64,000 nt of DNA from an uncultured Roseovarius sp. (lineage in GTDB: Bacteria; Pseudomonadota; Alphaproteobacteria; Rhodobacterales; Rhodobacteraceae), in NCBI GenBank assembly GCA_963422235.2, contig CAXMWV010000001.1, positions 174,228 through 238,227 of the forward strand, in the 5' to 3' direction. Under the pieces are notes generated by a model. That model saw only the letters and a list, made by a program, of their open reading frames with translations, did not search any database and was not told where the DNA came from. This document shows, one piece after another, positions 1 through 64,000 of this stretch; position 1 is the first letter of the stretch; each line of letters opens with the position of its first letter. The translations under genes and the position numbers were made by a program.

Positions 1-1
1 G

Positions 2-919
2 TTCTTCCTGTATCGTGCGGTGTTTGATCCCGGCGTCGAGGCGGTGGAGGACGTAGATCCCGCCGCCACCGGCTATCTGGGCGGTCTAAACCTGCCCGTT
101 ATCCTCGCCTGGCCCGTGGGTGGGTTGCTGGCGGCAGGTGCGGCGTGGATCATCGGCAAATCGGCCCTGGGGCTCAGGTCAGACTATCTGGCCATCGCCA
201 CCCTTGGTATAGCCGAGATCATTCTGGCCATCATGAAGAACGAAGACTGGCTTGCACGCGGCGTCAAAAACGTGGTCGGCCTGCCCCGGCCTGTGCCTTA
301 CGAAATTGATCTGCAACAAGACCCTGCCTTCATTGCGCGCGCTGAGGGGCTAGGCCTCGACGTGGTCACCGCCTCGTCGATTTTCGTAAAACTGGAATAC
401 TCCATGCTCTTCGCAGGCGTCCTGATCATTTTGCTGGTCATGGCACAGCTTGCCTTGAAATCTCCCTGGGGCAGGATGATGCGCGCCATTCGGGACAACG
501 AAACCGCCGCTCGCGCAATGGGCAAGAACGTGACTGCGCGGCATCTGCAGATTTTCATTCTCGGCTCTGCCATTTGCGGCATTGCGGGTGCTATGATGAC
601 CACGCTGGACGGTCAGCTAACGCCGACATCCTATCAACCGCTGCGCTTCACCTTCCTGATCTGGGTGATGGTCATCGTCGGCGGCTCGGGCAATAATTTC
701 GGCGCTGTTATGGGCGGCTTCCTGATCTGGTTTCTTTGGGTCCAGGTGGAGCCGATGGGATTGTGGCTCATGGAAACGATCACCGCACCTATGGCAGATG
801 GTTTTTGGCTCAAAGCGCATCTGCTGGAAAGTGCGGCGCATATGCGGCTTTTCACCATGGGGATCATCCTGATCCTTGTGCTCCGATTCAGCCCGCGCGG
901 ATTAATCCCCGAAAAGTAA
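2..919 (+). CDS. Branched-chain amino acid ABC transporter permease (LivM-type), 5' end outside window
   Basis: The frame is open from nt 2. Multiple hydrophobic segments. LGLRSDYLAIATLGIAEI and GGSGNNFGAVMGG stretches are typical of HAAT-family permeases. Confidence 0.8.
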   Translation, partial: FFLYRAVFDPGVEAVEDVDPAATGYLGGLNLPVILAWPVGGLLAAGAAWIIGKSALGLRSDYLAIATLGIAEIILAIMKNEDWLARGVKNVVGLPRPVPYEIDLQQDPAFIARAEGLGLDVVTASSIFVKLEYSMLFAGVLIILLVMAQLALKSPWGRMMRAIRDNETAARAMGKNVTARHLQIFILGSAICGIAGAMMTTLDGQLTPTSYQPLRFTFLIWVMVIVGGSGNNFGAVMGGFLIWFLWVQVEPMGLWLMETITAPMADGFWLKAHLLESAAHMRLFTMGIILILVLRFSPRGLIPEK

Positions 920-1093
920 AACCCCGGTGTTTCCAATTTGAGGATATTTTTCCCCTCCGTCCCGACTGTCATCACAACAGCAACGGGTGGAAGGATAAAA
1001 CACCGGAATTCAACGTAAATTCCCTGCCGCCATAGTTCCGCCACATTCCAGCGTCAGCACGGCCTTCGCCGTTCGTGAACGGCAACGTGAAGT

Positions 1094-1303
1094 ATGAGTG
1101 CAAGGTTCCGAAAGAACGACGTAATGAAACTGGCTTGGTCTACCTTCTTTGAAGACGAAAGCGGCGCGGCGTCCATTGACTGGACGGTGCTGACGGCAGG
1201 TATCGTTGGCCTCGCGGTGGCGGGCTACATCCTGACGGAGAACGGAACACTCGCCGTGGCCAAAACCATCGTTGCGAACCTGCTGGGTGTGGTGATCAAC
1301 TAA
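1094..1303 (+). CDS. Flp-like pilin family small protein (alternative start at 1124)
   Basis: 69-aa ORF. FFEDESGAASIDWTVLTAGIVGLAVAG resembles the Flp prepilin leader, processing glycine and hydrophobic helix. It is a paralog of the next ORF. Confidence 0.6.
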   Translation: MSARFRKNDVMKLAWSTFFEDESGAASIDWTVLTAGIVGLAVAGYILTENGTLAVAKTIVANLLGVVIN

Positions 1304-1421
1304 CCCACCCACAACGCCACATTTTGGCCAAACTGATTTTTCAAAATCGCAGGTGATTCCAACCCGGTGCGCATATTCAAGCGTGCCGCGCTTTGTGTGA
1401 CCCGAAGGGAAATGTGAAAAC

Positions 1422-1646
1422 ATGGCGATGCATGCGCAAATCAAGGCATTCCTCGAAGATGAAAGCGGGGCGGCAACCGTGGATTGGGTTGTTGGCACAG
1501 CGGCGGCAGTTGGTTTGGGCGTGGCGGCAGTGGACACTGTGGAGTCCGGCGTGAACACGCTGGCTCAGAATATCTCTGATGCCATCGCATCAAAAGCCGT
1601 GAGCAACGGCGACAGCGAAGACGGTAGCGGCGGCGACAGCGGTTGA
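1422..1646 (+). CDS. Flp-like pilin family small protein
   Basis: 74-aa ORF. FLEDESGAATVDWVVGTAAAVGLGVAA has the same motif as 1094-1303. GAAGGGAAA lies upstream of the ATG. The tail is acidic and Gly/Ser-rich. Confidence 0.65.
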   Translation: MAMHAQIKAFLEDESGAATVDWVVGTAAAVGLGVAAVDTVESGVNTLAQNISDAIASKAVSNGDSEDGSGGDSG

Positions 1647-1759
1647 TTGCCTGAATTTGCACGGAATGCAGGACGCCTTTGCGTTGCACATTCTGTCTAT
1701 ATGATGGGGGCAAGACGCCGGGAAGGCTTTGACCTGACGGCAAAAATTGGGTCCCTTGC

Positions 1760-2737
1760 ATGAAAACCTCCAAACTCAGTCTGAAATGGCTCGATGCATT
1801 CCTGCTGACCGCGCGCACAGGCGCTGTCCAGGACGCAGCCGAGGAAGCCGGGCTGTCCGTCAGCACCGTCTCGCATCACTTGCGCAGCCTCGAAGACACG
1901 CTTGGCGTTACGCTTTTCGATCACACACGCCGCCCGATGCGGCTGACCTCTGCGGGCGCGGTGTTCTATACGCATGTGGACAAAGCGATGCGCATTCTGC
2001 GCAAAGCCGAGATCGAAGCGCAGAGTGGGACACTGGCAGACACGAGGGCCTTGTCGCTGGCCATGATCGAAGATTTCGACAGTGAGATCGGCCCCGAACT
2101 GGCCCGTAACCTCGCCGCCGGGATGCCCAAGTGCCACTTCAAGCATCTGACCCGTCACAGCCATGACATTGTCGATCTGCTCAGGGATCAGGAAATCGAC
2201 ATCGGCATTGCCGCGCGCCCCCACGCCATCGCGGAAAACATCACTGAAACGCCCTTGATGAAGGAACCCTTTGTTCTGGCGCTGCCCGCTGACGCGACCC
2301 ATGCACCGGAGACGTATCTAAGCGGCGATCCCCCCCTGCCCTTGCTGCGCTATTCAAGCAACCAGATCATCGCGCGCCAGATCGAACAGCATCTGCGGCG
2401 TCTGCGCTTGCACATCCCGTCGAGGTTTGAGTTTGAGAGCAATCAATCCTTGATGAGCATGGTGGCAGACGGGGACGGGTGGACAATCACAACTCCACTC
2501 AACCACATCCGCGCCAAAAGGTTTCATCGTCAGATCAAACTGGCCCCTTTTCCGGGAAAAACATTCTCGCGTACGATTTCCATCTTCACCGCCGAAGCCA
2601 CACCCAGCACGATCATTCCGCCGGTCAGCGGCACGATGCGCCGGTTGGTCGAAGAACGCGCAATCAAACCGTCGGTCGAACGCATGCCCTGGCTTTCGCC
2701 GCTGTTTCAGCTTTTGCCTGATGGGTACGACGGGTAG
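1760..2737 (+). CDS. LysR family transcriptional regulator
   Basis: N-terminal HTH (LKWLDAFLLTARTGAVQDAAEEAGLSVSTVSHHLRSLE), followed by a substrate-binding-like domain. 325 aa. Confidence 0.85.
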   Translation: MKTSKLSLKWLDAFLLTARTGAVQDAAEEAGLSVSTVSHHLRSLEDTLGVTLFDHTRRPMRLTSAGAVFYTHVDKAMRILRKAEIEAQSGTLADTRALSLAMIEDFDSEIGPELARNLAAGMPKCHFKHLTRHSHDIVDLLRDQEIDIGIAARPHAIAENITETPLMKEPFVLALPADATHAPETYLSGDPPLPLLRYSSNQIIARQIEQHLRRLRLHIPSRFEFESNQSLMSMVADGDGWTITTPLNHIRAKRFHRQIKLAPFPGKTFSRTISIFTAEATPSTIIPPVSGTMRRLVEERAIKPSVERMPWLSPLFQLLPDGYDG

Positions 2738-2764
2738 ACTTTTACGCGCCCCTGATGCGCCGTT

Positions 2765-3814
2765 TCATACCTTCATGACAGCCTTCGCTTGCGCCACAAG
2801 CGCATCAAACCGCGCACCGGCATCCCCCTCGGGGGCAAGGGCCGCACTTTGACCGTAGAGCGAGAACTGATGCTTCGCGCTGTCGGCGGCCTGTAGCGGT
2901 GCAGTGTAGTGATACATCAGCGGGAAAGGCGCGGCCCCGACCGCTGCCATGTCATCAAGCCACTCTGTCCGATGCGCCCGTGCGGGTCTGCCGGACACAG
3001 CGCGGCTGATCCGGGTGGAGCCGTCATCGCCCGTGGCCACGGTTTCAGGGTGGTGTTTCTTGCGACGCGCATCCGGGGCCGTGATGAAGGCTGTCCCAAT
3101 TTGAACACCCGCCGCACCCAAGGCGAACGCCGCCGCGATACCGCGTCCATCGGCGATACCGCCTGCCGCGAACACCGGGACATCCACAGCATCCACCACC
3201 TGCGGCAGAAGCGAAAACAGTCCCACCTGCGCGTCGTTCTCCAAATCAAGGAACACGCCGCGATGTCCGCCTGCTTCCCATCCTTGGGCAACAATCGCGT
3301 CGACACCTCTCTCCACCAGCCACTTGGCTTCGGCCACGGTTGTCGCGGAACTCAGGATCTTGCACCCGGCATCCTTCAGTTGCGCCACGGCGTCTGCATC
3401 AGGCAAACCAAAGTGAAAACTGGCCACCGACGGAGGATGCCGCAGCAACACCTCCAGGTGTCCCTGACCGAACGGTGTGAAATTGGGTTTCGGCATGTTC
3501 GTCGGCGCATCCACACCCGCTGCATCGTAGTGCGGGGCCAGTGTCTCTAGCAGCTGGACATGGTGCTCAGTCCCCATCTTTGGCGGCTCATGACAGAAGA
3601 AGTTCAAGTTCACGGGGCGGTTGGTCAGACCGGCAATCGCTGCGATCTCACTCTGCAACACCTCCAGAGACATAGTCGCGCATCCATGACTGCCCATCCC
3701 GCCCGCGTTGGATACCGCCGCCACAATCTCCGGCCCGGTCGTGCCAGCCATCGGGGCCAAAAGGATAGGGTGATCAATCCCCAGAAGCTCACAAAGTCGG
3801 TTGTTTGGCCACAT
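2765..3814 (-). CDS. Nitronate monooxygenase (2-nitropropane dioxygenase family, FMN-dependent)
   Basis: MWPNNRLCELLGIDHPILLAPMAGTTGPEIVAAVSNAGGMG and FAAGGIADGRGIAAA motifs. I chose the start at 3814 (ATG preceded by GGAGGAG) rather than the 5'-extended ORF reaching 4003. Confidence 0.85.
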   Translation of the reverse strand: MWPNNRLCELLGIDHPILLAPMAGTTGPEIVAAVSNAGGMGSHGCATMSLEVLQSEIAAIAGLTNRPVNLNFFCHEPPKMGTEHHVQLLETLAPHYDAAGVDAPTNMPKPNFTPFGQGHLEVLLRHPPSVASFHFGLPDADAVAQLKDAGCKILSSATTVAEAKWLVERGVDAIVAQGWEAGGHRGVFLDLENDAQVGLFSLLPQVVDAVDVPVFAAGGIADGRGIAAAFALGAAGVQIGTAFITAPDARRKKHHPETVATGDDGSTRISRAVSGRPARAHRTEWLDDMAAVGAAPFPLMYHYTAPLQAADSAKHQFSLYGQSAALAPEGDAGARFDALVAQAKAVMKV

Positions 3815-3891
3815 AGTGCCATCTCCTCCCAAATTCTCAGAAAAACTCTGCCTGCGACTAAGGGGCCATGCAAGGGCGCGCGCATATCCAC

Positions 3892-4323
3892 TCAGGACCC
3901 GCCATATTCCTCGGTCTTGTTCGTGTCGCGCTTGTGCTGCAACCAGTGGCCGCTTTCCACGACAGGGCGGCCTGTGACGTCTTGGTTGTACATGTAGATC
4001 CAAACCTCAATGTCAGGGTCCAAAAGCTGCATCCTGATCCGTAGGTAGAGCGACCCTTGTCGGTCCTTAGGGTCAAAGCGTTCAAACTGATCAAGGATGC
4101 CGACAACAGCCGCGTCGAGGACACGGTAAATTCCCCCATGGACAATCCTATCGCCCGGCACACAGGCCGGATACCAGCCCATGTCGCGTAGGTCGCCACG
4201 GAAGGTGCAGTCCCCGACAAACTCAAGCATCTGCGCGAGGTTCAGTTTGTCATATGGTCGCTCGCCCTTCTGAAGCGATCCGTAAAACATCATCAGATCA
4301 CCCGCGACAGCCTCACGCGTCAT
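3892..4323 (-). CDS. Gamma-glutamylcyclotransferase-like (AIG2/GGACT family) protein
   Basis: 143 aa. N-terminal FYGSL motif and overall AIG2-like pattern. Confidence 0.6.
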   Translation of the reverse strand: MTREAVAGDLMMFYGSLQKGERPYDKLNLAQMLEFVGDCTFRGDLRDMGWYPACVPGDRIVHGGIYRVLDAAVVGILDQFERFDPKDRQGSLYLRIRMQLLDPDIEVWIYMYNQDVTGRPVVESGHWLQHKRDTNKTEEYGGS

Positions 4324-4409
4324 AGCCCTGCACCTCCTTCAAACAACAAGGCCCCCGTAGCGCTCGGACGCGCTCGGAGGCCTTGCACCTGTCATACCCG
4401 GACCAGGGC

Positions 4410-5909
4410 TTAATCCATCGCTTTGAAGTTGAACTCGCCACCTTCCTTGATGCCCGACGGCCAGCGGGCCGTGACTGTCTTGGTGCGCGTGTAGAACTTG
4501 AAGCTGTCGGGCCCGTGCTGGTTCAGATCCCCGAACATCGATTTTTTCCAGCCGCCAAAGGTGTGGTAGGCCAGCGGTACCGGAATCGGCACGTTGATGC
4601 CCACCATGCCGATATTGATCCGGTTGGCGAAATCGCGGGCGGTGTCACCGTCACGGGTGAAGATCGCGGTGCCGTTGCCATATTCATGATCCATTGCAAG
4701 GCAGAGTGCCTCTTCGTAAGACCCCGCGCGCACGGTGGAGAGCACCGGCCCGAAGATCTCTTGCTTGTAGATATCCATGTCCGGCGTGACTTTGTCGAAA
4801 AGATGCGGCCCGACAAAGAACCCGTCTTCATAGCCCTGAAGCGAGAAATCGCGGTTATCGACGACAAGGTCCGCACCCTGCTCAACACCGGAATTGATGA
4901 GACCCAGAATGCGTTCTTTCGCCGCCGCGGTCACGACCGGACCCATATCCACATCATCGCCCGCCGTGTAGGGCCCGACTTTGAGTTTCTCGATGCGAGG
5001 CACCAGCTTGTCGATCAAACGATCCGCCGTCTCATCACCCACGGGCACGGCCACGGAGATTGCCATGCAACGTTCGCCTGCGGCCCCGTAGCCTGCACCG
5101 ACAAGCGCGTCCGCTGCCTGATCCATGTCCGCATCGGGCATCACGATCAGGTGGTTCTTCGCTCCACCAAAACACTGTGCCCGTTTACCGTTAGCACTGG
5201 CACGGGAATAGATATATTGCGCAATCGGCGTCGATCCTACGAAAGACACACCGCCAATCAGGTCATGATCCAACAGCACGTCCACGGCTTCCTTGTCGCC
5301 GTTGACCACCTGGAAGCATCCCGCAGGCAGGCCTGCCTCCACGAAGAGCTCCGCCAACATCAACGGAACAGATGGGTCGCGCTCCGACGGCTTCAGCACG
5401 ACCGCATTGCCGCAAGCAAGTGCCGGGCCCACGTGCCAAAGCGGCATCATCGCAGGGAAGTTGAACGGCATGATCGCGGCCACTACGCCCAGTGGCTGGC
5501 GCATGGAGTAAAGATCAATGCCAGGGCCGGCAGAGTCTGTGTATTCGCCCTTCAGAAGATGCGGCGCACCGATGCAGAACTCGATCACTTCCAGACCCCG
5601 CTGCAGATCGCCCTTCGCATCCGGCAGCGTCTTACCATGTTCACGGCTCAGCGCTTCGGCCAGCTTATCCATATCGCGCTGCATAAGACCCACCATGGCC
5701 ATCATGACGCGTGCCCGACGCTGCGGATTGGTGGCGCCCCAGGCCACTTGCGCTTCCGCTGCCTTTTCAACCGCATCTGCCGTCTCGGCCGCACTGGCCA
5801 TCGGGCATTGGTACTGCACCTCGCCCGTGGCCGGGTTGTAAACGTCGTCAAAACGACCCGACGTGCCTTTGACCTGTGCGCCGTTGATGAAGTGGGTGAG
5901 TTCAGACAT
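4410..5909 (-). CDS. mmsA: Methylmalonate-semialdehyde dehydrogenase (CoA-acylating)
   Basis: 499-aa aldehyde dehydrogenase. N-terminus MSELTHFINGAQV. Catalytic region GAAGERCMAIS is typical of MMSDH. A divergent LysR regulator is adjacent. Confidence 0.9.
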   Translation of the reverse strand: MSELTHFINGAQVKGTSGRFDDVYNPATGEVQYQCPMASAAETADAVEKAAEAQVAWGATNPQRRARVMMAMVGLMQRDMDKLAEALSREHGKTLPDAKGDLQRGLEVIEFCIGAPHLLKGEYTDSAGPGIDLYSMRQPLGVVAAIMPFNFPAMMPLWHVGPALACGNAVVLKPSERDPSVPLMLAELFVEAGLPAGCFQVVNGDKEAVDVLLDHDLIGGVSFVGSTPIAQYIYSRASANGKRAQCFGGAKNHLIVMPDADMDQAADALVGAGYGAAGERCMAISVAVPVGDETADRLIDKLVPRIEKLKVGPYTAGDDVDMGPVVTAAAKERILGLINSGVEQGADLVVDNRDFSLQGYEDGFFVGPHLFDKVTPDMDIYKQEIFGPVLSTVRAGSYEEALCLAMDHEYGNGTAIFTRDGDTARDFANRINIGMVGINVPIPVPLAYHTFGGWKKSMFGDLNQHGPDSFKFYTRTKTVTARWPSGIKEGGEFNFKAMD

Positions 5910-6024
5910 GTGCGATCCTCCAGATAGATTTGCGCGGACAGTAGTGTTGCAGATTTAAGGGGAAAAGATGTAATTCAACAAAAGCGTCATGCATTTTTGC
6001 AAGACCAAATGGGAGCGCTCCACG

Positions 6025-6921
6025 ATGCAACCACAATGGGATGATCTCAAAGTGTTTCTTGCCGTGGCACGCGGCGAAACCCTCTCGCGCGCAGGGCAGG
6101 TCCTGAAGATGGACCCGGCCACTGTTGGTCGACGTATCGCTCGGTTGGAGGCGGCATATGGTGCTGCGCTATTCGCCAAATCCCAGAACGGGTATGCATT
6201 GACCGACGCCGGGCAACGTCTCATGGCACCCGCCATCCGCGCAGAACAAGCCATGGAAGAAGCTGCCGAGGAATTGGCGGGGCCCACAGCAGGTCTGTCG
6301 GGGCAAATCCGGATCGGGGCACCCGACGGGTCAGCAAACTACCTGCTACCACAGGTCTGTGCGAAAATTGGCGCCGCCAATCCAGACCTTGAAATCCAAA
6401 TCCTTGCCCTGCCCCGTGTGGTCAATCTGACTCGGCGAGAGGCTGACATGGTCGTCGCCGTAAGCCCGCCAAGCGCGGGTCGGCTGACTGTCCAGAAAGT
6501 GTGTGACTACAAACTGCATCTAGCCGCCAGCGAAACCTACCTTGCGGAGCATGCACCGATTGAACAGGTCAATGATCTGAAGGACCATCGGGTCGTGGGC
6601 TATATCCAGGACATGATTTTCGATAAGGAATTGGATTACCTGTCCGAAAGCAGTTTGGAGCGGGTCGACCTGGCGTCAAACTCGGTTTCTGTTCAGCTCA
6701 ATTGGCTGCGCCAGGGAGCTGGCATCGGTATCGCCCATGACTTTGCCCTGCCCGCGTTGCCCGGTTTGCGCAAAGTCCTCGCCGACAAGATCAGCCTGAC
6801 GCGCAGCTTCTACCTGATCCGCCATGCGGATGACCGCAGGCTGGACCGGCTGAACCGATTTGCCAAGGCTCTGACGACTGGTCTGCGCGCCGAAATTCAG
6901 GCGTTGGAATCGCAGACTTGA
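6025..6921 (+). CDS. LysR family transcriptional regulator (divergent from mmsA)
   Basis: HTH region WDDLKVFLAVARGETLSRAGQVLKMDPATVGRRIARLE. ATG at 6025 preferred over the upstream ATG at 5989. Confidence 0.85.
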   Translation: MQPQWDDLKVFLAVARGETLSRAGQVLKMDPATVGRRIARLEAAYGAALFAKSQNGYALTDAGQRLMAPAIRAEQAMEEAAEELAGPTAGLSGQIRIGAPDGSANYLLPQVCAKIGAANPDLEIQILALPRVVNLTRREADMVVAVSPPSAGRLTVQKVCDYKLHLAASETYLAEHAPIEQVNDLKDHRVVGYIQDMIFDKELDYLSESSLERVDLASNSVSVQLNWLRQGAGIGIAHDFALPALPGLRKVLADKISLTRSFYLIRHADDRRLDRLNRFAKALTTGLRAEIQALESQT

Positions 6922-6981
6922 CAGATACCTGCCCTGTGCCTGACGCTTGAGACCTCAAAATAGCCAAGGAAGGGAGGGGCC

Positions 6982-7416
6982 ATGCTGGTCAAACAGATCC
7001 TTCAAGCCAAGGGCGACGACGGTGTGATCACCGTGACAGAAATCACGCCCATTTCTGAAGCTGCAAGTATTTTGGCCGAACGGCGCATTGGGGGCGTCGT
7101 TGTGTCAAATGACGGTAAAACCGTCAGCGGCATTCTGTCGGAGCTCGACATCGTCAGGTCCATCGCGGCGCGCGGCCCGCTCTGTCTGAGCGATCCAACG
7201 AAAGCGATCATGACGCGCAACCCGGTGTGCTGCACGCGCGATGATAGCTCTGATGACGTGTTGACGCGCATGACCGAGGGCCGGTTCCGCCATATGCCGG
7301 TGGTTGACGGTGGTGATCTGGTTGGCATCGTGACCATTGGCGATGTGGTCAAGGCGCGCTTGCAGGTGCTGTCGATGGAGAACACGGCGCTCGAAAGCAT
7401 GATCATGGGGCATTAA
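6982..7416 (+). CDS. CBS domain pair protein
   Basis: 144 aa with two CBS-like repeats (GGVVVSNDGKTVSGILSELDIV and HMPVVDGGDLVGIVTIGDVV). Confidence 0.8.
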   Translation: MLVKQILQAKGDDGVITVTEITPISEAASILAERRIGGVVVSNDGKTVSGILSELDIVRSIAARGPLCLSDPTKAIMTRNPVCCTRDDSSDDVLTRMTEGRFRHMPVVDGGDLVGIVTIGDVVKARLQVLSMENTALESMIMGH

Positions 7417-7538
7417 ACGGGTCGCCGTTTTTCAGAAACGAAAACAGTTCAGAAAGTGACGCGCCCCGGACATGATCCGGGGCCTCTCTCGAATGCTAGT
7501 GGACGCGGACAACCTCCCTTACAGCCCGTTCCTGCGAT

Positions 7539-8684
7539 CTACCCCGCCAAGGCTTGCTCCAAATCCGCAATAAGATCACCCGCCTCCTCAATACCAATCG
7601 AAAGCCGCAGCAAGTTTGCTGGAATGCCAGACTGCGGCTCCACTGTCGCGCGATGCTCAACAAGTGTTTCCGTCCCGCCAAGTGACGTCGCCCGGTGTAT
7701 GATCTGCAACCGTCCAGCGACTGCCAACGCCTCTTCCGCGCCACCCATGACCAGCACGGACATTAGATAACCCGCCCCGCCGCACATCTGACGCTGCGCC
7801 AGTGCGTGGCCGGGATGATCAGGCAATCCAGGATACCATACAGCGTCGACTTCAGGATGCGCAGCCATGGCCTCCGCAACCCGTTGCGCGTTGGCACACA
7901 TCCGTTCCAGCCTCAGCGGAAGCGTGCGCATGCCGCGCAACAAAAGCCATGCGTCCAGCGGACCTAACAACGGCCCGGTCTCAGCCCGATGCGCACAGAT
8001 ATCTGCCCAGATTGGCAACTCCGGATCACGACAGGACAGCACCCCGGCCAAAACATCGCTGTGGCCATTGATCGCTTTGGTGGCCGAATGCATGGAGATG
8101 TCTGCACCAAAGGCCAACGACTGGGTTAGAACCGGGGTCGCGGCAGTGCCATCAACAGCCAGCACAGCGCCAGCCTGATGCGCCAGATCAGCGATCCGCG
8201 CAATGTCGGCCACTTTCAGCCAGGGGTTTGAGGGCACTTCGATCCAGACAAGATCGGCAGGCGAGGCCAGTGCCGCTTCCATCTCGGTTGGATCGGCGGC
8301 ATCGACGGTCTCCATCTGAACGCCGCGCTTGGCACAGAACCTTTGCAACCAATGCGTCACGCCCCAATAGATGCCTGACTGTACCACCGCGCGGGACCCT
8401 TGCGGCAAGCTTTCAAACACCGCGGCCACGGCTGCCATGCCGGAAGACACAAGCCGCGTCGCCGCCGCGCCTTCCAACTGGCGCAACACCTCTTCTGCTT
8501 GGGCGACAGTAGCGTTGCGGTCCCGGCCATAGGCACCACCGCCATCCAGTTGGTAGTTGGCATCGCGTTGAAACGTCGTGGCAAGCTCAACGCCGGGCAC
8601 GACGGCCCCACCCTGCCCCGTTGCCCCGGCTGCCCGCGCTGAGATGGTGCTGGGTTTCAGGGGGTGTTTTGAGATGTCTTTCAT
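7539..8684 (-). CDS. PLP-dependent Cys/Met-metabolism enzyme (cystathionine gamma-synthase/beta-lyase family)
   Basis: PLP-lysine motif MHSATKAINGHSDVLAG. Family-typical N-terminus KPSTISARAG...VPGVELATTF. Start set at 8684 (MKDISKH). Confidence 0.8.
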   Translation of the reverse strand: MKDISKHPLKPSTISARAAGATGQGGAVVPGVELATTFQRDANYQLDGGGAYGRDRNATVAQAEEVLRQLEGAAATRLVSSGMAAVAAVFESLPQGSRAVVQSGIYWGVTHWLQRFCAKRGVQMETVDAADPTEMEAALASPADLVWIEVPSNPWLKVADIARIADLAHQAGAVLAVDGTAATPVLTQSLAFGADISMHSATKAINGHSDVLAGVLSCRDPELPIWADICAHRAETGPLLGPLDAWLLLRGMRTLPLRLERMCANAQRVAEAMAAHPEVDAVWYPGLPDHPGHALAQRQMCGGAGYLMSVLVMGGAEEALAVAGRLQIIHRATSLGGTETLVEHRATVEPQSGIPANLLRLSIGIEEAGDLIADLEQALAG

Positions 8685-8692
8685 ATACAACC

Positions 8693-9415
8693 TCAGTTTT
8701 GGAACAGGCGGCCGGGCCCTGTACCACCTCCGGCACCTGCCAGTTTCAGTACATGCCACAGCATGGCAGAGTTGGAGCTGATCACAGGAACGCCGGTTTT
8801 GGCCTCCGCCTCGTCAATAATCCCGAAACTGCGCAGGTTCGTGCAACTGCTGAACACCGCTTCAACGCCGTCCACCTTGGCCGCAGCCTCAATTGCCGCC
8901 AGCGTAGAGCTTTCCGCGATCCGCGCGACGCGACGATCATCGCGTTCACCAAAACTCTGCTCCGACAATACTTCAATGCCATTACGCTCCAGAAAGGCCC
9001 GCATAGGTGCAACCACGTCGGGCGCATAGGGTGTCACCATTGCGATACGCTTTGCGCCCAAATGGTTCAACGCGGCCAGCACACCACTGATCGGATTGGT
9101 CACCGGCACATCCGACTTGGCCTTTCCAACTTGGCGCGCCACGGCGTCAGGCCCAATCACGACCGAGGCCGAGGTGCAGCCGTAACCAATCGCATCCAAC
9201 CCCTCTGGCAGCAACTCTGCCGAAGCCGTCATCCGCGCCTCCATCATTCCAAGGTTTTCAGGCGTCACATCCGGGGCGCATTCGATCCGCGTATGCAACA
9301 GTGAGACATCCCGTCCCACCATCACCTGCCGGGCCTCGTCCTCTAATGTCTCGTCGGTGCTCAGCACGATCAGACCAATGCGGAGCACATCTTTTGTTTC
9401 GATCTCATAGTCCAT
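8693..9415 (-). CDS. Asp/Glu racemase superfamily protein (maleate isomerase / arylmalonate decarboxylase-like)
   Basis: 240 aa starting [22 protein letters not shown]. Two Cys motifs (GYGCTSAS and SSCTNLRS) are typical of this family. The start overlaps the anmK stop by 1 nt. Confidence 0.7.
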   Translation of the reverse strand: MDYEIETKDVLRIGLIVLSTDETLEDEARQVMVGRDVSLLHTRIECAPDVTPENLGMMEARMTASAELLPEGLDAIGYGCTSASVVIGPDAVARQVGKAKSDVPVTNPISGVLAALNHLGAKRIAMVTPYAPDVVAPMRAFLERNGIEVLSEQSFGERDDRRVARIAESSTLAAIEAAAKVDGVEAVFSSCTNLRSFGIIDEAEAKTGVPVISSNSAMLWHVLKLAGAGGGTGPGRLFQN

Positions 9416-10515
9416 CACGCCCCTCCCGGCGCACTTAGAATGCCACCGCTTACCGCCGCATGCACGCCTGTTGTGCCCGGGCAGGATGTCGGCAGGCCGC
9501 GAGCCACCCGCACGGCCAGATACGCAAAGGCCTGCGCTTCCAGCATGTCGCCATTCAGCCCTGCATCTTCCACAGGCACAACAGGACAGTCGAGCGCGGC
9601 GTTCATCATTTCCATAAGCACCGGATTGTGCCGACCGCCGCCGGTGACCAGCAAACGCTCGGGTGGTGCCAGGCAATGCTCCATCCCGCGCAGAACCGCG
9701 GCTGCAGACATGCCGGCGAGCGTGGCCACAGCATCCGCATCGCCGAGTTCCCGCACGAGCCCGATCATCTCTGCAAAAGCATCGCGATCCAGCGATTTGG
9801 GCGGCATGCGAGCGAAGTAAGGATCGTCGAGAAACAACTCCAACGCCCCCTGCACCACTTCACCCTGCCGGGCCAGCCGTCCGTCGCGGTCAAATGCCTC
9901 GCCCCGCCGCGCCATCATCAGATCATTCATCGGCGCATTGGCAGGCCCGGTGTCAAAGGCCAACAAAGCCCCGTCGTCTTCAGGTTTGTCCTTACCGGGA
10001 TCAATCCACGTCAGGTTGCCGACACCGCCAAGGTTAAGAAACGCAATCGGTGCGGTCGCCCCCATCCATTTGGCGCAGGCAAAGTGATAGAACGGCGCGA
10101 GCGGCGCGCCCTCCCCACCCAGCTGAATGTCGGAAGACCGGAAATCCCAGACAACAGGCAGGTCAAGTGCCTCGGCTAGGGACGCCCCGTCGCCCACCTG
10201 ATGCGTGCCCCGACCGCGTGGTTCATGGGCAAGGGTCTGGCCGTGAAAGCCAACCAACTCGGCCTCTTCAAAACCTGAAAGCACATCCACATGCGCCGCC
10301 TGCACGACCTCGGCAGCACTAGCAACGTCATCATCGTGCCAAAGCCCCAAAGCCGATTTCAGGACGGCGCGTTCATCGTCCGAGTATGCGCGATACGCAC
10401 TCTCCCCAAACTCCAAAATCTCCACGCCATCCGTGCGCAGCATCGCCGCATCCACCCCATCAAGCGAGGTGCCGGACATGGCCCCGAGGGCCCAGATTGG
10501 GGAGTTGGATTTCAT
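9415..10515 (-). CDS. anmK: Anhydro-N-acetylmuramic acid kinase
   Basis: The N-terminus [18 protein letters not shown] is the AnmK signature. 366 aa from the ATG at 10515. Confidence 0.85.
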
Positions 10516-10749
10516 TGGCTGATCACTTGTTGGCCCTTCATGCCTTGCAATGTCCGGTCCTGACAAGACCCGATGGATCAGGAGCGCAAAGGGCGGCGCA
10601 GGTGTCACGACTGAATGGCCGTTGAGCAACAGGGCGAAGTACGTGCCACCCCAAAGTTCGATTGTTCATGTCGGGGAAACAGACTGTAGACTTGACGAAG
10701 ACGTCGCATTTGACCCCACTGCTGGTATTGCTCACGGGTGGCGGCTCCG

Positions 10750-11715
10750 ATGACTTTACAATTCTTTCCAACCTTTGCAGATCCCTCCGACACAGATGGC
10801 GACCTTGGAGGCGGGGATGGAATCGTGCAAGGCTCCGCAGGCGGCGTAACTTTCACTGTATCGATTGCCAATACGGCCCCGGGTCAATGGGGTATGATCC
10901 TGGGCGACAACCTCACACTTGCAAATACCGGACCATCTACCTCTCTATCGTTTACTTTGACTTGGAATGGCGGTCCAGGCAGCACGCAGGCGTCATCTAT
11001 CGAAGTCGCAGGAAATTTTGATCCTGGAGAAGTGCTCTTTGTCACCTCAAACGGAACAGTTTCAGCCGTGGATGATGTTGCGTTCCAAGGACAAGTTTCC
11101 GCGGTCAGGTTCATTTTGGCACCCAATTTTGACACCGCGCAGCTCGACAGCATCTCACTGGCGCTCAATTGTTTTGCTCCGGGCACGCGGATCGAAACCT
11201 CAGACGGGTCGAAACCGGTCGAAGATCTTTCAGAGCGCGATCTCGTCTTGACCGCCGACGGACGCGTGCTGCCGATACGCTGGATCGGGCACCGGACCGT
11301 CGACAGTCGCCATGAACACCCCACAAAGATCAATCCGATCCGGATCACGGCGGGCGCCTTGGGCCACGGCCTGCCTGAGCGCGATCTGTGTCTGTCGAAG
11401 GACCATGCTGTTGAAATTGACGGTGTGCTCTACGATGCCGGGACATTGGTCAATGGCGTCACGATTTATCAGGAGCAAGGTGTCCTGCCCGAGGGCTTTA
11501 CCTACTACCACATCGCAACAGACGCGCATGAGCTTCTTCTGGCTGAAGGTGTGGCGGCAGAAAGCTTCATCGACCACCGGAGCCGCGATGCTTTCGACAA
11601 TGGCGACGATATGCACGGCCCCATAACCGAAATGACCCTCCCCCGCGTCTCCTCCAAACGCATGGTCCCCGCCCACCTCCGCGCCCGCCTGGCCCCCAAA
11701 TTCGCCGCAGAATGA
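10750..11715 (+). CDS. Hint (bacterial intein-like, Hint_2-type) domain protein, paralog 1
   Basis: N-module of about 140 aa, then LNCFAPGTRIE (Cys codon 11170-11172), [23 protein letters not shown] and a conserved C-tail. ATG at 10750 chosen by alignment with the paralog N-termini. Confidence 0.85.
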   Translation: MTLQFFPTFADPSDTDGDLGGGDGIVQGSAGGVTFTVSIANTAPGQWGMILGDNLTLANTGPSTSLSFTLTWNGGPGSTQASSIEVAGNFDPGEVLFVTSNGTVSAVDDVAFQGQVSAVRFILAPNFDTAQLDSISLALNCFAPGTRIETSDGSKPVEDLSERDLVLTADGRVLPIRWIGHRTVDSRHEHPTKINPIRITAGALGHGLPERDLCLSKDHAVEIDGVLYDAGTLVNGVTIYQEQGVLPEGFTYYHIATDAHELLLAEGVAAESFIDHRSRDAFDNGDDMHGPITEMTLPRVSSKRMVPAHLRARLAPKFAAE

Positions 11716-11834
11716 GGACACATCCCACCCCATTAAATGTGACAGACCCGCTGACCAGACAGAGACCCGATCTACACACCCTTTGAAGTCAACCGTCACG
11801 CGTCCAAACTGATCGCTTACAGAAGAGGCCAACC

Positions 11835-12794
11835 ATGCCCACGCAGTCTTTCACGAACTTTGGAACCTTGACGTCGGAACAGGGCTTCACCGGTGACGTT
11901 GGTAGTGTCTCTTCCACCTCCGGCGGCGTGACCTTTACCCTGTCTGTCGCAGACAGTTCGGTGGATTACTTGATATTGCTTGGCAACGTCGCTTTGGCAT
12001 CCAACAGCGGTTTTTCCGGGACCAACACATTCACACTCACCTGGGACGACGGCGCAGGCGGCACCCAGGCCAGTTCCATCAGTATCAACGGGAATTTTGA
12101 TCTTGGTCAGATCCTATATCTGTCCACCAATGGCACTTTGGCCGCGCAGAGCGGCGTTGCGTATACGGGTCAGGTGACCGAGGTGCAATTCAGGCTTTCG
12201 GGGTTTATTGAAGCGGCATCCATTTCGGACATCAGCCTTTCTATCAATTGCTTTGCCGAAGGCACACGGATGGCGACGCGGGATGGGCCACGGCCGGTTG
12301 AAACGCTGACGGAAGGCTGCGAGGTGCTCACCGCCGATGGCCGCGCAGTGAAGGTCACGTGGCTGGGCCGTCGGACGATAAACAGCCGCACCGCGCATCC
12401 CTCCAAAGTGAACCCGATCCGCATTACGGCAGGGGCTTTGGGATACGGCCTGCCGGAGCGCGATCTGCGTCTATCGAAGGACCATGCGGTTGAAATTGAT
12501 GGTGTGCTTTACGATACAGGCACTTTGGTCAACGACGTTACGATTTATCAGGAGCACGGTGTCCTGCCGGAGAGCTTCACCTACTACCACATTGAAACCG
12601 AAGCGCATGAGCTTCTGCTGGCTGAAGGCGTGGCGGCAGAAAGCTTCATCGACCACCGCAGCCGCGATGCCTTTGACAATAGCGACAAGTTGCGCGGCCC
12701 CATTCCCGAGATGGACCTCCCCCGCGTCGCGTCCAAACGCATGGTCCCCGCCCACATCCGCGCGCGTCTCGCCCCCAAGATCGCGGCGGAGTAA
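11835..12794 (+). CDS. Hint (bacterial intein-like, Hint_2-type) domain protein, paralog 2
   Basis: 319 aa. INCFAEGTRM (Cys codon 12249-12251). Hint module and tail about 85% identical by eye to paralog 1. Confidence 0.85.
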   Translation: MPTQSFTNFGTLTSEQGFTGDVGSVSSTSGGVTFTLSVADSSVDYLILLGNVALASNSGFSGTNTFTLTWDDGAGGTQASSISINGNFDLGQILYLSTNGTLAAQSGVAYTGQVTEVQFRLSGFIEAASISDISLSINCFAEGTRMATRDGPRPVETLTEGCEVLTADGRAVKVTWLGRRTINSRTAHPSKVNPIRITAGALGYGLPERDLRLSKDHAVEIDGVLYDTGTLVNDVTIYQEHGVLPESFTYYHIETEAHELLLAEGVAAESFIDHRSRDAFDNSDKLRGPIPEMDLPRVASKRMVPAHIRARLAPKIAAE

Positions 12795-12951
12795 GTTCCA
12801 GGTCGTCCAGACCGTCCCACGGCGAACCTCTAGACATCAAAAAATCTCTGTTTTTCAATGCAGTGCTGTTGACAGCACTCCCCCTGAGAGTGACATATGA
12901 TCAAACAGTAGCAGCCCAGCAGCAGCGCCAGGCAAACAAAGGATTTCGAGC

Positions 12952-13911
12952 ATGACCCCCAGCCAACTTTTTACTGAATTTGGGACTGGTAACGATAACG
13001 ATTTTGCTGGAACGGGAGATCGCGTCGCAACAGGAACCATCGGTGGTGTAACTTTTACAGTGTCTGCGCCTACCTCGGCGACATCGTGGAGCATGATCCT
13101 TGGCGACAACATCACTGTCGGAAATTCTGGGACAGCTGCAACGCAAACCTTCACGATCACTTGGACTGATGGCAGCGGTGGCAACTCAGCAAGCTCGGTT
13201 TTGGTCACGGGTGCCGCAATCAGCAAACTGTTTTACGAAACCACAGGCGGTCTCGTGTCAGCCACGCCAAATGTCGCTTTTGCGGGGCAAATCTCATCCC
13301 TCAAATTTATTCTTTCCGGCTTCGCAGATTTGGCGACACTTGGATCCCTGTCGTTGTCCATCAACTGTTTCACGCCCGGTACGCGGATCGCGACGCCGGA
13401 TGGCGCACGAACAGTAGAGACACTGCAAACAGACGATTTGGTGCTGACCACAGATGGGCGTGCGGTGCCGGTGACATGGCTAGGCAAGCAAACCATCGAC
13501 GCCCGCACGGTGCACCCCGAAAAAGTAAACCCGATCCGTATCACGGCGGGGGCTTTGGGATATGGCATGCCGGAACGTGACCTGTGTCTATCTCCTGACC
13601 ACGCGGTGGAGATCGACGGCACGCTTTTTAACGCAGGTACGCTGGTGAACGAAACGACGATCTATCAGGAAGATGGCGTCCTGCCGGAAGGGTTCACCTA
13701 CTACCACATCGAAACCGAAACACATGAGTTGCTACTGGCCGAAGGCGTGGCCGCTGAAAGCTTCGTCGACTATGCAGGCCGCGATGCCTTTGACAATGGC
13801 GACGAGTTGCGCGGCCCCATCCCCGAGATGGACCTCCCTCGCGTCTCCTCCAAACGCATGGTCCCCGACCACATCCGCGCCCGGCTCGCGCCCAAGATCG
13901 CGGCGGAGTGA
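12952..13911 (+). CDS. Hint (bacterial intein-like, Hint_2-type) domain protein, paralog 3
   Basis: 319 aa. [10 protein letters not shown] (Cys codon 13366-13368). Same architecture as paralogs 1 and 2. Confidence 0.85.
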
Positions 13912-13997
13912 TCGCTCAGGAGAGACCGCACAACACGGTCTTTCCCTTTACCCATTCCCTGCCTATACAGCCCCGACACGCAATCGGGATCAAAGCG

Positions 13998-15251
13998 ATG
14001 ACCTACCACCCCAAATCGGACTTCATGACCGTCATGATCGAGCGCGGCTTTCTGGCCGATTGCACCGATTATCAGGGCCTTGATGAGGCGCTGAGCCAAG
14101 GGGTGTGCCCGGCCTATATTGGTTTTGATGCCACGGCCACCTCGCTTCATGTGGGTTCACTCATCCAGATCATGATGCTGCGGTGGCTGCAGAAAACCGG
14201 CCACAAACCGATTACGCTGATGGGCGGCGGAACCACCAAGGTGGGCGACCCGTCTGGCCGCGACACGGAGCGGTCCTTGCTGGATGAGGCGCAGATTGCC
14301 GCCAATATCCAAGGCATCGGTCAGGTGTTTGAACAATACGTCACCTACGGCGAGGGCCCCACCGACGCGATCATGGTCAACAATGCCGAGTGGTTGGAAA
14401 GCCTGAACTACATCGAGTTTCTGCGCGACATCGGACGGCACTTTTCGATCAATCGGATGCTGGCGTTTGAAAGCGTGAAGTCTCGGCTGGACCGGGAACA
14501 ATCGCTTAGTTTCCTCGAATTCAACTACATGATCCTGCAAGCCTATGACTTCATGGAGTTGAACCGCCGCTATGGTTGCCTTCTGCAAATGGGCGGCTCG
14601 GATCAGTGGGGCAACATCGTCAACGGTATCGACCTGACCCGCCGCGTATTGGATCAAGAAATCTATGGTTTAACCTCGCCGCTGCTGACCACCTCGGACG
14701 GGCGCAAAATGGGCAAATCCGCCGGTGGCGCGGTGTGGCTCAACGCCGAAATGCTCTCGCCCTACGAATTCTGGCAATTCTGGCGCAACACGACGGACGC
14801 GGACACCGGGCGGTTTTTGAAGCTCTATACCGAATTGCCGGTTGAGGAATGCGACCGCTTGGGAGCTTTGGAAGGGTCAGCCATCAATGACGCGAAGATC
14901 GTTCTCGCCAACGAGGTGACCACCCTGCTGCACGGAGCCGAGGCGGCAGCCGCAGCTGAAGCCACCGCACGCGAAGTGTTCGAGCAGGGAGGCGTGGGTG
15001 ATGACTTGCCGACGCTGGAGTTGTCCGCCGATGAGATTGGCGACGGGATTTCGATTGTTCAGGTGATCGTCAAATCGGGCCTCGCGAAATCTGGTAAAGA
15101 GGCCAAGCGCCTGATTGGCGAACATGGCGCGCGTTTGAACGATGAACCGCTGACCGATACCGGGTTGATGATCGATGCTTCTGCCTTGGCTGACCCGATC
15201 AAGTTGTCAGCGGGCAAGAAACGCCACGCTGTGGTGAAACTGGGCGGCTGA
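13998..15251 (+). CDS. tyrS: Tyrosine--tRNA ligase
   Basis: HIGH-like SLHVGSL and a KMGKS motif. C-terminal S4-like domain. ATG at 13998. Confidence 0.92.
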
Positions 15252-15283
15252 AAAAACACACAACGGGTGCAGCAATACCCCGT

Positions 15284-16420
15284 TCACCGCAGGCCCAGTT
15301 TTGACACCAGCCGTTCACGCTTCATCAGCCACCACCCGGCCTCGATCGGCCACATCGCATGCCCTTCGTCTGCGTCCAGTTCTGCCGCTGCATGCAAAGG
15401 CCAGTTCGGGTCATCAAGCACTTCCCGCGCCAAGGCGACCATGTCGGCCTGCCCGTCAGCTATGATGCGGTCGCAATGCGCGGCATCCCACAAGAACCCG
15501 ACCGCCATCGTCGCGATCTCGGCTTGTGACCTCACCGCCTCTGCAAACGGCACCTGAAAACCCTGCTTGATCTCCATCCGCCGGGGACGATCCTTGCCCC
15601 CGATGCCACCCGTGGAACAGTCGATCATATCGACCCCTTCGTCTTTCAGAGACTTGGCAAGTGCCACCGTGTCTTCAAGCTCAACACCGCCATCCAGCCA
15701 GTCCGTGGCAGACAACCGGAACGATAAGGGATACCGCTCCGGCCACTCTGCCCGGATCGCGCGCGCAACATCGATTGCGAGGCGTTGACGGTTCTCAGAA
15801 CTCCCTCCCCAACGGTCCGTACGGTGATTGGCAATGGGCGACAGGAACTGGTGAATGAGGAACCCATGGGCCGCGTAAACCTCAATCATCTCGAACCCAG
15901 CTTCACGTGATCGCCGCGCAGCTTGACCAAAGGCGTCTATCACTTCCTTGATCTGGGTTTCTGACATCTCTTCCGGCGCGGGCCATCCATCCGCGTAAGG
16001 AATTGGTGAGGGCGCCAACGCGCGCCAAGGCGCCTCTCGTCGTTTTGCTATATCCACATCATCCACGGGCGTTTCCCCATGCCAGGGACGCCGTTCAGAC
16101 GCTTTCCGCCCGGCATGGGCCAGTTGCACGCCCGGCACCGCGCCTTCTTCGTTCAGGAGCGCTGTGATCGGCACAAGGCCTTCAATCTGCGCATCCACCC
16201 AAAGCCCCAGATCCCCATGCGTCCGCCGTCCATCCCACGTCACGGCTGTGGCCTCCGCAAAGACCAGCCCTGCCCCGCCCAAAGCAAACCGGCCCAAATG
16301 CACCATGTGCCATGAAATCGCATAACCGTCCTTGGCGCGATACTGGCTCATCGGAGACACGGCGACGCGATTGCGGAAAGTGACATCGCGCAGGGTATAG
16401 GGAGAAAAGAGATGGGACAT
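15284..16420 (-). CDS. NADH:flavin oxidoreductase (Old Yellow Enzyme family)
   Basis: 378 aa. N-terminus LFSPYTLRDVTFRNRVAVSPMSQY and a TIM-barrel OYE pattern. Confidence 0.85.
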   Translation of the reverse strand: MSHLFSPYTLRDVTFRNRVAVSPMSQYRAKDGYAISWHMVHLGRFALGGAGLVFAEATAVTWDGRRTHGDLGLWVDAQIEGLVPITALLNEEGAVPGVQLAHAGRKASERRPWHGETPVDDVDIAKRREAPWRALAPSPIPYADGWPAPEEMSETQIKEVIDAFGQAARRSREAGFEMIEVYAAHGFLIHQFLSPIANHRTDRWGGSSENRQRLAIDVARAIRAEWPERYPLSFRLSATDWLDGGVELEDTVALAKSLKDEGVDMIDCSTGGIGGKDRPRRMEIKQGFQVPFAEAVRSQAEIATMAVGFLWDAAHCDRIIADGQADMVALAREVLDDPNWPLHAAAELDADEGHAMWPIEAGWWLMKRERLVSKLGLR

Positions 16421-16532
16421 GGGACTTTGCCTCTGACTGGTTTCGCGCTTCTACGGCGCGCCCGAAGGAAAGGCACGGGGCAAAGGGCAAAACACACGCA
16501 TCTTTGACCAAAGAGTTTGACGCCATCTCAAT

Positions 16533-16542
16533 ATATCGATAT
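16533..16542. promoter_or_regulatory. Perfect 10-bp palindrome ATATCGATAT immediately upstream of arsR (candidate ArsR operator)
   Basis: Seen at 16533-16542, 11 nt before the arsR ATG. ArsR-family repressors usually bind dyads in their own promoters. Confidence 0.4.
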
Positions 16543-16552
16543 TTCCTGATAT

Positions 16553-16885
16553 ATGGATACAAATGACGCAACAGCCGCCTTCGCCGCATTGTCTCAGCCC
16601 ACGCGCCTCGACGTTTTTCGCCTGCTTATTCAGGCGGGCTCTGACGGCATGTCTGCAGGGGACATAGCGGACGCCCTGGACGTCAAACAGAACACCATGT
16701 CGACCAACCTGGCCGTTCTGCACCGTGCTGGCCTCGTGCGCAATCAACGCGAAGGGCGTTTGATCCGGTACTTTGCCGATTTCAACGGCACCCGCGGCCT
16801 ATTGGCCTTTCTCATGCAGGATTGCTGCGGCGGCAATCCGAAGGCCTGCCAACCTCTTATTGCCGAAATCGCCTGCGACGCCTAA
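16553..16885 (+). CDS. arsR: ArsR/SmtB family transcriptional regulator
   Basis: 110 aa. LSQPTRLDVFRLL winged-HTH region. Heads an arsenic resistance operon. Confidence 0.85.
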   Translation: MDTNDATAAFAALSQPTRLDVFRLLIQAGSDGMSAGDIADALDVKQNTMSTNLAVLHRAGLVRNQREGRLIRYFADFNGTRGLLAFLMQDCCGGNPKACQPLIAEIACDA

Positions 16886-16899
16886 AGGAGACTGCTGCC

Positions 16900-17421
16900 A
16901 TGTCGGACACGATCAAGAACATTCTGTTTCTCTGCACCGGAAATTCTGCTCGCTCTCTTATCGCGGAGGCCATTGTTTCGCGGGAAGGTATGGGAAAGTT
17001 CCGCGGGTTCTCCGCGGGTTCCCAGCCTAAGGACGCGCCGCATCCGCGCACGATTGAGCTGCTACAACATCTCAACCACGACACATCCTCTCTGCGGTCC
17101 AAAAGCTGGGATGAATTCGCGGCCGTGGACGCCCCCAAGATGGACTTTGTGTTCACAGTCTGCGACAGCGCTGCCGCGGAAACCTGCCCGATTTGGCCCG
17201 GCCAACCGATGAGCGCCCATTGGGGTGTTCCCGATCCGGCAGCGGCCACCGGCACAGATGCCGAAATTGGCCTCGCCTTCTCAAACACCTACCGCATGTT
17301 GCGCAACCGCATTTCGATCTTCGTCAATTTGCCAATTGATCAGCTCGATCGCCTTTCCCTGCAGCGCCACATGGATGAAATCGGCCAGACCCATGACAAA
17401 GAGGACACAGAGCCCGCATGA
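16900..17421 (+). CDS. arsC: Arsenate reductase, low-molecular-weight phosphatase type
   Basis: CX5R P-loop LCTGNSARS. RBS AAAGGAG upstream of the ATG at 16900. Confidence 0.85.
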   Translation: MSDTIKNILFLCTGNSARSLIAEAIVSREGMGKFRGFSAGSQPKDAPHPRTIELLQHLNHDTSSLRSKSWDEFAAVDAPKMDFVFTVCDSAAAETCPIWPGQPMSAHWGVPDPAAATGTDAEIGLAFSNTYRMLRNRISIFVNLPIDQLDRLSLQRHMDEIGQTHDKEDTEPA

Positions 17422-18095
17422 CTTTCGATCTTCCCCGCCGCCTGACTGCGGAAGCCCTGGGTACTTTGCTGCTCGTTTGTACAGTCGTCGGTTCCGGCAT
17501 CATGGCCGACATGCTGAGTGATGACGTCGCTGTCTCGCTTCTGGGCAACACGATCCCAACCGGAGCGATTCTCGTCGTGTTGATCACGCTGCTCGGGCCC
17601 ATCTCTGGCGCGCATTTTAACCCGGCGGTGACATTCGCTTTCTTCCTTAAGCGGCAGATATCATTCAGCGATTCTGCCCTCTACATCATCGCGCAAATCA
17701 TCGGCGGTGTCCTCGGGGCCTTCATTGCCCATGCCATGTTTGCCCTCGACATCGTGCAAACCTCCACCACCATCCGCGCCGGCGGCGCACAGTGGTTTGC
17801 CGAGGTCGTAGCGACCTTCGGACTGGTCGGCACCATCCTTGCAGGCTTGCGATTCAAAGCGGATGCTATCCCGTGGCTGGTCGGCCTCTATATCACCGCG
17901 GCCTACTGGTTCACCGCGTCGACTTCTTTCGCCAACCCTGCCGTCGCCATCTCTCGATCTTTCACAGATACGTTCTCCGGTATCCGTCCTGTCGATTTGC
18001 CCGGATTCATCGGGGCTGAGCTGATCGGCGCGGCACTGGCGGTGGCGCTCTTTTCATGGCTACTGACATCGAATGAAGACACGAAGGGCGCTTAA
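17418..18095 (+). CDS. aqpS: Aquaglyceroporin (MIP family) arsenite channel, AqpS-like
   Basis: Two NPA boxes (HFNPAVTF, FANPAVAI) and six hydrophobic segments. Sits in an ars operon where arsB/acr3 would otherwise be. Confidence 0.8.
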   Translation: MTFDLPRRLTAEALGTLLLVCTVVGSGIMADMLSDDVAVSLLGNTIPTGAILVVLITLLGPISGAHFNPAVTFAFFLKRQISFSDSALYIIAQIIGGVLGAFIAHAMFALDIVQTSTTIRAGGAQWFAEVVATFGLVGTILAGLRFKADAIPWLVGLYITAAYWFTASTSFANPAVAISRSFTDTFSGIRPVDLPGFIGAELIGAALAVALFSWLLTSNEDTKGA

Positions 18096-18097
18096 AG

Positions 18098-18520
18098 ATG
18101 CAAGTCGTCATTCATCACAACCCCGCCTGCGGAACGTCTCGTAACGTCCTGAAAATCATTGAGGACGCAGGGTACGAACCCATTGTTATCCACTACATCG
18201 AGGAAGGCTGGACCCGCCCGCAACTTCACGCACTCTTTGCAGCGGCAGGGATCACCGCACGCCAAGCCCTGCGCACCACAAAATCCCCGGCGGAAGAGTT
18301 GGGCTTGCTTGACCCATCGGTCGGCGATGCCGAACTGATGGATGCGATGCTGGAACACCCCGTGCTGGTCAACCGTCCCATCGTTTGCACCGCCAAGGGC
18401 GTGAAGCTCTGCCGTCCGTCTGAGCTGGTTCTCGATTTGTTGGATCAATGGCCTTCAGGTCCGTATGCCAAGGAAGATGGCGAAGTCATCATCGACGTGG
18501 ACGGAAATCGCGTTGCCTGA
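18098..18520 (+). CDS. arsC: Arsenate reductase, glutaredoxin-coupled ArsC family
   Basis: N-terminus [12 protein letters not shown] is the catalytic Cys motif of the ArsC/Spx fold. 140 aa. Confidence 0.85.
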
Positions 18521-19175
18521 TCATCTGTTCGACCCGACACACCTGCCCGACATCGACATGGACCGGTTGCTGCCCGGCAATCCCATGATCCATCCGCCGC
18601 GCATCCTGTTGCTTTATGGCAGCCTGCGCGAACGTTCCTACTCTCGCCTTCTCAGCGAAGAGGCGGCGCGTATTCTCACGCATTTGGGTGCCGAGACGCA
18701 GACCTTTGACCCCTCAGGTTTGCCACTGACCGATGACGCAGACCCCGATCACCCCAAAGTCGCTGAACTGCGTGAGCGCGTGACTTGGTCTGAAGGCATG
18801 GTCTGGATCAGCCCGGAACGACACGGCGCGATGACAGGCATCATGAAACTAATGATCGACTGGATCCCGCTCTCCATGGGTGGCGTGCGTCCGACGCAAG
18901 GCAAAACACTGGCCCTCGCCCAGGTCTCTGGTGGATCGCAAAGTTTCAACGCGGTCAACCAGATGCGCATTCTGGGCCGTTGGATGCGGCTGATCACCAT
19001 TCCAAATCAATCCTCCGTGCCGCAGGCTTACACTGAGTTTGATGAGGCCGGACGCATGCATCCTGGGCCGCGATATGACCGCTTGGTCGATGTCATGGAG
19101 GAGCTTATGAAGTTCACTCTGATGACCCGCAGCCAATCCGAGTACTTGACAGAGCGATACTCGGAGCGCGTTTAA
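18465..19175 (+). CDS. arsH: Arsenical resistance protein ArsH (NADPH-dependent FMN reductase); start uncertain (18465, 18477 or TTG 18513)
   Basis: [19 protein letters not shown] and the rest are typical of ArsH. The 5' end overlaps the arsC 3' end. Confidence 0.85.
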
Positions 19176-19189
19176 GCAGCGGGCAAAGA

Positions 19190-20305
19190 CTAAGCGCGTG
19201 CGGCCAAAGCGTCATTGAGTACGTCCAGCACCTGATCGGGCTGTACATCCGAGGTCACAAACGCTTGGCCGATGCCATTGGCGAGAATGAAGCGCAGCTT
19301 GCCATCAATCACCTTCTTGTCCTGTCCCATGAGGGCAAGAAGCGCATTCGCGTCCGGTAATTCACCAGCAATGTCAGACAGGTCAACCTTCATGCTCATG
19401 CAACTCAGATGTTCACGCACCCGGCTGGGGTCTTCCTGCGAACACAGACCCATCCTGGCAGACAGCTCAAACGCCAAGGCACAGCCAATCGCGACACCTT
19501 CCCCGTGGAGCAAACGGTCGGAGTACCCGGTCGCAGCCTCTAGCGCGTGGCAAAACGTGTGGCCAAGGTTCAAGAGCGCCCGGTCACCCTGTTCAGTTTC
19601 GTCGCGCACGACGATCTCGGCCTTCATCTCCACCGATCTGCGCACAGCTGCGATGCGAGCGGCCAGATCCCCCTCTGCCATCGCCGGGCCGTTCTCTTCC
19701 AGCCATGCGAAAAAAGACGCGTCCCCTAACAGGCCGTACTTCACAACCTCACCGTAACCCGCTAGAAAGTCGCGCTTTTCCATGGTGTCCAGTACATCGA
19801 TATCAGCCAGAACAAGGCTCGGCTGATGAAAGGCCCCGATCAGGTTCTTGCCCTGCGGCGCGTTGATCCCGGTCTTGCCACCGACAGAGCTGTCTACTTG
19901 CGCCAAAAGCGACGTGGGCACCTGGACGAACCGCACACCCCTTCGCAATACGGCAGCCGCAAACCCGACCAAATCGCCGATCACACCACCGCCAAGGGCG
20001 ATGACGATGTCGCCGCGTTCGACTTTCTCTTCCAGAAGCCACTCAACCGTGCGCTCAAACGGGCCCCAAGACTTCGTGGCCTCCCCCGGTGGAAGGCTCA
20101 AGTGGTTTGCCGAAATCCCGTTCGACGCCAACCCCGCCGTCAAGCTTTCCAGATGAAGCGCCGCGACATGGTCATCGGTGACGATCGCCACGCGCGGGCG
20201 TTTCAAGAACGGCCCGAGCAGTTCCCCCGACCGCTCCAGCAACCCCGGCCCGATCAGCACGTCATAGGCCCGCCCTTCAAGGGGCACATGCACCTTTTCC
20301 ATCAT
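19190..20305 (-). CDS. aroB: 3-dehydroquinate synthase
   Basis: 371 aa. GGGVIGDLVGFAA nucleotide-binding motif. 4-nt overlap with the upstream aroK. Confidence 0.9.
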   Translation of the reverse strand: MMEKVHVPLEGRAYDVLIGPGLLERSGELLGPFLKRPRVAIVTDDHVAALHLESLTAGLASNGISANHLSLPPGEATKSWGPFERTVEWLLEEKVERGDIVIALGGGVIGDLVGFAAAVLRRGVRFVQVPTSLLAQVDSSVGGKTGINAPQGKNLIGAFHQPSLVLADIDVLDTMEKRDFLAGYGEVVKYGLLGDASFFAWLEENGPAMAEGDLAARIAAVRRSVEMKAEIVVRDETEQGDRALLNLGHTFCHALEAATGYSDRLLHGEGVAIGCALAFELSARMGLCSQEDPSRVREHLSCMSMKVDLSDIAGELPDANALLALMGQDKKVIDGKLRFILANGIGQAFVTSDVQPDQVLDVLNDALAARA

Positions 20306-20922
20306 GCCTGCATCTCCAGCACATCCGGCCGCGTGAGCAGGGTTTCCACCACCTGTTCGGCCATGTCATCCAGTGAATAGGCTGGTTGCGCCTTCACGGT
20401 CAAATCAGCGGTTTCATAGACCGGCACACGATCGTTATACAGGGCTTTCAGCGTGGCATATGGATCAGCTGTGCGCAGCAAAGGCCTGGTATCTTTATTT
20501 TTTACCCGACCCCACAGCAGCTGCAAATCCGCATTCAACCACACGGAAACACCCTTTTCGGAAATGTTCAGGCGATTGCGTTCGGCCAGAAACGCGCCCC
20601 CGCCTGTCGAAAGGACACCACGGCGGCTTTCCAGCAATCTGTTGATCACTTCCGCCTCCCGGTCCCTGAAAAACGCCTCGCCATCCCGGGCGAAAATCTC
20701 GGCGATGGTCATTTTGGCGGCGTCTTCAATCTCGGTGTCCGAATCCAGAAACGGAACATCCAGCTTCGCCGCCAAGGCGCGCCCCACGGCGGTCTTTCCA
20801 GCCCCCATCATGCCGACAAGAACAACCGTCTTATGCAGCTTGAATTGCCCTGCTGCGGCCACGCCTCGGCACTCCCCTGCCAAAAATTCCACGATTTGCA
20901 CTGAATGACGTGATCTTGCCAA
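20302..20922 (-). CDS. aroK: Shikimate kinase (start position uncertain)
   Basis: Walker A LVGMMGAGKTAVG. aroK-aroB arrangement. Confidence 0.85.
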   Translation of the reverse strand: MARSRHSVQIVEFLAGECRGVAAAGQFKLHKTVVLVGMMGAGKTAVGRALAAKLDVPFLDSDTEIEDAAKMTIAEIFARDGEAFFRDREAEVINRLLESRRGVLSTGGGAFLAERNRLNISEKGVSVWLNADLQLLWGRVKNKDTRPLLRTADPYATLKALYNDRVPVYETADLTVKAQPAYSLDDMAEQVVETLLTRPDVLEMQA

Positions 20923-20975
20923 AAAGGCCAGCTATAACTGCGCCCAAGAACAACAAGAGACGGGCAGGCACGACG

Positions 20976-21125
20976 ATGTTCAGGCTGATCAAATGGCTCA
21001 TTTACCTCGGACTTCTGGGCTTTGTCGCACTGGTGATCTACGCCTATATCGGACCGTTTTTTGGCGCGGATTTCTCGCCACCTGAGCAGGAAATCCGTCA
21101 GGATCTGATCCTTGAAACACAATAG
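20976..21125 (+). CDS. Small membrane protein, hypothetical (49 aa)
   Basis: MFRLIKWLIYLGLLGFVALVIYAYIGPFF forms one clear TM helix. The longer ORF from 20910 would overlap aroK. Confidence 0.45.
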   Translation: MFRLIKWLIYLGLLGFVALVIYAYIGPFFGADFSPPEQEIRQDLILETQ

Positions 21126-22662
21126 GCTCTTTCGGCTTTGGCTGAGCTGTGCGCTCTGCCCGACGCTGACATGGGCGGATGAACCCCTTTCGGCCATCGA
21201 TTGGCTGAAGGAACCGCCGCCTGTGACGGTAGCACAACCGCTTATCGAACCTATCGGAGAGCCGCAGCCGCAGATCGGAAGTGGGGAAGGCGCAACCGTC
21301 CCGAATGTAGACGTACAGCCCATCGACACATCGGCAAAAGTGGATGCAGTTGGGCTTTTGCCGTCAGCAAGTACTGGTTTGCCGCTCACCCTCTGGCAGG
21401 CCAGCGCGACCGAAGACATCATATCCCGGCTGGGAAACCTTCCCGATACGCCTTTGCCCGCGTTGCAGGCGCTGATCTACACGCTGCTTTTGGCCGAAGC
21501 CGATCCGCCTGCTGATGCGGCTGCCAATGCACGGTTTTTACACGCTCGCGTCGATGCTTTGCAGCGCTACGGTGCGATTGATGCAGCCCTCGCCCTGGTG
21601 GAGCGCGCCGGTCCAGAAACACCACTACTGTTTGACGACTGGATGCAGCTTAGCCTGTTGCGGGGCACCGAACAGCAGGCCTGCAACGCCCTGGCGCAGG
21701 ACCCTACTTTGTCTGAGAGCTATGGCACCCGTGTCTTTTGCCTTGTGCGCACGGGCGATTGGCCGACAGCGGCACTGATTTACGACACGGCCCTGATCAT
21801 CGGACAGCTGGACCCGGCCAGCACGGAGCAGCTGGCCCTCTTCCTTGATCCGGAGTTCGGCGGCAGTGGCATCGACCTTCCTCCGCCTCGAGACATGACA
21901 CCCCTTCTCTTTCGCCTCTACGAGGCCAACGGTAACCCGCTTCCCACGCGATCCTTGCCCCGCGCTTTTGCCGCGGCCGATCTGCGGGGCACAACCGGCT
22001 GGCGGGCCGAGATTGAAGCAGCAGAGCGCCTCGCTCGAACAGGTGCACTGCCCGCCAACCGCTTGTTGGGTCTTTACACCGCCCGGAAACCCGCCGCCTC
22101 AGGGGGTGTTTGGGACCGCGTGCGACACCTGCAGGCCTTTGACAGCGCTATGTTGTCAGGGGACACAACCCGCATTGCCACCTCCCTGCCAGTTGTTTGG
22201 AAAGATATGCTGGCGGCAGACCTGGGCATTGTGTTTGCCACGCTCTACGGCGAACGCCTTTCTCGGCTGGCGCTGCCCGGGCTAGAGGACATGGTTCAAA
22301 CCATTGGCTTGCTGTCGCCCAGCTACGCGTCTCTGCCCGCACCGGGCGAGGCTGCCTCACAGCAGGCCCGTTTTTTGCAAGGATTGGCCAAGGGACAACC
22401 CGACGCATCGCTGGCGCAAAGCCCGACCCAGGAGGCCATCGCCCGTGCGTTTGCCACCCCTACACCAGCCCGCAAATATGCAGGTCCCCTGTCCGAGGGC
22501 AAACTCGGGCAGGTCATCCTGAATGTGATCACCGATCTCAATCGCGCCGTCTCCGGTCGTAGCGGCCAGATCGAAGGCGCGCTCTCTACGTTGCGGTACG
22601 CAGGACTGGAAGATGTGGCGCGCCAGACGGCCCTACAAATCCTTCTGTTGCCGGCCCGATGA
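21112..22662 (+). CDS. Hypothetical exported protein (516 aa, helical-repeat-like), TTG start
   Basis: Signal-peptide-like N-terminus MKHNRLFRLWLSCALCPTLTWA. Ala/Leu-rich helical body. 4-nt overlap with the xerD start suggests co-transcription. Confidence 0.6.
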   Translation: MKHNRLFRLWLSCALCPTLTWADEPLSAIDWLKEPPPVTVAQPLIEPIGEPQPQIGSGEGATVPNVDVQPIDTSAKVDAVGLLPSASTGLPLTLWQASATEDIISRLGNLPDTPLPALQALIYTLLLAEADPPADAAANARFLHARVDALQRYGAIDAALALVERAGPETPLLFDDWMQLSLLRGTEQQACNALAQDPTLSESYGTRVFCLVRTGDWPTAALIYDTALIIGQLDPASTEQLALFLDPEFGGSGIDLPPPRDMTPLLFRLYEANGNPLPTRSLPRAFAAADLRGTTGWRAEIEAAERLARTGALPANRLLGLYTARKPAASGGVWDRVRHLQAFDSAMLSGDTTRIATSLPVVWKDMLAADLGIVFATLYGERLSRLALPGLEDMVQTIGLLSPSYASLPAPGEAASQQARFLQGLAKGQPDASLAQSPTQEAIARAFATPTPARKYAGPLSEGKLGQVILNVITDLNRAVSGRSGQIEGALSTLRYAGLEDVARQTALQILLLPAR

Positions 22663-23630
22663 CCGAGGCCAAGTTTTGGATAAGCCAGTTTCTTGAGGCG
22701 CGTGCGGCTGAATACGGCGCGGCCCAGAACACGCTTTCCGCCTATGAACGGGATCTGTCGGCCTTTGCCGCTTGGGTTACCACCCAGAAAGATAGCCTCG
22801 AGACGATCACGCAAGACGGGATTGAGCGGTACTTGATGGATTGCGCAAACCAAGGCCTCGCGAAATCCACGCTCGCGCGGCGTCTGTCTGCGGTTCGCCA
22901 GCTTTTCACTTTTGCTTTTGAAGAACGTATGCGCACCGACAATCCCGCGTTGCGCATCAAGGGAGCGGGCAAGTCCAAGCGCCTGCCCAAAACCCTGTCG
23001 GTGGAAGACGTTGAACGCTTGCTGAAGGCGGCGCGTCAGATGGGCCGGTCAAAACCCATGCGCCTGCGCAGCACCTGTTTGATGGAAGTGCTCTACGCAA
23101 CCGGCATGCGGGTGAGCGAACTGGTGTCGCTGCCCATGTCGGCGGCACGGGGAGATCCCGAGATGCTTTTGGTCCGCGGGAAAGGCGACAAAGAACGGCT
23201 GGTTCCGCTGTCCAGCACGGCCAAGGACGCCCTGGCTGCGTGGCTGGCGCATCGCGATGAGGAGGAAGCCGAGGCGCGGGCAGAAGGCCGCCCCGGATCA
23301 CCATTCCTGTTTCCCTCAAACTCCAAGCAGGGATATCTCACGCGCAACAGTTTCTACATGTTTGTCAAAGACCTGGCAGTCGCGGCTCATGTGAACCCTA
23401 GCACAGTAACGCCTCACACATTACGCCATGCATTTGCCACGCATCTTTTGGCGGGCGGGGCTGATCTGCGTAGCATTCAAACGCTTCTAGGCCATGCAGA
23501 CGTGGCAACCACCGAGATCTATACGCATGTTCTGGAAGAACGCTTACGCCAGCTGGTCGAGGCCCATCACCCGCTTGCAACGGCGGCGCGGCGCAACTCT
23601 GGTGGCAACACGTCTTCAGACGGCCAGTAA
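22659..23630 (+). CDS. xerD: Site-specific tyrosine recombinase XerD
   Basis: Catalytic region HTLRHAFATHLL...LGHADVATTEIYTHV. N-terminal SAM-like domain. Housekeeping context. Confidence 0.88.
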   Translation: MTEAKFWISQFLEARAAEYGAAQNTLSAYERDLSAFAAWVTTQKDSLETITQDGIERYLMDCANQGLAKSTLARRLSAVRQLFTFAFEERMRTDNPALRIKGAGKSKRLPKTLSVEDVERLLKAARQMGRSKPMRLRSTCLMEVLYATGMRVSELVSLPMSAARGDPEMLLVRGKGDKERLVPLSSTAKDALAAWLAHRDEEEAEARAEGRPGSPFLFPSNSKQGYLTRNSFYMFVKDLAVAAHVNPSTVTPHTLRHAFATHLLAGGADLRSIQTLLGHADVATTEIYTHVLEERLRQLVEAHHPLATAARRNSGGNTSSDGQ

Positions 23631-24385
23631 CCGCTGATCAACCCGTCGTGGTACCCCTGCACCAAGCCTGCGTTGACCATGTCTTGCCGGGCCGCTGCAG
23701 CATCGTATTTCAGCTCATGCAATGTGACCTCGCCGGTCTCCAGCACGGCAAACTCCGTACGATCTGCCCCTTGATTGGGCGGCATGCCGATCACCCCAGC
23801 ATTAATCCACTCAATATGAACCATATGCCGCATGAAAGCCATACCGCAATGCCCTGCGATTACGGCATTAATCTTTCCTGCCACTGATTCAATGGCCCGC
23901 ACTTCTTCCATGAACACGCTCTCATGACTGTTTGGCCATATAAACCGGCTCACATCCGTAAAGCCGCCATGGACCACGGCAAAACGCTTCCCATTTTGCG
24001 AGAAGGTCAGCGCATCCGGCAGATCACCCATCCAAAGACGGTCATCCGCATCGACATGCGCATTTGCATGCGCAAACCAACCTGCAGACAGCACATCGCA
24101 CGCGCTGCCCTCTTCAAACCCGCAGCCGCAATCCATTGCCCCGGCGGCCAGCTGCTTTTCACAATTGCCGACCACCACATGAACGCCCGCCGCCCGGATT
24201 GCAGCAACCGTTTGCTGCGGTGAGGCGCAGTACGCCACCACGTCGCCTGTGCAAATCATGTTGTCTGCCGCGATCCCGCGCGCCTGTGCCTCGGCAAAGA
24301 TTGCCTCGGTCGCCTGCAAATTCGAATAAGGACCACCGAAGAGCAGCACAGGCGTGTCAATTTCGCCCAAATCCAACAGTTTCAT
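23567..24385 (-). CDS. Metallophosphoesterase family protein
   Basis: 272 aa. GDVVAYCA, GNCE and VHGG/GHCG motifs of the calcineurin-like phosphoesterase fold. Confidence 0.7.
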   Translation of the reverse strand: MKLLDLGEIDTPVLLFGGPYSNLQATEAIFAEAQARGIAADNMICTGDVVAYCASPQQTVAAIRAAGVHVVVGNCEKQLAAGAMDCGCGFEEGSACDVLSAGWFAHANAHVDADDRLWMGDLPDALTFSQNGKRFAVVHGGFTDVSRFIWPNSHESVFMEEVRAIESVAGKINAVIAGHCGMAFMRHMVHIEWINAGVIGMPPNQGADRTEFAVLETGEVTLHELKYDAAAARQDMVNAGLVQGYHDGLISGYWPSEDVLPPELRRAAVASG

Positions 24386-24453
24386 CGCGGCGTTCCTTGA
24401 ATGACGGGCGAAGCGACCCCATAACCCATTTCAGTAAAAGGACGATGCTTTGA

Positions 24454-25761
24454 ATGGAACCCTCAGCTCCTGCGCTTGACGCAGCTTTCTGGATTACCTC
24501 CAGCTCTATTCTATTGCTCCTCGTGCTGTCCGCTTACTTTTCCGGCAGTGAAACCGCATTGACGGCCGCCTCTCGCGGCAAACTGCGTGCGCGGGCGGAC
24601 AAGGGCGACAAAGGCGCGCAAAAAGCCCTCGACATCACGGAAGATAATGAACGTCTGATCGGGTCGGTTCTGCTGGGCAACAACCTTGTGAACATTTTGG
24701 CGGCTTCGCTCGCCACAGCGATGTTTACGAAACTATTCGGCGAATCGGGTGTGGCCTTGGCCACGCTGATGATGACGCTTCTGGTGTTGATCTTCGCCGA
24801 GGTTTTGCCAAAAACCTATGCCATCACCAATTCCGAGACCGCCGCGTCCCTGACCGCACCGATCATCAAATACGTGATCATGGTCTTCTCGCCGGTTGTG
24901 AGCGCAGTACGCATGCTGGTGCGGGGTGTCCTTAGTCTTGTCGGGGTGAAGATTGACCCCGACAGCAACATCCTCGCTGTCCGCGAAGAGATCGCCGGCG
25001 CGCTACACCTTGGCCACTCCGAAGGTGTCGTGGAAAAAGAAGACCGGGACAGGATTCTCGGCGCGCTTGATCTGGGCGACAGGACGGTTGATGAAATCAT
25101 GCGCCACCGCTCCGGCATTGAGATGATCGATGCCGATGACGACCCGGAGGCGATCCTGAACCAGTGTTTGACAAGCGCCTACACCCGCCTGCCTGTTTTC
25201 CGCGATGATCCGGAAAACATCATCGGGGTTGTGCACGCCAAAGACCTTCTGCGCGCGGTCCACAAGCTGGTCACCGAAGGCGGTGTTTCGGCCAGGGCCT
25301 TGCAAAAATTCGACATCTGTTCAGTGGCGATGAAGCCCTACTTTGTGCCTGAGACCACAACGCTGGATGATCAGATGCGTCAATTCCTGCGTCGCCGCGC
25401 GCATTTTGCGCTTGTGGTCGACGAATACGGCGCGCTCGAAGGGCTGATCACGCTGGAGGACATCCTAGAAGAAATCGTGGGTGAGATTGCCGATGAGTTC
25501 GACGTGGACGCCGACAATCAGATCGCAAAGAGCGATGATGGACAGTTTATCGTAGAAGGTGCCATGACCATTCGCGACCTCAACCGCGTCATGGATTGGA
25601 ACCTGCCGGATGACGAGGCCAACACGGTTGCGGGCCTCGTGATCCACGAAGCGCAGATCATACCGGACGTGACACAGGCGTTTAACTTCCACGGCTTCCG
25701 ATTTGAAATCCTTCAGAAAACCGACAACCGTATCACCAGCATCAAGATGCGGAAGTTGTAA
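24454..25761 (+). CDS. HlyC/CorC family transporter (CNNM/DUF21 TM domain + CBS pair + CorC_HlyC)
   Basis: 435 aa. The N-terminal TM block starts YFSGSETALTA. CBS pair. C-terminal transporter-associated domain. Confidence 0.85.
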   Translation: MEPSAPALDAAFWITSSSILLLLVLSAYFSGSETALTAASRGKLRARADKGDKGAQKALDITEDNERLIGSVLLGNNLVNILAASLATAMFTKLFGESGVALATLMMTLLVLIFAEVLPKTYAITNSETAASLTAPIIKYVIMVFSPVVSAVRMLVRGVLSLVGVKIDPDSNILAVREEIAGALHLGHSEGVVEKEDRDRILGALDLGDRTVDEIMRHRSGIEMIDADDDPEAILNQCLTSAYTRLPVFRDDPENIIGVVHAKDLLRAVHKLVTEGGVSARALQKFDICSVAMKPYFVPETTTLDDQMRQFLRRRAHFALVVDEYGALEGLITLEDILEEIVGEIADEFDVDADNQIAKSDDGQFIVEGAMTIRDLNRVMDWNLPDDEANTVAGLVIHEAQIIPDVTQAFNFHGFRFEILQKTDNRITSIKMRKL

Positions 25762-25840
25762 GGTTCCGGGGGGCGCTGCCCCCGTCGCCTTTAGCGACTC
25801 CTCCAAGGTACTTCTGGCAAGAAAGAAACGGGTTTGCGCG

Positions 25841-26992
25841 TCAGAGGCGTGCGAGAACCGCTTTGGCCGCGCGCAGTCCGGGTGGATCGCCACCGCGGCC
25901 GAGACGGTCCATGGTCGTGCGCATTGCCGCGTGTTGGGCCGTCATATCACCGTCAAGCAGTGCTTCCACAGCGAGTGCGATGCGGTCCGGCGTGCAGTCC
26001 TTCCCCAGAAGCTCCGGGATATTTCGCGTTTCCGAAACAAGGTTGACCAGCGTGAGTGTGTCGATCAGCAGCATCCGAGAGATGATCACGCGCGACAACC
26101 AGCTTGTGTCATAGGCGATCAACATGGGCGTGTCGGCGGCGGCAAGCTCCAGTGACACTGTTCCAGATGTCGCCAAGGCACGATCAGCGGCCGCAAAAGC
26201 GCACATCTTTTCATACGCATAGGCTTCTGCGCTCAAGTCATTGGGCGAGATCACAAGCGGTGAAGCGGGCAAGTCGGCCGCCATCTCCCGCACCTGCATC
26301 GTTCGAGGCCCAGTCGTTGGCATTACCAAGCGCAGATCAGGCCTTTTGGCACAGACGGTGCGCAAAGCCTCAGCAAAACGAGGCCCCAACCGCGCGACCT
26401 CCCCACCTCTCGATCCCGGCAGCACAAGCAGGATCGGCGCTCCTTCCAACCCGTGTCGCGTCTTGAAATCTGCCACCTGTTCTGCCGTCGCGACAGGCTC
26501 ATTCACCACGGGGTGGCCTACGAAATCACAAGCAACGCCCGCAGCCTCAATCAACGGTGGCTCGATCGGTAAAAGGGCCAGCACCTGATCGACAATTCCC
26601 GGCAGCCGCTGCGCCCGCTTCGGGCGCCAGGCCCAGACCGACGGCGCAACGTAATGCACCGTGCGTATGTTGCTGCGGGCCTTGACCTGTTTGGCCACCC
26701 GGAGGCTGAATTCAGGGCTGTCGATGGTGATCAATACGTCCGGCTTGGAGGCAAGAACCGCCTCGATTGTTTGATGAAGACGTCTGCGCAAGTGCATGTA
26801 TTTGGGAAGAATTTCCACCAAACCTACGACACTCAACTCATCCATCGGGAAAAGAGACGCAAGCCCCTCCGCTTCCATCAATGGACCTCCTACGCCGGAG
26901 AACACGACATCTGTTTGCGTTTTCAATCCGGCCATGAGGGCCGCACCGAGCCTGTCGCCCGATGCTTCACCCGCCACAACAAACACCCGCAT
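25841..26992 (-). CDS. lpxB: Lipid-A-disaccharide synthase
   Basis: The N-terminus MRVFVVAGEASGDRLGA is an LpxB hallmark. Lies in the lpx cluster. Confidence 0.9.
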   Translation of the reverse strand: MRVFVVAGEASGDRLGAALMAGLKTQTDVVFSGVGGPLMEAEGLASLFPMDELSVVGLVEILPKYMHLRRRLHQTIEAVLASKPDVLITIDSPEFSLRVAKQVKARSNIRTVHYVAPSVWAWRPKRAQRLPGIVDQVLALLPIEPPLIEAAGVACDFVGHPVVNEPVATAEQVADFKTRHGLEGAPILLVLPGSRGGEVARLGPRFAEALRTVCAKRPDLRLVMPTTGPRTMQVREMAADLPASPLVISPNDLSAEAYAYEKMCAFAAADRALATSGTVSLELAAADTPMLIAYDTSWLSRVIISRMLLIDTLTLVNLVSETRNIPELLGKDCTPDRIALAVEALLDGDMTAQHAAMRTTMDRLGRGGDPPGLRAAKAVLARL

Positions 26993-27799
26993 CTAAAGCG
27001 CCCGGGCCTGCAGGAAGAGGCCCGTTTCCCGCACGATACGCAGTGTCTCATCCCGATCAAGCATCAAGGCCTTGCCAGCCTCAACCACCAGTCCGGCTAG
27101 CCCTGCCGCAGCCACCCCGTGCACGGTCTCGGGGCCAATCGTTGGCATATCAATGCGCAGATCCTGACCCGCCTTGGCGGCTTTGACATAGACACCCTTC
27201 TGTCCGCGACGCAGCCCAGCCGGAGTTTGCCCCACGAACCGCAGCAACGCGTCCGTGCCTTGCACAGTTTCAATGCCGAGACACTGCCCTGCCGCCACAA
27301 CGCAGCCTTGCCCTAAATCTAAACCCGAAATACCGCGCAAAATATCAACTGCCCGAGTGATATCCGATTCCTCGTTACCCGACGGCACCGGGCCAACGCT
27401 CAAACCCTCTTCCACCACGAGGGACGGAAGCACATCTCGCACCCCACGCACTGCGAACCCTTGTTCTTCGAATACCTCAATCACCGTTCGCAAAAGGCCA
27501 TCATCACCAAGCGACATCGCTGACATCAGGCGCGGGGCAATCGACATCATCTTCGCGTCGAAAGCTGATGGATCCAAAGCCGGGCGACTCAACGCCCCGG
27601 CAAATACAATCTCGGTGACGCCTTCGGCTGTCATGGCGTCAAACAGGCCACCGATTTGTTCCAGCCGATGCTTTTGCGAAACGGGTTCAAGATCACTGGC
27701 AATACCTTGCAGCGTGATGACCATAGCCTCAGGGTGCGCCTGATGTATCAAGACAGGAAGCGCGCCACCGCAGGCAAGAATGGCCAACCGCGCGCCCAT
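26993..27799 (-). CDS. lpxI: UDP-2,3-diacylglucosamine diphosphatase LpxI (DUF1009 family)
   Basis: 268 aa between lpxA and lpxB, the characteristic alphaproteobacterial position. GQCLGIETVQGTDALL-type motif. Confidence 0.8.
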   Translation of the reverse strand: MGARLAILACGGALPVLIHQAHPEAMVITLQGIASDLEPVSQKHRLEQIGGLFDAMTAEGVTEIVFAGALSRPALDPSAFDAKMMSIAPRLMSAMSLGDDGLLRTVIEVFEEQGFAVRGVRDVLPSLVVEEGLSVGPVPSGNEESDITRAVDILRGISGLDLGQGCVVAAGQCLGIETVQGTDALLRFVGQTPAGLRRGQKGVYVKAAKAGQDLRIDMPTIGPETVHGVAAAGLAGLVVEAGKALMLDRDETLRIVRETGLFLQARAL

Positions 27800-27801
27800 G
27801 A

Positions 27802-28605
27802 TCAGCCGTTGGACCCCGGCGTCAGGAAAGACCGGTCTGTCGCGCCCGTGACGAAATTCACGATCTGACGGACATAGTCGCTTTCTGTTTCTTCGCCGAG
27901 CCGCCGGGCGCGATCTTGAAACGTACCTTCACCCTGCGCTAGCATCTGGAAGGCCGCGCGCAAGGCCGTGATGTCCGACCGCGCCACACCGCGCCGCTTG
28001 AGACCGATCAGGTTCAAGCCATCCAACTCTCCGCGAGGGGCCTGCACAAGCCCATGGGGGATCACATCATTGGTGACCATGGTCACTGCCCCGATGATCG
28101 CACCCTGTCCAATGCGCACCCATTGGTGAACGCCGCTCAGGCCACCGATGATGACCTCATCTTCAATCACGCAATGCCCCGCGAGGGCGGCGTTGTTCAC
28201 GATGATCACGCGATCTCCGACCACGCAATCGTGGGCCACATGACAGCCAGCCATGAAAAGCCCGTCATCGCCCACGCGCGTCACACCACCACCGCCTTCG
28301 GTGCCGGTGTTCATGGTTACGTGTTCGCGGATGCGGTTGCGTTTGCCGACGACAAGGCGCGTGGCTTCGCCCTTGAACTTCAGGTCTTGTGGGATCTCAC
28401 CGATGCAAGCGAAGGGGAATACGATCGTATCTTCACCCACCTCCGTTTGACCGGCCACCACAACGTGCGATTTCAGCACCACGCCGTCGCCGAGCACCGC
28501 TTCAGGCCCGACATGGCAAAACGGCCCGATATGAACGCCTTGCCCGATCTGGGCCCCGCTTTCCACCACCGCCGAAGGGTGAATGATGGTTTCGCCCTGG
28601 CTCAT
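27802..28605 (-). CDS. lpxA: Acyl-ACP--UDP-N-acetylglucosamine O-acyltransferase
   Basis: Left-handed beta-helix hexapeptide repeats throughout. 267 aa. 4-nt overlap with fabZ. Confidence 0.9.
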
Positions 28606-29075
28606 GCGATTTTCTCTCCGGTCAGGTCCATCATCGCCGTGAATTCGGCCTCGCAGGCCAGCTCTTCCCCGACGACGGCGCGGCCTTTGAACTTCCAGAC
28701 CTTGCCGCCTGGTTTTCCGCGCAGGGTCTCTACGTGCATTTCAAGCACATCGCCGGGTGTGACCATCCGGCGGAACTTGCAGTTCTCAATGGCCATGAAA
28801 TATACCAGCAGGTTATTGTCTTGCATATTGAGGGCCATACCAACCATGACGGCCGCGGTCTGCGCCATGGCCTCGGCAATCGTCACGCCGGGCATGATCG
28901 GCGTGCCCGGGAAGTGGCCCTGAAAATGCGGTTCGTTCATGGTGACGTTCTTGATGCCACGCGCAGTTTGGTACCCATCGATATCAACGACCTTATCCAC
29001 CAGAAGAAACGGATACCTGTGCGGAATAAGCCGTTGGATCATATGAATATCCGCGGTCTGCAACGGCTCTGACAT
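28602..29075 (-). CDS. fabZ: 3-hydroxyacyl-ACP dehydratase
   Basis: [14 protein letters not shown] and [11 protein letters not shown] motifs. Confidence 0.92.
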
Positions 29076-29157
29076 GAGGTGTCCTTTCGATGGTAAATCG
29101 GCCCGTGCCTATCAAGACCGCGCGGTCTGGGCAAGCGTTGGGCGGCTGTGACTCAGT

Positions 29158-29745
29158 TTAGTCCTGTCCCGAGGTGTCGGGTTCGGGCGGGTCGGTCTCA
29201 ACGTCATCAACAGGAAACGCCGCGTCAATGCCCTCGATAGCACGATCCGTTATGTCGATCACATCGGCGCGCAAGATGACGGTGCGCTGATCCAGCAAAA
29301 CGATCCCTCCCGCTGCACTCATAATCTCAAGAATGACGCCATCCACTTGGCGTAGGAATTCGGCCGGCAGGCGTTCACGATCACGCTCCAAGTCCCGCAC
29401 GCGCCGTTCGCTTGCGCGACGAATTTCCTGAACGCGCGCATCAAACGCGTCAGCCAGTTCCCGGAAGTCCTCTGGACTGGTTTCTGCCCGGATGTCCGTC
29501 AGGCGTTTTTCTTCCGCTTCCAGTTCTGCCTCTAGGCTGCGATTTTGCGCGGCCAAAGCGTCCCGTTCTGCTTGGTGTTCCGCCAGCATTTCACGACCTA
29601 AAGCCGTCTCCTCGAACATACGCTCGGGATCTAGGACGAGTATGTCAGACCGGGCAACACCGGTATCTTGCGCGTCGACGTCAACGGGCAGAAACAGCCC
29701 TAGCCAGACCAGAGCTGCGGCCAAAGTGGCGCGCCCTGGTGTCAT
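29158..29745 (-). CDS. OmpH/Skp family periplasmic chaperone
   Basis: Signal peptide, then a long charged coiled-coil region. Located directly downstream of bamA. Confidence 0.75.
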   Translation of the reverse strand: MTPGRATLAAALVWLGLFLPVDVDAQDTGVARSDILVLDPERMFEETALGREMLAEHQAERDALAAQNRSLEAELEAEEKRLTDIRAETSPEDFRELADAFDARVQEIRRASERRVRDLERDRERLPAEFLRQVDGVILEIMSAAGGIVLLDQRTVILRADVIDITDRAIEGIDAAFPVDDVETDPPEPDTSGQD

Positions 29746-29747
29746 CG

Positions 29748-32066
29748 TCAGAATTCCGTGCGAACAGAGAAGTCAAACTCGCGCTCGATGTCTCCGGGTT
29801 CTTTCTGGATAGCGCGCGAGAAGTCCATGCGGATTGGACCAAACGGCGATTCCCAGAACAGCGACAGACCGAGAACATGACGCGGCTTGAAGCCAACAGA
29901 CTGCGCAGCGCCGATTGTATCCACATTCCACAAAGACCCGATGTCATAGAACGCACCGCCGGTGATCCCAAACTCGCTTGGCAGACCGAGTGGGAATTCC
30001 GCCTCAAATTTTGCCGCGGCAAACAGGTTACCCCCCAGGAACTCGCCGTTTTGGATTGGACCCATGCTGTTGGCATCAAACCCACGGATCACTTTCTGGG
30101 TGAAACGATCAACGGCCCGGCTGCCCTGAGAACCGCTAAAGTCGATGGCACCGTATTCCAAGATACCGCGAAGTGTCACTTCTTCGCTCAGAACCCTGCG
30201 TTCACCAACTATCCGGCCCGTACCTTTGACATATGTCTGGTTACCGCCAAGGCCCGCAAATTCAAGCTCAGTTTCCATAAGGACCCCAGCATTCGGGTTC
30301 AAGCCGGTTCTGCGGCTGTCATAGCGCAGGCTGAAACCGATTGCGCTGGCCACTTCACTGCCCCGAGCAACTTCCGCAGCGATCGTCGGTGACGTGCCAG
30401 CGTAATTTTTCATCTCTGCGTAGCGAGCATTGTAGTACACGCCCAATCGCGTCCGCTCGCCAATTGGGAAGTTCAACCCGGGACGGAAAACCGCCTGCGT
30501 GGTATCAAACAGGCTGTTGTCGCTCGAGGTTTCAAGAAGTGACGTTCGGAAAGAGAAAGCTACGTTGCGGCCGAGGAACGCCGGTTCAAAGAACGCCAAC
30601 GAGTAGTTCGCTGTATCCGCGGAGGCAGAAATCTGAGCAGACACCTGTTGACCGCGTCCCAAGAAGTTCCGCTCTGTCAGGCCAAGCGTCAGACCGAAAC
30701 CTGAGTCAGACGAGAAACTACCGCCAAAGGTCAGGGAGCCTGTTGTCGTCTCTTCCACCTCAACGTCGACGATCACCTGATCAGGCCGCGATCCTTCGCG
30801 GGCATCGACGTCTGCCTCAGCAAAAAATCCCAAGGCGCGAATGCGGTCCGCTGTTTCGCGGATCTGGCGCGGGTTAAACGGGTCGCCTTCCACGACTGGG
30901 AACTGGCGACGGATGACCCGGTCGAGAGTTGTTGTATTGCCCTGAATGTCGATACGTTCAATGAACACACGCGGGCCGCGTGTCAGAACAAATTCCACAT
31001 CCAACGTCACGTCTCGGTCATTTCGCGTGATGCGCGGCTCGACCCGAAGGAAATCCACGCCCTGAGAAATCCCGAGGCGTTCCATTCTGGCAATGGCGTC
31101 TTCCACCAGTGTGGGAGAGTAAACCACGCCTGGCTTGATGCGCAGAATATCCTGATACTCCTCCGCGACAACATCGCCGCGTTCAGCCGTTGTTGTGATT
31201 TGACCAAATCGGAACTGTTGGCCTTCCTGGATATTGAAGGTCACGAAATAAGCGTCGCGCTCTCTTGCCAGCTCAGCGTTTGTACCCGTGACGCGGAAAT
31301 CCACGTAGCCACGCGAAAAGTAAAAGTCTGTCAGAACTTGCTGGTCAAACGCCAGACGATCTTCAACGAACGTGTCACGGTTGATGATCGCCCGTAGAAG
31401 TCCGGCCTGTTTACTCTGGATGACACGACGCAAGCGCCGGTCAGAGTATTCCTGGTTGCCGACAAAGCTGACACGCTGGATCTCAATACCGCGGCCTTCG
31501 AAAATTTCAAACACCAGATCAACCCGGTTGTCAGCGCGTCGAATGATTTTTGGCGTCACACGCGCCGAAACGCGCCCATTTTGAATGTAGGCGCGGGAAA
31601 TTTCAGTTGCATCTCGTTCCGCTTGACTGGGACTGAACACTTGCCTCTCTCGGCTTTGCACGATGCCAGCGAGATCTTCATCCTTGATCTTGCGATTGCC
31701 CTCGAATGCAATGCGGCTGATTGTCGGAAATTCTTCCACACGGATCAGCAAGCGGTTGCCCTGCGGAATAACCTCTACCGTCTCGAACAAACCGCTTTCA
31801 AGAATGCGCTGATATGCATCGTTCAGCTGTCCTGCGGACACCGTTTCACCCCGGGCGATCCCGGCATATGTGATGATGGTGTCAGAGGCGACCCGCTGGT
31901 TGCCTTCAATCGCGAGAGAATTGAACCGATACGTTTGCGCGTCGGCGCTGTTCGGAATCACAATGGTCGCCAGCAGCAACAAGAGCGCAGCTAGCCCCTG
32001 CTTAAGCGCTGCTATGTGGGAGACCCGTCCTTGGCGCACTGCTCGCCAGACGTTATTATTGAACAT
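29748..32066 (-). CDS. bamA: Outer membrane protein assembly factor BamA
   Basis: 772 aa. Signal peptide, POTRA repeats, a C-terminal beta-barrel and a terminal Phe (FSVRTEF). Confidence 0.92.
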   Translation of the reverse strand: MFNNNVWRAVRQGRVSHIAALKQGLAALLLLLATIVIPNSADAQTYRFNSLAIEGNQRVASDTIITYAGIARGETVSAGQLNDAYQRILESGLFETVEVIPQGNRLLIRVEEFPTISRIAFEGNRKIKDEDLAGIVQSRERQVFSPSQAERDATEISRAYIQNGRVSARVTPKIIRRADNRVDLVFEIFEGRGIEIQRVSFVGNQEYSDRRLRRVIQSKQAGLLRAIINRDTFVEDRLAFDQQVLTDFYFSRGYVDFRVTGTNAELARERDAYFVTFNIQEGQQFRFGQITTTAERGDVVAEEYQDILRIKPGVVYSPTLVEDAIARMERLGISQGVDFLRVEPRITRNDRDVTLDVEFVLTRGPRVFIERIDIQGNTTTLDRVIRRQFPVVEGDPFNPRQIRETADRIRALGFFAEADVDAREGSRPDQVIVDVEVEETTTGSLTFGGSFSSDSGFGLTLGLTERNFLGRGQQVSAQISASADTANYSLAFFEPAFLGRNVAFSFRTSLLETSSDNSLFDTTQAVFRPGLNFPIGERTRLGVYYNARYAEMKNYAGTSPTIAAEVARGSEVASAIGFSLRYDSRRTGLNPNAGVLMETELEFAGLGGNQTYVKGTGRIVGERRVLSEEVTLRGILEYGAIDFSGSQGSRAVDRFTQKVIRGFDANSMGPIQNGEFLGGNLFAAAKFEAEFPLGLPSEFGITGGAFYDIGSLWNVDTIGAAQSVGFKPRHVLGLSLFWESPFGPIRMDFSRAIQKEPGDIEREFDFSVRTEF

Positions 32067-32200
32067 TTTTTAAACCCAGTCAGACATCCCAGTATGACAA
32101 TTCCCTAACCCGTTAGGATGGGCTTGTCAAAGTTCTGATGGGTATATTCAGGGGTTCTGGGGCAGTTCAAACCGGCAGGCTTGGCAGCACGGTAACAGAT

Positions 32201-32326
32201 TCAGAATGACCCGATAAAAGCGCCAAGCAGCAAAGCAAGGACGATCGTACCGAGATAGATGATTCTATCCCAGTTCACATCGACCAGAACACTCAGTCCG
32301 CGGTAACCAGCTACTATCTGTTGCAT
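32201..32326 (-). CDS. Candidate 41-aa membrane mini-protein (not in the ORF track; hypothetical)
   Basis: Hand translation gives MQQIVAGYRGLSVLVDVNWDRIIYLGTIVLALLLGAFIGSF, with one C-terminal TM helix. Same strand as rseP and bamA. The SD-like AAGGA is only 1 nt from the ATG, which is weak. Confidence 0.25.
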   Translation of the reverse strand: MQQIVAGYRGLSVLVDVNWDRIIYLGTIVLALLLGAFIGSF

Positions 32327-32446
32327 ATCCTTAGCCCCAATACGTTTAGCTGACCGGTTTACACCTGAAAAATGGGGCACAAATCCGGAAGGGAATGTGG
32401 CGAAACTGTGGCACAGGCCAGAAAAATCCGCATTTGATCGGTCTAC

Positions 32447-33796
32447 TTACGGACAGAAGATGTCGTTGAAGAGAGCAAAGGCCATGACACCCAAAACCAG
32501 CGTCAAACCAATGGTCATCAGAATGCGCAGTGCCTGATCGCTTGGCTTGCGCCCGGTCACCGCCTCATACGCGTAAAACACGAGGTGCCCCCCATCCAGT
32601 ACTGGGATCGGGAAGAGGTTGAGCAAGCCCACTGCCATCGACAAAACAGCAATAAACCAGATGAAGTTATCGATGCCCTGGCTTGCCATTGCGCCAGAGA
32701 CCTCGGCAATACCGATGGGCCCGGACATGTTGCAGCTGCTGATTGCGCCGGTGATCATGTGATAGAGCCCGGAAAGCGACCCTGAAATCACGCGCCAGAC
32801 CTGCGCGCTGCCATCCACCACGGCCTCGACCGGACCAAGCGCCTCTGTTGCCGGTTCAAAGGCCAGACCGCCGGAAATGCCAATGCGCCACTGCGTTTTG
32901 AAACCACCCTCGGGTTGTGGTTCATCCACACGGCGCGGAGCGAGGGCAAAGGTCAACATCTCCCCTGCCCGCCAGACATCCAACTCCAGCACTCGTCCGT
33001 TCGACGTCTCGACCACTTCTTTGAGCTCATCAAAAGAAACGATCGGGTTGCCATCCACGGCCATGATCACATCGCCCTGGCGCATGTCGATATCAATCGC
33101 AGGTGATTGCGGGGCCAACTGCACGATGTAAGGCGGCATCGGATATGGGCCTTGCGCGATAATCACGCTATCACCGCGTTGCACCTCGTAATCCAGCAAA
33201 GCGTCATAGGGCAGGCTGGAAATGAAATTTTCAAATGCGTCGGGATCATCTGAGTCGCGGGAAGGAACCTCTTTGCCGTCAACTCGGATCAACTGATCTC
33301 CGGGCTCCAACGTAACGCCTTCGTAAGGCAGGTCTTTCAACTCGCCGACCGCCAGCGGCTCTATCGCCTTGCCTTGGGTCATCATGACCGCGGCAAAGAC
33401 AGCAATCGACAGAACGAAATTGAAGACTGGGCCTGCCGCGACAGTCGCCGTACGCGCCCAAAGCGGGGCACCCAGCATGGTCTGGCGTTTCACATGCGCA
33501 GGTATCTCGTCATACCCTTCCGCCGCAGTTCCACTGGCGGCGGTCGCGTCCCCCATGAATTTGACATACCCCCCGAACGGCAAGGCCGCCAATTGCCACT
33601 GCGTGCCATGTTTATCAACGCGGGAGAATAGCACCGGTCCGAAGCCAAGCGAGAAAACCTCCGCCTTGATCCCACACCAACGGCCCACAATGTAGTGCCC
33701 GTATTCGTGGATCGCGACGATCACCGACAGGGCCACCACAAAAGCAACCAGCGTGAGGAACAATCCTCCGAACTGTGGGATAAATCCGATGTCCAT
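32447..33796 (-). CDS. rseP: RIP zinc metalloprotease RseP
   Basis: HEYGHY (HExxH) in the first TM region, PDZ domains and a C-terminal LDGG motif. Confidence 0.9.
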   Translation of the reverse strand: MDIGFIPQFGGLFLTLVAFVVALSVIVAIHEYGHYIVGRWCGIKAEVFSLGFGPVLFSRVDKHGTQWQLAALPFGGYVKFMGDATAASGTAAEGYDEIPAHVKRQTMLGAPLWARTATVAAGPVFNFVLSIAVFAAVMMTQGKAIEPLAVGELKDLPYEGVTLEPGDQLIRVDGKEVPSRDSDDPDAFENFISSLPYDALLDYEVQRGDSVIIAQGPYPMPPYIVQLAPQSPAIDIDMRQGDVIMAVDGNPIVSFDELKEVVETSNGRVLELDVWRAGEMLTFALAPRRVDEPQPEGGFKTQWRIGISGGLAFEPATEALGPVEAVVDGSAQVWRVISGSLSGLYHMITGAISSCNMSGPIGIAEVSGAMASQGIDNFIWFIAVLSMAVGLLNLFPIPVLDGGHLVFYAYEAVTGRKPSDQALRILMTIGLTLVLGVMAFALFNDIFCP

Positions 33797-33911
33797 GCGT
33801 TTGCTCCTGCCCGTTACCCTGTTTGTCGCGCGTTTTTGGCGCGTTTCATAGCCAAGTGGTCCACAACCGACTTTCTTTCAAGCCCGTCGTCCCAGGAACA
33901 GCATCGCTGCA

Positions 33912-34694
33912 TCATCCCTGCCCTGCCCCGGTGATCAAAGCCAGCCAAATGATCAGTGCGACCAACGATCCCCCCATGACCCCATCAAAACGATCGAGCA
34001 CGCCCCCGTGACCGGGGATCAGGCTTGAACTGTCCTTGACCCCAGCCCGCCGCTTCACCGCGCTTTCAGCAATGTCGCCCATCTGCGACGCAAGGCTCAC
34101 GGCAATCGACGCCGGAACAAGCAAGGCGGACGCTCCAACATAAGGCATCAGACCCCAACCCACGACCGCCGCAGCCGCCCAACCCGCCGTCGTGCCGGAC
34201 CACGTTTTCTTCGGGCTGATGGATGGCCAGAACTTCGGTCCACCGATAAGGCGACCGGCAAAATACCCGGCAATGTCCGTCGCGGCGACCACGCAAATGC
34301 ACCACAAAAACCATTCAAACCCAGCCAGATCACGCAATATGATTACGGCCATACATGCGATCAGAACCCAGGCATAACAGCCGAAAAACAATGCTTTATC
34401 CTTGCCTGCTCGTCCAGCGGTGACGAGGGCTGCGGCAATGATGAACGGAAAGATCAGGAACGGTGGTACCAGCGTACAGACCAGCAAGCTTGACCCCGCA
34501 AGCAGCCCGTCGGCCCGAGGGCGAGGCGCATCAAACATGCGCGCGGCTTCCCAGATCATGATCCCGCACACGGCACAAACGGTCAGTTTGAAGAGCCACC
34601 CACCGTACCAGATTTCCACCGCCCCCGCCCCGATCAGCACCAAAGCCGATAGAACGCGAGGCAGAAGATCCTGCCACTTCGCGGATTCGATCAT
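33912..34694 (-). CDS. cdsA: Phosphatidate cytidylyltransferase
   Basis: Polytopic. C-terminal signature SAVKRRAGVKDSSSLIPGHGGVLDRFD. Confidence 0.9.
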   Translation of the reverse strand: MIESAKWQDLLPRVLSALVLIGAGAVEIWYGGWLFKLTVCAVCGIMIWEAARMFDAPRPRADGLLAGSSLLVCTLVPPFLIFPFIIAAALVTAGRAGKDKALFFGCYAWVLIACMAVIILRDLAGFEWFLWCICVVAATDIAGYFAGRLIGGPKFWPSISPKKTWSGTTAGWAAAAVVGWGLMPYVGASALLVPASIAVSLASQMGDIAESAVKRRAGVKDSSSLIPGHGGVLDRFDGVMGGSLVALIIWLALITGAGQG

Positions 34695-35431
34695 GCGGTC
34701 ACTGCGCCATAACGGCGATCTCTTGCGCCGTAGCTTTGCAGCAGTTCGGTAAACACCTCGGCGGTAAAATCCGGCCAGAGGGTGTCGATGAATTCGTATT
34801 CCGCGTAGGCCGACTGCCAGAGCAAAAAGTTGGAAATTCGTGCCTCACCACTGGTGCGGATTACCAAATCGGGATCAGGCAAAACATAAGTATCCAAATA
34901 CTTTGGCAGTGTTTCTTCATCTATGTCATCCGGGGACAACTGGCCCGAAGCCACATCAGCCGCCAGCCGTTTTGCGGCCCGCGACACCTCATCGCGACCG
35001 CCATAGTTCAGCGCAATCGTCAGGTTGGTGCCTGTGCACTGCTTGGTCATTTCCTCGGCCTCATCCATCAGACCGCGCAGTTTGGCATCCAAACGGGGCC
35101 TGTCGCCAATAAACCGCACCCGCACGTTTTCTTTCACAAAAGCCTGCATCTCTTTCATGATGTAGCGCCGAAAGAGGCTCATCAGCCCGGCCACTTCGCT
35201 TTGTGTGCGTTTCCAGTTTTCGGTCGAGAACGCAAAGATCGTCACGTATTTCACGCCCAAATCCGGGCAAGTCGTCACGATCTCCCTAACGCGGCGCGCG
35301 CCGGCATGGTGCCCAAAAAGCCGCGGTCGACCGCGAGCTTGCGCCCAACGTCCGTTGCCATCCATGATGATCGCAACATGGCGCGGCCCGTCGTGGCCGC
35401 CCTGGGCTTTGGGTTGGCGTGCGCTATCCAT
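34691..35431 (-). CDS. uppS: Isoprenyl transferase (undecaprenyl diphosphate synthase)
   Basis: HVAIIMDGNGRWA and RTSGEARISNFLLWQ motifs. Confidence 0.92.
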   Translation of the reverse strand: MDSARQPKAQGGHDGPRHVAIIMDGNGRWAQARGRPRLFGHHAGARRVREIVTTCPDLGVKYVTIFAFSTENWKRTQSEVAGLMSLFRRYIMKEMQAFVKENVRVRFIGDRPRLDAKLRGLMDEAEEMTKQCTGTNLTIALNYGGRDEVSRAAKRLAADVASGQLSPDDIDEETLPKYLDTYVLPDPDLVIRTSGEARISNFLLWQSAYAEYEFIDTLWPDFTAEVFTELLQSYGARDRRYGAVTA

Positions 35432-35434
35432 GAT

Positions 35435-35998
35435 CTACACCTGCATAATTTCCGACTGCTTTGCCTCAAGCGCCTCGTCAATGGACGCCACGTATTTATC
35501 GGTCATTTCCTGAACTTCGGTTTCCCAGAATTTCTGGTCGTCCTCGGACATGCCGTCTGCCTTAGCCTTCTTGATCTGATCCATACCATCCCGCCGAACA
35601 TTGCGCACAGCGACACGCGCGTTCTCAGCATATTGAGACGCCACCTTCGTCAACTCGCGGCGACGCTCTTCGTTCAACTCCGGAATGGGCAGCATGATGA
35701 TCGTGCCATTCAGCTGCGGATTGATGCCAAGTCCGCTCTCTCGAATGGCTTTTTCCACCTTACCAACCAATGACTTATCCCACACATTTACAGTCACCAT
35801 GCGCGGCTCGGGTACATTCACCGTACCCACCTGGTTGATCGGCGTCATCGCCCCGTATGCATCCACCATCACCGGGTCAAGCATTGAGCCTGACGCCCGC
35901 CCGGTTCTGAGAGAGGAAAACTCTGTCCGCAAAGAGGCCATCGCCCCATCCATCCGGCGCTCCAGATCATCGGTGTCGAGCATGAAATCTTCTGACAT
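35435..35998 (-). CDS. frr: Ribosome recycling factor
   Basis: 187 aa. Typical Frr sequence and position in the pyrH-frr-uppS-cdsA order. Confidence 0.92.
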
Positions 35999-36044
35999 GG
36001 AAGTTTACCTTCTCTTGGGTGTTTCGTGTCCTGCGTATTTAGCC

Positions 36045-36788
36045 TCAGCCGTGCACGGTTGTATAGGTGCCCTCTCCGGCCAGGATCGACCGGAAGCCGC
36101 CCGGTTCATCAAGCGAAAACACGATGATCGGCAGGTTGTTGTCGCGGGCCAAGGCAATCGCACTGGCGTCCATGACCTTCAGATGTTTGCTCAGCACGTC
36201 ATCATACGTGATGTGGTCAAACCGCACGGCGTCATCATGCTTGACCGGGTCCTTGTCATAGACACCATCCACCTTCGTCCCCTTGAATATCGCCTCACAG
36301 GCCATTTCCGAGGCACGCAGCGTGGCCGCCGTGTCAGTCGTGAAATACGGGTTCCCGGTTCCAGCGGCAAAAATACAGACCCGGTCTTTTTCCAAGTGTC
36401 GCACGGCACGGCGGCGAATATAAGGTTCCGCCACCTCGTCCATCCGAATGGCCGTGATGACCCGGCAGAAGACGCCGATCTTCTCAAGCGCACTTTGCAT
36501 CGCAAGCGCGTTCATAACCGTGGCCAGCATCCCCATGTAATCGGCTGTGGTCCGCTCCATCCCCTGGGCAGAGCCCTGCAGGCCGCGAAAGACGTTGCCG
36601 CCTCCGATTACCATGCACACCTCGACCCCAAGGTCGTGTACGGTCTTCACTTCATTGGCGATCCGCTCAACCGTCGGCGGGTGCAACCCGAACCCTTGGT
36701 CCCCCATCAATGCTTCGCCGGATATCTTGAGCATCACTCGGCGAAATTTCGTCTGCGTTGAAGGGTCCTGTGGGTCGTCGTCCTGCAT
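36045..36788 (-). CDS. pyrH: UMP kinase
   Basis: [13 protein letters not shown] and the GGGNVFRG glycine loop. Confidence 0.92.
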
Positions 36789-36901
36789 CCGCTCGCCTTT
36801 TCGTTGGCCATTCTGGCAATCCCGCGCAAAATGTCGGAAAACCGGCTCGGGTTCAATGACCTAAAACGCTGGAATGTGCAGAATACGGGGCGTCCGGAGC
36901 A

Positions 36902-37792
36902 ATGCAGACAAAAGACGTGATCGACATCTGCGCCAAAGCGCCGGACAAACCGGTTTTGATTGCGGGTCCCACTGCCTCCGGGAAGTCATCCCTGGCCATG
37001 GCCATCGCGGCATCGGGTGGCCGCGCTGTGATCAACGCCGACGCGATCCAAGTCTTTGAGAACTGGCGCGTTTTGACCGCCAGGCCTTCTGTCGAAGATG
37101 AAGCATCCGTTCCGCATCGCCTTTACGGTCACATCGCCGGGGATCAGGACTACTCGGTCGGCACGTGGCTGCGAGAGGTTGAGCCGTTTCTGAAAGCGGC
37201 TCCCGTGATTGTCGGAGGCACGGGTCTCTACTTCACAGCGCTGACCGAAGGGTTGGCTGATATACCGGCCACACCACCTGAAATCCGGGCAGACGCGATG
37301 GCGCGGCTAGATGCCGGCGGACTGGACGACATGATCAGAGAGCTCGACCCCACGACCCGTGGCCGTATCGACACCGCCAACCCAATGCGCGTGCAAAGGG
37401 CGTGGGAGGCTTTTCAAGCCACAAGTCGCGGCTTGGCCGAATGGCAAGACAACACCGCACCGCCCCTTTTGCCTTTAGGCGAGACAACCGCTTTCGTGAT
37501 GGATGCACCGAAAGACTGGCTCACACCGCGGATCGAAGCACGCTTTGCTCAAATGCTCCGGGAAGGTGCCCTACAAGAAGCCCGCGCAAACCTTCCCACA
37601 TGGTCGCCGGATCATCCCTCCAGCAAAGCCATCGGCGCCGCAGAACTGGTCGATGTGGTCTCAGGGACGCTTTCGTTGGAGGAAGCCGAATCCCGCGCCA
37701 CAATCGCCACGCGCCAGTTCGCCAAACGCCAACGCACGTGGTTTCGTGCGCGAATGAGTGCCTGGATCACGATTTCTGCCCCCGATCTGTAG
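36902..37792 (+). CDS. miaA: tRNA dimethylallyltransferase
   Basis: P-loop IAGPTASGKSSLA. 296 aa. Confidence 0.88.
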   Translation: MQTKDVIDICAKAPDKPVLIAGPTASGKSSLAMAIAASGGRAVINADAIQVFENWRVLTARPSVEDEASVPHRLYGHIAGDQDYSVGTWLREVEPFLKAAPVIVGGTGLYFTALTEGLADIPATPPEIRADAMARLDAGGLDDMIRELDPTTRGRIDTANPMRVQRAWEAFQATSRGLAEWQDNTAPPLLPLGETTAFVMDAPKDWLTPRIEARFAQMLREGALQEARANLPTWSPDHPSSKAIGAAELVDVVSGTLSLEEAESRATIATRQFAKRQRTWFRARMSAWITISAPDL

Positions 37793-37872
37793 AAAATCGT
37801 ACATTTCCCCCTTTTCAATCGCGGCAAATCAGGGAAACCTGTCGAAATCGCAACTTGTCGGAAGGTGGGACC

Positions 37873-38676
37873 ATGGCAAATTACGCGCAAGTCATGAGCA
37901 TTCAGCAATGGCTGGGGGGCGATGGATGGCGCTCTGAACTGCCCCATAGCCGTGATGAGCATGCCCTTGTCTGGGTCACTCGTGGCCAGGGCCGTGCCGT
38001 GATCGATGGCGTCCTTCGCGGCATCACTGTGCACACAGCCCTGTGCATTCCGGCGGGCAGCTTCATCAGTCTTGATCTGGGCAAGCAAAGCTTTGGTACG
38101 GTCTGCACTGTTCCCCCCCGCAGCCTTGTCTTGATGCCCGATCAGCCTACGATCCTGCGCATCCGCGACGCTCAGGCTCAGACTGAACTCTCTGCTCTGC
38201 TGGACACCATGCAGCGGGAGCAGGCGCAAGACCGTCCCTTTATGGATGAGGCGATGAATGCGCACGCCACCATGCTCACCGTCTGGCTGCGCCGCGCAAT
38301 CATTGATCAACGCGATGACCGGATGGATCTGTCGGCCGCGCAAAGATTAGCAATGGCCTATACAGCATTGATTGAACGCGATTTTACATCAGGAAAACCA
38401 ATGGCCGACTATGCCAAGGCCCTCGGCGTCACGCCCACGCACCTGACGCGCGCCTGCCGCACCTCCTCAGGCATGACGGCGTCCGAACTCCTGACGCAAC
38501 GCACAGTCTACGCCATGCGCGACCTGATTGAGACGACGGATCACCCGGCCAATCGCATCGCCGCTATGCTGGGCTTCAAAAGTGCGGCCTACTTCTCGCG
38601 TTTCGTGCTCCAACATACGGGCCAGACCCCGACCGCCTTGCGTAAATCTGCCATGGCGATGGAAGACGCCAGCTAG
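37873..38676 (+). CDS. AraC family transcriptional regulator
   Basis: C-terminal double HTH (YAKALGVTPTHLTRACR ... GFKSAAYFSRFVLQHTGQTP). ATG at 37873 with GAAGGTGGG upstream. The 5'-extended ORF from 37402 overlaps miaA and was rejected. Confidence 0.85.
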   Translation: MANYAQVMSIQQWLGGDGWRSELPHSRDEHALVWVTRGQGRAVIDGVLRGITVHTALCIPAGSFISLDLGKQSFGTVCTVPPRSLVLMPDQPTILRIRDAQAQTELSALLDTMQREQAQDRPFMDEAMNAHATMLTVWLRRAIIDQRDDRMDLSAAQRLAMAYTALIERDFTSGKPMADYAKALGVTPTHLTRACRTSSGMTASELLTQRTVYAMRDLIETTDHPANRIAAMLGFKSAAYFSRFVLQHTGQTPTALRKSAMAMEDAS

Positions 38677-38777
38677 CCAACCCCGGCTTCTTTCTTGCCA
38701 AAAATACGTCGGGAGAGTTGCCCTTGGGCAACGGGGGCAGCGCCCCCAACTCGTACCTGTGGGCACCGCCAAAAAAA

Positions 38778-39383
38778 TCAGCTGCCCCAGATGACCTTCA
38801 CGTAATTCTGGGTCTCGTCAAACGGCGGCACATCCCCGTACTTTTCCACCGCTTTGGGTCCGGCATTATACGCCGCAAACGCCAGACGCCAGGATCGGAA
38901 GGTGCGATACTGCTGCGCCAAGTACCGCGCCCCGCCTTCAAGGTTTTGGTAAGGATCATGGGGGTCGACGCCCAAGAGGTCAGCCGTGCCCGGCATGAGC
39001 TGCGCCAGACCGATTGCGCCTTTGTGCGATAGGGCATTCGGGTTCCAGCCGCTTTCCTGCTGCACCAGACGCAAGAACAGGTCTTGTGGGATGCCATGCC
39101 GCTGCGCCGCTGATTTCGCCATGTCCAGATAGACGCCCTTGTACCGCCCGTCATAAGGTAGCGCGCTGCCCCATTTGGTGGGCGTGATGAATGACGGCGT
39201 GTCCAGCGAAACCGATGTGCCCGTACGTGCACGATCATCCAAAACGCTGGTTTGTGACCTAAAGATTTTCTTCTTGTTGTTCGAGCCGAACAAATCCGCC
39301 TGCGCCGACATTGGCACAGTCAGGCTGACAGCAATTATCGCTACAACTCCGGTCAGGCGCATCATGCCCGTCCTCACCCCCAA
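38778..39383 (-). CDS. Lytic transglycosylase (SLT domain) with signal peptide
   Basis: [25 protein letters not shown] ... AYNAGP motifs. N-terminal signal ending SAQA. Confidence 0.85.
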
Positions 39384-39571
39384 GGTCTCTTGGCTCGCAA
39401 TATACGCGATTTGCCGGACATTTCCAGCGTCACGCGAAGCGGGTTACAAAGATCGGCACAAACTGACCGAAAACCGGTTGCGATCAGCAAAGCACAGCGC
39501 CATTAATCCCTTCTTCACCAGTTTACGATGGTGTAACCACGTTCAAACGAGAGATTCTGAGGGAGACACTC

Positions 39572-40039
39572 ATGGCCGGATCCGTAAACAAAGTCATTCT
39601 GATCGGTCGCCTTGGCGCCGACCCCGAAGTCAGGACATTTCAAAACGGCGGCAAGGTTGTCAACTTGCGCGTGGCCACATCCGAGACTTGGAAAGACAGA
39701 AACACCGGCGAACGCCAGGAGCGTACGCAATGGCACTCTGTCGCGATCTTCAACGAACCTGTTGGCCGCATCGCAGAGCAGTATCTGCGCAAAGGCTCGC
39801 AAGTCTACTTGGAAGGCCAGCTCGAAACGCGAAAGTGGCAGGACCAATCGGGCAACGACCGCTACAGTACCGAGGTTGTTCTGCGTCCCTACACCGGCAA
39901 CATGACCCTGCTCGACAGCCGTGGCAGCGGTGGCGGGCAAAGCGACAGTTATGGCAGCGTGGGCTACGACAGCGGCCCCTCGCAAGGCAGTGCGGCCCCT
40001 GCCCCGTCTCGTGACTACGACGACGAAATCCCGTTCTGA
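39572..40039 (+). CDS. ssb: Single-stranded DNA-binding protein
   Basis: The OB-fold N-terminus starts [19 protein letters not shown]. Gly-rich linker. Acidic tip DDEIPF. Confidence 0.93.
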
Positions 40040-40045
40040 GATAGG

Positions 40046-40675
40046 TCAACTAAGCCGCGGCGGTGGCGTGTAGCTGCCGCCGGGCCCGATGCTTTCATAC
40101 GTGCTGAAGTCCAACGCGAACTTCTTGCGCAATTTCTTCAGAGTTTTGTCCGACAAAGGCATCTCTTCAGGATCGGACGCGTTCACGCGCTCTGTCACGA
40201 TCTTCGTCTCTAAACGCTCTTCCAGAAACGCCTTAAGTCCCGCCTGATCATCATATCGAAAGAGATGCGTCACAGCTGACCCATTGCGCTGCGGCTCCAG
40301 AAACTTGGCCTGATTTCCGACCTTGGCAAAGGGCGGTTGATCGCCCCTACAATACGCGTCCACAAACGCGTCAAAAGTGACGTCCTTGGTGCTGGCCGGA
40401 CGCCCATCCAGGAAATCCCGCTTTCGGTACCTGTACCAACTGCCCAGCCAGTCCACCGGTTCTCGCATCACGGCCAGAACCGTCAGATCCTCACCGATGA
40501 ACTTCTCAAACGCCGGGCGAAAGAAGCGGGTATAGCGGAACACCGGCGCGTGTTTGAGCTCCGGCGGGTCGCGCAAAATCATCGTGGCGTGGGGTTCAAG
40601 CGCCAATTGGTAAGCCGTCGTGCCCGTTTTCGGTACCGACAAGAACACCAATTTTGCCTTTGAAAACACCAACAT
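40046..40675 (-). CDS. Sulfotransferase family protein
   Basis: 209 aa. N-terminal VPKTGTT resembles the PAPS 5'-phosphosulfate-binding loop. No further functional evidence. Confidence 0.55.
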   Translation of the reverse strand: MLVFSKAKLVFLSVPKTGTTAYQLALEPHATMILRDPPELKHAPVFRYTRFFRPAFEKFIGEDLTVLAVMREPVDWLGSWYRYRKRDFLDGRPASTKDVTFDAFVDAYCRGDQPPFAKVGNQAKFLEPQRNGSAVTHLFRYDDQAGLKAFLEERLETKIVTERVNASDPEEMPLSDKTLKKLRKKFALDFSTYESIGPGGSYTPPPRLS

Positions 40676-40803
40676 GCCGCGCGCAAATCCCGTGCACTTT
40701 CACTTTCCTCACACCTGTAAACTACTCTTTAACCTCTGTCAGAAAAAGGTAAGGCGTAGCAAATTTTTCTTGAATTGTTCTCCTTTTGTCTTCATAGAAA
40801 TTA

Positions 40804-40818
40804 GAACAAGAGGTGAAC
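40804..40818 (+). promoter_or_regulatory. Alphaproteobacterial-type LexA (SOS) box GAAC-N7-GAAC upstream of recA
   Basis: GAACAAGAGGTGAAC ends 53 nt upstream of the recA ATG. It matches the direct-repeat GAAC-N7-GAAC / GTTC-N7-GTTC consensus. Confidence 0.7.
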
Positions 40819-40870
40819 GAAAGCAGCGATTGCCGCCCGGGATGGGGTGTGGAATAAGAAAGGGAAAGTC

Positions 40871-41950
40871 ATGGCAACGGCAGAAATTCTGAACATGAGC
40901 GACAAAGCGAAAGCAGATAAACAAAAGGCGCTCGACAGCGCTCTGGCCCAGATTGAGCGTCAGTTTGGTCAAGGGTCCATCATGAAGCTGGGCGGCGACA
41001 ATCCGGTGAAGGATATTGAAGCCACATCTACCGGCTCCCTGGGTCTCGACATCGCGCTTGGCATCGGCGGCCTGCCGAAAGGCCGCATCGTCGAAATTTA
41101 TGGCCCGGAAAGCTCTGGCAAGACCACTCTGACGCTGCATTGCGTGGCGGAAGAGCAAAAGAAAGGCGGCGTGTGTGCCTTTGTGGACGCCGAGCACGCA
41201 CTTGATCCGGTCTACGCCCGCAAACTGGGTGTTGATCTCGACGAATTGCTGATTTCACAGCCCGACACGGGTGAACAGTCGCTTGAGATCGTGGACACGC
41301 TCGTCCGCTCTGGCGCGGTCAGCATGATCGTGGTCGATTCCGTCGCGGCCCTGACACCCAAGTCAGAGCTTGAAGGTGACATGGGCGACAGCAGCGTGGG
41401 CGTACAGGCCCGCCTGATGAGCAAAGCCATGCGCAAGTTGACCGGGTCGATCAACCGCAGCCAGTGCACCGTGATCTTCATCAACCAGATCCGCATGAAG
41501 ATCGGCGTCATGTTCGGCAGCCCCGAAACAACAACGGGTGGTAACGCGCTGAAATTCTACAGTTCTGTACGCATGGACATCCGCCGTATCGGCTCCATCA
41601 AGGACCGTGACGAGGTGGTGGGCAATGCCACCCGCGTCAAGGTGGTCAAGAACAAGGTCGCACCTCCCTTCAAGCAGGTGGAGTTCGACATCATGTATGG
41701 CGAAGGCATCTCCAAGACCGGTGAATTGCTGGACCTCGGCGTGAAGGCCGGCGTGGTGGAGAAATCCGGCAGCTGGTTCAGCTATGGCGACGAACGCATC
41801 GGCCAGGGCCGTGAGAATGCCAAGCAGTTCCTCAAGGACAATGACCGGATCGCGCTGGAAATCGAAGACAAGATCCGTGCCGCGCATGGTCTCGACTTTG
41901 ACTACGAAGGCGGGCCCGAGGATGACGGCGAAGATATCCTCGAAGGCTGA
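40871..41950 (+). CDS. recA: Recombinase RecA
   Basis: Walker [11 protein letters not shown]. Full-length RecA similarity. ATG at 40871. Confidence 0.95.
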
Positions 41951-41963
41951 TCCTTAGATCAAA

Positions 41964-41994
41964 CTGCGCGCCCACCACCGGGTGCGCAGCTTTT
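41964..41994 (+). terminator. Rho-independent terminator of recA
   Basis: Stem CTGCGCGCCC / GGGTGCGCAG (one G-U pair), 6-nt loop, then CTTTT. Confidence 0.7.
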
Positions 41995-42237
41995 CACGAC
42001 CCCGCCCCGCCGTTTTGGTGTTCTTCAGAGCTATGGAAGGCGCAAAACAGTCGGGGCGGTTTTCGTTTTGCCACGTGTTTCATGCCGCAAGTGAGGCACA
42101 TTCTTGCGGCAAAGACGAATGCGCCTAGCTTACACAATCATTGGCCTATGCCCTGTGGACACCTGCCTGCCACAAGGCTACATCGTCGGGACATTTCCAT
42201 TCGCCCGCCGCTCACCAGACACGACCAGGCCAAACCC

Positions 42238-44907
42238 ATGCCCACGCTCAACGAAATACGCTCAACCTTCCTGAACTTCTTTGACCACAACGATCATGAG
42301 GTCGTGGCCAGTTCTCCGCTGGTGCCGCGCAATGATCCCACTTTGATGTTCACCAATTCCGGCATGGTGCAGTTCAAGAACCTCTTCACCGGGGTGGAGC
42401 ATCGCGATTACAGACGCGCAACCACATCCCAGAAATGCGTGCGTGCGGGTGGCAAGCACAACGACCTCGACAATGTGGGCTACACCGCTCGCCACCACAC
42501 GTTCTTTGAGATGCTGGGCAATTTCAGCTTCGGCGACTACTTCAAAGAAGACGCCATTCCTTTTGCGTGGGACCTGCTGACCAAGGATTTCGAGCTCGAC
42601 AAGTCGAAGCTGCTGGTCACTGTCTACCACACCGACGAAGAAGCCGCCGACATCTGGAAAAAGCACGCGGGCCTCCCGGATGAGCGTATCATCCGAATCG
42701 CCACGGATGACAATTTCTGGTCCATGGGGCCCACGGGTCCCTGCGGTCCATGCACTGAGGTCTTCTATGATCACGGGCCGGAAATTTGGGGCGGGCCACC
42801 CGGCAGCCCGGAAGAGGATGGCGACCGGTTTATCGAGATCTGGAATCTCGTTTTCATGCAGAACGAACGTTTCGAAGATGGCTCAATGATTGACCTGGAC
42901 ATGCAGTCCATCGACACTGGCATGGGGCTGGAACGCATTGGCGCGCTGCTGCAGGGCAAGCATGACAATTACGACACCGACCTCATGCGCCACCTGATCG
43001 AGGCCTCGGCCCATGCCACAAGCCAGGACCCGGACGGCCCCGGCAATGTGCATCACCGTGTCATCGCCGATCACCTGCGCTCTTGTTCCTTCCTGATCGC
43101 CGACGGTGTGATGCCGTCCAACGAAGGACGCGGCTACGTATTGCGCCGGATCATGCGGCGCGCCATGCGCCATGCTCATCTTCTGGGCTCGAAGGACCCG
43201 GTCATGCACCGCCTTGTGCCCGCGCTGGTCCAGCAAATGGGACAAGCGTTCCCAGAACTCGGTCAGGCGCAGGCGTTGATCGAAGAAACGCTCAAACTGG
43301 AAGAGACCCGCTTCAAGCAGACGTTGGATCGCGGCCTCAACCTGCTCGATGAAGAGCTACTGAATCTGCCGGACGGCACTGCCCTGCCCGGCCAAACGGC
43401 GTTCAAGCTTTACGACACCTACGGCTTCCCCCTCGACCTGACCCAGGATGCGCTGCGTGAAAAGGGTCTCGAAGTGGACGTTGCAGGCTTTGATGACGCC
43501 ATGGCCGAACAAAAGGCCAAGGCCCGTGCGGCTTGGTCCGGTTCGGGCGAAGCGGCGGATGCCACGGTCTGGTTCGACATCGCAGAAAAGCACGGCTCGA
43601 CAGATTTCTTGGGCTACGACACCGAAACGGCCGAAGGTCAGATCGTGACCATGGTGATTGACGGCGCCGAGGTTGCAAACGCCAAAACCGGCGATGCGGT
43701 GCAAATCGTGATGAACCAGACGCCATTTTATGGCGAATCCGGTGGCCAGGTGGGCGACACCGGAACCCTGTCGACGGACGCGGCCAAGGCAAAAATCACC
43801 GACACACGCAAAACGAACGGTGTGTTCATCCATGTGGCCGAAGTCACTGAAGGCACGCTTGCGTCCGGGGACGCGGCCAAACTCGAGGTCGACCACGCGC
43901 GCCGCAGTGCGATCCGAGCCAACCACTCAGCCACGCACCTTCTGCATGAGGCGTTGCGCAATGCGCTTGGCGATCACGTGGCGCAGCGCGGCTCTCTCAA
44001 CGCGCCGGATCGGTTGCGGTTTGATTTCAGTCATTCCAAGGCGCTGAGCCTGGAAGAGCTGCAGCAGGTTGAGGCCGATGTGAACGCCTATATCCGCCAG
44101 AACGACAGCGTCGAAACCCGGATCATGACGCCGGATGATGCTCGTGAGATCGGGGCGCAGGCGCTTTTCGGCGAAAAATACGGCGACGAGGTGCGTGTTG
44201 TCTCCATGGGGCGCGAAGCGGGCTCGGGCAAGGGCCTCGACGGAGAGACCTATTCGCTGGAACTTTGCGGGGGCACGCATGTGCGCCAAACGGGCGACAT
44301 CGGCGTGTTCGTCACCCTCGGCGATGCCGCGTCCAGCTCCGGCGTGCGCCGGATCGAGGCGCTGACCGGGAAAGCGGCGTTTGATTACCTTTCCGGCCAG
44401 GATCACCTGCTGGCCGAAACGGCCTCTGTTCTCAAAGCACAAGCCACGGATGTGCCTGCCCGGGTCAAGGCCCTTTTGGATGAACGCAAGGCGATGAACG
44501 CGGAGCTGGCCCAGCTGCGCCGTGATCTCGCCATGGCGGGTGGCGCCTCTGACACCGGCGATGGCTCTGAGACCAAAGATCTGGGCGGCGTGCCGTTTCT
44601 TGCGCAAGTCCTGTCCGGGGTGTCCGGCAAGGACCTGCCCCCCCTGATCGACGAACATAAATCGCGCCTTGGCAGCGGTGCCATCCTTCTGATTGCCGAT
44701 GCAGGTGGCAAGGCAGCGGTGGCTGCTGGCGTCACAGAAGACTTGACGGGTCGCGTCTCGGCGGTTGATCTGGTCAAAGCGGCAGTGCCGCATCTGAGCG
44801 GCAAGGGCGGCGGAGGACGCCCCGACATGGCGCAGGGCGGCGGCAAAGACGTGGAAAACGCAAGCGCTGCGATCGAGGCTGCAGAGCAGGTGATTTTGAC
44901 GGGCTAA
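42238..44907 (+). CDS. alaS: Alanine--tRNA ligase
   Basis: [23 protein letters not shown] and [18 protein letters not shown] motifs. 889 aa from the ATG at 42238. Confidence 0.95.
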
Positions 44908-44921
44908 GGGAGAGCCTCGCA

Positions 44922-45206
44922 ATGACAGCCTATGTGATCGCCCGGATCAATGTCACCGATCCGGAAGACTATCAGACCTATGCCAGCCAAACCGTTGCCT
45001 CCGCCGAACGCGCAGGCGGTCGGTTTCTTGTGAAAGGCGGGACGCAAACGCAGCTTGAAGGCAACAGCCCGGGGCGTCACGTGATCATTGAGTTCCCGGA
45101 TCATCAGGCCGCGCTCGACTGGTACGACTCGGATGATTACCGCCGCATTCTGCCCATTGCTCTATCGAGCAGTGAGCGTGATATCGTCGTGGTCGACGGT
45201 TTTTGA
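44922..45206 (+). CDS. DUF1330 domain protein
   Basis: 94 aa. MTAYVIARINVTDPEDYQTYA pattern of the DUF1330 (dimeric alpha/beta barrel-like) family. Confidence 0.7.
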   Translation: MTAYVIARINVTDPEDYQTYASQTVASAERAGGRFLVKGGTQTQLEGNSPGRHVIIEFPDHQAALDWYDSDDYRRILPIALSSSERDIVVVDGF

Positions 45207-45218
45207 AGGAGACGCCCC

Positions 45219-45506
45219 ATGCCAGCCCTATGGATTGCCCATGTCAACGTGACCGATGAAGAGGCCTATGGCCGCTATGCCAAACTGGCCGGCCCTGCGA
45301 TCGAAGCCCATGGCGGATACTTCATCGCCCGGGCCAGCCGGTACGTGCAGCTGGAGGGCACAGATCGTCCTCGCAACGTGGTGGCAAAGTTCCCATCCGT
45401 CGAGGCCGCAGAAAGCTGCTATCACTCCGATGCCTATCAAGAGGCCCTCTCCCACGCGCGCGACGCGGCGGAGCGGGAGCTGGTCATCGTCGAAACAACG
45501 GAGTGA
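45219..45506 (+). CDS. DUF1330 domain protein (tandem paralog)
   Basis: 95 aa. ALWIAHVNVTDEEAYGRYA has the same pattern as the preceding ORF. Confidence 0.7.
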   Translation: MPALWIAHVNVTDEEAYGRYAKLAGPAIEAHGGYFIARASRYVQLEGTDRPRNVVAKFPSVEAAESCYHSDAYQEALSHARDAAERELVIVETTE

Positions 45507-45842
45507 CCTTAGGTCTGGCTGGTGATAACTGTCTCGCCTCAGGAAACAGTCTTTCGGTTAAGTTGCTCATTTTACGGCGCGAATCGCCCCGAGGCTGAGC
45601 GTTTTCAGTTTCAATACAAAATCATCGAATTGGTTAATTTGTTTCGCGTTCATGGACATTCACGTTTACCGGTCTTTGAGGCGTTGAATCTTCACGCGTC
45701 CGTGAGGTCACAAAAATGCCTTGTTTCAAAGGGTTTACGCGAGTGGGTCAAAAATTTTCCCCAGTTATTAACCAGTCAATTGTGCAAGATTCCGCCTAAA
45801 TGGGGTACCAATGGAACACTGTTAACCCGGAGGGAAAAAGTA

Positions 45843-46115
45843 ATGAAGACAACACTTTTCGTGACCGCTGCTGCCGTAGCCGCTCTTTTCAGCGCACCTG
45901 CGATGGCATGGGAAGGTCAGAAAGTCGCCTGCTATGACAAGCATTGGGTGCCTGCGACCTACACAACAACCAAAACGCTGAAGCACGCCGCTCGTACCGA
46001 GTGGGAGCATCATGGCGATCAGGTTGTGAAAGTGTACTACGCACCGATGTATATCGAGCACAAGCACCTGGACAAAAAAGGTCACTACGTGCTGCGTCAA
46101 GCGCCGTGCGATTGA
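45843..46115 (+). CDS. Small secreted two-cysteine protein, hypothetical (paralog A)
   Basis: Signal peptide MKTTLFVTAAAVAALFSAPAMA. RBS GGAGGG. Mature part of about 68 aa with Cys near the N-terminus and a terminal Cys-Asp. Confidence 0.7.
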   Translation: MKTTLFVTAAAVAALFSAPAMAWEGQKVACYDKHWVPATYTTTKTLKHAARTEWEHHGDQVVKVYYAPMYIEHKHLDKKGHYVLRQAPCD

Positions 46116-46136
46116 TCAAACCCAAATAATCAGCAA

Positions 46137-46170
46137 AAGACCCGGCCCTCATCCGCCGGGTCTTTTCAAT
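46137..46170 (+). terminator. Rho-independent terminator
   Basis: Stem AAGACCCGG / CCGGGTCTT with a 10-nt loop, followed by a T-rich stretch (TTTTCAATTTTT). Confidence 0.75.
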
Positions 46171-46270
46171 TTTTAGCAAATGAATTTCACATTCTTTACA
46201 TCCGCTGACCCCAATTTTGCCACGGGACTCTGCGAAGCCCTGACCAGGTTTCATTTTTGGAGTCGAGCAA

Positions 46271-46555
46271 ATGAATGTGAAGTACCTATCTTTGGCCGCT
46301 GTTGTTGCGGTTGCTATGCCTGTCGGAACACCTGTTCAGGCTGGCGAAGGACAGCCCCGTCTTCTGGGCTGCTATCAGCGGGCTCTCGTCCCGGCTGAAT
46401 ACGACATCAAGAAAACGTTGGTCAAAAAGGCCGAGCGCAAATACGTCAAGCGCAACGGTCGCTATGAGCTTCTTGAGTATCCAGCCGTTTACCAAGAGCA
46501 CAAGACGCTGATCCGTGGTGAATACTACGTGATGCAAGAAATCGAGTGCGACTGA
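46271..46555 (+). CDS. Small secreted two-cysteine protein, hypothetical (paralog B)
   Basis: Signal peptide ending PVQA. Shares EGQ...CY...VPA.Y...KTL...Y....Y.EHK.L...G.YV..Q..CD with paralog A. Confidence 0.7.
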   Translation: MNVKYLSLAAVVAVAMPVGTPVQAGEGQPRLLGCYQRALVPAEYDIKKTLVKKAERKYVKRNGRYELLEYPAVYQEHKTLIRGEYYVMQEIECD

Positions 46556-46580
46556 CCGCAATCGACTGATCTTTCAATCG

Positions 46581-46614
46581 GGCCGCATCATGCGGCCTGA
46601 CTGTGTTTTTGTTT
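46581..46614 (+). terminator. Possible terminator hairpin between the convergent small-protein gene and typA
   Basis: GGCCGCA-TCA-TGCGGCC stem-loop, then a T-rich run 8 nt later. The geometry is not ideal. Confidence 0.4.
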
Positions 46615-48433
46615 AAGACGCTTTGGCCTGCCGCTTACGCTCGTGCGGGTCCAGATACCTTTTGCGCAACCGCAACGAGGACGGGGTCACCTCTACCAGT
46701 TCGTCGTCGTTGATATAGGCAATCGCCTCTTCCAGACTGAATTGCACATGCGGGGTCAAACGCACGGCTTCATCCGAACCGGACGCGCGTACGTTGGTCA
46801 GTTTCTTGCCCTTGAGCGGGTTCACCTCAAGATCATTGTCGCGGCTGTGCTCCCCGATGATCATGCCCTGATAGATCGGCGTCTGCGGGCCGATGAACAT
46901 GCGTCCGCGATCTTCAAGGTTCCAAAGCGCATAGGCCACGGCCTCCCCCTGCTCCATCGAAATCAGCACACCTGCACGGCGCCCAGGGATCGGGCCTTTG
47001 TGAGGGGCCCAACTGTGGAAGACGCGGTTGAGCACGCCCGTGCCGCGCGTGTCGGTCAGAAACTCGCCGTGATAGCCAATCAACCCGCGCGACGGGACCA
47101 GCGCCACGATGCGCGTCTTGCCAGAGCCCGCAGGCTTCATCTCGGTCATCTCGCCTTTGCGCGCGCCCGTGATCTTTTCGATCACCGCGCCAGAGTAGTC
47201 ATCATCGACGTCGATCGTGACCTCTTCGATAGGCTCCAACGTGCTTCCGTTTTCATCTTCGCGCAACAGGACCTGAGGGCGTGAAATGGACAGCTCAAAC
47301 CCTTCGCGGCGCATGTTTTCGATCAGAACACCCATTTGCAATTCGCCTCGGCCTGAAACGTCGAACGCCTCACCACCAGGTGTGTCCGCAACTCGGATTG
47401 CCACGTTGGACTCGGCCTCTTTCATCAGCCGGTCGCGGATCACGCGGGATTGCACTTTCTTTCCGTCGCGGCCCGCAAAAGGCGCGTCATTGATGCCGAA
47501 CGTCACTGAAATCGTCGGTGGGTCAATGGGTTGCGCTTCCAGCGGTGTATCCACGGCCAAGGCGCAGATCGTGTCGGCCACGGTCGATTTGGACATGCCC
47601 GCCAAGGTCACGATGTCGCCGGCCTCGGCCTCCGTCAGGTCCTGCATGGTCAATCCGCGGAAAGCCTGAATACGGGTAACGCGGAACTGTTCGATCTTTT
47701 GGCCGACGCGAGAGAGCGCCTGCACCGTCGCACCCACCTTGATGCGTCCCGCTTCGACGCGCCCGGTCAGGATACGCCCAACAAACGGGTCCGCGCCAAG
47801 GGTTACGGCCAACATGGAAAAGTCCTCGTCCACACGCGCCATCTGGCGCGGCGCGGGCACGTGATTGACGATCAGGTCAAAGAGCGCAGACAGATCCTTG
47901 CGCGGCCCGTCCAGTTCATGATCGGCCCAGCCCGACCGGCCAGAGGCGTACATGTGTGGGAAGTCGAGTTGATCTTCATTGGCATCAAGGGCCGCGAAGA
48001 GGTCAAAGCATTCATCCAGCGCGCGGTCCGGCTCCGCATCCGGCTTGTCGACCTTGTTGAGCACCACGATTGGGCGCAAGCCAAGCGCGAGGGCCTTGGA
48101 CGTCACGAACTTCGTCTGCGGCATCGGGCCTTCGGCGGCATCGACCAACAAGACGACGCCATCGACCATGCTCAGAATGCGCTCCACTTCGCCGCCAAAG
48201 TCGGCGTGGCCGGGGGTGTCCACGATGTTGATACGCGTGGATTTCCACTCAACCGAGGTTGCCTTGGCCAGAATCGTGATCCCGCGCTCACGCTCCAGAT
48301 CATTGCTGTCCATGGCGCGTTCATCCACGGCCTGATTGGCCCGGAATGCCCCGGATTGCTTTAGCAATTCGTCCACCAAGGTGGTTTTGCCGTGGTCCAC
48401 ATGGGCGATGATCGCAATATTGCGCAGGTCCAT
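46613..48433 (-). CDS. typA: Translational GTPase TypA/BipA
   Basis: [18 protein letters not shown]1 motif and an EF-G-like domain order. 606 aa from the ATG at 48433. Confidence 0.93.
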
Positions 48434-48524
48434 TTTACTGCTCTCCGGGATTGGTTGGGCGCGGCTTAACGGCCCGCGCCGCATTTGGCCAGAGGGAAAG
48501 CGTCAGAGTGGAAGCGTTATGTCC

Positions 48525-50480
48525 TCAAGAGGCGCGGGACTGCGAGGCCATCTGGGTTTGCACCGTTTCGACCAGTTCCGTCAGCGAGAACGGCTTGGGC
48601 AGGAAAACCGAAGGCCCGTTGGCCGCATCCGCATCCCCAACAGCATCCGCCGCATAGCCCGACACGAAAACCACGCGGACATCTGGCCGGGTTTTGCGCG
48701 CCTCAGCCACCCAGGTTGGGCCGTCCATGCCCGGCATCACCACATCGGTGACAATCACATCGATCCGCAAGGTGTCATCGTCCAGCTGTTCCAAGGCCTC
48801 TTCGCCACTGGCCGCCTCAATCACTGACATGCCCCGCATCTTCAACGCACGGCACGCGAAAGCTCGCACCGGCGCCTCGTCTTCCACCAGCATGACAACG
48901 CCGTCACTGCGTCCCACGCTCAGCGCGCCAGGGACTTTCTCTGTCGCATGTTCAACCGCTCCGTCATGGGCCGGAAGGTAGATCTTGAACTCCGCCCCTT
49001 TCCCAGGGTGACTGTCCGCGAAAATGAATCCACCGGTCTGTTTGACGATGCCATAGGCGGTGGACAGCCCCAGCCCTGTGCCCTCACCTTGTTTTTTCGA
49101 CGTGTAGAACGGCTCAAATACCTTTTCCAGCTTGCCCGGGTCGATCCCTACGCCTTGGTCTTTGACGCTGACCACAACATAGCGCCCAGGTGCCACGGTG
49201 GCCCGGTCACGTTTGAGCGGCTCTGTCAGGTCGAGGTTTTCCGTGCGGATTGTGATCTCGCCCCCATCAGGCATCGCATCGCGCCCATTGACGACAAGAT
49301 TCATCAACACCTGTTCCAACTGCCGTTTGTCGGCGCGCACAAGCCAAAGGTCCGGATCGTGGCGCAGCGTCAAACGCACTTTCTCACCGACGAGCCGGTT
49401 CAGCAGGTGGGTCACGTCCGCCAACATGTCGCGCAAATTCATGATCTCTGGCCGCAGCATCTGCTTGCGTGAATAGGCCAGCAATTGCCCCACAAGGGCC
49501 GCGGCGCGGTTTGCATTCTGACTGATCTGCATCAGATCCGGATAGGTTGGATCATCAACGCCGTATCGCATGAGAAGAAGATCGCAATGCCCCGAAATCG
49601 CAGTCAAAAGATTGTTGAAATCATGCGCCACACCGCCTGCGAGCTGACCGATGGCCTGCATCTTTTGGCTTTGCACAAACTGCAGTTCCAAAGATTTGAG
49701 TTTGGTCACATCCTGCAGCACCGCGATGACCGCCGTCTTGCCCTTGTCACGGACGGGGTTCAGGGCCACCTGAACGAAGACATCCTTGTCCTTGCGCCGC
49801 ATCTGCAGGGTTTCGGGTTGCACCGTGCCGCGCCCCTCGGCGGCGTCGCGCACCCAGTCGGCAATTGGACGCCCCGGCCCCTCCATTAAATCCGACAAGC
49901 GCCGTCCAGCACCGCTTTCCACATCAAGAATGGTCCGGGCAGACGGGTTTGAAAGCTCAATCACCCCATTCGAGGACAGCCGCAACAACGCCACCGGCAA
50001 CTCATCCAACAAAGCCCATGTATCCGGTTTGGCGGCGAGAACATCCGTCGCCGGCAGCAGCGTGACATGTGACGCCTGCGGGCCTGCATCCACCGCGTGG
50101 ACAAAACAGCGGACGACCCCGTCTTCCGTGCGAACATCGTTGAATTGCCCCAGTTTCAGAGGCGGTTTCGCGCAGAAAAGGCCCACCATGTCTGCGTTTT
50201 TTCCCAACAGTCGGCGCGCTGCCGCGTTGGCGTCCAGAACCGTGTCATCGGCCCCAATCCGCAGGGTAGGCAAATCAAGCACATCCTGGTCTCGGGGGCG
50301 TGCTTGCTCTTCCACACGCCAAACTATTGCGTTTCGCCTAAGAGGCACCGCCGTGAGCACAAGATCACTGCTCAGACGTTTTGCTCTGCGGCGGGACGGC
50401 TGGGCTTGGCGAAGCTCCGTAAACATGGGCTCCAACAGGCTATCGGGATCGGCGACTTCCCCCCCTATCACATCACGCAA
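48525..50480 (-). CDS. Hybrid sensor histidine kinase/response regulator, CckA-like (PAS-HisKA-HATPase-REC), lacking its N-terminus in this frame
   Basis: H-box GGVAHDFNNLLTAI. ATPase boxes DQGVGI and GTGLGLS. C-terminal receiver VLVEDE...TDVVMPGMDG...KPF. The frame is open upstream of the nominal TTG start. Confidence 0.85.
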   Translation of the reverse strand: MRDVIGGEVADPDSLLEPMFTELRQAQPSRRRAKRLSSDLVLTAVPLRRNAIVWRVEEQARPRDQDVLDLPTLRIGADDTVLDANAAARRLLGKNADMVGLFCAKPPLKLGQFNDVRTEDGVVRCFVHAVDAGPQASHVTLLPATDVLAAKPDTWALLDELPVALLRLSSNGVIELSNPSARTILDVESGAGRRLSDLMEGPGRPIADWVRDAAEGRGTVQPETLQMRRKDKDVFVQVALNPVRDKGKTAVIAVLQDVTKLKSLELQFVQSQKMQAIGQLAGGVAHDFNNLLTAISGHCDLLLMRYGVDDPTYPDLMQISQNANRAAALVGQLLAYSRKQMLRPEIMNLRDMLADVTHLLNRLVGEKVRLTLRHDPDLWLVRADKRQLEQVLMNLVVNGRDAMPDGGEITIRTENLDLTEPLKRDRATVAPGRYVVVSVKDQGVGIDPGKLEKVFEPFYTSKKQGEGTGLGLSTAYGIVKQTGGFIFADSHPGKGAEFKIYLPAHDGAVEHATEKVPGALSVGRSDGVVMLVEDEAPVRAFACRALKMRGMSVIEAASGEEALEQLDDDTLRIDVIVTDVVMPGMDGPTWVAEARKTRPDVRVVFVSGYAADAVGDADAANGPSVFLPKPFSLTELVETVQTQMASQSRAS

Positions 50481-50827
50481 CGTACCGCCCGACGCGCCCC
50501 AAGCACCCGGGCTGATGCCGGATTTGCATAAAGGATCTGGCCATCCAATCCGGTGACAAAGGAGGCCGCCGGATCATGCTGCAGAAGGCGCGCAGGCATA
50601 CCAACCCGCAACATCAACCAACGCCGTGCAACGTAAGGCCCTGCGCAAAGCGCTACGCAGGCCAGAACCAGAACCGCCGACACCAATAAGAACGTCAGCT
50701 TGGCAAAGGCCACGGGCGACAAAACTGCCGCAGCCGCAAAAAGCATGGCCGCACCGAGGATGACTTTCACGCGCGGCCGCAGAACGGACACAGCGGTTTC
50801 GATTGGCATGGTTTCATGAACGGACAT
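50468..50827 (-). CDS. N-terminal fragment (two TM helices + start of a PAS domain), probably belonging to the downstream kinase
   Basis: 119-aa ORF. Hydrophobic segments VILGAAMLFAAAAVL and LTFLLVSAVLVLACVALCA, then FVTGLDGQILYANPASARVLGA. It stops 13 nt inside the kinase ORF in another frame. Confidence 0.6.
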   Translation of the reverse strand: MSVHETMPIETAVSVLRPRVKVILGAAMLFAAAAVLSPVAFAKLTFLLVSAVLVLACVALCAGPYVARRWLMLRVGMPARLLQHDPAASFVTGLDGQILYANPASARVLGARRAVRCVM

Positions 50828-50908
50828 GCGAACGCAGATGATCCCTTGCTGCGACCGGCATGCGGACCGGCCTTTTCTATGGCTCAGTCCGATTTTTCCG
50901 CAAATTCG

Positions 50909-50923
50909 TTAACCACAGATTAA
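50909..50923 (-). promoter_or_regulatory. CtrA box (TTAA-N7-TTAAC in gene orientation) upstream of the CckA-like gene
   Basis: The plus strand reads TTAACCACAGATTAA. The gene strand reads TTAATCTGTGGTTAAC. It lies 82-96 nt upstream of the ATG at 50827. Confidence 0.55.
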
Positions 50924-50971
50924 GAACGCGCCGTAGGCGCGAGGCGTTCGCGGTTCGGATGGGGCTCAACC

Positions 50972-52141
50972 CTACAACGCGGCACTCAGACAAGCGTAGT
51001 AAAACCCGTCACCCTGAGACGAGATCGGCCAACGCATCTCATCCTGCAACTGCCGGTCTGGATTTCTTGCTAGAAAACCCGTGATCTGGTCTTCGTTTTC
51101 GCGGTTAAGCACGGAACAGGTGCAGTAAACGATCTGTCCTTGCGGTGCGACAAGGGTCGTAGCATGCGCCAGTATCTCCTGTTGAAGGGACATCAGGCGC
51201 ACCAGGTCATCTGTGGACAGCCGCCACTTCGCGTCGGGCGTCCGCCGCCACGTGCCACTGCCGGAACAGGGCACGTCGCAGAGCACCACATCATAAGGGC
51301 CGTGCGGTTCAAGCTCTTCTTTAGAAAGGGTTTTCACCGATACACCCGCCCGCGTCGCACGCTCTGGCACGTCCGCCATGCGGTCGGGATTGGCGTCATA
51401 TGCATGCCAATTCGCGGATACCCGCGCAGCCAGTGCCAGGGTCTTGCCACCCCCACCTGCGCAAAGATCGAGCACGTTGTCGCCTTCTGTCACAGGGACA
51501 CGCGCCATGGCGGCCTGACTGCTGGCATCCTGTAACTCAACAAGGCCTTCCAGATAGGGCCCACTGTTTCGAATGCGCCGCGCGCCGTCTGTCACCAATA
51601 GGGCCGTATCGTGCGACGCACTGGGCGACGTGACAATCCCTTCTTTCGACAATATTTCAGCAGCTTGCGCTGCATTGCTCATCTTTTCATTGACACGCAA
51701 CGTGACTGGCGCGCGGTCTCGCAAGGCCTGTGCCTGTTCAAAAGCAACCTCGCCAAGGTCTTCGCAAAACGCATCCCACAACCAATCCGGAAGATCAGCT
51801 TGTTCGGCCACGGTTTGGGGAGGTCCCCCTGCCGCCTCTTCCTCAGGCGCAAGCGCTTCAGGCGCATGGCCCTCACCGGTGAACAGATCTTTTGTAGGGA
51901 CATCCTGCGCCCTCAGCGCCCCGACCATCAAGGACCGTCCGGTATCACCGCCACCAAGTGCCGCGTAGGACCGCCTGCATCGCAACGTCTGAAAGACGTG
52001 ATCACGTATTGCAGCCCGATCTTTCGATCCAGCATACCGCGCACCCCGCGCCCAACGTGTCAGGACTTTCTCAGCAGGTTGCCCGGTCAACACCTTATCA
52101 AGGACTTCAATGGCAGCGGAAACACGTGCGGCGGGCGTCAT
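50972..52141 (-). CDS. RsmB/NOP2/Sun family SAM-dependent RNA methyltransferase
   Basis: 389 aa. SAM-binding DLCAGGGGKT and catalytic region DVPCSGSGTWRR. Confidence 0.85.
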   Translation of the reverse strand: MTPAARVSAAIEVLDKVLTGQPAEKVLTRWARGARYAGSKDRAAIRDHVFQTLRCRRSYAALGGGDTGRSLMVGALRAQDVPTKDLFTGEGHAPEALAPEEEAAGGPPQTVAEQADLPDWLWDAFCEDLGEVAFEQAQALRDRAPVTLRVNEKMSNAAQAAEILSKEGIVTSPSASHDTALLVTDGARRIRNSGPYLEGLVELQDASSQAAMARVPVTEGDNVLDLCAGGGGKTLALAARVSANWHAYDANPDRMADVPERATRAGVSVKTLSKEELEPHGPYDVVLCDVPCSGSGTWRRTPDAKWRLSTDDLVRLMSLQQEILAHATTLVAPQGQIVYCTCSVLNRENEDQITGFLARNPDRQLQDEMRWPISSQGDGFYYACLSAAL

Positions 52142-52180
52142 AGCGCAACATCAGGTAGATCAGATATTATACTGATATTG

Positions 52181-53770
<1,590 letters not shown>

Positions 53771-53826
53771 TTAGGCTTGAAGTGTGACGAACGTTGCGGA
53801 CATCATATAATAGAAGAAGGAACGTC

Positions 53827-54597
53827 ATGGAGGATAGAATACTGTTTTTCTACCGTGCCTTTTTGGTTTGTCTTTGCCTGATCTTCGCATCGGATATCGG
53901 ACGGGCCGATGTTTTGCAGTTCTTCCCATCCACATCCATCCACGAAGATGACAGTGTATTCGGGGACTATGATCTGAAGGTTGATGGCTGCACCTTCGAA
54001 ATCACCAAGTTCTCCCCCAACCGAGAGATGCCGGACTATGTCAGGCAGTCAGTTGTCGATCTGTCGGCCTACATCACGCTTCCTCTAGTGGTGGGGTCAG
54101 CTGGCGGCACATATACCTCGCGCGTGAATACTATCTGGTTTGTGGAAGACCACCTCAAGCAAGAGATCAGTTCTCTGAGTTTCTCGCTTCAGGCAATGTC
54201 GGTTCCGGCGCTGCTGTTCAGCAAAACACGGAACGAGGACGACCTCGACCAATTACGTCAAGGCCTACGCGACAGGCTGGAGAAAATCCAAGCGGGCGAG
54301 TTCGGTGAATTTGCGCAAAAGAATCATTCAGTGTCCTATGAGGCCTCTGAACCGCAAAAGATAATCTCGGTTAGCGTAGGTCCGGCGTTTTACCTTCCCA
54401 GCAATGGCTGGGAGGCCGGGGCGTTGATCGAGGCGGTGTTTCAGCATCAACTTACGCATTGCCCGGAGATCATTGCCCGCGTGTTGGACAGGTTGGATCG
54501 AGTCGAGGATGGCAAGATTGACCCCCATTTTCTGGACGCGTTGAACTTGGAATATGATCCCACCATAAAACGTGTAACACCGAGAAATGAGCAATAG
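53827..54597 (+). CDS. Hypothetical exported protein (orphan, lower GC than its neighbours)
   Basis: Signal-like N-terminus MEDRILFFYRAFLVCLCLIFASDIGRA. GAAGAAGGA lies upstream. I recognised no family motifs. Confidence 0.55.
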   Translation: MEDRILFFYRAFLVCLCLIFASDIGRADVLQFFPSTSIHEDDSVFGDYDLKVDGCTFEITKFSPNREMPDYVRQSVVDLSAYITLPLVVGSAGGTYTSRVNTIWFVEDHLKQEISSLSFSLQAMSVPALLFSKTRNEDDLDQLRQGLRDRLEKIQAGEFGEFAQKNHSVSYEASEPQKIISVSVGPAFYLPSNGWEAGALIEAVFQHQLTHCPEIIARVLDRLDRVEDGKIDPHFLDALNLEYDPTIKRVTPRNEQ

Positions 54598-54626
54598 CGC
54601 TTAGAGACACGGCTAAGGAGCTTTGG

Positions 54627-55580
54627 ATGAGCGGACACGGATATGAAAGCGGGCGGCTGGATCTGCCCTTTGTGGGCATCTCGACATTCGGCAAGCGGCC
54701 CTATGTGGCGGACTGGGACGCGATAGAGGCCGATGTGGCGATCCTCGGCGCGCCGTTTGACTTTGGCACCCAGTGGCGCTCTGGCGCGCGGTTCGGGCCG
54801 CGGGGGGTGCGGGAAGCCTCGACGCTATTCAGCTTTGGCCATGCGGGGGCCTATGACCATGAAGACGACGCCATCTACCTGCCCGGAGACGTGCGCATCG
54901 TGGATATGGGGGATGCCGATATCGTCCACACCGACACCGTGAAGAGCCACGCCAACATTGAGGCGGGTGTGCGCGCCGCGCTCAAAGCCGGGGCGCTGCC
55001 GGTGGTGATCGGCGGGGATCACTCGGTGAATATCCCGTGTGTGAACGCCTTTGAGGGTCAGGGCGACATTCACATCCTGCAAATTGATGCGCATCTCGAT
55101 TTTGTTGATGAGCGTCATGGCGTTCGCTTCGGCCATGGCAACCCGATGCGGCGGGCAGCGGAGAAACCTTACGTCACCGGCCTGACCCAGCTGGGCATCC
55201 GCAATGTCAGCTCCACCGCCAAGGAAGGGTATGACGATGCGCGCGCCATGGGTTCGGACATTCTGTCCGTACGCCAGATGCGCAAGCTTGGACCGAAAGC
55301 GATTGCGTCTCGCCTGCCCAAGGGCGCGCGTGTTTACATCACCATCGACATCGACGCCTTCTGCCCGTCCATCGCCCCGGGGACCGGCACGCCCAGCCAT
55401 GGCGGATTTCTCTACTACGACGTGCTGGAAATCCTGCAGGAAGTCGCACGCACGCATGAGGTGGTGGGGATTGATCTGGTCGAAGTGGCCCCGGATTATG
55501 ACCCAACGGGGAGTACGTCGATATTGGCGGCTCAGGTGTTGTTGAATTTGCTGGGGTTCATCTTTCACGCGCGTGGGTAG
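54627..55580 (+). CDS. Agmatinase / ureohydrolase (arginase) family protein
   Basis: Mn-binding motifs GGDHSV, QIDAHLDF and TIDIDAFCPSIAPGTGTPSHGG. Confidence 0.88.
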   Translation: MSGHGYESGRLDLPFVGISTFGKRPYVADWDAIEADVAILGAPFDFGTQWRSGARFGPRGVREASTLFSFGHAGAYDHEDDAIYLPGDVRIVDMGDADIVHTDTVKSHANIEAGVRAALKAGALPVVIGGDHSVNIPCVNAFEGQGDIHILQIDAHLDFVDERHGVRFGHGNPMRRAAEKPYVTGLTQLGIRNVSSTAKEGYDDARAMGSDILSVRQMRKLGPKAIASRLPKGARVYITIDIDAFCPSIAPGTGTPSHGGFLYYDVLEILQEVARTHEVVGIDLVEVAPDYDPTGSTSILAAQVLLNLLGFIFHARG

Positions 55581-55651
55581 GATGCGCTTTAGATTCTATG
55601 CCTCCGGCGGGGATATATTTTAGCCAGAAGAAACACAGGATCAGTCTTTAA

Positions 55652-57550
55652 CTACATTTGGTCGGTGAGCAATTGTAGTACCAGAGCTTCGATATCGGCG
55701 GCGGTCAGGCCTGCGGAGGCGTACATGTCGGCGGGGCTGGCATGGTCGATGTAGTGATCGGGCAAGACCATGGAGCGGAATTTGAAGCCGCCGTCGAAGA
55801 CGCCCGACTGCGCAAGGAACTGCGCCACGTGACTGCCAAACCCGCCGACGGAGCCTTCCTCGATGGTGATGAGGGCCTCGTGGTGTGAGACAAGGTCCAA
55901 AACGAGCGCCTCATCCAACGGTTTGGCGAAACGTGCGTCGGCGATCGTGGGTGATATATATTTGGATTCAAGAGCTTCTGCGGCTTTCCTCACTTCATTC
56001 AAGCGCGTACCGAAGGAAAGGATAGCGACGCGTTCGCCCTCTTTCACAACGCGTCCTTTGCCGATATCCAGCACCTCGGCCACGTCGGGCATGTCGACAC
56101 CCGTCCCCTCGCCCCTCGGATACCGGAAGGCAATCGGCCCGGCATCATGGGCAACGGCGGTCGCCACCATGTGCTTCAACTCCGCCTCGTCCGCCGCCGC
56201 CATGACCACCATGCCCGGCAGGCAACTGAGATAGGCCACATCGAAAGCGCCTGCATGGGTCGCACCGTCCGCCCCCACAAGCCCCGCACGGTCAATGGGG
56301 AAGCGCACGGGCAGGTTCTGGATTGCAACGTCATGGATCAACTGGTCATACCCGCGCTGCAGGAAGGTGGAATAGAGCGCGCAGAAGGGTTTCATCCCCC
56401 CCGCCGCGAGCCCAGCGGCAAAGGTCACGGCGTGCTGTTCGGCGATGCCTACGTCAAAGCAGCGGTCGGGATGCGCCTCGGCGAAAAGATCAAGGCCTGT
56501 ACCATCGGGCATCGCGGCGGTAATGGCGCAGATCTTGTCGTCGCGCGCCGCCAGATCGGTCAGGATTTCGGCAAAGACCTTGGTGTAGTTGGGCGCATTT
56601 GATCGGGCTTTGCGCTGCTCGCCGGTACGCACATCGAACTTGGCGCGTGAGTGGCCCGCGTCGCGGGATTGCTCTGCCGGGGGATAGCCTTTGCCTTTGC
56701 GCGTGATGACATGGATCAGGGTCGGCCCCGTGGCGCGGTCCTGGACTGTGCGCAAAACGGGAAGCAGCTGATCCATGTCATGGCCGTCTATGGGGCCAAT
56801 GTAGGAAAATCCCAATTCTTCGAATATCTTGCCACCAAAAGCTGATGTGGATTGGGTAAGGTCTTCGTCCTGCACATCGGGGGGCAAAAGCTGTGCTGCC
56901 GCCTTAGCAGCAACATCCAGCCCCTCCTTCGCTTGCTTGTCAAAAAGCCGCGACAGATAGGCTGACATCGCGCCCACGGGCGGTGCAATCGACATCTCAT
57001 TGTCGTTCAAGATCACGATCAGCCGCTGTTTAAGGTGACCCGCGTTGTTCATCGCCTCAAAGGCCTGGCCTGCGCTCATCGCCCCGTCGCCGATGACGGC
57101 GATGGCGTCTCCTAGCCCCGCGTCACAGTCGCCCCCCAATTCGCGGGCCAGGGCAAACCCCAGGGCGGCACTGATGGATGTCGACGAATGCCCTGCTCCA
57201 AACGGATCATAAGGCGACTCGGACCGCTTGGTAAACCCGCTCAGGCCTCCCTTTTGGCGCAAAGACAGCATCCGATCCCGCCGCCCGGTGAGGATCTTGT
57301 GTGGATAGCACTGATGGCTCACATCCCAGATGATCTTGTCGCGGGGGGCCTCGAACACCGCATGCAACGCAACGGTCAGTTCGACAACACCAAGCCCGGC
57401 CCCAAGATGCCCGCCTGTCTGGGACACAATCGAAATCGTCTCCGCCCGCAATTCATCCGCCAGCTGCCGCAGCTGATCATCGCTGAGGCACTTGAGGTCG
57501 GCCGGTGCGGACACTTGGTCGAGCAAGGGCGTGTGCGGGCGGTCTGACAC
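55652..57550 (-). CDS. dxs: 1-deoxy-D-xylulose-5-phosphate synthase
   Basis: [18 protein letters not shown] and the ThDP motif [18 protein letters not shown]. 632 aa. Confidence 0.95.
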
Positions 57551-57574
57551 CGGGTGGTCCTCACGTTGCGTGGA

Positions 57575-58438
57575 TCAGGAGGTCCGCGACACCACGAATT
57601 GCGCCAGATTGCGCAGGGCGTCGGCCTCCCGCCCGTAAACTGATAGAGCGTCTGAGGCCTCTTCCGCAAGGGCGCGGGCACGGGCTTTGGCGGTGTCGAG
57701 GCCCAGAAGCGAAACGAAGGTGGCTTTGCCAGCTTCAGCGTCCTTGCCTACGGCTTTGCCGACAGCGCTTTCATCCCCGATCACGTCGATGATGTCGTCA
57801 CGTACCTGGAATGCCAGGCCGAGGGCGCGGGCGTAGGTCTCCAACGGGCCGGTGTCGGCCTGAGCCATGCGCGGGCCTGCGGTGGCGGCCCAGACGATCA
57901 GTGCGCCTGTTTTGCCATCCTGCAATTTTGTGATCTCATCCAGGGTGAGCGGTGTGTCCGCTGTTTCCGCCGCGATATCAAGGGCCTGGCCCAGGACCAT
58001 GCCCTGCCCGCCAGCGGCACGCGCCAGGGTCAGGGCCAACTCAGCCCGAGCTGCAGCGGTTTCGGCCCCGTCCGGGTGCGCGGCCAATTCAAACGCGAGA
58101 GCTTGCAGCGCATCGCCCACCAACACGGCCGTCCCTTCATCCCACTTCACATGCACCGTGGGCTGACCCCGACGCAGATCATCATCATCCATGCAGGGCA
58201 GATCGTCATGAACAAGGGAATAGGCGTGCATCGCTTCAATCGCGCAGGCAGGCCAGATCGCCCGCTCAAGCGTCACATTGTGCAGCCGCGCCCCTTCGGC
58301 CACCATCATCGCGCGGATACGTTTGCCGCCCGAGACCGCGTATCGCATGCCTTGAGCAACGTTCGTGTCACCAAAGCCTGACAAAACCGTTTCAAAATGC
58401 GCCTCTACCCGGGCGCGCAGGTCGTCGGCGTCAAACAA
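57575..58438 (-). CDS. ispA: Polyprenyl synthetase (farnesyl/geranylgeranyl diphosphate synthase)
   Basis: Asp-rich motifs LVHDDLPCMDDDDLRRG and FQVRDDIID. xseB-ispA-dxs order. Confidence 0.85.
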   Translation of the reverse strand: MFDADDLRARVEAHFETVLSGFGDTNVAQGMRYAVSGGKRIRAMMVAEGARLHNVTLERAIWPACAIEAMHAYSLVHDDLPCMDDDDLRRGQPTVHVKWDEGTAVLVGDALQALAFELAAHPDGAETAAARAELALTLARAAGGQGMVLGQALDIAAETADTPLTLDEITKLQDGKTGALIVWAATAGPRMAQADTGPLETYARALGLAFQVRDDIIDVIGDESAVGKAVGKDAEAGKATFVSLLGLDTAKARARALAEEASDALSVYGREADALRNLAQFVVSRTS

Positions 58439-58441
58439 AGT

Positions 58442-58684
58442 CTAAAGCCCCTGAACGGGCGTCGTCCCGGTGGGCGCGCCATCGCCATCGAGGTTCAGCT
58501 GCGCCACTTTCTCTTCGGCCTCTTTCAGCTTGGTTTCGCAGCGTTTTTTCAGCTCCGCGCCCCGTTCATATAGCGCAATGGAGGCATCCAGTGCGACGTC
58601 CCCGCGATCCAACTGAGCCACAACTTGCTCCAACTCCTGCATCGCTTCTTCGAACGACATCTTTGCCACAGGTTTTTCCGACAT
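58442..58684 (-). CDS. xseB: Exodeoxyribonuclease VII small subunit
   Basis: 80 aa. SFEEAMQELEQVVAQLDRGDVALDASIALYERG is typical of XseB. The long ORF reaching 59293 was rejected. Confidence 0.88.
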   Translation of the reverse strand: MSEKPVAKMSFEEAMQELEQVVAQLDRGDVALDASIALYERGAELKKRCETKLKEAEEKVAQLNLDGDGAPTGTTPVQGL

Positions 58685-58789
58685 GTTCCGCCTCAATAGT
58701 CCAAGGGTTTCGACCGTCACCTTAGACGCAGGCTGCCAGAGGTTCAATTCGTGTTGACGGCTGCCGTGCAAGGCTGACAGGGTGCGGCC

Positions 58790-59752
58790 ATGGCAGGCAC
58801 GTCCGACAAAATTCCCGACCTTGAGGCCGTGGCAGACCTGATGCAGCGTGCGGAGGCGGCATCCGCCGATGTGCCAGAGCTGAAGGCCCTCGAACTGGAC
58901 GAAGTGCTGCGCGTTATTGGCGGCAAACGGGCGATTTTCACAGGGCGCTTCAACGGCCGGCCCGCCATCCATCGGTTTTACATGGACGAGCCCCGCGCCT
59001 ACGCCAAACGCGATTGGGAGGAACTGAATCGCACATGGCCTTACATGTCCTCTGGCCCCTACCGCGTGAACAGGCCGCTGTTTCACTACCCTGATCTGGG
59101 TCTGATCGTGGTCAAGCGAGTCTCCGGCAAGCCGATGTTGGAGGCCGTCTGGCAATCCGAAAAGGAAGACCGCGCGGCCTTTATGCCCGAGGCCGTGAAG
59201 TGGTTGCGCCACTACACGCAACCGACAGAGACGCGACGGGCCGCGCGCGCGTCGTCCTGGCTGACCAAAGCCGAAAAACGCATGGACAAACAAGCCTTTG
59301 CCCGCTTGCGCCCGATGCTGGCCAGCCTGCAGGCCGAATTACATCGTCTGGTGCCCGCACTGGACGGGCAAAACTGGCGCATCGCCATCAGTCATGGCGA
59401 TTTTCACCCCAACAACCTACTGGTCGCAGACGGCATCCTGACCGGTATAGACACTGGCGGGTCGGCCCGGTTGCCGATCTACAAAGACATGGCGCGGTTT
59501 CTGGCGCATATGGGGCGGCGCGGCTTGCATCCGTCCGAGACGGCGCGGTTTGGAGTGGATGCCGCGACCTTTGATCACTTTGTGCAAGAGTTCGAGCTGG
59601 ACGCGGTTGAGCGCGAGATCTGGCTGCCCTTCATGATAGGCATTGAGGCCCTGCTGCGGGTGGAAACCGCCGGATTGTCACGATCCCGCGTGCGCCGCGC
59701 ACAGATGTTTTTCGAAACCTTGCTGGATGACCTGCGCAGCATTGATGTCTGA
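58790..59752 (+). CDS. Phosphotransferase (APH/choline-kinase-like protein kinase fold), hypothetical substrate
   Basis: Catalytic loop ISHGDFHPNNLLV followed by GIDTG (a DxG-type metal-binding motif). Confidence 0.65.
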   Translation: MAGTSDKIPDLEAVADLMQRAEAASADVPELKALELDEVLRVIGGKRAIFTGRFNGRPAIHRFYMDEPRAYAKRDWEELNRTWPYMSSGPYRVNRPLFHYPDLGLIVVKRVSGKPMLEAVWQSEKEDRAAFMPEAVKWLRHYTQPTETRRAARASSWLTKAEKRMDKQAFARLRPMLASLQAELHRLVPALDGQNWRIAISHGDFHPNNLLVADGILTGIDTGGSARLPIYKDMARFLAHMGRRGLHPSETARFGVDAATFDHFVQEFELDAVEREIWLPFMIGIEALLRVETAGLSRSRVRRAQMFFETLLDDLRSIDV

Positions 59753-59845
59753 ACCGCCGTCAAAGGACGCGTCTTTCAAAGCCCTGACCTTCCCTTTATC
59801 CTGTCCAAGACAACGTCCCACAGCGCGCGACAGAGGACAGCCAGG

Positions 59846-61165
59846 ATGAACCACGTATTCCCCCGAAATTCCAAAAACCCGCCCCCAAAGATCAAACGCG
59901 GTGACGGGGCGTATCTAATTGATGATGCAGGAAAATCCTATCTCAACTGCGGGGATGCGGCAGTGTCGTGTCTGGGTCATGGCGACCCTCATGTTACGCA
60001 AGCCATCAAGGACCAGCTTGACGACGTGGCCTTTGCCCATACCGGGTTCTTCACCTCGGAGCCGGCGGAAGCACTGGCCGACAAGCTGGTCGAGAATGCG
60101 CCAGCGGGTCTGGACCGCGTCTATTTTGTCTCCGGCGGGTCAGAGGCGATGGAGGCCGCGCTGAAGCTGGCGCGGCAATACTATCTGGAAGTGGGCCAAC
60201 CCGACCGTCATCGCGTCATTGCGCGGCGGCAAAGCTATCATGGCAATACGCTGGGTGCGCTGGCGATTGGCGGCAACGCGTGGCGGCGCGCGCAGTTTTC
60301 GCCTTTGCTGATCGATGTCAGCCACGTCTCCCCCTGCTATGCCTATCGCGGGCAGGAGGAAGGTGAGACGGATGCGTCTTACGTGGATCGGTTGATCGTT
60401 GAGCTAGAGGCGGAAATTGAGCGCCTTGGCCCGGAAAGCGTAATGGCCTTCGTGGCGGAACCGGTGGTGGGTGCGACTTTGGGGGCGGTACCGGCTGTCG
60501 GTGACTATTTCACCCGCGTGCGCGAAGTTTGCGATAAGCATGGTATTCTGCTGATCCTCGACGAAGTGATGTGCGGCATGGGTCGGACCGGCACGCTTTT
60601 CGCCTGCGAACAGCATGGCGTCAGCCCCGACATTTGCGCCATCGCGAAGGGCCTTGGCGCAGGCTATCAACCGGTGGGCGCGATGTTGTGCACGGCTCAG
60701 ATTTACGACGCCATCGAAGGTGGCTCTGGTTTTTTTCAGCATGGACATACCTATCTGGGCCACCCTGTCGCCTGCGCGGCGGCATTGGCGGTGTTGGAAC
60801 GTCTGGTGGATCAGGGTGTTGTTGACCGCGTTCATGGCCTGGGGGACAAGCTGCGCGTGGCGTTGACAGAACGGCTGGGCCAGCATCCGAATGTGGGGGA
60901 TATCCGAGGGGTGGGCCTCTTCCAAGGGGTCGAGTTCGTGGCGGACCGGGAAACGAAGGCGCCGCTTGATCCGTCCCTGAAAACCAACGCCAAACTGAAG
61001 GCCGCTGCGTTGCAGGAAGGTCTGATCTGTTACCCCATGGGCGGGACGATCGACGGCAAGCACGGGGATCACGTTTTGGTCGCCCCGCCGTTTATCTTGG
61101 AAGATTCGCAGGTGGAGGAGTTGGCCGACAAGCTGACAGCCGCCGTCAACCGCGTGCTGACCTAG
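59846..61165 (+). CDS. Class III (omega) PLP-dependent aminotransferase family protein
   Basis: 439 aa. SGGSEAMEAALKLARQY, LILDEVMCGMGRTG and AKGLGAGYQP motifs. Confidence 0.88.
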   Translation: MNHVFPRNSKNPPPKIKRGDGAYLIDDAGKSYLNCGDAAVSCLGHGDPHVTQAIKDQLDDVAFAHTGFFTSEPAEALADKLVENAPAGLDRVYFVSGGSEAMEAALKLARQYYLEVGQPDRHRVIARRQSYHGNTLGALAIGGNAWRRAQFSPLLIDVSHVSPCYAYRGQEEGETDASYVDRLIVELEAEIERLGPESVMAFVAEPVVGATLGAVPAVGDYFTRVREVCDKHGILLILDEVMCGMGRTGTLFACEQHGVSPDICAIAKGLGAGYQPVGAMLCTAQIYDAIEGGSGFFQHGHTYLGHPVACAAALAVLERLVDQGVVDRVHGLGDKLRVALTERLGQHPNVGDIRGVGLFQGVEFVADRETKAPLDPSLKTNAKLKAAALQEGLICYPMGGTIDGKHGDHVLVAPPFILEDSQVEELADKLTAAVNRVLT

Positions 61166-61173
61166 AGCCCGGG

Positions 61174-62187
61174 TCAGCAGGTCTGGCCCTCAGGACGGAT
61201 GAGCGACCCCGAAAGATACGCCCGCGCCAACCGTGCCGTGGTTGCCGCGAAGCCCGGTGCCAGCTTCTGAGGTTCGGGCGCTTCGATATGGCTGCCGATC
61301 CAGGCCAGCAGCGCCATCCGCCGCAACATAATGAATGTGTCGATCTCGGCCTCTTCCTCGACAGATATCGCCCGCACAGACCGATACCCCCGCACCCAGG
61401 CCGCTTTCATTTCCGGCACGCGTGGGTCGTCTTCGATAAAGCTGATGGCGGCGGCGAAATCGTAGAGAAACCATCCCCAGCCGCAGTCGTCAAAATCAAT
61501 CACCTTGGTGCCGCCCGCGCCCACCAGCAGGTTCGCAAGTCGCATGTCGCCGTGGATCAGGTTGAACCGGTCGGGCGCTTTGCCGAAACGTTCCAGCCGC
61601 GCGCAGACGACCCGTTCCAGCTTTTCCAGCACGTCACGCACGTCTTGGTCCACTTCCGGTGCCTCGCGCCAGTTGCCCCATGTGGGCGCGTCGCCAAAAA
61701 CCGTTTCCGCGTCCCATGTCAGCCGCTGAAAATAATCAGGCTTTTGCCAACCGAGAACATGGTCGTGACATCGGGCCGCGATCTGACCCAGCTCTTCGAA
61801 CCCGGCCACAAGATCGCCGCCCTCATCCGGCGCGTGCCCATCCAAAAACTCAAACAGCACCATGAAACGCGGCTTGGGTAGGCCATCGACATGACCTTGC
61901 TGGATCGGCCCGCCATCACGGCCGGGAATGACGTTTGCGGTGGTGACCACACCCGCCGCCGCCAAGGCGGCTTGCCAGTCCAACTCGCACTCAATCGCGC
62001 GCTTGGTCTGATAGGCCTCGCGATGCACCCGCAGAACGGCGCGAAACCCATTCGGAGCCTCGATAAGATATGTCGTGTTCTCGGAGACGTTGATCAGCCG
62101 GGCCGTGGCCCCCTCGGGCAGATTCCAAAGCGGCAAAGACGCCTCAACCAGACGCTCCAGATGCCGCAGCAGTTCGGCCAGTTGCAT
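61174..62187 (-). CDS. Phosphotransferase (APH / homoserine-kinase-type-II-like family)
   Basis: LINVSENTTYLI N-lobe motif. Catalytic LIHGDMRLANLLV and IDFDDCG. ATG at 62187. Confidence 0.75.
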   Translation of the reverse strand: MQLAELLRHLERLVEASLPLWNLPEGATARLINVSENTTYLIEAPNGFRAVLRVHREAYQTKRAIECELDWQAALAAAGVVTTANVIPGRDGGPIQQGHVDGLPKPRFMVLFEFLDGHAPDEGGDLVAGFEELGQIAARCHDHVLGWQKPDYFQRLTWDAETVFGDAPTWGNWREAPEVDQDVRDVLEKLERVVCARLERFGKAPDRFNLIHGDMRLANLLVGAGGTKVIDFDDCGWGWFLYDFAAAISFIEDDPRVPEMKAAWVRGYRSVRAISVEEEAEIDTFIMLRRMALLAWIGSHIEAPEPQKLAPGFAATTARLARAYLSGSLIRPEGQTC

Positions 62188-62281
62188 GGCGCTTGTCCTG
62201 ATTCCATTCCACCTCTTGCCCTCTACGCAAAACGAACCGGCCCGCATAGCCGAAATTCACCGCGCAAAACCGCACACCCGG

Positions 62282-63841
62282 ATGACGCCGCGCATTGGCA
62301 CGCTACATCTGCGCCAACGGGAAAAGGAACGCCGCTTGCACGTCGTCTGGTTCAAACGCGATCTGCGCAGTCACGATCACCGCGCGCTGTCCATGGCAGC
62401 GGCACGGGGGGATGTGCTGCCGCTTTACGTAGTGGAGCCGGAACTTTGGGCAGAACCGGACATGTCTGGGCGGCAATGGGCCTTTGTGGAAGAGACACTG
62501 ACAGAGCTGCGCACTGATCTGGCGCATCTTGGGCAGCCGTTGATTGTTCGCGTCGGGGATGTGTGCGGCGTCCTTGCAGACCTCCGAAAGGCCGGGCTTC
62601 TGGATACGCTCTGGTCCCATGAAGAGACCGGCAATGACTGGACCTTTCGGCGCGATTTGAAGGTCGCCGCCTGGTGCAAGGTGCACGGAATTGCGTGGCA
62701 CGAGGTGCAGAACCATGGCGTGCAGCGACGGTTGGCCTCGCGCAATGGATGGGCGAAAAGCTGGGACGCGTTCATGGCAGAACCAGTGAGCTATGCCCCT
62801 GCCCTCAAACCGTTGGACATCGAACCCGGTGCGATTCCATCAGCGAAGGACTTGCACCTTGCCCCCGACCCCTGCCCCGATCGCCAGACGGGCGGGCGCA
62901 AGGCCGGGTTGGAACGGTTGGAAAGTTTCCTCTTCACGCGGGGAGAAAGCTACCGCAGCGCCATGTCGTCTCCTGTGTCCGGGGCGGAGGCGTGCTCTCG
63001 CCTGTCCCCATATCTCGCGTGGGGCGCGCTTTCGATGCGGGAGGTGGCGCAGGATACGTGGGCGCGCAAAGTCGAGGTGAAAGGTCAAAAGGGCTGGGCG
63101 GGGTCCATACGGTCTTTCGAGGGACGCCTGCACTGGCATTGCCACTTCATGCAAAAGCTTGAAGACGACCCGAGGATTGAGTTCCAGAACTTCCACCGTG
63201 CCTATGACGGCGTTCGACCGTCTGCCCCGGATGAGGCGCGCCTGACGGCTTGGGCCAATGGCGAAACCGGCCTGCCGTTCCTGGACGCTTGTATGCGCTC
63301 CTTGCGCGCCACTGGATGGTTGAACTTCCGCATGCGGGCCATGGTGATGGCGACGGCGAGCTACCACCTCTGGCTCGACTGGCGCGCGCCGGGGTTGGTA
63401 TTGGCGCGCTACTTCACCGATTATGAGCCGGGCATTCACTGGAGCCAGGCGCAGATGCAGTCAGGCACCACGGGCATCAACACGGTGCGCATCTACAACC
63501 CCGTCAAACAGGGCCAGGATCAGGACCCGACGGGGGTTTTCACGCGAAAATGGGTGCCGGAACTCAACGACATCGCTGACAAGCACCTGCAAGAGCCTTG
63601 GAAAGCCGAGAATGCGGGCGACGTGCTGGGCAAGCGATATCCTGAGCGGATCGTTGATCATCTGGTTGCGGCGCGCGAGGCGCGGGAGGAAATCTGGGCC
63701 GTGCGGCGCGGCGATGATTTCCGGTCCGAGGCGGCGGGCATTCAGGCCAAGCATGGCAGCCGCAAAAGCGGCATCCCGAACCGGGGTCAGCGCCGCAAAC
63801 CCGCAAAGACGGCGCAGCTCGATCTGCCCTTGGGCGATTGA
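62282..63841 (+). CDS. Cryptochrome/photolyase family protein (FAD-binding)
   Basis: N-terminal VVWFKRDLRSHDHRAL, SRLSPYLAWGALSMREV and RIYNPVKQGQDQDPTGVFTRKWVPEL motifs. ATG at 62282. Confidence 0.8.
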   Translation: MTPRIGTLHLRQREKERRLHVVWFKRDLRSHDHRALSMAAARGDVLPLYVVEPELWAEPDMSGRQWAFVEETLTELRTDLAHLGQPLIVRVGDVCGVLADLRKAGLLDTLWSHEETGNDWTFRRDLKVAAWCKVHGIAWHEVQNHGVQRRLASRNGWAKSWDAFMAEPVSYAPALKPLDIEPGAIPSAKDLHLAPDPCPDRQTGGRKAGLERLESFLFTRGESYRSAMSSPVSGAEACSRLSPYLAWGALSMREVAQDTWARKVEVKGQKGWAGSIRSFEGRLHWHCHFMQKLEDDPRIEFQNFHRAYDGVRPSAPDEARLTAWANGETGLPFLDACMRSLRATGWLNFRMRAMVMATASYHLWLDWRAPGLVLARYFTDYEPGIHWSQAQMQSGTTGINTVRIYNPVKQGQDQDPTGVFTRKWVPELNDIADKHLQEPWKAENAGDVLGKRYPERIVDHLVAAREAREEIWAVRRGDDFRSEAAGIQAKHGSRKSGIPNRGQRRKPAKTAQLDLPLGD

Positions 63842-63853
63842 CAGGGGGAATGC

Positions 63854-63994
63854 ATGGCCAAGATGCGCAAGAAATCTGATCTGCCGACGAAGGTCTGCCC
63901 GGCCTGCGGCAAGCCATTCACCTGGCGCAAGAAATGGGCGAAGGTCTGGGACGAGGTGCGCTATTGCTCTGAGCGATGTCGGCGCGCCAAATAA
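63854..63994 (+). CDS. 46-aa four-cysteine zinc-ribbon-like mini-protein (DUF2256-like)
   Basis: Hand translation gives [50 protein letters not shown]...CSERC pattern. 12 nt downstream of the photolyase-family gene. Confidence 0.65.
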
Positions 63995-64000
63995 TCAGGC

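Follow-up and report, generated by a model that had tools for sequence, protein, structure and literature searches.

Locus and gene organization

Three similar genes stand in tandem between two housekeeping genes, and the question raised by this locus is whether they make up a dedicated system or are neighbouring members of one protein family, and what such proteins would do with their variable and conserved parts. The genes, here called A, B and C, lie on the forward strand of the 64-kb window (the whole stretch of DNA that was analysed). Gene A (10750..11715) encodes 321 residues, and genes B (11835..12794) and C (12952..13911) encode 319 residues each; the open reading frame (ORF) list confirms these lengths and the start-to-start distances of 1085 and 1117 nt. 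All three products match the Pfam family Hint_2 (PF13403), with E-values of 9.5e-40 (gene A, residues 141–275), 1.7e-37 (gene B) and 1.8e-39 (gene C), and tblastn, which also supports genes B and C, finds exactly three copies in the window. Given these E-values and a pairwise protein identity of 61–62%, the resemblance between A, B and C goes far beyond chance. An alternative upstream GTG at 10738 would extend gene A to 325 residues (10738/10750..11715 in the ORF list), but the ATG at 10750 is preferred because the N-terminus of the family reads M-x-x-F-x-F. The public gene call for gene A (P0006, 215 residues) places the start too far downstream. Gene B has a ribosome-binding site, GAAGAGG, 6 nt upstream of its ATG, and gene C is preceded by AAAGGA.

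The left boundary of the slot is anmK (anhydro-N-acetylmuramic acid kinase, 9415..10629, reverse strand, Pfam AnmK E 7.7e-68), which is divergent from gene A, and the right boundary is tyrS (tyrosyl-tRNA synthetase, 13998..15251, forward strand, Pfam tRNA-synt_1b E 8.8e-76); both lie outside the feature. The true start of tyrS is probably the ATG at 13998, which gives a protein of 417 residues that is 92% identical to the 417-residue TyrS of a syntenic locus, L001. The anmK neighbour is also present there, so that the anmK–tyrS slot is conserved, with three genes in the window and two in the related genome. Gene C and tyrS are separated by a terminator-like hairpin (13919..13945, forward strand) with a 10-bp stem and a 7-nt loop followed by CUUUA. 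The RNA of positions 13909–14000 folds at −30.3 kcal/mol (z-score −4.6; none of 200 shuffled sequences gives as stable a fold), and the hairpin is not listed by a simple terminator consensus scan because it has no long T run. The A–B spacer (11713..11834, forward strand, ~120 nt, fold z-score +0.75) and the B–C spacer (12792..12951, forward strand, ~160 nt, fold z-score −0.23 for 12792–12940) contain no significant RNA structure, no Rfam match and no ORF. A neighbourhood survey of 53 related loci found no universal partner gene. The locus had been described as system-like in the original prediction, a view that is not borne out: it contains three paralogues of one family in a housekeeping region, has no partner gene and is not a multi-component system.

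Domain anatomy and the Hint core

Each protein consists of an N-terminal module, a Hint core that starts with a cysteine (Cys1) and a C-terminal tail. In gene A, the N-module (10750–11169, 140 residues) is followed by the Cys1 codon (11170–11172, residue 141), which opens the Hint core (11170–11565, 132 residues), the tail (11566–11712, 49 residues) and the stop codon (11713–11715). The corresponding elements of gene B are at 11835–12248 (N-module, 138 residues), 12249–12251 (Cys1, residue 139), 12249–12644 (Hint core), 12645–12791 (tail) and 12792–12794 (stop), and those of gene C at 12952–13365, 13366–13368 (residue 139), 13366–13761, 13762–13908 and 13909–13911. The Cys1 codons lie exactly where the original prediction had placed them (11170, 12249 and 13366). 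Most of the motifs that it listed as shared also stand: GGVTFT(V/L)S, FT(L/I)TW, the (L/I)NCF(A/T)(P/E) junction and RARLAPK(I/F)AAE are present in all three proteins. Others are less uniform, as KDHAVEIDG of genes A and B reads PDHAVEIDG in gene C, and in gene A the DG.GG stretch is GG.GS. At the N-terminus the motif is less strict than claimed, with M1, Q4, F6 and F9 invariant among A–C and a family consensus of M-P-T-F-D/E-F.

The predicted assignment of the Cys1-initiated module to Hint_2 and the bacterial intein-like (BIL) domains is upheld by an HMM search, which gives a PF13403 match of ~1e-38 in all three proteins; the scores of 136.8, 129.5 and 135.9 bits compare with a gathering score of 28.4, and the matches span profile positions 2–145 of 147. 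The AlphaFold2 model of the full gene B protein has a mean pLDDT of 88.4. In Foldseek, the Hint part matches Tetrahymena BUBL BIL2 (PDB id: 6tmm, E 6e-4), the Clostridium thermocellum BIL (PDB id: 2lwy) and several inteins; the family profile matches 2lwy as well (E 0.0027). In an alignment of 61 family members C139, H217, F248, Y250, H252, H258 and E269 are invariant. Block B reads S214-K/P-D216-H217, with S214 and D216 conserved in at least 90% of these relatives, and the block F region FTYYH...HELLLAEG is conserved as well. Cys1 is followed by Phe in 57 of the 61, while the residue before Cys1 varies (Asn in 39 of 61). At the C-terminal junction, A-E-S/T-F/Y, the last three positions hold in all 61; the register comes from a hand alignment to the Mxe GyrA intein and not from a structural superposition. 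In this hand-aligned register, the His-Asn end of inteins is replaced by Glu-Ser/Thr and the +1 residue is Phe or Tyr, never Cys, Ser or Thr. The earlier reading of a Cys1 combined with a non-nucleophile after the module extends to the family, in which Cys1 and the block B His are invariant. Both the Hint core (dN/dS ~0.15) and the tail (0.2–0.3) are under purifying selection.

By their sequence features, A–C are paralogues within the B-type BIL (Pfam Hint_2) family of Rhodobacterales, the equivalence of the two family names being drawn from the features that they share. The source papers on B-type BILs are reportedly Amitai et al. 2003 (Mol Microbiol 47:61) and Dassa et al. 2004 (JBC 279:32001). 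Like A–C, B-type BILs have Cys1 and blocks A, B (S-x-D-H) and F, and do not have block G (His-Asn) or a +1 nucleophile. They occur in variable, non-conserved, multi-copy alphaproteobacterial proteins, and some relatives carry RTX repeats. There is no essential difference, except that A–C are small (~320 residues) and their cargo is a single β-sandwich and not a long repeat region. In type B BILs block G is absent and cleavage is uncoupled from splicing (PMC4031507), N-terminal cleavage is intein-like and C-terminal cleavage atypical (PMC7765530), and their self-cleavage in vitro was reportedly demonstrated twenty years ago (reviewed in PMC4031507 and PMC7765530).

The Hint fold and Cys1 are also features of true inteins, mobile elements that splice out of a host gene, and gene C has a weak, sub-threshold match to the intein N-terminal model TIGR01445 (E 0.19). 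That A–C are such elements is extremely improbable: they contain neither His-Asn nor a +1 Cys, Ser or Thr, their flanks are a variable β-sandwich and a 49-residue tail instead of a conserved host protein, there is no homing endonuclease, and many divergent copies are found per genome. A canonical intein was rejected on the Glu-Ser/Thr then Phe/Tyr junction and on NCBIfam intein models that stay below threshold. A-type BILs (2lwy; the secreted RTX protein YP_168868 of Ruegeria pomeroyi, PMC2953401) share the Hint fold and the missing +1 nucleophile with A–C and reside in secreted, variable bacterial proteins. Unlike A–C, which end in Glu-Ser|Phe, they keep the C-terminal His-Asn, can splice and are internal to large proteins. 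The best structural match, the Tetrahymena BUBL BIL (6tmm, 6y75), has the Hint fold and activates the C-terminus of its upstream domain as a thioester, but it is only 14% identical in sequence, and it flanks and conjugates a ubiquitin-like domain, whereas A–C contain nothing ubiquitin-like.

In polymorphic toxin systems (Neisseria MafB, CDI), Hint domains also serve to set toxin domains free, and tandem variable paralogues such as A–C look like toxin cassettes. Pretoxin-HINT (PF07591) is likewise a self-releasing Hint peptidase of variable, multi-copy secreted proteins, and a relative at locus L014 has a weak PT-HINT match (E 4e-4, below the cut-off). It is nevertheless very unlikely that A–C are polymorphic toxins or effectors, with immunity genes and a pretoxin-HINT domain for release. 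What such systems release is a variable domain at the C-terminus, which has its own immunity gene; in A–C the variable part is N-terminal to the Hint core and the C-terminal part is the conserved 49-residue tail. A–C do not match PF07591, no immunity genes stand between them because the ~120- and ~160-nt spacers hold no ORF, and neither PADLOC nor PHROG returned a match.

The N-terminal module

The N-modules of A–C (138–140 residues) are acidic (pI ~4.05), rich in Gly, Ser and Thr (34–43%) and poor in Lys and Arg (1–3 residues), and have no Cys. Modelled alone, the gene B module is confidently predicted to be a 12-strand all-β sandwich (AlphaFold2 pLDDT 91.4, pTM 0.87). Profile and fold searches found no significant known relative, and no enzyme family was matched; none of the outcomes that the original prediction had listed as counting against it was observed. 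A 3-sequence N-module profile matches giant Big_9 proteins via the FT.T..DG.GG motif. A Big_9/cadherin-like Ig repeat was considered and rejected, as Pfam Big_9 is matched by gene B only and below the cut-off (E 0.0066, 17.8 bits against 23.6), and an hhalign comparison of 61 aligned N-modules with 120 Big_9 repeats gave a probability of 1.7% over 18 columns.

The N-modules are 33–47% identical where flanking genes are 72–92% identical, a comparison that marks them as fast-evolving. Other cargo is seen in two relatives: in P0119, Hint_2 and the tail known from A–C come after RTX repeats, and P0125 has ten Big_9/cadherin-like repeats directly before Hint_2. These relatives carry the Hint cassette behind cargo of extracellular type.

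Proposed processing, export and role of the tail

The best explanation of the locus as a whole, and a probable one, is that A–C are B-type BIL paralogues in which cleavage at Cys1 frees the N-module without splicing, that the proteins probably work outside the cytoplasm and that the array is a mosaic. What the analysis shows of this is family membership, the conservation of the catalytic residues, the anatomy of the domains, purifying selection, the mosaic pattern and the lack of a fixed partner gene. The Hint core would fold, and Cys1, assisted by the Ser-x-Asp-His block and block F residues, would attack the preceding Asn–Cys peptide bond (an N–S acyl shift). The resulting thioester would be resolved by water, or possibly another nucleophile, which would free the N-module from the Hint-plus-tail part. 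Splicing is not expected because A–C have no C-terminal Asn and no +1 nucleophile. Self-cleavage of A–C is suggested by homology and by the conserved residues; cleavage in vivo, localisation and biological role are inferred.

Once outside the cytoplasm, A–C would probably act as variable surface or secreted modules. Their first 30 residues, read directly, contain neither a Lys/Arg n-region nor a hydrophobic core, so no Sec, Tat or lipoprotein signal is present, as the original prediction had noted for signal peptides. Export would be Sec-independent, possibly by a type I system with the signal in the tail. On the other side, a Hint core that folds in the cytoplasm would cut the cargo off before export, and the tail, conserved and confidently modelled (pLDDT 84–96 in the gene B AlphaFold2 model), is not what type I signals typically look like. 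Two Roseobacter exoproteome supplements have no entry for a Hint or intein protein.

Type I substrates are typified by RTX repeats and have their signal in the last 50–60 residues. The tail might be such a signal, the Hint core cutting itself and the signal off after export to leave a free N-module outside. This possibility, a more specific version of the export proposed in the main explanation, is tentative and somewhat doubtful. The missing N-terminal signal peptide suits it, as do the acidic, Cys-poor and Lys/Arg-poor cargo, the low pI of the whole proteins (4.5–5.0, with two Cys each), the homologous Hint-plus-tail cassette at the end of the RTX protein P0119, the position of the L014 family member among three RTX 'calcium-binding proteins', and the co-enrichment of PF13403 and RTX domains in fast-growing Rhodobacteraceae (PMC12487129). 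The tail, however, is strongly conserved and modelled as ordered, A–C have no RTX repeats (no PF00353 match), and only one RTX-bearing relative is present among the 120 matches listed. Type I secretion genes are absent from the 64-kb window and from 10 kb around any of the 53 related loci, near which there is no fused TMD-NBD exporter, HlyD or TolC gene; a recurrent ABC cluster there encodes soluble importer ATPases. As the gene of a type I substrate need not lie near those of its exporter, the missing genes lower the probability of this route and do no more.

The tail accompanies 74 of 80 Hint-core ORFs, and tail-only ORFs number zero; it is coupled to this Hint core. As a conserved 49-residue extension of the core, it has also been considered as an adduct-recognition region like that of Hog proteins. 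The thioester would then be attacked by a specific nucleophile other than water (a glycan, lipid or cell-wall group), tethering the N-module covalently. The three-part order of variable N-domain, Hint domain with a Cys-Phe start (57 of 61 in the family) and short conserved C-terminal region matches that of Hedgehog/Hog proteins, in which cleavage without splicing also proceeds through a thioester and one processing cassette serves diverse N-domains (PMC2362128). The strict coupling and predicted order of the tail fit as well, and ~10 of 53 loci adjoin genes for a TPR-sulfotransferase and a TPR-glycosyltransferase, in several gene orders; at L014, which lies on an Antarctobacter plasmid, the family member has glycosyltransferase and sulfotransferase genes of an unrelated kind as neighbours. 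Adduct transfer is still an unlikely reading. The tail is not known to resemble sterol- or adduct-recognition regions in sequence or profile, the TPR partner genes are absent from the A–C locus and the whole 64-kb window, and published in-vitro work on B-type BILs describes plain cleavage (PMC7765530, PMC4031507). A–C have no Pfam Hog-Hint (PF01079) match, Hint_2 being the sole Pfam report at E up to 1; their junction is Asn-Cys-Phe and not Gly-Cys-Phe; and they have no signal peptide and are bacterial, not eukaryotic.

An extension of this idea by analogy, to which we give a small chance, is that the Hint core and tail are a bacterial counterpart of the Hog domain. The tail would pick a nucleophile other than water, for example a glycan, sulfated or not, that the TPR-glycosyltransferase and TPR-sulfotransferase produce. 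The Asn–Cys thioester would couple the variable acidic β-sandwich covalently to it at the cell surface, and arrays with 3′ gene conversion would sustain a repertoire of exchangeable modules. About one fifth of the related loci have these TPR genes beside the family member.

Arrays and mosaic evolution

Tandem arrays are found in 28% of the 53 related loci; at least 13 paralogues reside on one 3.29-Mb contig, and relatives are carried by 214 plasmid records. Identity at third codon positions is ~0.3 at the 5′ end and climbs to ~0.85 towards the 3′ end. For tails within one array, synonymous-codon identity reaches 0.87 (B–C) and 0.81 (two genes of L012); for tails of different genomes it is 0.27–0.69. 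These patterns indicate that the array evolves as a mosaic, in which gene conversion would homogenise the 3′ Hint and tail parts while the 5′ cargo stays divergent. In L001, a neighbouring relative has Gly in place of Cys1 and an intact ORF.

The same homogenisation could mean that the Hint part is not catalytic in vivo, with A–C being stable full-length variable proteins and their 3′ halves a homology block for reshuffling N-modules. The copy number of two or three in the same slot of related genomes and the intact Gly-for-Cys1 relative point that way, and reviews credit the discoverers of BILs with the idea that they promote variability and genetic rearrangement (PMC7765530). This alternative is rather improbable: Cys1, the block B His and block F residues do not vary among the 61 relatives, dN/dS at the protein level is ~0.15, and a sequence retained just for recombination would not hold its catalytic residues constant. 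Self-cleaving B-type BIL paralogues remain the preferred explanation.

Place in the family and significance

The family has been known since 2003 and is large in marine Rhodobacterales; A–C are ordinary new members, and public annotation as 'Hint domain-containing protein' is routine. Hint_2 proteins are among the most expanded function-unassigned gene families in Roseobacter-group bacteria, and PF13403 is enriched, together with RTX domains, in fast-responding, fast-growing Rhodobacteraceae (PMC12487129). The literature searched yielded no paper that assigns a family function, cargo role, export route or biological role, and no description of the strict tail coupling, the tandem arrays or the 3′ gene conversion. 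New here are the predicted acidic β-sandwich N-module, the tail coupling, the anmK–tyrS slot, the 3′ homogenisation, the frequency of arrays and the subset with TPR genes.

The A–C locus leaves the overall picture of the Hint_2 family unchanged. It offers a compact test case, with three intact paralogues that combine divergent cargo with near-identical processing cassettes in a housekeeping context free of confounding neighbours. The experimental handles are the predicted but unclassifiable acidic β-sandwich, the tail that is inseparable from the Hint core and, in a subset of the family, the linkage to TPR-glycosyltransferase and TPR-sulfotransferase genes.

Organization of the tandem array

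The array occupies the forward strand between anmK (reverse strand) and tyrS (forward strand) and consists of gene A (10750–11715, 321 residues from an ATG; a GTG at 10738 would add four residues), gene B (11835–12794, 319 residues) and gene C (12952–13911, 319 residues). Each protein comprises an N-terminal cargo module of about 138–140 residues (N-module), a Hint core of 132 residues beginning with a cysteine (Cys1), and a C-terminal tail of 49 residues. The original prediction described three such reading frames, and the ORF list bears out their positions, the start-to-start distances of 1085 and 1117 nt and the cysteine codons at 11170, 12249 and 13366; the described sequence blocks are present in all three proteins, with minor deviations in single copies. 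By tblastn, the 64-kb window holds these three copies and no others. Neither a basic n-region nor a hydrophobic core is present in the first 30 residues of any of the proteins, so no Sec, Tat or lipoprotein signal is recognized, in line with the lack of a signal peptide noted from the sequence. In the public protein collection, gene A is represented solely by P0006, a 215-residue protein that starts inside the N-module, and the existing call of this gene therefore seems to begin too far downstream. At the other end of the array, a mechanical tyrS ORF from GTG 13908 overlaps the stop codon of gene C and is too long; comparison with L001, a related metagenomic genome, points to ATG 13998 as the tyrS start.

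A strong terminator-like hairpin at 13919–13945 (−30.3 kcal/mol for 13909–14000, z-score −4.6), which the consensus terminator scan did not list, lies between gene C and tyrS and probably ends transcription before tyrS. Regulatory RNAs and promoter signals were considered and rejected: the two internal spacers (A–B and B–C) display no significant RNA structure and no Rfam match, the promoter and terminator scan yields no more than chance, and the hairpin after gene C is the sole standout.

The Hint core, the tail and the proposed processing

All three proteins match the Hint_2 profile (PF13403; E-values of 9.5e-40, 1.7e-37 and 1.8e-39 for A, B and C) over profile positions 2–145 of 147, with the match beginning exactly at the Cys; NCBIfam, PHROGs and PADLOC return nothing significant for them. 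Given 61 homologues, AlphaFold2 models the gene B protein with confidence (mean pLDDT 88.4). According to Foldseek, the C-terminal half of the model matches the BIL2 domain of Tetrahymena BUBL (a bacterial intein-like domain, BIL; PDB id: 6tmm, E 6e-4), several mini-inteins and a Clostridium thermocellum BIL (PDB id: 2lwy), which the family sequence profile also reaches (E 0.0027).

In an alignment of 61 sequences, Cys139, His217, Phe248, Tyr250, His252, His258 and Glu269 (gene B numbering) are invariant; for Ser214 and Asp216, conservation reaches 90% or more. These residues are the counterparts of intein block A (Cys1), block B, in which Ser-x-Asp-His replaces Thr-x-x-His, and block F. The domain ends with Ala-Glu-(Ser/Thr) followed by Phe or Tyr in 61/61 sequences, which extends to the aligned relatives the earlier remark that the residue after the module is not a nucleophile. 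Aligning the domain end by hand with the Mxe GyrA intein, we take the Glu to stand at the place of the penultimate His, the Ser/Thr at that of the terminal Asn, and the Phe/Tyr to be the +1 residue; Asn cyclization and trans-esterification to a +1 nucleophile would therefore both be impossible. The anatomy of A, B and C corresponds to that of type B BILs as reviews describe them, which cleave N-terminally like inteins and whose C-terminal cleavage is atypical (PMC7765530). The profile match, the catalytic residues and the domain end all support the original identification, and the proteins can be assigned to the Hint_2/B-type BIL family with the N-terminal catalytic set intact and the C-terminal splicing set lost. 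Two other identities, a true intein and a polymorphic toxin, were rejected because their defining features fail. A non-catalytic role as a recombination scaffold alone is contradicted by the invariance of the catalytic residues.

The 49-residue tail is conserved family-wide (RD.FDN......I.EM.LPRVS..R.VP...R.RL), with Phe280, Met293, Arg297 and Arg302 invariant in the 61-sequence alignment, and is modelled in gene B at pLDDT 84–96. Its dN/dS of 0.2–0.3 indicates purifying selection, which acts on core and tail alike, and the cargo is variable. Across 53 related loci, 74 of the 80 ORFs with a Hint core carry the tail, and no ORF carries the tail alone; the two parts form a single unit in evolution.

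After folding, Cys1 would perform an N–S acyl shift on the Asn138–Cys139 bond, and the thioester would be resolved, most simply by water, with release of the N-module. Since B-type BILs are described in reviews as cleaving at either end, the C-terminal junction may be cut as well. The −1 residue is Asn in 39/61 sequences and could in principle resolve its own thioester via a succinimide, a route that we mention as speculation.

The N-module

Modelled alone, residues 1–138 of the gene B protein form a 12-strand all-β domain (pLDDT 91.4, pTM 0.87). The fold search proposed with the original prediction produced a very confident β model and no structural match with E ≤ 0.001 in the PDB or among the predicted viral structures of BFVD. 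The best Foldseek matches, with E-values around 1e-2 and TM no higher than 0.45, are the carbohydrate-binding modules CBM86 (PDB id: 6sgf, E 8e-3, TM 0.45) and CBM29, a C-terminal domain of PNGase, and cupins; they point to a β-sandwich of jelly-roll-like type without narrowing it further. No known enzyme or domain was recognized in it above threshold by Pfam, NCBIfam, PHROGs or PADLOC. In the models, the first β-strand (E4–6) is formed by the N-terminal motif (family consensus M-P-T-F-D/E-F), whose simplest reading is therefore a structural one and not that of a signal for targeting. In composition the N-modules are extreme, with a pI of about 4.05, one to three Lys plus Arg per 138–140 residues, 34–43% Gly+Ser+Thr and no Cys.

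When 1.84 billion representative proteins are searched with a profile built from the three N-modules, close family members are retrieved along with many giant Big_9/cadherin-like repeat proteins. The latter, together with a sub-threshold Pfam match, gave rise to the idea that the N-module is a Big_9/cadherin-like Ig repeat. This was rejected at the domain level: comparison of the whole family's N-module with 120 Big_9 repeats in hhalign gives a probability of 1.7% over 18 columns, so the apparent resemblance is that of the FT.T..DG.GG strand-turn motif alone.

The cassette on other cargo

Two relatives carry the Hint domain behind different proteins. P0125 consists of ten Big_9 repeats followed directly by Hint_2 (junction ...ATVHITVP/CFAAGT), and P0119 is an RTX-repeat protein that ends in a Hint-plus-tail cassette of the type found in the window (48% identity through the tail). 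The cassette therefore sits on several kinds of typically extracellular cargo. By analogy with these RTX- and Big_9-bearing relatives, and from the composition of the N-modules, the A, B and C proteins probably act outside the cytoplasm. An attractive refinement of the export step would be a type I route in which the tail serves as a signal that removes itself: P0119 ends in the same cassette, and a plasmid relative (L014, described below) lies among RTX genes. We regard this route as doubtful, however, as the tail seems more conserved and more ordered than would be expected of such a signal and there is no linked exporter (no type I exporter is found near the 53 related loci). As a further example of a Hint_2 cassette capping a large protein, a giant 1902-residue ORF in L087 (5342–11047) has a Hint core near its C-terminus and is without the family tail.

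Evolution of the array

Within the array, third-codon-position identity rises sharply, from ~0.3 in the 5′ half to 0.7–0.9 in the last 350 nt, with about 0.85 reached at the 3′ end. The 3′ parts with raised synonymous similarity are 11350–11712 in gene A, 12430–12791 in gene B and 13550–13908 in gene C (all on the forward strand). Where the amino acid is the same, tail codon identity is 0.87 for B–C, 0.66–0.68 for A–B and A–C, and 0.81 for one pair in an independent array (L012), compared with 0.27–0.69 between genomes. The 3′ rise, which recurs in the L012 array, and these codon identities suggest partial gene conversion, which would homogenize the Hint and tail parts of neighbouring copies and not the cargo. 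The cargo parts, to judge from their substitutions, are old and divergent: their synonymous sites are saturated (pS about 0.77), so that dN/dS is not computable for the N-modules. Tandem arrays are typical of the family: among 53 non-redundant loci with a length of 8 kb or more, 15 hold 2–5 copies, almost always head to tail. The largest arrays observed, both on marine metagenome contigs, have five (L070, 2701–8487) and four (L048, 10277–15523) head-to-tail Hint_2 genes within 6 kb.

Genomic neighbourhood

The window is ordinary core chromosome, with anmK, tyrS, an OYE-type oxidoreductase, an ars-type regulator, aroB and alaS as well as typA, bamA, rseP, guaB and dxs. A phage, gene-transfer-agent or defence origin was rejected given the absence of PHROG and PADLOC matches, flat GC across the window and the housekeeping neighbours. 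Elsewhere in the window, an uncharacterized exported protein may be encoded by a 516-residue ORF (21112–22662, forward strand), whose N-terminus (…LSCALCPTLTWADEP…) resembles a signal peptide and for which Pfam gives no match at E ≤ 0.001. L001 has the same gene order, with two Hint_2 genes between anmK and tyrS. Flanking proteins are 72–92% identical between the two genomes, the Hint-plus-tail parts 73–77% and the N-modules 33–47%, the last without one-to-one orthology. After tyrS, L001 carries a divergent third Hint_2 copy (12501–13640, 379 residues, Hint_2 E 3e-34) that has no counterpart in the window. In it, Gly replaces Cys1 (SGFAPGT) and the family tail is missing; it is apparently an intact ORF yet a catalytically dead relative.

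The survey for a fixed partner gene, also proposed originally, revealed none: in all-against-all clustering of flanking ORFs, no gene recurs in more than eight of the 53 loci once Hint genes and the generic ABC ATPases of importers are set aside. The soluble ATPases of such importers form the sole widely recurring non-Hint cluster in these loci. In ~10 loci from several genera, the Hint gene has a TPR-sulfotransferase, a TPR-glycosyltransferase or both as neighbours. More than one gene order occurs among these loci, and a GNAT and one to three proteins with a phage-tail-collar domain are often present as well. A conserved same-strand cluster of collar (1–3), GNAT acetyltransferase, Hint_2, TPR-sulfotransferase and TPR-glycosyltransferase genes, spread over several Rhodobacterales genera, is found in L004 (6773–15562), L005, L006, L052, L056 and L062, and a rearranged form in L008, L063 and L088; we found no paper on this cluster. 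Because the adjacency survives rearrangement, it hints at a functional link, possibly to protein glycosylation or sulfation.

L014 is a locus on the Antarctobacter heliothermus plasmid pSMS3-2 (NZ_CP022542.1, 82279–98821), in which a 410-residue Hint_2 protein lies among three RTX 'calcium-binding proteins', an FkbM methyltransferase, two glycosyltransferases and a family-2 sulfotransferase; its glycosyltransferases and sulfotransferase are unrelated to those of the TPR-gene loci. The window contains neither these L014-type glycosyltransferase, sulfotransferase and RTX genes nor the TPR-sulfotransferase, TPR-glycosyltransferase, collar and GNAT genes. A second plasmid (L013) carries two Hint genes in tandem beside IS6 transposases. 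The glycosyltransferase and sulfotransferase neighbours of some relatives would suit a Hedgehog-like reaction, in which the N-module is transferred to a specific nucleophile to form an adduct, and the three-part architecture fits it too (PMC2362128), but it is otherwise unsupported and we consider it improbable. Release of the N-module by water remains the simplest proposed outcome.

Relation to known Hint_2 proteins

Genes A, B and C are new members of a known family, the B-type BIL/Hint_2 proteins, reportedly first described in 2003. Public records already label their relatives 'Hint domain-containing protein', and these are widespread, occurring on alphaproteobacterial chromosomes and in 214 plasmid records. 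Our literature search found no functional study of the gene family of A, B and C, and the text of two Roseobacter exoproteome supplementary datasets names no Hint or intein proteins. The locus would not surprise a specialist in B-type BILs and, taken alone, gives no new access to the old question of their role, although it would make a convenient model.
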